Below are positions 1 through 31,821 of a stretch of DNA of 31,821 bases, piece after piece (positions within the stretch are counted from its first letter, which is position 1; each line of letters opens with the position of its first letter). A program made the position numbers and the translations under genes. The notes beneath the pieces are model-generated. The model ran no database searches. It was given only the letters and a program-made list of their open reading frames with translations, and was not told the origin of the DNA. This DNA is from a virus (lineage: Duplodnaviria > Caudoviricetes). The stretch lies in the IMG/VR virus record IMGVR_UViG_3300006735_006550, positions 1 to 31,821 of that record; one strand, 5' to 3'.

Positions 1-2
1 AT

Positions 3-440
3 CCTGACATAGTAATATTTGGTAAGAAGGCACAAGTATGTGGATTTATGGCATTAGAAGAATTTTCATCAATACTTGATACAAAGATATTATACACAAC
101 TTGGGACTCAGATTTGATTGATATGATAAGGTCAACATATGTGATGGAAGTTATTGAGAAAGAAAATCTTCGTGAGTCAGTTTCCATTGAAAGTCAAAAA
201 TTTATTGATAGATTGAAGACGATAGATAATATTTATAATGTTAGAGGGAAAGGTTGTTTGATAGCATTTGATTTTGATACACAAACTCAAAGAGACAATT
301 TTTTTAATGACCTCTTCTCAAGTGGGATGTTATGTAATCCAACAGGTGATAAGTCAGTTAGACTGAGACCACATTTAACAACTACTGAAGAAGAGTTTGA
401 TAAAGCGTATAATTTAATCAATGGAGTTTTAAATGAGTAA
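3..440 (+). CDS. PLP-dependent class III aminotransferase, L-lysine 6-transaminase-like (5'-truncated by window edge)
   Basis: The frame is open from position 3 and reads PDIVIFGKKAQVCGFM, the PLP-lysine motif typical of Lat-like enzymes. It continues with NVRGKG..IAFD and SVRLRPHL, the class III C-terminal motifs. Confidence 0.8.
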   Translation, partial: PDIVIFGKKAQVCGFMALEEFSSILDTKILYTTWDSDLIDMIRSTYVMEVIEKENLRESVSIESQKFIDRLKTIDNIYNVRGKGCLIAFDFDTQTQRDNFFNDLFSSGMLCNPTGDKSVRLRPHLTTTEEEFDKAYNLINGVLNE

Positions 441-1599
441 AACTATAGCCATGATTCCTGTCAGGTTAGGTAGTAAAAGGGTTAAGAATAAAAATCTTAG
501 GTTAATCGATGGTAAACCCTTAATATGTTATGTTCTTGAAACTGCGATAAAGGCAAATGTATTCGATGAAATTTATATTAATTCTGAATCAGAAATATTC
601 GAACCGATAGCAAAAAAATATGGTGTAAAGTTTTATAAGAGACCAGATTATCTTGCTGAAGATGATAAGACGAATGATGATTTTGCTTATGATTTTTTAC
701 AGAACGTAGAGTGTGATGATTTAGTTCAGTTACTTTCTACATCACCTTTTATTTCAGTTGAGGATGTAAAACTATTCGTAAAAAAGTTTCACGATAATAA
801 TTATGAAACTCTTATATCGGTTAATAATATACAAATTGAATCTATCTACGATGGTAATCCTATTAATTTTAACCAAAAAGAAATTACACCACCCTCACAA
901 GATTTAAAACCCATACAATCTTATGCTTGTGGTTTAATGGCATGGAATAAAAACAAGTATGTTGATAATATGAAAAAGTTTAGTTCAGCATATCACGGTG
1001 GTGATGGAAGAACTGGTTTCTTTGAATTGGATGGATGGTCAACAATTGATATTGATACTGAGGATGATTTTAGATTGGCTGAAGTTGTACATAGTCATTT
1101 GAATATGAACCGACATACTAAACCTCAATATTATGATCCTAAAAAACATTTAGATGTAACAATTGAGAGAGACACAACACACGATGATTATCACGATATA
1201 CTTTATAAAGATGGAGTTGAAAATCCTGATTTTCTTGATGCAAACCATTCAGTTGTAAACATTGATGAGATTATCAAGAATAATAAACCATCTTGGGCAA
1301 AAAGATTGGTCAATACAGAAAACAATAGTGCGACGTTAATATGTCAAAGACCAGGTGAGGGTAATAGAAGACATTACCATCCAAGTTGGAATGAGTGGTG
1401 GTATATCGTAGATGGCCATTGGAAATGGGATATTGAAGATGAATCATTCATTGTTAAAAAAGGAGATTTAGTCTTCATAGAGAAAGGTAAATCCCATCAA
1501 ATACATGCGATAGGGAGTAAACCAGCAATAAGGTTGGCGGTTAGTAGAGAAGATGTGGCCCATGTCTATGTTGGTGATGATGTAAAGGATAGAAAATGA
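433..1599 (+). CDS. neuA: Acylneuraminate (CMP-sialic acid) cytidylyltransferase fused to a C-terminal cupin domain
   Basis: N-terminal IPVRLGSKRVKNKNLRLIDGKPLI and IDIDTEDDF motifs of CTP_transf_3. The C-terminus has cupin motifs HYHPSWNEWWYIVDG and GDLVFIEKGKSH. Confidence 0.85.
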   Translation: MSKTIAMIPVRLGSKRVKNKNLRLIDGKPLICYVLETAIKANVFDEIYINSESEIFEPIAKKYGVKFYKRPDYLAEDDKTNDDFAYDFLQNVECDDLVQLLSTSPFISVEDVKLFVKKFHDNNYETLISVNNIQIESIYDGNPINFNQKEITPPSQDLKPIQSYACGLMAWNKNKYVDNMKKFSSAYHGGDGRTGFFELDGWSTIDIDTEDDFRLAEVVHSHLNMNRHTKPQYYDPKKHLDVTIERDTTHDDYHDILYKDGVENPDFLDANHSVVNIDEIIKNNKPSWAKRLVNTENNSATLICQRPGEGNRRHYHPSWNEWWYIVDGHWKWDIEDESFIVKKGDLVFIEKGKSHQIHAIGSKPAIRLAVSREDVAHVYVGDDVKDRK

Positions 1600-2174
1600 G
1601 TAGAATGGTTGAGTTTGAAAATTTATTGGAAATATTTGAATCAAAAATTGACACCGATGAATTTAAACAATTACAAAAAGATTTTGATGAGGCAGATAAT
1701 ATCTATTTTATAGGTAATGGTGGTAATTCACCAGTTTGTTCTCATGCATCTTCTGATATCACAAGACTTACTGATAAAAAATGTTACTCGTTAGATAATG
1801 TTAGTTACATTACATCAATAGCAAATGATTACAAATATGATAACATTTTCATAAAGTGGTTAGAAGACTACATTTATCCTGATATGAAATCAATGGTGAT
1901 AGGTTTATCAGGTTCAGGTAATTCTAAGAATGTGGTGTCAGCACTTTCTTGGTGTAATGACAGATATAATATATCCACCGCACTAATATCAGGTCAAAAG
2001 TCAAATTGTCTTGATGAAAAAATAAATGAAGTGTGTTTTGATAGGGATTATTTTCACACGGTTGAAATATTGTCGGAGTTAACTTTCTATCAATTAATTC
2101 ACGGAACGGGTAATTCATGTCCAACAATAAAATCAGAACTTATAAGAAAATATGGAAAATCAGATGGAACTTGA
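1596..2174 (+). CDS. SIS-domain sugar-phosphate isomerase, GmhA-like
   Basis: FIGNGGNS..SH, ITSIAND and GLSGSGNSKNV motifs match phosphoheptose isomerase. ATGA overlap with the previous gene. Confidence 0.8.
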   Translation: MSRMVEFENLLEIFESKIDTDEFKQLQKDFDEADNIYFIGNGGNSPVCSHASSDITRLTDKKCYSLDNVSYITSIANDYKYDNIFIKWLEDYIYPDMKSMVIGLSGSGNSKNVVSALSWCNDRYNISTALISGQKSNCLDEKINEVCFDRDYFHTVEILSELTFYQLIHGTGNSCPTIKSELIRKYGKSDGT

Positions 2175-2553
2175 TGACTTTTTAGAAATGGTTAGTGATA
2201 CCGAAAAGAGTCAACTTGGTTTGGATTTTGATGGAGTTATACATAAAAATTCAAAAGGTTTTCATGATGGTACAATATACGATGAACCACTTAGAGGTGC
2301 AATTGAGGGTGTGAAATATTTAAATGAAGAATTAGGTTATGACTTAATAATCTATAGTTGCAAGGCCAATCCTGATAGACCTCTTATTGATGGTAAGAAT
2401 GGAATCGAATTAGTTTGGGAGTGGTTAGAGAAACATGGAATAAAACAAAATATTAAAGACGTAACATATATTAAACCCAATGCAGTAGCTTATATTGATG
2501 ATAAAGGTATTCGCTTCGAAAGTTGGGAACAAATCAAAAGGAATTTCAAGTAA
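2164..2553 (+). CDS. HAD-superfamily phosphatase (small, phage-type)
   Basis: DFDGV motif I, IYSC motif II, KP..YIDDK motifs III/IV. The start is probably ATG 2164 rather than 2152. Confidence 0.7.
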   Translation: MELDDFLEMVSDTEKSQLGLDFDGVIHKNSKGFHDGTIYDEPLRGAIEGVKYLNEELGYDLIIYSCKANPDRPLIDGKNGIELVWEWLEKHGIKQNIKDVTYIKPNAVAYIDDKGIRFESWEQIKRNFK

Positions 2554-3296
2554 TGGGTAAGAAAGCAATTATAGTTTCAAACTCACCTGTAGTTTTAGAG
2601 AGAGAACTTGGTGAAAAAATAGATTCATTTGATACGGTAATCAGAATAAATGATTTTGAGATAGATGGTTATGAAAAACACGTTGGAACCAAAACCGATA
2701 TATGGGCTAGTTGTTCAGGCCCACCGAGTCAAAAAAGTCATCCACTTATGAGAATAAGTGATTGGATGGACTATCAAAAGAACAAATTAGGGCCTTTTAG
2801 GGAAGTGTGGACTGTTAGAGAGGAAGTGGGAGACAATTTATTTTTTGATAATGAAAAACAACTACAACATTTTATAACAGATAAGACAAAATTTAGATTT
2901 ATGCATAAAAGTCATAATGGACATCAGTTGTGTTATGTCTCAGAGTTTATAAGAGAACATTGTAATAAATTAAATCCAAGTAGCACTGGTGTTGTGAGTC
3001 CAGGTACAGGATTTTTGACAATCTTAACGGCACTTGAAGTGTTTGGAGAAGTTTTTGTATATGGAAATAGTTTTTTTAAGGATGATGTTAGTGTTAAGGC
3101 CAAAAAAGGTAAGTCAAAACTTGGTAAACATTATTTTACAGTTGATATAGGTAGATACATTGGAACTGAAAGAGAGAAATATTTTAAAACCCAACTCGTC
3201 AGAGAAAATGGAAATTATGCCATATTAGACTATGATACAGAGACTAAGATTATTGAAGATTTTGTGGAACAAGGTAGGATAAAACAATTAAAATGA
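2553..3296 (+). CDS. Glycosyltransferase family 29 (sialyltransferase-like)
   Basis: Sialylmotif L-like IIVSNS...LGEKIDSFDTVIRIN...GYEKHVGTKT, motif S-like PGTGFLTILTAL...EVFVYG, and a later HY motif. Start at the TAATG overlap (2553). Confidence 0.75.
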   Translation: MGKKAIIVSNSPVVLERELGEKIDSFDTVIRINDFEIDGYEKHVGTKTDIWASCSGPPSQKSHPLMRISDWMDYQKNKLGPFREVWTVREEVGDNLFFDNEKQLQHFITDKTKFRFMHKSHNGHQLCYVSEFIREHCNKLNPSSTGVVSPGTGFLTILTALEVFGEVFVYGNSFFKDDVSVKAKKGKSKLGKHYFTVDIGRYIGTEREKYFKTQLVRENGNYAILDYDTETKIIEDFVEQGRIKQLK

Positions 3297-3928
3297 CATA
3301 CTCAGTTGTAATAAGAAACAGAAACGAGGAAAGATTTATAGGACATTGTATACAATCTTTAGTTGATTTCTTAGGTGATAAAATACAAGTAGTAATCGTT
3401 GATAATGAATCTACAGATGAATCTTTAAGAGTTGTTAATACGTTTGACTATTTAGATATCACCAGATTAAAGATTGATAAAAATGATTATTCACCTGGTA
3501 GTTCTTTAAACTATGGAATAAGTATATGTGAAAACAATGTCACGATAGTCATATCAGCTCATTGTGAAATAATAAAATGGTCTGATATCGCTTGGGATGA
3601 TTACACGGTAGCAGTTTGGGGAAAACAGATTCCAATATGGGATGGTAAAAAAGTTACACCAAGATACTTGTGGTCTAACTTTGGTGATGAAAATAAAATA
3701 AATCATTTTTGTAATTCAGAGAATAGATACTTTTTTCATAATGCATTCTCAATATTTGATACTGATTTTATTAAAGAAAATCCCTTTGATGAACGGTTAA
3801 GTGGGAAAGAAGATAGATATTGGGCTCAAGAACAAATTGATAAAGGTAACAATATACTATATCAATCAGATTTAGTTGTAAAACATCATTATACAAATAA
3901 TGGTGCAACATGGAAAGGTGTAGGTTGA
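3293..3928 (+). CDS. Glycosyltransferase family 2
   Basis: YSVVIRNRNEE, IVDNESTD, SAH and FDERL..KED motifs of GT-A fold GT2 (rhamnosyltransferase-like) enzymes. Confidence 0.85.
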   Translation: MTYSVVIRNRNEERFIGHCIQSLVDFLGDKIQVVIVDNESTDESLRVVNTFDYLDITRLKIDKNDYSPGSSLNYGISICENNVTIVISAHCEIIKWSDIAWDDYTVAVWGKQIPIWDGKKVTPRYLWSNFGDENKINHFCNSENRYFFHNAFSIFDTDFIKENPFDERLSGKEDRYWAQEQIDKGNNILYQSDLVVKHHYTNNGATWKGVG

Positions 3929-4012
3929 TAGAAATAATATGGTATTAGAAAATTTTACATTATACTTATTATCAGAATATGAATCACAACCTAAAACATT
4001 ATCAAAAATAAA

Positions 4013-4927
4013 ATGAAAGTTGCATTTTTCTCAGAATCAATAATGATGGGTGTACCACCACGAGACTTTGATAACGCAAGAACAGAAATTGCGTGGTCAG
4101 TCGCATTAAATGCACCATTCCTTACTTTTGATGCATCACCTACAACACATTTCGATTTAGGTATTGCAATTGTACCAAAAAACAATCCAAGTATCGTTGA
4201 TATAAATCGTTTGAAATTATTTTGTGACAAAGTTGCAATAATGCAAGAAGGCCCACATTGGTATTTTCAAGATTATCCTGTTGATGTACAATTTAATTAT
4301 GTGAACTTACTATTACAATCAGATTGGGTGTATTGTCATAATGAAAGTGATGTAAATTATTTTCTTGGATTAGGTTGTAAAGATGTGAGAGTTATGAGAA
4401 GTTTGATGATACCTGAAGGGTTAGCACCAAGAAGTGAGTGGGGTGATAACACAATGATAGGTGGTAATTTTGTAAGTTGGTATGGTGGATTTGATTCCTA
4501 TATAGTTGCAAGAGAAATAGGTCACCCTATATCCGCTCCATCAATGGGTAGAAGACAACAATCAGAGGATATGATTCCTGATATAAAATATCTACCTTAC
4601 ATGACTTGGAGAGAATGGATAAATTGTTTATCACAATATAACATAGGTGTTCATTTGATGAGAACACATGCAGCTGGAACATTTAGTATGAATTGTGCAT
4701 ATCACGGAATACCTTGTATTGGTTACAAAGGATTGGATACACAAGATATATTACATCCATTGACTTCAGTAGAGATTGGTGATTTGGATGAGGCAAAAAG
4801 AATTGGAAAGAAATTAAAAAAATCTAAGAAGTTTTATGATTTGTGTAGTGAAACTTCAAGAAAGAATTTTAAATCATATTATACAGAGGAAGCTTGGTTA
4901 GAAAATTGGAAGGAAATAAATAAATGA
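4013..4927 (+). CDS. Putative GT-B glycosyltransferase-like protein
   Basis: MKVAFF start and a C-terminal AAGTFSMNCAYHGIPCIG segment reminiscent of the GT4 E..A.G.P.I region. Sits inside the glycosylation cluster. Confidence 0.5.
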   Translation: MKVAFFSESIMMGVPPRDFDNARTEIAWSVALNAPFLTFDASPTTHFDLGIAIVPKNNPSIVDINRLKLFCDKVAIMQEGPHWYFQDYPVDVQFNYVNLLLQSDWVYCHNESDVNYFLGLGCKDVRVMRSLMIPEGLAPRSEWGDNTMIGGNFVSWYGGFDSYIVAREIGHPISAPSMGRRQQSEDMIPDIKYLPYMTWREWINCLSQYNIGVHLMRTHAAGTFSMNCAYHGIPCIGYKGLDTQDILHPLTSVEIGDLDEAKRIGKKLKKSKKFYDLCSETSRKNFKSYYTEEAWLENWKEINK

Positions 4928-5790
4928 ATGTATTAGTTACAGGTGGTGCTGGTTTTGTCGGCACTAACATAATAAAAAGGTTGTTGAAAGATGGACATCA
5001 GGTGGTATCACTTGACAATTACTCAAGTGGATTAAAAGAAAATGAACAAGAGGGATGTCAGTATTTTGAAGTTGATTTATGTCGGGTAAGAGACTATTCG
5101 TTCATTGGGATTAAACCAGATGTTATATTTCATATAGCTGCATTAGCAAGAATACAACCATCATTACAAGAACCACAGCATCATATAAATAACAATTTTG
5201 TATCAACATTAAATGTATTGGATTGGGCAAGAACACAAGGTAATATTCCAGTAATATATGCAGGTTCATCATCTAAACATCATGGGTTATATGGTAGTCC
5301 TTACGCTTGGTCAAAGTTTAGTGGTGAAGAGTTATGTAAACTATATAGTAGTGTGTATGATTTACCAACTTCAATATGTAGATTTTATAATGTGTATGGG
5401 CCACATCAATTAGTAGATGGGCCATATTGTACAGTTGTTGGTATATTTCAAGAACAATATAGTAATGGTGAATCATTGACGATTACGGGTAATGGTGAAC
5501 AAAGAAGAGATTTTACTCATGTTGATGATATTGTGGATTGTCTTGTTCGTTTAAAAGATTATAAAGATTTAAGAGGAGAGGAATTTGAATTAGGAAGAGG
5601 TACAAATCACTCTATAGTGGAACTTGCAAGTTATTTTGGTAAAGATTATCCAACTGAATTTGTACCACCAAGAAAAGGTGAATATGATAAAACACTATGT
5701 GAGGATACAAAGGCACATGAAATGTTAGGATGGAGTCCAACTATTAATTTAGATGATTATATCAAGGAATGGTTAAATGAAACCAATTAG
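4924..5790 (+). CDS. NAD-dependent nucleotide-sugar epimerase/dehydratase (extended SDR)
   Basis: VTGGAGFVG, YAWSK (YxxxK), RFYNVYGP and RDFTHVDD motifs. Confidence 0.92.
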   Translation: MNVLVTGGAGFVGTNIIKRLLKDGHQVVSLDNYSSGLKENEQEGCQYFEVDLCRVRDYSFIGIKPDVIFHIAALARIQPSLQEPQHHINNNFVSTLNVLDWARTQGNIPVIYAGSSSKHHGLYGSPYAWSKFSGEELCKLYSSVYDLPTSICRFYNVYGPHQLVDGPYCTVVGIFQEQYSNGESLTITGNGEQRRDFTHVDDIVDCLVRLKDYKDLRGEEFELGRGTNHSIVELASYFGKDYPTEFVPPRKGEYDKTLCEDTKAHEMLGWSPTINLDDYIKEWLNETN

Positions 5791-6967
5791 TTTTATTATT
5801 CCAAGTAGGAATAATTTAAAATACTTAAAACAGGCATATGAGAGTATTCGTAAAAACTCTCTAATAGAACACGAGATATGTATTGCAGATGATTTCTCTG
5901 ATGATGGAACTATGGAGTGGGTATTGGTTCAAATGAAACGAGATAAGAATATTCAGTTTCATAGAAATCACGGCCCTAAACGATTGGGACATACAATATT
6001 ATATGATACATTGATTAATGATTATGCAACACACGATAGAGTTATGATATTTCACGCAGATATGTATTTGTGTCCTGATGCTGATAAAGAAATTGATAAG
6101 TATTTAAAACCAGGCAGAGTTGTATCACTTACAAGAATAGAACCACCACTACATCCTGATGGGCCTGAAAAGATATTACAAGATTTTGGAATAGAACCTG
6201 AAGAGTTTCAAGAAGATGAACTACTTGAGTATCTAAACACTACAGATACAGGTGCAAAACCAACATTTGGTATATTTGCTCCGTGGGCAATAATGAAAGA
6301 GGATTTTCAAAGGATAGGTGGACATGATCCGTTATACGCTCCACAATCCAAAGAGGACTCTGACATATTCAATCGATTCGTATTGAATGGTTATGAGTTG
6401 ATTCAGACTTGGAAGGGTTTTGTATATCATATGACTTGTAGAGGTTCAAGATTCAAAGATGGAGCCATGAGAAACCCAGCAGGTCAAGTGTTTATGAAAG
6501 GAAGAGAATCAAGTGAGTGGTTAGAACAGAATCTTCGTAGTACGAGAAACTTTATTCGTAAGTGGGGGCATATGGTGAAACATGATGATATGATGTTTCC
6601 AATCATACCACCTAAATATGATGTAGGATTTGTGGTTAAAAATTGTGACAACGTTATGTTGAGAGAATTAGAGCCTTGGTGTTCTACATTGTATGTTGAT
6701 TGTGGTTATGACGAGTATATAAGAGAAGAACAAAAAAATACTAAGTTTGATTTATCTGATAGGATTAAACCATACGACAATGAAAAAAATAATAATATTA
6801 TCGTTGAGTTTGATGCATCAAGGTTAGATGCTAATAATTTTCAAATAATTGTAAATTTGTCCGATATATTAGAAGATAGTGGAGAGTCTGGTGATTCGAT
6901 ACTTGATATATTTAAAGTCCATATCAGTTCATTAAAAACTTATGAAAAGGGATTGATAAAAGTATGA
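5777..6967 (+). CDS. Glycosyltransferase family 2 with C-terminal extension
   Basis: ISFIIPSRNN, ADDFSDDGT, HADM, IGGHD...EDSD and VYH motifs. Confidence 0.85.
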   Translation: MKPISFIIPSRNNLKYLKQAYESIRKNSLIEHEICIADDFSDDGTMEWVLVQMKRDKNIQFHRNHGPKRLGHTILYDTLINDYATHDRVMIFHADMYLCPDADKEIDKYLKPGRVVSLTRIEPPLHPDGPEKILQDFGIEPEEFQEDELLEYLNTTDTGAKPTFGIFAPWAIMKEDFQRIGGHDPLYAPQSKEDSDIFNRFVLNGYELIQTWKGFVYHMTCRGSRFKDGAMRNPAGQVFMKGRESSEWLEQNLRSTRNFIRKWGHMVKHDDMMFPIIPPKYDVGFVVKNCDNVMLRELEPWCSTLYVDCGYDEYIREEQKNTKFDLSDRIKPYDNEKNNNIIVEFDASRLDANNFQIIVNLSDILEDSGESGDSILDIFKVHISSLKTYEKGLIKV

Positions 6968-7206
6968 CTTATTTCATAATAGGAAAAAATGAAGATAAGG
7001 CAAATTTAATGTTTGACTCAAATCAATTGGGTGAGGAGAGTTTAGGTACATTTTATCCAGCACAAGGATTTATCGCACTACACAATATGATTCACAATAA
7101 ACCAGAATCATTAGAAAACTTCATCATAATGGATGATGTGGGTAAAAACTACTCTATTACAGAGTTTTTAGATGTAGTGGAAAAATTAAAAATAAAAAAG
7201 GCTTGA
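6964..7206 (+). CDS. Hypothetical protein
   Basis: 80-aa ORF with ATGA overlap; its stop lies within the downstream -35 element. Confidence 0.65.
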   Translation: MTYFIIGKNEDKANLMFDSNQLGEESLGTFYPAQGFIALHNMIHNKPESLENFIIMDDVGKNYSITEFLDVVEKLKIKKA

Positions 7207-7231
7207 CATTGATAAAAATTATTCGTAATTT
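7203..7231 (+). promoter_or_regulatory. Sigma70-type promoter TTGACA-17-TAATTT
   Basis: A-tract then GGCTTGACA (TTGACA 7203-7208) and TAATTT (7226-7231); member of a family of nine similar motifs in the window. Confidence 0.6.
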
Positions 7232-7242
7232 AGGAGTACAAA

Positions 7243-7416
7243 ATGGGTAAAAACATTCGTAATTGGGAAGAATGGGATGATATTGAAGATGAAACCTCAC
7301 TCGAACAAACACGAAATAAACGAAAAAGTAAATTACATAAAGAAAGTAAGGTTAATATTGTCAACAAAAAAGATGAAAACAATCAAATCAATAAAAAACA
7401 TCCTAATAGGAATTAG
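7243..7416 (+). CDS. Small charged hypothetical protein (57 aa, MGKNIRNWEEWDD...)
   Basis: Not in the ORF track. AGGAG Shine-Dalgarno upstream, directly after the promoter. Confidence 0.6.
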   Translation: MGKNIRNWEEWDDIEDETSLEQTRNKRKSKLHKESKVNIVNKKDENNQINKKHPNRN

Positions 7417-7891
7417 TGTATTATTTCTAATAGGTTGTGAAGATACCTATGTAGAGTATGAACAAGAGGCAACTCTTACGTTTGATATGAGACTACCCGA
7501 AGATGACAATGGGTATTATCACTTAAAATTAAATCCGAATAAATGGCAAACTCTACATCGAATATCAGGCACAATTAGACAAAAGGAATTTGGATTAGAA
7601 AATTTTTGGATTGATTGGGAGAGTAATCTATATTGGTATATTGGAGATACTCTTGGATATATTGTGAAGAGAGGATTAGACACAAATTTAAATTATGTAT
7701 CGTATGATACGGTATATGTAACTGGTTTTAATGGAGAAGAAGTTCCAACAACCAACCAGACAAGTTACAGTAATAGTAGAGGTGAGTTAAATAACATGAT
7801 AGCACCTGTACAAACTATGGTGGGAGACACTATGAAATTAACTGCTAATTGGTCTAATGGTAATTTGGATTTTTACATTGTATTAGATTAA
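7373..7891 (+). CDS. Putative lipoprotein
   Basis: From ATG 7373: MKTIKSIKNILIGISVLFLIG-C, a basic N-region, hydrophobic core and lipobox Cys. Confidence 0.7.
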   Translation: MKTIKSIKNILIGISVLFLIGCEDTYVEYEQEATLTFDMRLPEDDNGYYHLKLNPNKWQTLHRISGTIRQKEFGLENFWIDWESNLYWYIGDTLGYIVKRGLDTNLNYVSYDTVYVTGFNGEEVPTTNQTSYSNSRGELNNMIAPVQTMVGDTMKLTANWSNGNLDFYIVLD

Positions 7892-7911
7892 AAACAATAA
7901 GGAGAAAGCTT

Positions 7912-8133
7912 ATGGGAATGTGGCAACTTTTTTGTAATGAAGAAGTAGTAGATACTGTGGATTTGAAGACAAATGTGTATGAGGAAGCTCATACTTATTT
8001 TAGGTTACGAAAGAATTTAACCCACGAGAGTTTTAATAAATTATTCATAGTGAAAGAGTATGTTAGACCTCAAAAATCCGTAGGCAATATAGAATGGTGG
8101 AGAGAGGAACCAACATCATTAGATGATTTTTAG
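7912..8133 (+). CDS. Hypothetical protein
   Basis: 73-aa ORF preceded by AAGGAG. Confidence 0.65.
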   Translation: MGMWQLFCNEEVVDTVDLKTNVYEEAHTYFRLRKNLTHESFNKLFIVKEYVRPQKSVGNIEWWREEPTSLDDF

Positions 8134-8145
8134 AAAGGAATCAAT

Positions 8146-8223
8146 ATGGAATTATTATTAACTTGTATATTTAGTTTGTGTGTAATTAGTTTGATAGCAG
8201 TAGTAGATAGGAAATTTAAATGA
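8146..8223 (+). CDS. Single-TM micro-protein (25 aa, MELLLTCIFSLCVISLIAVVDRKFK)
   Basis: AAAGGA SD, hydrophobic sequence, and a TGA overlapping the next ATG. Confidence 0.5.
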   Translation: MELLLTCIFSLCVISLIAVVDRKFK

Positions 8224-8456
8224 GTGACTCACTAATCATGTTTATTGGATTTGCAATAGGTGTAACTACATCATCTATTGCATATCTAATATATGTTAAT
8301 AAAAAGTTTAATACGTTTGAGGACGAAATACAAAGACTACGTACGACTCGTCAAATTTTAAAAGAAGAAATTTTCAGATTAGAGAAAAATTACAAGCCTT
8401 CTAAACCAACACCAAGAAAGTTTAGAAAAAAACCTAAACCTGTGGGAAAAGCATAA
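8220..8456 (+). CDS. Membrane-anchored hypothetical protein with basic C-terminus
   Basis: N-terminal TM helix, coiled-coil-like middle and K/P-rich tail. Confidence 0.65.
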   Translation: MSDSLIMFIGFAIGVTTSSIAYLIYVNKKFNTFEDEIQRLRTTRQILKEEIFRLEKNYKPSKPTPRKFRKKPKPVGKA

Positions 8457-8514
8457 CACTTTGTAATATATACTATATTTATATCTGTATATAATAACAA
8501 ATCGGAGACTTTCG

Positions 8515-8745
8515 TTGAACGAAGCAGACAGAAAAGAATTTGACATCATTCACACCAAGATAGACAACCTCACAACAGATATCAAATTCATTAAAGAAAA
8601 TTTATTCAATCCTCACGAGGGATTATGGGCAGAAACTAAACTCAATACACAATTCAGACAATCAACGTCTAAGTGGAGAGGTGTTATAGGCACAGGTTTC
8701 GTAGGGTTATTCGTCAAACACGTGTGGGATATGTTCAATACGTAA
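8515..8745 (+). CDS. Hypothetical coiled-coil protein with C-terminal TM segment
   Basis: TTG start after GGAG; preceded by a TATATTTAT motif at 8474. Confidence 0.6.
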   Translation: MNEADRKEFDIIHTKIDNLTTDIKFIKENLFNPHEGLWAETKLNTQFRQSTSKWRGVIGTGFVGLFVKHVWDMFNT

Positions 8746-8773
8746 AATTCTAAAATATGGTTATTAAATAAAA

Positions 8774-10216
8774 ATGTTTGAAGATTATTCGACATATAGT
8801 TATCAAGATTCAGATAATATACCTAACAACATAGATGTTATAATAGTTGGAAGTGGATTAATAGGTTCATTTCTTTCTGCAATACTATCAAAACAAGGAC
8901 TAAGGGTGTTGGTCGTGGATAGTACACCACATCCAAAGTTTTCTGTAGGTGAATCAATGATACCCTATCTCACTGCAGTTTGGAATGGTTTGGTAAAGTA
9001 TTATAATGTGGATTTATTATCAACTGATAAAATATTCAAGGATTTGGCAAGTCGTGTCGGAGTCAAAGAAAATTTTGGTTATGTTTATCATGAAGAGGGT
9101 AAAAAATCAAATCCAAAAGAAATGTTTCAACACGTCAACCCAAGTCGTTCTGAAATGCATCTATATCGACAAGACGTAGATTCTTACGTTGTAAATGCCG
9201 CAATCAAATATGGTTCTAAATTTTTATTTAACACAAAAGTAACTGATGTGAAATCAGATGAAGAAGTTCGAGTTACACTAAGTGATGGTTCAGAAATAAG
9301 ATGTCAATACATAATAGATGCAGTAGGGAGTAACTCACCATTAGCGAAGATATTCGATTTAAGAGATACAATACCCAAAGTAAAAACTAATTCATCTACT
9401 TGTTATACTCATATGATAGATGTTGAACCTTTTGATAATGTCATTGAATCTGAGTTCAAGACTAAATTTCATCACGGAACACTGCATCACATAGTTGAGG
9501 GTGGTTGGTTATGGGTGATTCCATTTAATAATACACCAGAGTCTACAAATCCGATTGTAAGTGTAGGATTTCAATGTAGTAAAGTTCCATTTCGTAGAAA
9601 CTATCCAAATAAGGTTATTGATTTAATCAAATCATTACCTGATGTTAGGGAACAATTTAAGAATGCAAAAGTAGTTAGGCCTTGGGTGACTGAGCCAAGA
9701 ATACAATTCTCATCAAAATCTTGTACTGGCAATAGGTGGAGTATTCTTCCACATTCGTATGGATTCATAGACCCGTTATATTCTCGTGGTTTGTGTACTG
9801 CATTTGATGGAATAAAGGCATTAATACCAAAAGTGTTACAGGCCTTCAATAACAATGATTTTTCAGTAGAACAATTCAAACCATTAGAAGATTTATATCG
9901 TAAGTTATTGAAACACAATGATGATTTAGTATATGGTTCATATCTTTCATTTAATCATTATGAGTTATGGAGAAATTGGTATTCTATGTGGAATTTGTCA
10001 ACTCGACTCGGTGAAGGCCCTACAATGAACTCATTACAGATAGGTGATTTTGATAATTTTTTCAAAAATGACTTTAAGGGTTTGATGGGACGACATGACG
10101 ATAGAATACAAGATGCAATATCAGTTATGTATGAGGTTAAGAATGGAAGTTTTCCATTAGAACAAGGAAGTGAAAGATTAGAGAATATAGTAAAAGAATG
10201 TTGGGAGATGTCTTAA
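8774..10216 (+). CDS. Flavin-dependent halogenase, PrnC-like
   Basis: GSGLIG FAD motif, HPKFSVGES, HLYRQDVD, the halogenase signature GWLWVIPF (WxWxIP) and FIDPLYSRG. Confidence 0.85.
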   Translation: MFEDYSTYSYQDSDNIPNNIDVIIVGSGLIGSFLSAILSKQGLRVLVVDSTPHPKFSVGESMIPYLTAVWNGLVKYYNVDLLSTDKIFKDLASRVGVKENFGYVYHEEGKKSNPKEMFQHVNPSRSEMHLYRQDVDSYVVNAAIKYGSKFLFNTKVTDVKSDEEVRVTLSDGSEIRCQYIIDAVGSNSPLAKIFDLRDTIPKVKTNSSTCYTHMIDVEPFDNVIESEFKTKFHHGTLHHIVEGGWLWVIPFNNTPESTNPIVSVGFQCSKVPFRRNYPNKVIDLIKSLPDVREQFKNAKVVRPWVTEPRIQFSSKSCTGNRWSILPHSYGFIDPLYSRGLCTAFDGIKALIPKVLQAFNNNDFSVEQFKPLEDLYRKLLKHNDDLVYGSYLSFNHYELWRNWYSMWNLSTRLGEGPTMNSLQIGDFDNFFKNDFKGLMGRHDDRIQDAISVMYEVKNGSFPLEQGSERLENIVKECWEMS

Positions 10217-10233
10217 AAAAGTGAAAAAAAGGC

Positions 10234-10263
10234 TTGACTTGTATTAGCTTTTATTCGTATACT
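10234..10263 (+). promoter_or_regulatory. Sigma70-type promoter TTGACT-18-TATACT
   Basis: A-tract UP element, GCTTGACT, TATACT, and ATG 5 nt downstream. Confidence 0.75.
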
Positions 10264-10288
10264 TAGATATGAAAAATAAAGGAAATAT

Positions 10289-10444
10289 ATGAGTTATATA
10301 TTAGTTTCAGATGAATGTGACACTATAGAGGTGGTTGGGGAAGACCGATACGGTGATGTGTATGAAACCTATGAACAAGCTATAGAGGATATGGATGAAG
10401 ACGGTGAATTAATTGAAACAAAGTTATTTAGGAAATATGGGTAA
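10289..10444 (+). CDS. Small acidic hypothetical protein (51 aa)
   Basis: Not in the ORF track. AAAGGA SD; MSYILVSDECDTIEVV...; TAATG overlap with the next ORF. Confidence 0.6.
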   Translation: MSYILVSDECDTIEVVGEDRYGDVYETYEQAIEDMDEDGELIETKLFRKYG

Positions 10445-10590
10445 TGAAGTATAGAAATACAGAAAAAATAGAATTAGATGAATATACAAGTGGTGGATTT
10501 TTAACATTAGATTGGTTAGATGAAGATAAGATGGATGATAAGATTTATAAAAACTTAAAAAAAGTGAAAAAAAGTGAAAAAAAGGCTTGA
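10444..10590 (+). CDS. Small hypothetical protein (48 aa)
   Basis: Coupled via TAATG; ends in the GCTTGA of the next promoter. Confidence 0.5.
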   Translation: MKYRNTEKIELDEYTSGGFLTLDWLDEDKMDDKIYKNLKKVKKSEKKA

Positions 10591-10616
10591 CTTGTATAGT
10601 ATTTTAGTTGTATATT
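10587..10616 (+). promoter_or_regulatory. Sigma70-type promoter TTGACT-18-TATATT driving the candidate ncRNA
   Basis: Same promoter family; followed by no credible + strand ORF for about 580 nt. Confidence 0.75.
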
Positions 10617-10621
10617 AGGAT

Positions 10622-11124
10622 ATAAGATTTGATGATTTAATCGTGGTTTTGTCTTTTCAACGATAATTAGAAAAGATAGTGGGTTTTCGGTGACTACTTA
10701 TTTGGAACCGAGGCCAAGTTATTTGAAAATTTGAGTGGTGAGAAAGCAGAAGTAATAATGGGTAACTCCCTGTGATGGAAAGTGACGACTTTCGAACAGA
10801 TTAACCGAAAGGACACTAATAGTGTTTCGAGTTCGACATCATATAACCCGTCAATTCCTAATTAAAGGATGAAGAGATTTAGCGGTCTCGTAAATGTTTA
10901 TCGTTGACCTGTGGAGTAAGCCACTCAAAAGATTTAGAGTAGTGGATAAACACCACGAACCTTAGAGAGATAATATCAAACGCGGGGGAGTGAGGACTTC
11001 CCCACTACTCAAAGATTTAAAGGTTGATGGTGGAGATGAAGTCTGGATAATACGGAAATAAGCCGTAGGGACAATAGGTCTGAAATATAGCCCAAGTAGT
11101 AGTCTCCCTTGATACCAAAGTTTT
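10622..11124 (+). ncRNA. Candidate large ornate structured ncRNA (~500 nt), family unrecognised
   Basis: Dedicated promoter, higher GC than the flanks, no + strand ORF of 60 aa or more, and many complementary segments: 10641-47/10952-58, 10650-58/10670-78, 10682-91/10707-15, 10730-38/10921-29, 10758-63/10846-51, 10771-77/10837-43, 10778-83/10788-93, 10937-45/11002-10, 10958-63/11020-25, 11032-37/11102-07, 11051-55/11063-67. Confidence 0.7.
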
Positions 11125-11127
11125 AAA

Positions 11128-11181
11128 TGTGGTGAGGTTTTTTTATTCATTATTTTTCTCTTCATTGTTTTCCTCACCACA
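11128..11181 (+). other. Perfect 10-bp hairpin with a 34-nt pyrimidine-rich loop (terminator-like or antisense sRNA)
   Basis: TGTGGTGAGG (11128-37) pairs with CCTCACCACA (11172-81). Confidence 0.65.
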
Positions 11182-11204
11182 AAAGTTTTATTATAGGAAA
11201 TGTT

Positions 11205-11390
11205 ATGAAAAGTAAAATAGATTCTGTTATCATTGATATGATATTAGACCATTATAATTTAAAGTCGGCTCAAGGTAAGCCACAAATTCTAACATCAAAT
11301 GAATTTGACGAGATAGTAAAAAAGGCAAGTGAAATTTATTTCAAAGATGTAATGTTAAAAACACCGAAAGGAACAGAGGGTTCAGCATGA
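11205..11390 (+). CDS. Hypothetical protein
   Basis: 61 aa, AGGA SD, ATGA overlap with the next gene. Confidence 0.6.
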   Translation: MKSKIDSVIIDMILDHYNLKSAQGKPQILTSNEFDEIVKKASEIYFKDVMLKTPKGTEGSA

Positions 11391-12697
11391 GATTACCTAA
11401 AATATTACAATGTACAGTAGACATTTTTCATAAAATGTTTCCTGAAGATAAGGTTGTTCGTTGTAAGAAATTCAATCGTAGAAGTTGTTGGGAGATATTA
11501 GATATCAAGAGATGGTTTTCGTCTATCTTGAAGGGTGCTAATATAAATCCATTGATTTATATTGATATTGATAGTTGTATGGTGTATTGTGATGAAAAAG
11601 GAAAAGAAGAGGATTATCAGTATTTTAAACATTACAAAGATGATGGATATGATTACATAACTCTTGAGGGTGGTAATAGACACGATAGTACCCATTTATT
11701 TTGGAATGACAAGAAAAAGAATAGGGAAAATAAACACATAAATTATTGTGTTATCAAAAGTGTAGATAGAGAAACGATGCACGATTTATATTGTAGAGTT
11801 GCTTATGGTAAAGCACCAAATAGACAAGAACAACGAACAGGTATCTATGGTGTTGTTTCAGATTTGGTTAGAAAAACATCAGAAAAACTATCTCACGTAT
11901 GGGGAAAAGTTAAGGGTATTAATGTAGAAAGAATGCAAGATGATGAGATGGTTGCAACCATTATGTTATATGTCACAAAAGGTGGTACGTTTGGTAAAAG
12001 TGAAGGCGGTAATAAAGATGATAACCTTGATACTATGTATAGAAATAATACTTGGTCAAAGGGTAAATTCAACTATATGGTGGGTGAACTTAAAAAGATT
12101 TTTGATTCAATAATAGACTATGATAATATAACAAAAAAACTTGAAAAATCATTTTTATACTTCTTAACAATTCTACTTAACACTTTACATACGAAATACA
12201 ACATAGAGGATTATGATGAATTCGTAAAAGAGTTATATGAGATATGGATTACTAAGTGGAATGACGACACAATAGTTCATCAGAGAAAAAATCAACCATT
12301 GTCATTCTCTGGTATGATGAGTGGTATGGCAACTTATTTGGAACAAGTTGAAAAGTTAGAGAGTATTATCAATGAGGATATCATACCTAAATTAGAGGAA
12401 GATAAAATTATAACACCACGTAATGAAGAAAAATTTACTTACCTACATAGAAAACAATATATCAATAATCACAAATTTGAGAAAAATGATAAGTGGTATG
12501 TTAAGATTAGGTCAAACAATGATGAAGGAACTTTGTTAGCAAATACGCCAGTTTTTAAAGAGGTGTTGTTATCAGAGGCTTACTCAGCAAAGTGTGAACT
12601 CGACCATATTGAACCAAAGACATTGGGTGGAAAAACAACGTTAGAAAACGCCGAGTTGACCACGAAAGAATATAATAGAAAGAAAAGTGATAAGTAG
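11387..12697 (+). CDS. DUF262 (ParB/GmrS-like) domain plus C-terminal HNH nuclease, GmrSD-like
   Basis: FNRRSCW....RWFSSILKG and ITLEGGNR resemble the DUF262 (F/Y)QR..W and DGQQR motifs. The C-terminal DHIEPKTLGGKTTLENAE....YNRKKSD is an HNH motif. Confidence 0.7.
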   Translation: MRLPKILQCTVDIFHKMFPEDKVVRCKKFNRRSCWEILDIKRWFSSILKGANINPLIYIDIDSCMVYCDEKGKEEDYQYFKHYKDDGYDYITLEGGNRHDSTHLFWNDKKKNRENKHINYCVIKSVDRETMHDLYCRVAYGKAPNRQEQRTGIYGVVSDLVRKTSEKLSHVWGKVKGINVERMQDDEMVATIMLYVTKGGTFGKSEGGNKDDNLDTMYRNNTWSKGKFNYMVGELKKIFDSIIDYDNITKKLEKSFLYFLTILLNTLHTKYNIEDYDEFVKELYEIWITKWNDDTIVHQRKNQPLSFSGMMSGMATYLEQVEKLESIINEDIIPKLEEDKIITPRNEEKFTYLHRKQYINNHKFEKNDKWYVKIRSNNDEGTLLANTPVFKEVLLSEAYSAKCELDHIEPKTLGGKTTLENAELTTKEYNRKKSDK

Positions 12698-12819
12698 TAT
12701 ATATATTAATGACGAGTTAAACAAAGTAAAGACGCCGGCAAATACGCGTGTCACTTCGGTGAAATCAAAGATTCCCCCGAAAAACACGAAGTAAGTTCGG
12801 TATTCTTGGAAGGGTTTTT

Positions 12820-13023
12820 ATGTTATTAGATTTATTAAAAATAACAAACAAAGTCATATTAAGTACAATAGAAGATAATATTAAACCTATTGTGAATGTG
12901 TGGTTTAAAAAGAATAAAGTTATAGAGGAAACCTCACATAAGAGGCCACAACAAATAGAAGAAGAGAAGATAGAGATGAAAAAGGTTGAGAATATCCATT
13001 GGCCATATAGTGAAACTCCATAG
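12820..13023 (+). CDS. Hypothetical protein
   Basis: 67-aa + strand ORF in a gene-dense run. Confidence 0.5.
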   Translation: MLLDLLKITNKVILSTIEDNIKPIVNVWFKKNKVIEETSHKRPQQIEEEKIEMKKVENIHWPYSETP

Positions 13024-13065
13024 AATAGAATTAAACAATAGGGTTATTAATTTTAGGAAAATTAA

Positions 13066-13548
13066 ATGAAGAATAGAATGATAAGTGAAAAAATAGTTAA
13101 GAAAGATGGTAAATCTTACATAGAGGAAAAGTATTGGGCGTTGTTTCCAAGTGATAGGATTATAACGATACGAAGAAGAAAGATTATACCGATGATTTTG
13201 GATTTACTGCCCAAGTGGACATCAATAGTGGTGTGGATAGGGTTGTTGATGTATTTATTAAGTACAGGAGTGTTAAAAGGACAAACAATATATCCAACTA
13301 ATCAAATAGAGATTGTGGGTTATCGTATCGTAATGAGTGATGATATGGGTTGTTGGAGTGAATTGCAAATCATCAATGAGAATCGGTTTATTGATGAGAG
13401 TACAAAAAAATTAATAATAGATAAGATAACGAAATATGAATTGTATGGTAGGAGCGGTGGTGAATCACCCTGGTTAGAGGTAAGGGAAAAGAGTGGTAGA
13501 ATCTCCCATTACCATCTGGTTAAATTACCAAGCGATACATGGAGATAA
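13066..13548 (+). CDS. Hypothetical membrane protein
   Basis: AGGA SD and one TM segment (WTSIVVWIGLLMYLLSTGVL). Confidence 0.65.
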   Translation: MKNRMISEKIVKKDGKSYIEEKYWALFPSDRIITIRRRKIIPMILDLLPKWTSIVVWIGLLMYLLSTGVLKGQTIYPTNQIEIVGYRIVMSDDMGCWSELQIINENRFIDESTKKLIIDKITKYELYGRSGGESPWLEVREKSGRISHYHLVKLPSDTWR

Positions 13549-13563
13549 ATTGAAAGTAATAAT

Positions 13564-13776
13564 ATGAATAAGCTATTCCACACCAATAAAGAAGATATTA
13601 TTAAAATGTCTTGGGATGAGATACAAGGGTTAATGAGTAGGATGATTAAAAATAATCTATATAATGAGTTTGTCGAGCATTTGGGTTCTCCACCCCATGT
13701 TATTAAACACGACCACTTCATAGAAAAGATGCATCAAGCTAAAAAAACTACTTACGTGAGCCATGATTTATTATGA
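13564..13776 (+). CDS. Hypothetical protein
   Basis: 70-aa ORF with ATGA overlap to the next micro-ORF. Confidence 0.55.
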   Translation: MNKLFHTNKEDIIKMSWDEIQGLMSRMIKNNLYNEFVEHLGSPPHVIKHDHFIEKMHQAKKTTYVSHDLL

Positions 13777-13889
13777 TTAAAAAACTAATTGATTTTCCTA
13801 AGAAAATAATAGGTAGGATATTACTTTATTACTACATAAGAGAGATATTTAAAAAATCTACAGACTTCGGAAGAAGACACATGAGTTGA
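13773..13889 (+). CDS. Small basic hypothetical protein (38 aa, MIKKLIDFPKKIIGRILL...)
   Basis: ATGA overlap with the previous ORF; not in the ORF track. Confidence 0.45.
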   Translation: MIKKLIDFPKKIIGRILLYYYIREIFKKSTDFGRRHMS

Positions 13890-14034
13890 AAACTTTACTA
13901 TATACATATATATTATATAATGAACAACACTAATGTGAGCCCCAACTTACATATATACTGAAATATAATATACTACATTACTCTATATCTCTATAGGTCG
14001 GGTCAATCACCTATCAAGAATGAAGAAAGTCTGA

Positions 14035-14265
14035 GTGATGAAGAACCTCAAACCCGCCACATCTAAAAATCGAATACAATACACTTTACAAATGATCACA
14101 AGTGTTCTCGTTGCACTCGAAATCGCATTACCTCCGAATCCCTATCGAATACATATAATCGTATGTTTAACCAGTTTGATTGCGTTGAAATACGACTGGC
14201 CTACTAAGATAGAAGAATCACTTCAAAAGACCATTACCTATTTGTTAAATTTATTTTCTAAATAG
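14035..14265 (+). CDS. Hypothetical 2-TM protein
   Basis: Two hydrophobic stretches; lies in the C-rich region. Confidence 0.45.
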   Translation: MMKNLKPATSKNRIQYTLQMITSVLVALEIALPPNPYRIHIIVCLTSLIALKYDWPTKIEESLQKTITYLLNLFSK

Positions 14266-14431
14266 TCTTAACACCTCTTTACACACTTTCAACCACTTTT
14301 ACCCACCACAACCTACTTATTACCATAGAATATTAAAAAGTACTAATATCAACATATCAGGTGTATACAGCCTCCATGTGTGTTGAGAATTTTTTTTTAA
14401 CTAAGGGTTATTAACATAAGGATATGTCAAA

Positions 14432-15046
14432 ATGTCGTATAAAGTAGGTCAAAACAACATGGGCCGTCCCAAAATACTATTAAAAAAACGTGAAATTGAG
14501 TATGCAATCTCTGTTACGCAGAGCATGCGAGAGGCGGCCTCATATTGTAAAGTCTCTTATAACACGTTTCGTAAACAAACACGTGAGTATGGGTTATGGG
14601 ATCCCCAATCAAATAAAGGCCGTAAGCTCGGTAGTAGAGGTAAAAATAAATTTATACACTCTATACTACGTGGTGATATGATTAGTAACTATCGTGAGAC
14701 CACTTTACTGAAAAAGGCCATAGAAGAGGGATATCTTGAGTGTGCTTGTGGTAATTGTGGAGCTGATTTCTCTCACTTTACACCACCTATGCTACCGCCA
14801 TTGGTGTTGGATTTCCTCGATACTGATAATAAGAATGGTTCTCAAGACAATTTAAGGGCTTTATGTCTGAATTGTGTGTATGAATTAAAACACCATAGTG
14901 ATAAAGCATGGTATAGACATAGAGATAAACCCATAGTGGAGATACTTGATACTACTGAACCACCCACCGATACAATAAATCCCATTGAGGAACCCGCCCT
15001 TGAGTATATTCCATTCGAACAATTCCAAAAATCTTTGGAAAATTAA
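14432..15046 (+). CDS. HTH-like N-terminus plus Zn-binding degenerate HNH domain protein
   Basis: SMREAASYCKVSYNTFRK is HTH-like. CGNCG...LVLDFLDTDNKNGSQDNLRALCLNC follows the HNH scaffold but lacks the catalytic His residues. The start may be ATG 14459. Confidence 0.7.
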   Translation: MSYKVGQNNMGRPKILLKKREIEYAISVTQSMREAASYCKVSYNTFRKQTREYGLWDPQSNKGRKLGSRGKNKFIHSILRGDMISNYRETTLLKKAIEEGYLECACGNCGADFSHFTPPMLPPLVLDFLDTDNKNGSQDNLRALCLNCVYELKHHSDKAWYRHRDKPIVEILDTTEPPTDTINPIEEPALEYIPFEQFQKSLEN

Positions 15047-15055
15047 AGAAAAAGC

Positions 15056-15085
15056 TTGACTTATATATAGTTTTTTTCGTAAATT
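15056..15085 (+). promoter_or_regulatory. Sigma70-type promoter TTGACT-18-TAAATT firing into non-coding DNA
   Basis: Promoter-family motif; only a 9-codon ORF follows (15097-15126). Confidence 0.6.
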
Positions 15086-15122
15086 ACCATAGGAGAATGC
15101 CCTTGAATACCCCCCTTTGCTG

Positions 15123-15170
15123 TTGAGACTCAGTATCAATAAGGGTGTTGTTAATGAGACTGAGACTCAA
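15123..15170. repeat. Two imperfect 17-bp palindromes (TTGAGACT-N-AGTCTCAA-like), 31 bp apart
   Basis: TTGAGACTCAGTATCAA at 15123-15139 and ATGAGACTGAGACTCAA at 15154-15170, both followed by TAAG. Confidence 0.65.
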
Positions 15171-15414
15171 TAAGCCCCATAATCATACTATACCACTTAG
15201 GATTCACTACTCAAGATGGGGGGCTGGGGCAACTCGAAGGTGAAAACCGTGGGCGGTGAGCTAAAAAATATTTTGCGTCAAATCATTAACCTGCCTGGTA
15301 TACACACCACTGCAACACTCCTTCTATAATATCAATACACGAACCAGGCACACTCCATACGGAATACCCACAGCACCCCCCACGTAGCACTAAACCGTGA
15401 ATCATAAAAATGTA

Positions 15415-15500
15415 TGACAATATGTCACAGCCCTGGTTCATGCGCTCATCACGACAAAAATAACCTATATAGCCACTTAATAACATCTTATGACGTGTCA
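15415..15500. repeat. TGAC..GTCA palindromes
   Basis: TGACA-ATA-TGTCA at 15415-15427 and TGAC-GT-GTCA at 15491-15500, both continuing as TGTCACA. Confidence 0.5.
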
Positions 15501-15584
15501 CAAAGCTCGGATTCCACCATAGTTACACTTTATTATTCCACTATCTATATAGTTATTCATAATACTTAAATCAAAGGAGCTTAA

Positions 15585-15662
15585 ATGATTATCTATATAT
15601 TATCTATCTTTACTTTATATTGCTGGATTAAGGGTATTCTCGGTATTATCTCTAATGAGTAA
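15585..15662 (+). CDS. Single-TM micro-protein (25 aa)
   Basis: AAAGGAG SD; MIIYILSIFTLYCWIKGILGIISNE. Confidence 0.5.
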   Translation: MIIYILSIFTLYCWIKGILGIISNE

Positions 15663-15743
15663 AAAAACTTTGTATTTAACATTATTTAATTTATATTTAT
15701 TATCGTTATAACACATCACTATTACATCATAAGGCCAGATTAT

Positions 15744-15854
15744 ATGAATTCATTCTTATTAAACACACTTTATTGGATGATATCGTTATTCGTTATTTAC
15801 CAATTCAACGTCTCACTACATAAAGATTATCACAACCACCACGATACTAAATGA
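15744..15854 (+). CDS. Small membrane protein with His-rich tail (36 aa)
   Basis: MNSFLLNTLYWMISLFVIYQFNVSLHKDYHNHHDTK; ATGA overlap with the carbamoyltransferase. Confidence 0.45.
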   Translation: MNSFLLNTLYWMISLFVIYQFNVSLHKDYHNHHDTK

Positions 15855-17350
15855 AGATATTAGGAATTAGTGCACTCAATCATGATGCCAGTATCACGTT
15901 ACTCGACCATAGTAATGATGAGATATTATTCAGTGCTCACTCAGAACGTTACTCTAATATTAAGAACGATTCTTTACTAAACCATAAGATGTTCGTGGAT
16001 TGTTCTCAGTATGGTGATATCGATAAAGTGGTATTTTTCGAAAGACCTTATTTAAAGAAATCACGACAACTATACTCTGGTCAATATAAAGAGATATTCA
16101 GTACGTTACCCAAAACCCATATTAAACAATTTCAATGGAACGTAAAAGATATCCATTACGTACAACACCACACATCTCATGCTTGTGCTTCTTATTTTAC
16201 CTCTCCGTATGACGAGAGTGCTATAGTCGTGATAGATGCTATTGGTGAATGGGAGACGTGTACGATATGGTATGTGAAGGGAAATTCTTTTGAGAAACGT
16301 TATAGTGTAAAGTATCCAAACTCTTTAGGATTGTGGTATAGTGCTATGACTCAAAGGTTGGGGCTAAAGCCCCAAGAGGATGAATACATCTTAATGGGTA
16401 TGGCTGGTTGGGGCACCATAGATAAAGAATTAAAACAGAACATCTATAATGACTTCTTTAAACGACCAGATAATCCACTACCCATTAAACTAAGTGGTAA
16501 TTTACATCGTGGTTGTTTAGATTGGAATCCTGATTATTATAAAGATGACGGCTCTGATGAGTGGAAGTTTAATATAGCGGCTAACGTACAATCTATATGT
16601 GAGGATGAGATTAAAAAGGTATTTGATTTAGCTCAACATTTAGTACCCGAAACAAAGAATATGTGTTATGGTGGTGGTGTTGCTTTGAATTGTGTGGCCA
16701 ATAGTATTATAGCCCGTGACTACTATCCCTCATTATGGATTATACCGAATCCCGGCGATGCTGGTTCATCACTTGGATGTGCAGCGTATTTACACGGTAG
16801 ACACGTGAATTGGAAAGATACGTTTTTAGGTTATAATATAAAAGGTAAGTATCCTGTTACTCAGGTGAGTAAAGAACTACTCAATGGAAATATCGTTGGT
16901 GTAGCAAGTGGTAGAGCTGAATATGGGCCAAGAGCCTTAGGTAATCGTAGTTTACTGGCAGATCCTCGTGGTGATGATATAAAAGATAAGGTAAATAAAA
17001 TAAAGAAACGACAAGAGTTTAGACCATTTGCTCCAGCAGTACTTGAGGAACATGCACACGAGATATTCGATATGCCCGTCAAGAAGTCTCAGTATATGCA
17101 GTTCGTTGCCAAGTGTAAGTATCCAGAGAAGTATCCAGCTATATGTCACGTAGATGGAACATCAAGAGTACAAACAGTAAGTAAAGACGATAACCCTAAT
17201 TTCTATAACTTGATAAATAAATTTTATAAACAAACAGGTTGTCCTATGGTACTGAATACGAGTCTGAATATCAAAGGTCAACCCATAGTAAACAACTATC
17301 TTGATGGTATAGAATTTAGTAAAAAATATAACGTAAAGGTTTATTCATGA
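15851..17350 (+). CDS. Carbamoyltransferase, NodU/CmcH/TobZ family
   Basis: HDAS, HHTSHA, IDAIGE, GGVALNC, GDAG, EYGPRALGNRS, RPFAP, HVDGTSRVQTV and LNTSLN motifs. Confidence 0.93.
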   Translation: MKILGISALNHDASITLLDHSNDEILFSAHSERYSNIKNDSLLNHKMFVDCSQYGDIDKVVFFERPYLKKSRQLYSGQYKEIFSTLPKTHIKQFQWNVKDIHYVQHHTSHACASYFTSPYDESAIVVIDAIGEWETCTIWYVKGNSFEKRYSVKYPNSLGLWYSAMTQRLGLKPQEDEYILMGMAGWGTIDKELKQNIYNDFFKRPDNPLPIKLSGNLHRGCLDWNPDYYKDDGSDEWKFNIAANVQSICEDEIKKVFDLAQHLVPETKNMCYGGGVALNCVANSIIARDYYPSLWIIPNPGDAGSSLGCAAYLHGRHVNWKDTFLGYNIKGKYPVTQVSKELLNGNIVGVASGRAEYGPRALGNRSLLADPRGDDIKDKVNKIKKRQEFRPFAPAVLEEHAHEIFDMPVKKSQYMQFVAKCKYPEKYPAICHVDGTSRVQTVSKDDNPNFYNLINKFYKQTGCPMVLNTSLNIKGQPIVNNYLDGIEFSKKYNVKVYS

Positions 17351-18177
17351 AAATAGGAATAGTAGGACAAGGTTATGTGGGAACTGCAATCAAGGTTGGG
17401 TTTGAACCATATTATGAATTAGAAACTTATGATAAATATGATGAGTCTAAAACTACGTGTGATTTAAAACAATTAGTTTGGGGATGTGAAGTGATATTTG
17501 TATGTGTTCCAACACCAATGAATGAAGATGGTAGTTGTCATACAGATATAGTTGAGAGTGTTATAAAAGAAATAAATACATATGCAAATGGTTTACAGAT
17601 AGTAGTTATCAAATCTACAGTTCCACCAGGAACTACAGATATGTTAGATAAAAAGTATGATGGTGTAAATGTTATATTTAATCCAGAGTTTCTTACCGAG
17701 GCTAACTTTGTAGAGGATTTTAAAAATCAAGATAGAATCATATTAGGTGGTGTTCGTAAAGGAACTAATAAATTAAGACAGATTTATAGTAAGGTATTTC
17801 CAACAGCACATATTATTAAGACGGGTTCGAAAACGGCAGAGATGGTGAAGTATATGACTAATAGTTATTTGGCTACAAAGGTATCTTTTGCAAATGAGAT
17901 ATATCAAATATGTCAGAAGATAGATATTGATTATGATAAGGTTGTAGAGTACGCTACACTTGATGAGAGATTAGGTAAAACACATTTAAGTGTACCAGGT
18001 CCTGATGGTGATTTAGGATTTGGTGGACATTGTTTACCAAAAGATTTAAATGCATTAATTACATTCGCACAAAATCTCGATTTAGACCCAATTGTATTAG
18101 AGACAATCAATTGGGTAAATGACAAATATAGAAAGAATAGGGATTGGGAAAAAATGAAAGGAAGAGCAGTAGTTTAG
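17347..18177 (+). CDS. ugd: UDP-glucose/GDP-mannose 6-dehydrogenase family (short form lacking the C-terminal domain)
   Basis: GQGYVG, FVCVPTP, IKSTVPPGTT, NPEFL, AEMVKY..N and the catalytic GFGGHCLPKD motif. Confidence 0.88.
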   Translation: MKIGIVGQGYVGTAIKVGFEPYYELETYDKYDESKTTCDLKQLVWGCEVIFVCVPTPMNEDGSCHTDIVESVIKEINTYANGLQIVVIKSTVPPGTTDMLDKKYDGVNVIFNPEFLTEANFVEDFKNQDRIILGGVRKGTNKLRQIYSKVFPTAHIIKTGSKTAEMVKYMTNSYLATKVSFANEIYQICQKIDIDYDKVVEYATLDERLGKTHLSVPGPDGDLGFGGHCLPKDLNALITFAQNLDLDPIVLETINWVNDKYRKNRDWEKMKGRAVV

Positions 18178-18236
18178 TTTGTTTAGTGTATATTTATTAT
18201 TGAGTGTTATGTTAGTCTCATTGATTAATGTAATGT

Positions 18237-18323
18237 ATGAGCGAAGAAATATTAGAAGTGTTATTGGCAATATTAGTAGTGTTATATTGGAGATGGCTAT
18301 TAAGATATGTCCGCAAACATTAG
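18237..18323 (+). CDS. Single-TM micro-protein (28 aa, MSEEILEVLLAILVVLYWRWLLRYVRKH)
   Basis: Clean acidic-TM-basic topology, downstream of a TATATTTAT motif; more plausible than track ORF 18179..18391. Confidence 0.45.
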   Translation: MSEEILEVLLAILVVLYWRWLLRYVRKH

Positions 18324-18332
18324 ACAGATATC

Positions 18333-18632
18333 ATGAAGAAAACATACAAAGAACAGAAACAATTATTAAAAGAAATTTTACAACAAGTTAACACAAAAGA
18401 ACTTATAGATAAAGAATATGTACGTAACGAAAGGGAACATCTTTTGAAGAAAGAAGTAGAACGTATATTTGACACGTTTAGATTATTAGTATCGATATTA
18501 CTATTACCATTATTAACAATATTGTCTGTCGTCCCACTAACAACATTGTTAGTTTTATTATGTTTATTTATTATGAAAGAAATGTTATTAGGTATGTTTA
18601 GATTAACTACACTACCATTTAAAAAGTTATAA
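18333..18632 (+). CDS. Hypothetical membrane protein
   Basis: Charged N-terminus and a long hydrophobic C-terminal hairpin. Confidence 0.6.
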   Translation: MKKTYKEQKQLLKEILQQVNTKELIDKEYVRNEREHLLKKEVERIFDTFRLLVSILLLPLLTILSVVPLTTLLVLLCLFIMKEMLLGMFRLTTLPFKKL

Positions 18633-18648
18633 AGGAGAAAAGGTTATT

Positions 18649-18780
18649 ATGGTAAGAACAAAAAGAAAACCTATAAAGGTAAGAACAAAAAGAAAACCAC
18701 GTCAAGTCAAAGAAGTTAGTTTCTTTGAACGTGTGGTAAAGGGTGGAAGAAAAATCTTCTCACCAGCACCAAAGTCTTAA
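18649..18780 (+). CDS. Small very basic protein (43 aa) with an internal VRTKRKP repeat
   Basis: AAGGAG upstream; GGTAAGAACAAAAAGAAAACC is repeated at 18651 and 18678. Confidence 0.55.
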   Translation: MVRTKRKPIKVRTKRKPRQVKEVSFFERVVKGGRKIFSPAPKS

Positions 18781-18797
18781 GCAGCGACTATGTTGAT

Positions 18798-18869
18798 GGC
18801 CCGTTCGTCTAGTGGTTAGGACTCAGGATTTTCATTCCTGCAACAGGAGTTCGATTCTCCTACGGGCTA
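18798..18869 (+). tRNA. tRNA-Glu(TTC)
   Basis: Acceptor GGCCCGT/ACGGGCT, anticodon arm CAGGA-TTTTCAT-TCCTG, T-loop TTCGATT; CCA not encoded. Confidence 0.95.
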
Positions 18870-18881
18870 CAAAAAAAGTGC

Positions 18882-18911
18882 TTGACACATATGTATAAAA
18901 TGTAGTATATT
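18882..18911 (+). promoter_or_regulatory. Sigma70-type promoter TTGACA-18-TATATT
   Basis: Promoter-family motif upstream of tRNA-Ala and tRNA-Thr. Confidence 0.7.
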
Positions 18912-18948
18912 CTGTTTAAAGACTTGTGTCGTGGTTGACACGAAGTAT

Positions 18949-19021
18949 GGGGCTGTAGTTCAGTTGGGAGAACGCCTCCCTTGCACGGAGGAGGTCGCTG
19001 GTTCGAGTCCAGTCAGCTCCA
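18949..19021 (+). tRNA. tRNA-Ala(TGC)
   Basis: GGGGCTG/CAGCTCC acceptor with G3:U70, CCTCC-CTTGCAC-GGAGG anticodon arm, TTCGAGT T-loop. Confidence 0.96.
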
Positions 19022-19026
19022 CAAAC

Positions 19027-19099
19027 GCCAGAGTAGCTCAGTTGGTAGAGCAAGTGATTTGTAATCACTAGGTCGTAGGTTCGAATCCTATCTCTGGCT
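19027..19099 (+). tRNA. tRNA-Thr(TGT)
   Basis: GCCAGAG/CTCTGGC acceptor, AGTGA-TTTGTAA-TCACT anticodon arm, TTCGAAT T-loop. Confidence 0.96.
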
Positions 19100-19123
19100 C
19101 AAGAATTTGATAAGGAAATTCAA

Positions 19124-19777
19124 ATGGTCAATTCAAATAGTTTTTGGTATTGGGATAGTGTAATACCAAAAGAAGAGTGTGATAAAATAATTAATTTATA
19201 TCCTGATAAATGGGTAGATGCTAAAGTACATACTGACCGAATAGAAAGGTCAAGAGATTTTGATAGAGATATTGGACACGATATAAATACTCGTAATAGT
19301 CAAGTTATATTTTTTAGTGATAAGTGGGTATTTGAATTAGCTTATAGTTTTATTAAATCTGCCAATGAACAGGCTGGTTGGGAGTATGATATAGAATCAA
19401 TGGAGAATCTACAATTAACCAGATATGAAACTGAGGGATTCTATGGATGGCATTCAGACGGCCCAAGTGACAACTTTGGTAAGTATGATAGACCTAAAGA
19501 TGATTTATTGAATGGATTGATTAGAAAATTAAGTATAACGATTTTATTAAATGATGATTATGAGGGTGGTGAGTTTCAATTTAAATTTGCAAATGAAAAG
19601 ATGAAAGGTTTAGATAAGGTAGGTCATGGATTAAAAACAAATACATTAACACCACCAATGAAAGGTACAGGTTCAGTTATTGTTTTTCCATCTTATCAAT
19701 TACATAGAGTAAAACCCGTAACAAAGGGTATGAGATATTCATTAGTAGGTTGGGCGTGTGGCCCACCATTTAAATAG
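19124..19777 (+). CDS. 2OG-Fe(II) oxygenase (PKHD-type)
   Basis: YGWHSD (HxD), RKLSITILLND.YEGGEF, VFPSYQLHRVKPV..G.RYSLV.W. Confidence 0.9.
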   Translation: MVNSNSFWYWDSVIPKEECDKIINLYPDKWVDAKVHTDRIERSRDFDRDIGHDINTRNSQVIFFSDKWVFELAYSFIKSANEQAGWEYDIESMENLQLTRYETEGFYGWHSDGPSDNFGKYDRPKDDLLNGLIRKLSITILLNDDYEGGEFQFKFANEKMKGLDKVGHGLKTNTLTPPMKGTGSVIVFPSYQLHRVKPVTKGMRYSLVGWACGPPFK

Positions 19778-19785
19778 AGGGAAGT

Positions 19786-20109
19786 ATGATTGAATATATT
19801 TTATTAGGTATATTATCACCTATATTTCTAAACTTGATGCACTTAGTTCTTGGTATCTTTGTGGTAACACAACGTGGTAGTGTTATGAGTTTAGGATTTA
19901 CTGGTATTAGTTTCATAACTAAAACATTCGGTATGATGTTTTTAACTTGGTTGGGTGTAGGTTATTTAGGTTTGGATATGAAAGTATTCATACCTTTACT
20001 TGTATTCTTTTGGTTCTTTACCCATGTGGTAGAGGCATTTGTAATACAACACTATATACAATTAAACGTACCCAAAGCATTACAAGATTTAAATGATAGA
20101 TGCCGTTAA
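19786..20109 (+). CDS. Hypothetical multi-pass membrane protein
   Basis: Three to four hydrophobic helices; GAGG SD. Confidence 0.65.
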   Translation: MIEYILLGILSPIFLNLMHLVLGIFVVTQRGSVMSLGFTGISFITKTFGMMFLTWLGVGYLGLDMKVFIPLLVFFWFFTHVVEAFVIQHYIQLNVPKALQDLNDRCR

Positions 20110-20606
20110 GTAGATATACTAAAAGACATAAACGAACCTTTGGTAAAAAGAAAGAGAAGTGGGATGGTAACTTTAGATTACCACCTAAACCAGATAGTTA
20201 TTATACGGAAGTAAAAGGACAATGTAGGTGGTGTGGTAACATGATTGTAAAGGAAGATGGTACTATTAATGAAAGAAAGAGTTGGCATAAAGATTGTGCT
20301 ACAGAGTATATGTTAATTTATCATTCACGTGAACAGAGAGCTCACGTTTGAAAAAGAGATAAGAATGTTTGTAATCATTGTGGTAAAGTTTCTCGTAAAT
20401 GGGATGTTGACCACATAAGACCTTTAGTGGAACAGAAGCATGTAAAGGAAGAAGATTTAGATTGGAGTTATTATAGTTTAGATAACTTACAGACATTATG
20501 TAAAAAGTGTCATAGAATAAAAACTAATTCAGAAGTCCATCTAAAGGGAAAGAAAAAACCCTTAAAATATAAAACACATAAGTTTATAGGAGAAGAAAAA
20601 AAATGA
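20100..20606 (+). pseudogene. HNH endonuclease gene interrupted by an in-frame TGA at 20349-20351 (pseudogene, sequence error or readthrough)
   Basis: The frame continues past the TGA as KRDKNVCNHCG...WDVDHIRPL...SLDNLQTLCKKCHRIKT and ends at 20606 in an ATGA overlap with the next gene. Confidence 0.8.
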
Positions 20607-20857
20607 GAGATAGATTACTTAAAGCTATAACTGAGTATCTCAAGGGTGGGATAGCTAAACATAAGGCCAACGTTGAAGTGTATCTGAACCAAACAGTTGG
20701 TATTGGTGAACACTCAGATATAGTATCTACTATTGAAAATGAACTTGAGTTATTATCAGGTTATGAAGATAAGTTAGAAGTATTGAATAAACATTTTCAA
20801 CTAACAGACCAGTTAGGAACTAAGGAGTTATTAAATGAAAGAACTAAAAGCAAATAG
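20603..20857 (+). CDS. Phage-type helical hypothetical protein
   Basis: AGGAG upstream; HKANVEVYLN..VGIGEH motif that I recall from T4-like marine phages. Confidence 0.7.
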   Translation: MRDRLLKAITEYLKGGIAKHKANVEVYLNQTVGIGEHSDIVSTIENELELLSGYEDKLEVLNKHFQLTDQLGTKELLNERTKSK

Positions 20858-21062
20858 AGTACCACCTGGTGATAGGTGGGCAATGGTAGATGGTGATGAC
20901 CAGATATATGCATCACTTACTGAATTACTAAATGCAATCTTTATGGAAACTCAGATGACTGATTTTTATGTTGATGCACAAAAGGGTGAAGTTCATGTAG
21001 AGGATGGTAAAGAAAAACCACCTACTATTAAGAAGTACTCACTCTATGGGGAAGAATATTAA
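20835..21062 (+). CDS. Hypothetical protein
   Basis: AAGGAG SD; 75 aa. Confidence 0.65.
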   Translation: MKELKANRVPPGDRWAMVDGDDQIYASLTELLNAIFMETQMTDFYVDAQKGEVHVEDGKEKPPTIKKYSLYGEEY

Positions 21063-21422
21063 TTGAGTAAATTAGTAATGGCTATGGTCATATTGGTTAT
21101 AAGTAATATAATGGCTTGGTGGCAGTTGAATGCACAATTCATCGAAAAATTTAAAGGTCATTGGTTTTGGAGTTCGGGAGAATGGATGTCTATCTTTGGT
21201 ATACCAGTAGGTTATGCATTTTTTCATGCATCAAAATTAAGTTATGAACATTTTGGATTCACTTGGAATATTCGTATGATTGGATTTGGATTAGGTACAT
21301 TAGTCTTTGGATTGATGTCGTATTTATTTCTGAAAGAAATCCCTACACTAAAAACTGCAATCTGTCTTTTATTGGCGTTATCAATAATCTTAATACAGGT
21401 AACAAATGTGATAGGTGAGTGA
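21063..21422 (+). CDS. 4-TM membrane protein, DMT/SMR-like
   Basis: Four hydrophobic helices with a C-terminal FLKE.P....I.LLLAL pattern typical of DMT proteins. Confidence 0.6.
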   Translation: MSKLVMAMVILVISNIMAWWQLNAQFIEKFKGHWFWSSGEWMSIFGIPVGYAFFHASKLSYEHFGFTWNIRMIGFGLGTLVFGLMSYLFLKEIPTLKTAICLLLALSIILIQVTNVIGE

Positions 21423-21640
21423 TGCCGATAAATAAGAAAGCTGATGAAAACCTACCACAAGATTTACAAGATACAATTAATACGTTTATCGAGCAGGCAA
21501 ATATCATAGAGGAATATGATTTAGATACTATGCCTATGGAATATTTTGCAAACCTAATAGAGAAACTAAAAGAGTATCATGAGTATCCATTGATTATGGA
21601 TTTATTAAAATCAGTTGAAGAAGGAATGATAAAGAAATGA
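21422..21640 (+). CDS. Hypothetical acidic protein
   Basis: TGATG overlap; alternative GTG start at 21419. Confidence 0.6.
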   Translation: MPINKKADENLPQDLQDTINTFIEQANIIEEYDLDTMPMEYFANLIEKLKEYHEYPLIMDLLKSVEEGMIKK

Positions 21641-21720
21641 TTGATTATATATTGGCCGTTCTTATACTTGGATTTACGTTTTATCAAATAAGAAAATTTT
21701 TAAATGAAGAGGATAAATAG
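21637..21720 (+). CDS. Single-TM micro-protein (27 aa)
   Basis: ATGA overlap; MIDYILAVLILGFTFYQIRKFLNEEDK fills the gap before apt. Confidence 0.5.
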   Translation: MIDYILAVLILGFTFYQIRKFLNEEDK

Positions 21721-21722
21721 AA

Positions 21723-22259
21723 ATGATTAAAGAATCTAGCCATTTTTTCAAAGATAATATAGCTGATGTACCTGACTTTCCTAAAGATGGGATTAATTAT
21801 AAAGACATATCTCCAGTAATTGCAATACCACATATGTTTAGATTGGCTTTATTGAATATGCTACAAGGACACAATAACGAATTATGGGCAGGTGTTGAGA
21901 GTAGGGGATTTATATTTGCTGCAGGTTTAAGTGGTGTTAATGGTGGTGGTGTGTTGATGATTAGAAAAAAAGGGAAACTTCCCCCACCAGTAATCGGTAA
22001 GGAATATAGTTTAGAATATGGCACTGATACACTTGAAGTAAAACCAGCTGGTGAAAGGAAATCAGTTGTATTGGTAGATGATGTTTTGGCTACAGGTGGA
22101 ACATTAAAGGCTTCATATGATGTACTGAAACTAGCAGGATATAATGTTCTCGGTATTGCTGTATTCATTGATTTACAATATTTACATGAAGAGGATTTCA
22201 CAATAGATGGCCACAAAGTTCATTCAGCTGTACAATATAAAGAGTTGGGAGAACGATGA
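21723..22259 (+). CDS. apt: Adenine phosphoribosyltransferase
   Basis: VPDFPKDGINYKDI, ESRGF, RKKGKLP, YSLEYG and the PRPP-binding VDDVLATGGT motif. Confidence 0.93.
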   Translation: MIKESSHFFKDNIADVPDFPKDGINYKDISPVIAIPHMFRLALLNMLQGHNNELWAGVESRGFIFAAGLSGVNGGGVLMIRKKGKLPPPVIGKEYSLEYGTDTLEVKPAGERKSVVLVDDVLATGGTLKASYDVLKLAGYNVLGIAVFIDLQYLHEEDFTIDGHKVHSAVQYKELGER

Positions 22260-22909
22260 ATAAAATAGGATGGAGAGGACAAAAACTTGGGTTTCAAGAG
22301 GTGGAGACAAAGGCACGTGAGTTGGATAAGAAACCACTTATAGTTTGTGCACTCGAACAAGAAACTCAAGGACAACTTGAGGACTACGATGTTTTATATA
22401 CAGGTGTTGGTAAAGTAAATGCAACTTACGCATTAACAACTCACTTTGGAAAATATGGTTCTCATATTCCATATGACTTGGTGATTAACTATGGAACAGC
22501 TGGTAGTGGTAAACTTCCAATTGGAGAATTAATAGATTGTACTAAATTCATACAACGAGATATGGATGTTACGGGTCTTGGATTTATGATACATCAAACA
22601 CCTTTTGAACCATTAGTGCCAATTGCGTTAGATTTCTGTCACGTAGAGTTTAATCCTATTGGTAGAAACGAGTGGTGTGCAAGTGGTGATTCATTTGTAA
22701 ATAATAGAAACTCACCGTATACTGATTATGTAATTGATATGGAAGCTTACGCATTAGCAAAAGTATGTTGGAAACGTAATGTGGATTTTATATCTTTTAA
22801 ATATATTACTGATGGAGCTAACGAGTCTTCTGGAAAAGATTGGGAAAGTAATTTGGCAGATGGTATAGTAAAATTTAAAGAAAGGGTTATTGATGAGTTG
22901 GAAAGATAA
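22256..22909 (+). CDS. mtnN: 5'-methylthioadenosine/S-adenosylhomocysteine nucleosidase
   Basis: TGVGKVNA, INYGTAG, SGDSF, DMEAYALA and KYITDGA motifs of PNP_UDP_1 nucleosidases. Confidence 0.85.
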   Translation: MNKIGWRGQKLGFQEVETKARELDKKPLIVCALEQETQGQLEDYDVLYTGVGKVNATYALTTHFGKYGSHIPYDLVINYGTAGSGKLPIGELIDCTKFIQRDMDVTGLGFMIHQTPFEPLVPIALDFCHVEFNPIGRNEWCASGDSFVNNRNSPYTDYVIDMEAYALAKVCWKRNVDFISFKYITDGANESSGKDWESNLADGIVKFKERVIDELER

Positions 22910-23129
22910 TACAGTTTATAATCAATCTGATAATAAGGTTATGGTCAGAACTAATGGTGATTTGATTTATGTCATTTGTAAATCACAAGAAGAACAAGAT
23001 TCAGTTGTAAAATACTTATCAACTGAAAGTTGTAAGTTAGAAGACTATGAGGTTTGGGAAGATGAAAAAGTGATACTTACGTTCAGAGTCCATGATGGAG
23101 ATGAAAGTGAAAAGGTTCATTTGAATTAA
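22893..23129 (+). CDS. Hypothetical protein
   Basis: About 78 aa; TAATG overlap with the next gene. Confidence 0.6.
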   Translation: MSWKDNTVYNQSDNKVMVRTNGDLIYVICKSQEEQDSVVKYLSTESCKLEDYEVWEDEKVILTFRVHDGDESEKVHLN

Positions 23130-23335
23130 TGTTTAGAGAAACTCGTAGACGTTCATTAAGAAAATCTATTGGATGGAGAGTGATAGCATTCAGTAACACG
23201 TGGATGATATTATCATTAGGACTTACTGATATACCACTTTATAATGCCATCATTATGAATGTATTAGGTATAATTTATTTTTATTTATATGAAAGACTTT
23301 GGAACAAATCACAAAGTGGAAGATACGTGGAGTAG
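23129..23335 (+). CDS. DUF2061-like small membrane protein
   Basis: ETRRRSLRKSIGWRVIA ... YFYLYERLWNK pattern. Confidence 0.75.
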   Translation: MFRETRRRSLRKSIGWRVIAFSNTWMILSLGLTDIPLYNAIIMNVLGIIYFYLYERLWNKSQSGRYVE

Positions 23336-23339
23336 TATT

Positions 23340-23570
23340 ATGGAAAATATAATAGCACAAGTAAAAAAGAATAGTAGAGAAGTCATTCGTATTAGTGAGA
23401 AAGAATATGAAGGATACAAGTTTATAGACATGAGAATTTATTACCAAGATAAATCAGATGGTAATTGGTATCCAACTAAAAAGGGAATATCACTCACACC
23501 CAATACAGTACCAGAAGTCATTGAGGGAATACTAAAGGCTATGGACGTTATGGGATATGGAGAAAAATGA
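23340..23570 (+). CDS. PC4/YdbC-family ssDNA-binding protein
   Basis: KNSREVIRIS..EYEGYKFIDMRIYY...W.PTKKGISL; start at ATG 23340 after GGAG. Confidence 0.85.
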   Translation: MENIIAQVKKNSREVIRISEKEYEGYKFIDMRIYYQDKSDGNWYPTKKGISLTPNTVPEVIEGILKAMDVMGYGEK

Positions 23571-24595
23571 AGACTGATTTGCAAGGTGTTTACGTGAGAA
23601 AACCTAAAAAGGAGTTTCACCCTATAAAAGATAAGTCCGTTTATATAATATTTCATGGCAAGGCTCTTGGTGATACTTTAGCATTTTTCCCATACGTAGA
23701 ACAATTCAGAATAGAAAATCAATGTAGAGTAAAAGTATATCTACCTAAACAAGAAATGATTCAATACTTTAAACCAGTTTATCCTGAGATTGAATTTCTT
23801 AGTGAAGAGAAATATATAGACCACTTTGATGAAAAACAAATATGTTTCAGATTACCATTTGATGCAGATAACATACAGACATTTAAAGTAGGGATAGGTT
23901 GGGATGGAAGACAACATCAACCTATGCAAAAAAGTATTAGTGATGTATTGGGTATGGAGTTTCGAGAAGGTAAGGATGAATTAAAACCAAGACTATCTTT
24001 TAAAGATCACGGTAGACCCATGAAAGAAAAGTATGTTGCCATTGGAGTACATTCTAACGGGCCTCAGATGAAGTATTGGAATTATCCAAGAGGTTGGGAA
24101 TATGTGGTTAAGTATTTAAATCATAAAGGTTACAAGGCATTAGCAATAGATTTACAATATAGTAATAATAGAGGTGAGTGGATACAACACAAACCAGGTG
24201 AACCAGAAAAACCTAAATGGGTAAATGAACCACCTGATAATGCTGAATTGGCTCACGATAATCCTTTAGATGTGACGATGAGTAATATAAAACATTCAGA
24301 GTTCTTTATAGGATTAGGTAGTGGATTAAGTTGGTTAAGTTGGGCACTTAATAAGTGGGTTGTTATGATTCACGGATTCACTAAACCCTGGTATGAGTTT
24401 CAAGATAAGTGTGTTCACGTACATAATGACAAAGTATGTACAGGTTGTTGGCATGTTGATTATGTTTTAAATTTAAGAGAGGATTGGGAAATGTGTCCTG
24501 AACATAAAGGAACTGATAGACACTTTGAGTGTTCAAAAGAAATAGATCCACCAATGGTATTTAACGCAATAGATAAGGTAATTAAATGTTTATAA
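23567..24595 (+). CDS. Aah/TibC-like (autotransporter O-heptosyltransferase-like) glycosyltransferase
   Basis: KALGDTLAFFPYVEQFR, KYWN.P.GW, FFIGLGSGLSWLSWAL and the Cys cluster CTGCW...CPEHKGT..HFECSKEI. Confidence 0.8.
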   Translation: MKTDLQGVYVRKPKKEFHPIKDKSVYIIFHGKALGDTLAFFPYVEQFRIENQCRVKVYLPKQEMIQYFKPVYPEIEFLSEEKYIDHFDEKQICFRLPFDADNIQTFKVGIGWDGRQHQPMQKSISDVLGMEFREGKDELKPRLSFKDHGRPMKEKYVAIGVHSNGPQMKYWNYPRGWEYVVKYLNHKGYKALAIDLQYSNNRGEWIQHKPGEPEKPKWVNEPPDNAELAHDNPLDVTMSNIKHSEFFIGLGSGLSWLSWALNKWVVMIHGFTKPWYEFQDKCVHVHNDKVCTGCWHVDYVLNLREDWEMCPEHKGTDRHFECSKEIDPPMVFNAIDKVIKCL

Positions 24596-25146
24596 ATCAC
24601 AAACACAAATTCATATTCATTCATATTCCAAAGAATGCTGGAACAAGTATTCGTGGTTCATTCAGAACTGAAGGTTATGATCAAAGGGTAGTTAATAAAC
24701 AATACCCACATGATCCTTGTAGTAAGATTAGAAAGTATTGTGGGGAAGAGGTATGGAATACATTCTTTAAATTTGCTATAGTTAGAAATCCATATGATAG
24801 AATGGTTAGTTATTATCACTTTCATAAATCATCCCAATATAGATTTCCTGCTAAGGCAAATACATTATCTTTCGAGGATTGGATATACAAGGGTTTAGAT
24901 AGTAATATGAAAAAGAATCAAACTTGGTATCTTGATGAGGAATTAGATTACATTGGTAATGTTGAATATTTAGAAAATGATTGGAAATTAATTTGTCAAG
25001 AGATAGGTATTGAACCATATGAGTTACCAAGATTCAATGTATCAAAACATAATGAATGGTCATCTTATTATAATGAAGATACTAAAAAGGTTATTAAGGA
25101 TATTTTCCAAGACGATTTTGAAACATTTAATTATGACTATATATAA
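24586..25146 (+). CDS. Sulfotransferase family 2
   Basis: FIFIHIPKNAGTSI (5'-PSB) and FAIVRNPYDRMVSYY (3'-PB) motifs. Confidence 0.9.
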   Translation: MFINHKHKFIFIHIPKNAGTSIRGSFRTEGYDQRVVNKQYPHDPCSKIRKYCGEEVWNTFFKFAIVRNPYDRMVSYYHFHKSSQYRFPAKANTLSFEDWIYKGLDSNMKKNQTWYLDEELDYIGNVEYLENDWKLICQEIGIEPYELPRFNVSKHNEWSSYYNEDTKKVIKDIFQDDFETFNYDYI

Positions 25147-25203
25147 CTTTCCCCCTAAAGGGTACATATACCAATAATATATATAAAAAAAATAAAAAAA
25201 AGC

Positions 25204-25232
25204 TTGACTTTTATTATATTTTTTTGTAAGTT
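25204..25232 (+). promoter_or_regulatory. Sigma70-type promoter TTGACT-17-TAAGTT, probably giving a leaderless mRNA
   Basis: A-tract plus GCTTGACT; ATG 6 nt after the -10 element with no SD. Confidence 0.65.
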
Positions 25233-25238
25233 TACAAT

Positions 25239-25694
25239 ATGAAAAACACAATAATATTCGACCTTGACGGAACTCTCGCTATAATTGATAAGAGACGAGA
25301 AGTTTCAACTAAACCTAATGGTAAATTAGATTGGGGTAAATTCTTTAACCCATCTAATATTAAGTTAGATAAACCTAACCCACCTGTAGTTAAGATGGCT
25401 CAGTTGTTTGCTGAACAAGGATTCAACATCGTTATCTTTTCAGGTAGGTCTAATAAGACCGAACGTTCTACACGTTCTTGGTTGACTAATCACAATATCC
25501 CATTTCATAAATTAGTTATGAGAGATTCTGAAACTGACCACTTCACACCAGATTGGGTATTGAAAAAAGATATGTTAGATGAACACGTAGATATCAATGA
25601 TGTCTTTCTTGTGGTTGATGATAGAGATAGAGTTGTACAACTTTGGAGGTCTCTAGGACTTACTACATTCCAAGTAGCTGATGGTGATTTTTAG
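25239..25694 (+). CDS. HAD phosphatase, polynucleotide kinase/phosphatase (PseT) 3'-phosphatase-like
   Basis: FDLDGTLA, FSGR, LVMR...D..PD...K and VDDR..VV..WR..GL..FQVA.GDF. Confidence 0.85.
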   Translation: MKNTIIFDLDGTLAIIDKRREVSTKPNGKLDWGKFFNPSNIKLDKPNPPVVKMAQLFAEQGFNIVIFSGRSNKTERSTRSWLTNHNIPFHKLVMRDSETDHFTPDWVLKKDMLDEHVDINDVFLVVDDRDRVVQLWRSLGLTTFQVADGDF

Positions 25695-26212
25695 TGGAGT
25701 GTAAGAAGTGTGAAAATATCATAAGTGAACAACGTTACCAATTAGGTTATACTGAATGTTTAGATTGTAGTGAGGTAGAGGCTTACTCAGCTCATACAGT
25801 TTATCCACACAAGACGGGTGGTTATGTACAACCTGTAAGTAAGACTGCATCTAACAACTTAAAAAAACTTGATAGACGTAGTACTGGTTCAACTCGTCAG
25901 GCTAAAGGTATATATTCAGACCAATCGTGGGATAGGTGGTTAGAACGATACTGGCACAATCTATATAATCCTAAACCCAAACGTAAGGTTGTAAAGGATG
26001 TATGTACAATCAAACATATTTCTACAAATGAGATAAATGAAGAAGTGTTAGAACACTATTCTAAATATGGTTATGAGCGTACTCACAATCATATTCGTAA
26101 GTTATTATTTGAAGATAAAATTTCCTTAAATATGAAATCTAATCTGATGGACAAAATAAACAGATTACAACTCATGACGAGAAGTCAAAGAAAAAAACTT
26201 TACAATATTTAA
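25694..26212 (+). CDS. Hypothetical protein with N-terminal DksA/TraR-like C4 zinc finger
   Basis: CKKCENIISEQRYQLGYTECLDC. Confidence 0.6.
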   Translation: MECKKCENIISEQRYQLGYTECLDCSEVEAYSAHTVYPHKTGGYVQPVSKTASNNLKKLDRRSTGSTRQAKGIYSDQSWDRWLERYWHNLYNPKPKRKVVKDVCTIKHISTNEINEEVLEHYSKYGYERTHNHIRKLLFEDKISLNMKSNLMDKINRLQLMTRSQRKKLYNI

Positions 26213-26216
26213 TAAT

Positions 26217-26840
26217 ATGAAAGTAAACCTTAAAGATTTAGTTTATACTATACCCAACGCAATATCAGATGATATGTGTAATCATTTGATAAATCATCAT
26301 ATTAAAATGTGTAATCGAGGATTAGGTATTCCTATCGATAGAAAAGATGATAAGAAGGGAATCGATATTAAAATAAGTACCGATGTTTTATATGAACATC
26401 ATGGAGATCCTGATGTAATTAAAGAACTAAATTCTATAATTAAAAAACATTTTATTAAATATGGTAATATGTTTGATAGTGAGAATTTTAGTTTGACAGA
26501 AATTTTTAATATCTGGCCAAGAACAAATTATAATATATTACAGATTCAAAAATATGATACGGGAGTTGGGGGCTATCCAGCTTGGCATATTGATAAGAAT
26601 TATGAGTACCCATTTCATAACAGAGAATATGTTTATATGTTTTATTTGAATGATGTTGAAGAGGGTGGTGAAACTGAATTTTTGTATTTAAACAATAAAA
26701 TTAAACCAGTTAAAGGAACACTTGTTTATTTTCCTACACACTTTCCGTTTGTACATAGAGGAAATATTCCAATAAGTGATGACAAGTATATTATGACTGG
26801 TTGGATATGTGAGAAGAAACCGAATGAAAAAACGATTTAA
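26217..26840 (+). CDS. 2OG-Fe(II) oxygenase (prolyl 4-hydroxylase-like)
   Basis: WHID, YLNDVEEGGETEF, FP...PFVHRG..P...KYIMTGW. Confidence 0.9.
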   Translation: MKVNLKDLVYTIPNAISDDMCNHLINHHIKMCNRGLGIPIDRKDDKKGIDIKISTDVLYEHHGDPDVIKELNSIIKKHFIKYGNMFDSENFSLTEIFNIWPRTNYNILQIQKYDTGVGGYPAWHIDKNYEYPFHNREYVYMFYLNDVEEGGETEFLYLNNKIKPVKGTLVYFPTHFPFVHRGNIPISDDKYIMTGWICEKKPNEKTI

Positions 26841-27048
26841 TAAAGTATCTACTGAACATTGGGGCGCTAAGACAGGTGATAAGTTTACGGTTATAAAAGA
26901 CCATCACGAAGTTAATGGTGATTTACCAAAAGATAGTATAGTTATCTTGATTGAGATATCACACTTCCCAACAATGTATAGGGTTAAAGATTTAGAAACA
27001 TCAAGATTATATACGGTACCAGTTCATACTGTAAAGAAGATGATATAA
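26824..27048 (+). CDS. Hypothetical small beta-rich protein
   Basis: ATG 26824 overlaps the end of the previous gene; TAATG overlap with the next. Confidence 0.55.
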   Translation: MKKRFNKVSTEHWGAKTGDKFTVIKDHHEVNGDLPKDSIVILIEISHFPTMYRVKDLETSRLYTVPVHTVKKMI

Positions 27049-27287
27049 TGAACACCACAATGTCAAGAGAAAAGTTGTTAGCTCGTGGTTATTGTTGTGG
27101 ATTGAGTTGTCAAAATTGCCCGTATGATCCACCACATCAAAAAGGCAATAAGACTGTGAGACCAATGAAAAAAAGAATCAGATTAGGTTCTCATTCTAAA
27201 GGTGCTAAGTCAACCCATTGGGATATGGATTATATGACTACTGAAGAAATCGAAAAATTATTTAAAAAAAATGAAAAAAAAGCTTGA
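27048..27287 (+). CDS. DUF5522-like Cys-rich protein
   Basis: LLARGYCCGLSCQNCPY motif. Confidence 0.7.
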   Translation: MNTTMSREKLLARGYCCGLSCQNCPYDPPHQKGNKTVRPMKKRIRLGSHSKGAKSTHWDMDYMTTEEIEKLFKKNEKKA

Positions 27288-27313
27288 CTTGTATTAGTTT
27301 TTTACCGTATATT
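27284..27313 (+). promoter_or_regulatory. Sigma70-type promoter TTGACT-18-TATATT
   Basis: Promoter-family motif with ATG 5 nt downstream. Confidence 0.75.
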
Positions 27314-27318
27314 CAGTT

Positions 27319-27408
27319 ATGAATTGTGATAAATGTAAAAAGATAAAAGCCGTAGTTAAGTACAAAAATGGTAAATATTGTACTTGGTATTGTGCGAAAA
27401 AAAAGTAA
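27319..27408 (+). CDS. Leaderless Cys-rich micro-protein (29 aa, MNCDKCKKIKAVVKYKNGKYCTWYCAKKK)
   Basis: CxxC...CxxxC; exactly fills the space between two promoters. Confidence 0.55.
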   Translation: MNCDKCKKIKAVVKYKNGKYCTWYCAKKK

Positions 27409-27416
27409 AAAAAAGC

Positions 27417-27446
27417 TTGACACGTATTAGTTTTTTATCGTATATT
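27417..27446 (+). promoter_or_regulatory. Sigma70-type promoter TTGACA-18-TATATT
   Basis: Promoter-family motif; ATG 27452 lies 5 nt downstream. Confidence 0.78.
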
Positions 27447-27451
27447 AAGGT

Positions 27452-29587
27452 ATGAAAAAAAGGGAAAATATGAAAGATTCAAATTTCAAACACTTTAACC
27501 CAATGGCTCTTCGTGAGAAATATAGTGTTGGTTCTACAAAAAGAACTAATCCGTTTTCTTCGTTTTGGGCAGATAACGATTGGACTTCTCGTAGAAGTGA
27601 AATACTTGACGAAGAACGACCAGTCAAGAAAGGTGTTGACCATGTAGCGTTGGCATCTTATCGTAGAGCTATATCAAACTTTGTGAGTATCGTAACTAAC
27701 GATTCTACCATTCCTGTTATGTTCCAATCTAAAGGTGATTCCTATACTGATGGTAAGAAAGTTACTATTGGTAGTAAGATTGATGAGAAGAACTTTGATC
27801 CTGTTGTTGGTTTGGCTCTTCATGAAGGTTCTCACATTAAGTTATCTGATTTCAGATTATTAAGAAATCTTGAATTTGAGATTCCTGAATATCTATATGA
27901 GTTAGGAAAGAATAAAGGAGTTGGAAGAGGAACCGTAATAGTTCACGTAAAGAATATGTTGAACTATGTAGAAGATAGACGAATTGATTATCACGTCTTT
28001 ACTACTTCTCCTGGTTACAAAGGTTATTATCATTCAATGTACGAAAAGTATTTTCATTCTAAAGTTATTGATAAAGCTCTTCTTACCGATGAGTACACTT
28101 CACTTGATTGGGATTCCTATATGTTTAGAATTATTAACTTCACTAACAAGAATCGTAGGTTAGATGTTCTCCCAAGACTTGATGAAATTTATAATGAGAT
28201 TTTTAAAGTTAATGGTGGAGTTAAAGGTTTAAAATCTACAAGAGACGCCTTGGAAAAGGCGGTTGGTATTGTAGGAACGGTTTATAATTGTCTACTTGAT
28301 GGTGTTGAAGAAACTGATGAGAATGGTGAGGTATCTACTAAACCCGCATCTGAATTACAAAGTACCGATGGTACAGAACTTTCTGATGAGGAGTTTGAAG
28401 AATTAAAAGAGAAGATGGAGAACAACGAAGTTACTATGAGTGGTGGTTCTGATGGTGGTGGAGAAAAAGTAGAACTAACAGAGAATCAACAGAAACAACT
28501 TCAAAGATTAATTGATAAACAAAAAGATTTTATAAATGGTGACGTTGGTAAGGTTGGTACTTTATCTAAAAAAGATAATTTGATTGTAAAGACAATGGAA
28601 GAGGCTGGTGTTGTTCACAAAGACGCTGGTCAAGGTGTTGGTTCTGATGAGTATGACTACACCAACGGAAAATATATTCCAAGTAAAGGTACAAAAGTTG
28701 TGTTCGTAAAGAAACTTACTCAGACCATGATTGATGAAAGAATGTTTCCTTCTATATTACGTGGTTATGGTCGTGATAATCAAGAGCCTATTGAAAATGG
28801 TGTTAGACTTGGTATTAAACTTGGTAAAAAATTACAAGTTCGTGGTGAGTCTCGTGATACCAAATGGTCTCGTAAGGATACGGGTAAAATCGACAAGAGA
28901 TTGGTAGCCGAACTTGGTTTTGGTAATGAGAGAGTTTTCGAAACAACTTTTGTTGAAAGTTATTCAGACGCAATACTTCACATTTCAATCGACGCTAGTG
29001 GAAGTATGAATGGAGAGAAGTGGATAAACACTATGACTTCTACCGTGGCAATGTGTAAAGCAGCTTCAATGATTTCTAATGTTGATGTGGTTGTAAGTTT
29101 CAGAAGTACTCACGACACAAGTGACCATTATAGAAGTAGAGGTGGAGAAACTTTTCCGTTGGTATTAATTGGTTATGATTCTCGTGTCGATAAGTTTTCT
29201 AAGATTACAAGAATGTGGACAGAAATTTATCCTGGTGGAACTACACCTGAGGGATTATGTTTCGAGGCGATTATGAATGAAATCATTCCTACATCGAGTG
29301 ACAGAGATTCATTCTTTTTAAATTTCTCAGATGGAATGCCAATGTTCAGTAATAGTTCACTTAGTTATTACTATGGAGACGCAATTAATCACACTAAGAA
29401 AATGGTTAACGAAATTCGTAGTAAAGGTATCAAAGTTCTTAGTTACTTTGTTGGTGATTCATATCATGAACGTGAAAATACTATGAAAGATTTCAAAACA
29501 ATGTATGGAAGTGACGCAGAATTTATTGATGTTACTAATCTCATTTCTATTTCAAAAACCATGAACAAGAAATTTTTGGAAAAGTAA
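27452..29587 (+). CDS. VWA-domain protein with N-terminal HExxH metallopeptidase-like domain (CobT-like MoxR partner)
   Basis: SYTDG, LHEGSH, NYVEDRRID, an acidic linker, and MIDAS motifs DASGSM, GTTPEG and FSDGMP. Confidence 0.85.
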   Translation: MKKRENMKDSNFKHFNPMALREKYSVGSTKRTNPFSSFWADNDWTSRRSEILDEERPVKKGVDHVALASYRRAISNFVSIVTNDSTIPVMFQSKGDSYTDGKKVTIGSKIDEKNFDPVVGLALHEGSHIKLSDFRLLRNLEFEIPEYLYELGKNKGVGRGTVIVHVKNMLNYVEDRRIDYHVFTTSPGYKGYYHSMYEKYFHSKVIDKALLTDEYTSLDWDSYMFRIINFTNKNRRLDVLPRLDEIYNEIFKVNGGVKGLKSTRDALEKAVGIVGTVYNCLLDGVEETDENGEVSTKPASELQSTDGTELSDEEFEELKEKMENNEVTMSGGSDGGGEKVELTENQQKQLQRLIDKQKDFINGDVGKVGTLSKKDNLIVKTMEEAGVVHKDAGQGVGSDEYDYTNGKYIPSKGTKVVFVKKLTQTMIDERMFPSILRGYGRDNQEPIENGVRLGIKLGKKLQVRGESRDTKWSRKDTGKIDKRLVAELGFGNERVFETTFVESYSDAILHISIDASGSMNGEKWINTMTSTVAMCKAASMISNVDVVVSFRSTHDTSDHYRSRGGETFPLVLIGYDSRVDKFSKITRMWTEIYPGGTTPEGLCFEAIMNEIIPTSSDRDSFFLNFSDGMPMFSNSSLSYYYGDAINHTKKMVNEIRSKGIKVLSYFVGDSYHERENTMKDFKTMYGSDAEFIDVTNLISISKTMNKKFLEK

Positions 29588-29770
29588 ATGTTCAAGTGGG
29601 TTATAAATAAGTTGTATAAATATTGTCCAACTTGTTCGTGTGGATATAAAATGAAACCAAGTAATTTTAGAAAAGATGAGTATAGTTGGAGATGCATCTT
29701 CTTAAATAAATGTGGAACACAGGCATATCAGACCACAAATGGTACTTTACATTGGTTCAAAAAAAGTTAA
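29588..29770 (+). CDS. Small zinc-ribbon protein
   Basis: CPTCSCG...WRC....CG. Confidence 0.55.
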   Translation: MFKWVINKLYKYCPTCSCGYKMKPSNFRKDEYSWRCIFLNKCGTQAYQTTNGTLHWFKKS

Positions 29771-29788
29771 AAAAAGTGAAAAAAAAGC

Positions 29789-29818
29789 TTGACACGTATA
29801 GTATTTTGGTTGTATATT
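29789..29818 (+). promoter_or_regulatory. Sigma70-type promoter TTGACA-18-TATATT
   Basis: Promoter-family motif; ATG 29824 lies 5 nt downstream. Confidence 0.78.
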
Positions 29819-29852
29819 TAGGTATGAAAATTAATAAAAAAAGGAATGTTTT

Positions 29853-31010
29853 ATGAACAATAGTGTTGTTGTAAAAATAGAGAAATCGGGTAACCGATTT
29901 AACGCATGGGATAATGATGGTAAAAAATGGACTTCCCATATTGGTACAAGTACTCGTAAGGGTGCTTTTGATAAGGGTATGGCCCTTGAACGTAGAGAGG
30001 GTAAAGGTGGTAGGATATATTGGTGGAAAGTTCCGATGAGTGAATTTGAATCCACTATGGCACCAGTATTCGATACATCTTCAGTTGAGGTTCCAAGTGA
30101 CCACGCTGAGGTATTGAATTTTATTCATGGTTCTTACAAACTTAAACCTGAAGGTCTTGTGATGAAAGAACTAAAGTGGAAATACTTGGTTCGTTCCGCT
30201 GTTCGTGGTAAAAATATGTTGATGACTGGCCCAGCTGGTTGTGGTAAGACTATGGCAGCTAAGTCACTTGTTAATTCACTTGATAGACCTGACTTCTACT
30301 TTAATTTAGGAGCGACTCAAGATCCTCGTTCCACACTAATTGGTAATACTCACTTCGATAAGAAGAAGGGTACTTACTTCTCACCTTCACTATTTGTGAC
30401 GGCTATTCAAACTCCAAACGCTGTGATTCTTCTTGATGAGTTATCAAGGGCTCATCCAGACGCTTGGAATATTCTGATGACCGTTTTAGATAGTGGTCAG
30501 AGATATTTAAGACTTGATGAGTCTGATGGTTCTGAAACTGTCGAGGTGGCTGAGGGTGTTACTTTCGTAGCCACGGCTAACATTGGTAATGAATACACTT
30601 CTACAAGAGTTATGGATAAGGCTTTGATGGACAGATTTATTATCGTTGAGATGGATGTTTTAACTGATGAAGAAGAACATGGACTACTTCAGTATATGTT
30701 TCCTCAAGTTGATTCTGAGTTATTGAAGTCTGTTAGTGAGATTTCTCACACCACTCGTATGGATAGTAAGTCCGAAAGTGGTAAGTTATCTAATGGTATT
30801 TCTACTCGTACTTCTGTTGAGATGGCTGGACTTCTTTATGATGGATTTGGATTGGATGAGGCTTCTGAGGTCACGGTTTATCCTCAGTTTTCTGATGATG
30901 GTGGTATGGATTCCGAGAGAACTTATGTGAAGCAGTTAGTACAGAAGTATATTTCTGATGGTTCTTCTGAAGACTTGTTCAACGAAGAAGAGATGAGTGA
31001 CGTATCATAA
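29853..31010 (+). CDS. MoxR-family AAA+ ATPase (CbbQ/NirQ/NorQ/CobS-like)
   Basis: Walker A GPAGCGKT, Walker B ILLDELSR, ATAN, DKALMDRF (arginine finger) and ISTR. Confidence 0.9.
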   Translation: MNNSVVVKIEKSGNRFNAWDNDGKKWTSHIGTSTRKGAFDKGMALERREGKGGRIYWWKVPMSEFESTMAPVFDTSSVEVPSDHAEVLNFIHGSYKLKPEGLVMKELKWKYLVRSAVRGKNMLMTGPAGCGKTMAAKSLVNSLDRPDFYFNLGATQDPRSTLIGNTHFDKKKGTYFSPSLFVTAIQTPNAVILLDELSRAHPDAWNILMTVLDSGQRYLRLDESDGSETVEVAEGVTFVATANIGNEYTSTRVMDKALMDRFIIVEMDVLTDEEEHGLLQYMFPQVDSELLKSVSEISHTTRMDSKSESGKLSNGISTRTSVEMAGLLYDGFGLDEASEVTVYPQFSDDGGMDSERTYVKQLVQKYISDGSSEDLFNEEEMSDVS

Positions 31011-31046
31011 ATAATTATGGATAGGCTTCCGTATGGAAGCACAACG

Positions 31047-31083
31047 AGGTGGGTGGTTTTATTCCTTTCTTTTCCATCCACCT
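31047..31083 (+). terminator. 10-bp hairpin with an anti-SD-like loop followed by a U-tract, preceded by the small hairpin 31025-31040
   Basis: AGGTGGGTGG/CCATCCACCT stem with loop TTTTATTCCTTTCTTTT; GCTTCC-GTAT-GGAAGC upstream. Confidence 0.55.
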
Positions 31084-31117
31084 TTTATTTTCAAAGTTAG
31101 GATAAAGGAAATTATAT

Positions 31118-31195
31118 ATGTTTGAATTTTTAGTAGTATGTTTGTTGTTTTATATAGCAACTAAAATGAATGATAATAACACTCCGAGATTTTAA
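31118..31195 (+). CDS. Single-TM micro-protein (25 aa)
   Basis: AAAGGA SD; TAATG overlap with the next ORF. Confidence 0.5.
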   Translation: MFEFLVVCLLFYIATKMNDNNTPRF

Positions 31196-31341
31196 TGAGT
31201 GAGATTTTTCATTTTGTAAAACATTTGTTTGGATTATGTGGTGAGGCACATCCAAGTATTTTAGTAGGTGGTGGTGTTTTTCTCACTACCATAGGACTTT
31301 ACTGGACAAAAATTATAAATTACATGAAGGATTTATTTTAA
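31195..31341 (+). CDS. Small membrane protein (48 aa, H.FGLCGEAHPS motif)
   Basis: Coupled at both ends by TAATG overlaps; one TM segment. Confidence 0.6.
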   Translation: MSEIFHFVKHLFGLCGEAHPSILVGGGVFLTTIGLYWTKIINYMKDLF

Positions 31342-31821
31342 TGAAAATAGGAATAGATGTAGATGGAGTCTTGAGAGACTTCTGTCAAGGTTTAGAAAAG
31401 GTAGTTACAGAACATTATCCTGATTATCTACCAGAAGATTATACAGGTATTAATAATTGGAAACTATCCGATAACTTTACTGTAGATAAACCTGAGATAC
31501 AAAAGATATATTGGGATGAATACTCAAAAGAAATTATGGGGGAGTCACCAGCTTTCGAAGAGAACGTAAAACAAATGAAAGATATGATTGAGTGGGGACA
31601 AGAAGTTGGTATTACTTTTGTTTGTGTTACTTCTCAAAAACCACATGCAAGACATCACACATTATCGTGGTTAGGAAGACACGAACTAAACTTTGATACA
31701 ATATATTTTAGAAAAGGTTATGAAAAACCAGATGTTCAGATTGATTACTTGGTAGATGACTCACCTAACAATTATAATTATTGGGTTGAAAAACGAGGTA
31801 TGTCTAATGGATTTATTTTAA
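31341..31821 (+). CDS. 5'(3')-deoxyribonucleotidase-like HAD hydrolase (3'-truncated by window edge)
   Basis: MKIGIDVDGVLRDF, VCVTSQ, T.SWL and K....IDYLVDDSP motifs; frame open to the window end. Confidence 0.82.
   Translation, partial: MKIGIDVDGVLRDFCQGLEKVVTEHYPDYLPEDYTGINNWKLSDNFTVDKPEIQKIYWDEYSKEIMGESPAFEENVKQMKDMIEWGQEVGITFVCVTSQKPHARHHTLSWLGRHELNFDTIYFRKGYEKPDVQIDYLVDDSPNNYNYWVEKRGMSNGFIL

Follow-up and report, generated by a model that had tools for sequence, protein, structure and literature searches.

The phage RNA encoded at the locus described here is real and uncatalogued in Rfam, but instead of a new giant it consists of small RNAs in a reorderable cassette. The locus lies in a 31,821-nt stretch of tailed-virus DNA (positions 1 to 31,821 of IMG/VR record IMGVR_UViG_3300006735_006550; hereafter the window). 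It is almost certainly a row of six RNA modules that fold separately behind a promoter: M1a, M1b, M2, M3, M4, and M5 (Table 1). This architecture is supported by the modular make-up itself, by reordering, deletion, and insertion of modules among relatives, by covariation in M1, M3, and M4, by the identity of M1 with a part of tmRNA, and by the occurrence of M2 in RNA libraries. No module matches a catalogued RNA family as a whole, and the largest single unit is M2 (~195 nt). On balance we lean towards a wider reading, in which a shuffled cassette would be transcribed as one early precursor, cut at its linkers, and release trans-acting candidate decoys.

A sequence-only reading of the same DNA had proposed a single ornate RNA of ~500 nt of the GOLLD/ROOL kind. 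Its case for a structured, Rfam-uncatalogued non-coding phage RNA on the + strand with its own promoter is supported; the single molecule is contradicted by relatives which carry the pieces apart, reordered, and with insertions.

Table 1. Features of the RNA cassette and its flanks (positions in the window)
Feature	Position	Strand	Description
Promoter TTGACT-18-TATATT, sigma70-type	10587..10616	+	A-rich tract upstream; promoters of this type also stand before related arrays
M1a, H-type pseudoknot, first copy	10641..10677	+	S1 UCGUGG/CAACGA with one G.A mismatch; S2 GUCUUUU/AAAAGAU
M1b, H-type pseudoknot, second copy	10678..10711	+	S1 AGUGG/CUACU; S2 UCGGU/ACCGA beside tandem GA
Linker ending AAAAUUU	10712..10732	+	Joined directly to M3 in L149 and L163
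M2, multi-junction RNA, ~195 nt	10733..10926	+	Closing stem GAGUGGU/GCCACUC; nested GCAG/CUGU, AUGGGU/ACCCGU, UGUGAUG/CAUCAUA
Linker AAAAGAUUUA, predicted cut site, insertion point	10927..10936	+	Extra module here in L073 and L084; fits RN/WUU
M3, tRNA-sized RNA, 75 nt	10937..11011	+	Closing stem of 9 bp; AUAAACACCAC and GAUAAUAUC conserved in the interior
Linker AAGAUUUAAAGG, predicted cut site	11012..11023	+	Comparable A-rich linker 3' of M3 in 39 of 45 contexts
M4, multi-helix junction RNA, ~90 nt	11024..11112	+	UGAUG and UUGA flank a 7-bp closing stem; internal loop GAA/AGUA; two hairpins; invariant UGAAA
M5, 10-bp stem around 34-nt U-rich loop, 52 nt	11128..11181	+	Beyond the range of the sequence-only reading
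61-aa ORF and 436-aa protein	11205..12697	+	Downstream genes; relatives of the 436-aa protein carry an HNH domain

The locus and its setting

The window is ~17% complete according to CheckV, which puts the full genome near 190 kb. Its gene content (sugar-modification genes, CobS/CobT-like genes, a PC4-family protein, and three tRNAs at 18798-19100, outside the RNA cassette) is the make-up of a large T4-like phage. RNA sequencing runs containing a stretch of the cassette are labelled marine, and loci with one shared window motif adjoin a gene that was read by eye as a tail sheath.

The consensus promoter of the earlier reading was confirmed, and promoters are repeated in the window at 10233, 27283, 27416, and 29788. 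At the last three of these siblings an ATG stands 5 nt past TATATT, where the cassette promoter reads ATA, as had been noted; these three likely head leaderless mRNAs. Transcription of the cassette probably starts at ~10622. No + strand ORF within 10622-11124 reaches 25 aa, in agreement with the earlier claim, and a 28-aa + strand ORF (11129-11215) begins past 11124. The noncoding stretch extends to 11181, beyond the end set previously; M5 had been missed. The ORF-free gap at the cassette (614 nt) is the second largest on the + strand of the window, and the GC content of the region is 0.39 versus 0.33 for the window. The largest such gap (15046-15851, 804 nt) contains a promoter-like site at 15055 and short ORFs only. 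A 72-aa minus-strand ORF (10962-11180) is disfavoured, since the promoter, the G-U-compatible changes, and the module shuffling are all on the + strand.

The upstream neighbour (8774-10216) is a 480-aa FAD-dependent halogenase-like gene in a region rich in sugar-modifying genes. The downstream genes are probably outside the RNA system. For the 436-aa protein (11387-12697) 41 relatives were found; many of them have an HNH domain (PF13395) at the C-terminus, and a source names two of the relatives McrA-like. Elsewhere in the window, a hairpin (GTGTCGTGGTTGACAC, 18914-18946) lies between a promoter and a tRNA-Ala/tRNA-Thr pair; relatives insert M3 inside such a pair.

Rfam gave no match for the region at the gathering score or with a meaningful E-value. 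Models of group I/II introns, RNase P RNA, small ribozymes, and riboswitches did not match, and the locus interrupts no gene. The earlier reading had likewise not recognised the sequence as tmRNA, RNase P RNA, or a self-splicing intron; no tRNA or tmRNA was found at the locus.

Folding of the whole region

The nine motif pairs of the sequence-only reading all lie at the coordinates given for them, and long perfect helices are enriched. Three of at least 9 bp were found versus 0.46 expected (10 of 1000 shuffles reach this), and 14 of at least 7 bp versus 6.8 expected (9 of 1000); at 8 bp or more the observed number was reached by 103 of 1000 shuffles, and at 6 bp or more by 216. The folding energy of the whole 503 nt is modest against shuffles (z -1.61 on the + strand, -1.87 on the - strand), and because the values are similar, folding energy alone cannot choose the strand. 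The MFE and centroid folds of the 503 nt as a single molecule conflict with the homologue evidence and were rejected.

Two proposed helices cross module borders. TCGTGGT/ACCACGA has a pairing probability of 0.0 and a perfect upstream partner in just 6 of the 40 contexts with enough flank; the strand that had been paired with 10952 has a local partner inside M1a. For AACCTT/AAGGTT the partner is present in 12 of 45 contexts. The proposed long-range pseudoknot or switch was dropped because neither helix is conserved: with TCGTGGT/ACCACGA unsupported, the crossing vanishes. Covariation is found where the modules are (within M1, M3, and M4) and is missing for the two cross-module helices; the proposed helices of M2 contain no compensatory pair.

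Tandem pseudoknots of a tmRNA type

The M1 pattern scan covered 119 of ~140 matching viral stretches. Among the matches listed there are 101 distinct instances of the pseudoknot, 95 of them with an S2 of at least 4 bp. The outer S1 pair of these 95 is G-C in 40, U-A in 19, C-G in 13, A-U in 6, G-U in 1, and unpaired in 16; it is standard in 79 and occurs in four Watson-Crick types. The covariation score is 0.529 versus 0.124 (0/500), with 84 cells changed on both sides, in 40 equal-length rows that were hand-chosen from the 95 instances; this choice inflates the paired percentage, and the search pattern had fixed the loops. The M1a form occurs in several relatives with a varied S2. Tandem pseudoknots of the M1 type follow each other 34-42 nt apart without a linker, and the repeat is 34-36 nt in 22 of 38 distinct pairs.

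The M1 motif is the same as the last pseudoknot (pk4 type) of tmRNA genes on related viral contigs. Among 121 loci with the M1 pattern, 15 have it at the last-pseudoknot position of a tmRNA, 65 belong to a second array type, 37 have other contexts, and 4 show the pattern only. Rfam confirms tmRNA for all three of the loci in the first group that were submitted. The resemblance to tmRNA (RF00023) is thus to its pseudoknot 4; M1a and M1b differ in being free-standing and tandem, with no tRNA-like domain or tag reading frame at the locus. In GTDB the motif was matched twice, once in a tmRNA like the viral ones and once in a phage-type array, both in phage-looking contexts, and no host tmRNA with the motif was found in that scan.

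Viral tmRNA genes with the M1 pseudoknot as pk4 are found at L180:418-761, L185:1928-2336, L227:1929-2334, and in L290, where the tag region is seemingly unusually long with repeated YA-type endings. In the second array type (L166, L170, and 63 further loci) another pseudoknot-like element comes after the M1 pseudoknot; the array in L170 faces the end of a tail sheath-like gene.

The ornate module M2

M2 holds four of the helices proposed earlier. Its further features are tetraloop hairpins, a stem-loop of variable length near 10813-10828, and a candidate pseudoknot, ACUCC (10765)/GGAGU (10913), which is invariant across copies. Its folding energy stands out from shuffles (z -2.35, 4 of 200). 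The alignment consists of five close sequences only, with four one-sided changes between Watson-Crick and G-U pairs, which fit the + strand, and one terminal pair lost. No compensatory pair was found in the proposed helices among these five sequences; the sole both-sided change falls in an MFE helix that is broken in two of the five. In two relatives one loop is lengthened by an insertion of 16 nt, and an RNA contig carries 20 inserted nt at that point.

Near-identical contigs of 151-165 nt within 10730-10921 were found in all four RNA runs compared (two studies, marine libraries). These runs were selected by the M2-bearing sequence itself, and as contigs, with DNA a possible source, they speak for presence only and not for ends, strand, or level. 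No RNA contig covers M1, M3, M4, M5, or the flanking genes (9900-11700), which is not evidence of absence, since short RNAs are lost and contigs filtered.

Searches for distant homologues of M2 with two gapped patterns in IMG/VR recovered just two near-identical contigs and chance matches in coding sequence. An M2 22-mer had no match in GTDB, sub-domain searches of the collected loci gave nothing new, and BLAST of the region, M1, M2, and M3 against GenBank phages found nothing above chance. The manA RNA (RF01745) is ~195 nt long, occurs in marine T4-like phages, and has been proposed to be cis-regulatory (PMC2864571). It resembles M2 in size and lies downstream of the same pseudoknot arrays. 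M2 differs from it in helix order and does not score with the manA model at E-values up to 10.

The smaller modules M3, M4, and M5

The closing stem of M3 is 100% paired in 30 distinct sequences, four of its nine pairs vary at both positions, and an inner pair switches type as well; the search pattern fixed part of the interior and not the outer seven stem pairs, so the paired percentages lean upward. The covariation score is 0.123 versus 0.051 (0/500) and the folding z is -3.5. Searching 100 sources with a model built from these sequences brought up a second subtype, in L213 (42 bits) and L257 (26 bits), that keeps the central segment. M3 does not appear to be a tRNA, as no cloverleaf with T-arm and anticodon arm was found at the locus. 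A T-arm reading of its 3' half is favoured by single-sequence folding and not by the alignment. CAC/GUG in M3 has one pair broken in 10 of 30 sequences.

For M4, pairing holds in 99 of 105 cells of the closing stem and in 45 of 45 of the inner hairpin, with pair types switched in both. The alignment has 15 distinct sequences, with three loci unparsed and one mis-anchored row retained. The GAA/AGUA internal loop is one that we take to be loop-E-like. The folding energy of M4 is not above shuffles (z -0.18), and its pattern gave no match in IMG/VR despite near-identical contigs there, which marks the pattern as faulty or too strict.

M5 folds far better than shuffles (z -5.48, 0 of 200). It was aligned in four close sequences besides the window and lies directly 3' of M3 in L149 and L163; a variant with a different stem was seen by eye in L028. 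The locus yields three covariation-backed motifs (the pseudoknot, M3, and M4) and two candidates (M2 and M5) outside Rfam.

Shuffling of modules among relatives

A scan with the 9-bp stem gave 34 loci, of which 30 are chance matches and four are homologous; L039 and L044 are chance matches too. Two of the four are near-identical to the window over the whole region; the other two share the promoter and only ~90 nt around 10932-11020. A metagenome scan with the inner pattern of the M3 block covered 120 of ~130 matching stretches. At that stage 164 loci had been collected, 67 with the M3 block (with repeats between scans), which reduce to 45 distinct contexts among the matches listed.

The element immediately 5' of M3 in these 45 contexts is variable. 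It is a pseudoknot in 7, the tRNA-like T1 in 6, T2 in 4, module G in 4, and M2 in 3, two of these last being the near-identical copies of the window locus. The promoter and M4 each precede M3 in 3, modules A and F and tRNA-Ala each in 2, and H in 1; the remainder are a low-stringency tRNA-Ser call (1), other elements (4), and contig edges (3). M4 is found downstream of M3 in 16 of the 45.

Individual loci illustrate the rearrangements. L149 and L163 read promoter-M1a-M1b-M3-M5, with M2 and M4 missing cleanly at the linkers. L073 and L084 have an additional ~75-nt module between M2 and M3. M4 immediately precedes M3 in L100, L136, and L152, and M3 stands alone right behind the promoter in L060, L146, and L157. 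In L129 and L139 it is found between tRNA-Ala and tRNA-Thr (both confirmed by Rfam) with gaps of 1 and 4 nt, a spacing at which tRNA maturation would free M3. Since the order, presence, and neighbours of the parts vary, a single ornate RNA could not persist. The natural deletions and reorderings also fix the ends of the modules, so each can be made and tested singly.

The pool contains at least eight further uncatalogued modules (in L028, L063, L065, L068, L078, L086, L100, and L149); it includes leader pseudoknots A and B, the elements F, G, H, and I, and T1 and T2, which have T-arms. Other neighbours in related arrays are tRNAs and the Rfam RNA manA, which lies downstream of pseudoknot arrays at L182:819-1019, L165:808-1010, and L239:618-798. 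In these three loci another conserved uncatalogued element of ~200 nt lies before manA, and a gp32-type-looking gene comes after it. Acidic ORFs of ~60 aa ending in GEA-like residues follow the arrays at L062:1161-1340 (-) and 13 other loci. This family accounts for 14 of 22 distinct first ORFs and has no PHROG or atlas name; the 61-aa ORF of the window is not homologous to it.

Probable transcription and cutting, and a possible role

It is reasonably likely that the cassette would be expressed as one transcript from 10622 that folds module by module and is cut by RNase E and RNase P. Starting at ~10622 from the early-type promoter, which has no start codon, the host polymerase would produce one precursor in which each module presumably folds as it emerges. 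Host enzymes may then cut at the A-rich AAAGAUUU linkers, with RNase E predicted to act at AAAG/AUUU; where a module abuts a tRNA, release would be by RNase P and 3' trimming. RN/WUU is the reported RNase E motif (PMC5222698). AA[AG]AUUU occurs 4 times in the 564 nt of the cassette versus 29 times in the other 31,257 nt, and AAGAUUU is found 17 times elsewhere in the window. Some joints (pseudoknot to pseudoknot, T1 to M3) are of 1-6 nt, which is short for an endonuclease site.

Predicted pairing depends on how much of the transcript is present. The closing stem of M2 has a probability of 0.96 when folded only to 10935, and that of M3 0.72 within 10930-11125. In the full precursor (10622-11185) at equilibrium the values are 0.05 for the M2 stem, 0.01 for M3, and 0.05 for M5, and 0.61 for AACCTT/AAGGTT. 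The cross-module mispairing is probably predicted because the closing stems begin with similar sequence, and given the 0.96 for M2, co-transcriptional folding with cutting would yield the modular state.

With no ORF and no fixed neighbour gene, the products would act in trans. Pieces of the translation apparatus abound among the modules (the tmRNA pseudoknot, tRNA-sized stems, T-arm modules), which favours mimics occupying host proteins. The released RNAs may serve as mimics or decoys for host proteins that normally bind tRNA or tmRNA; possible partners are ribosomal protein S1, tRNA-cutting defence nucleases, and other host RNA-binding proteins. S1 has been reported to bind the tmRNA pseudoknot ring, PK2 most strongly (PMC3968760), and a tmRNA pseudoknot used alone offers a specific testable partner. 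Gains and losses of modules fall at the A-rich linkers and may arise by recombination there. We put forward this decoy or counter-defence role, together with shuffling by recombination at shared linkers, tentatively, as something rather short of an even bet. The broadest version is more doubtful: that a large marine phage clade keeps an RNA-only effector arsenal, an early cassette whose structured RNAs come from a shared pool of at least a dozen, are swapped at common linkers, and include free-standing tmRNA pieces. Each RNA would then titrate its own host protein of translation or defence, and M2 would represent a new ornate and possibly catalytic class of ~195 nt.

Alternative explanations

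The transcript could instead stay whole, as a beads-on-a-string scaffold or sponge with swappable domains. The very short joints and the tandem pseudoknots without a linker would suit this, yet M3 also occurs between two tRNA genes and alone behind a promoter, and the larger modules each have their own closing stem and an A-rich 3' linker, so a whole-transcript scaffold is unlikely.

Catalytic modules are an improbable explanation in which M2 would be a new ribozyme or M3 and M4 self-cleaving processors of the array. M2 does have a nested multi-junction core with a possible pseudoknot, and M3 a long invariant inner segment. HDV-like ribozymes of phages lie beside tRNAs, and M3 adjoins tRNAs too. 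However, no Rfam ribozyme model scores, the conserved A-rich linkers suit a host enzyme, and the 5' and 3' ends of M3 pair together, unlike the HDV fold.

It is quite improbable that the tandem pseudoknots mimic type III antitoxins (pseudo-ToxI) and so suppress ToxN-like abortive infection. H-type repeats of 34-36 nt equal the ToxI unit length (PMC5086642), phage RNA mimicry of a host RNA has a precedent (PMC3475682), and the AA/AU cut by ToxN is contained in the linkers. ToxN binding is described as needing single-stranded tails around a core pseudoknot of 25 nt with 4-bp stems (PMC8860590), whereas here most copies are 0-2 nt apart with no such tails, the stems are longer, the copies are unlike each other, and there is no toxin gene. 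Rfam has no ToxI match, and the same motif is part of tmRNA.

We give equally little credence to the array being a long cis-regulatory leader of the downstream gene. The small acidic ORF family recurs behind arrays and manA is a proposed cis-regulator, but the arrays in L068 and L116 stop 12 nt before the next promoter, the one in L129 sits among tRNAs, the downstream ORF of the window is unrelated to the acidic family, and the last module varies.

The single ~500-nt RNA with long-range helices and a pseudoknot or switch draws on a contiguous ORF-free region with one promoter and on equilibrium folding that favours cross-module pairing, but it is largely refuted by L149, L163, L100, and L129, as well as by the non-conserved cross-module partners, and is very improbable.

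Comparison with known phage RNAs

T4 RNAC and RNAD are located in a tRNA cluster and undergo tRNA-type processing. They are small phage non-tRNA RNAs (species 1 and 2) whose function is unknown (PMC9697503), and by description they are, together with manA, the closest in kind to the cassette. In L129 and L139, M3 appears to belong to the same transcription unit as tRNA genes, which is not so at the window locus. The cassette differs in having six modules, its own promoter, and no tRNA at the locus, and in drawing on a pool of at least 12 module types that are reordered between phages and have no Rfam match. GOLLD and ROOL are phage-encoded structured RNAs of unknown function often found near tRNA islands (bioRxiv 10.1101/2024.12.08.627333). 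They are single RNAs with a conserved long-range architecture, in contrast to the reorderable row described here, for which there was no covariance-model match to either and no conserved covarying long-range helix.

A literature search, with most subscription papers outside its scope, found no description of shuffled RNA cassettes, and the available parts of two preprints (10.64898/2026.10.21.760802 and 10.64898/2026.09.15.751765) contain no such account. The accessible supplementary tables of Fremin et al. 2023 (PMC10690425) list none of the motifs or contig ids; single modules may be among the 8,495 IMG/VR candidates of that study.

The small RNAs beside phage tRNAs have long lacked an explained function, and examples of RNA-based counter-defence are few. 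The locus also calls for caution, as a long structured intergenic stretch of a phage can be a row of small RNAs and not one giant. At one related locus (L167, ~2100-2700) the array is followed by repeats that are presumably Y RNA-stem-like and by an ORF start that we take to resemble Ro60/TROVE.
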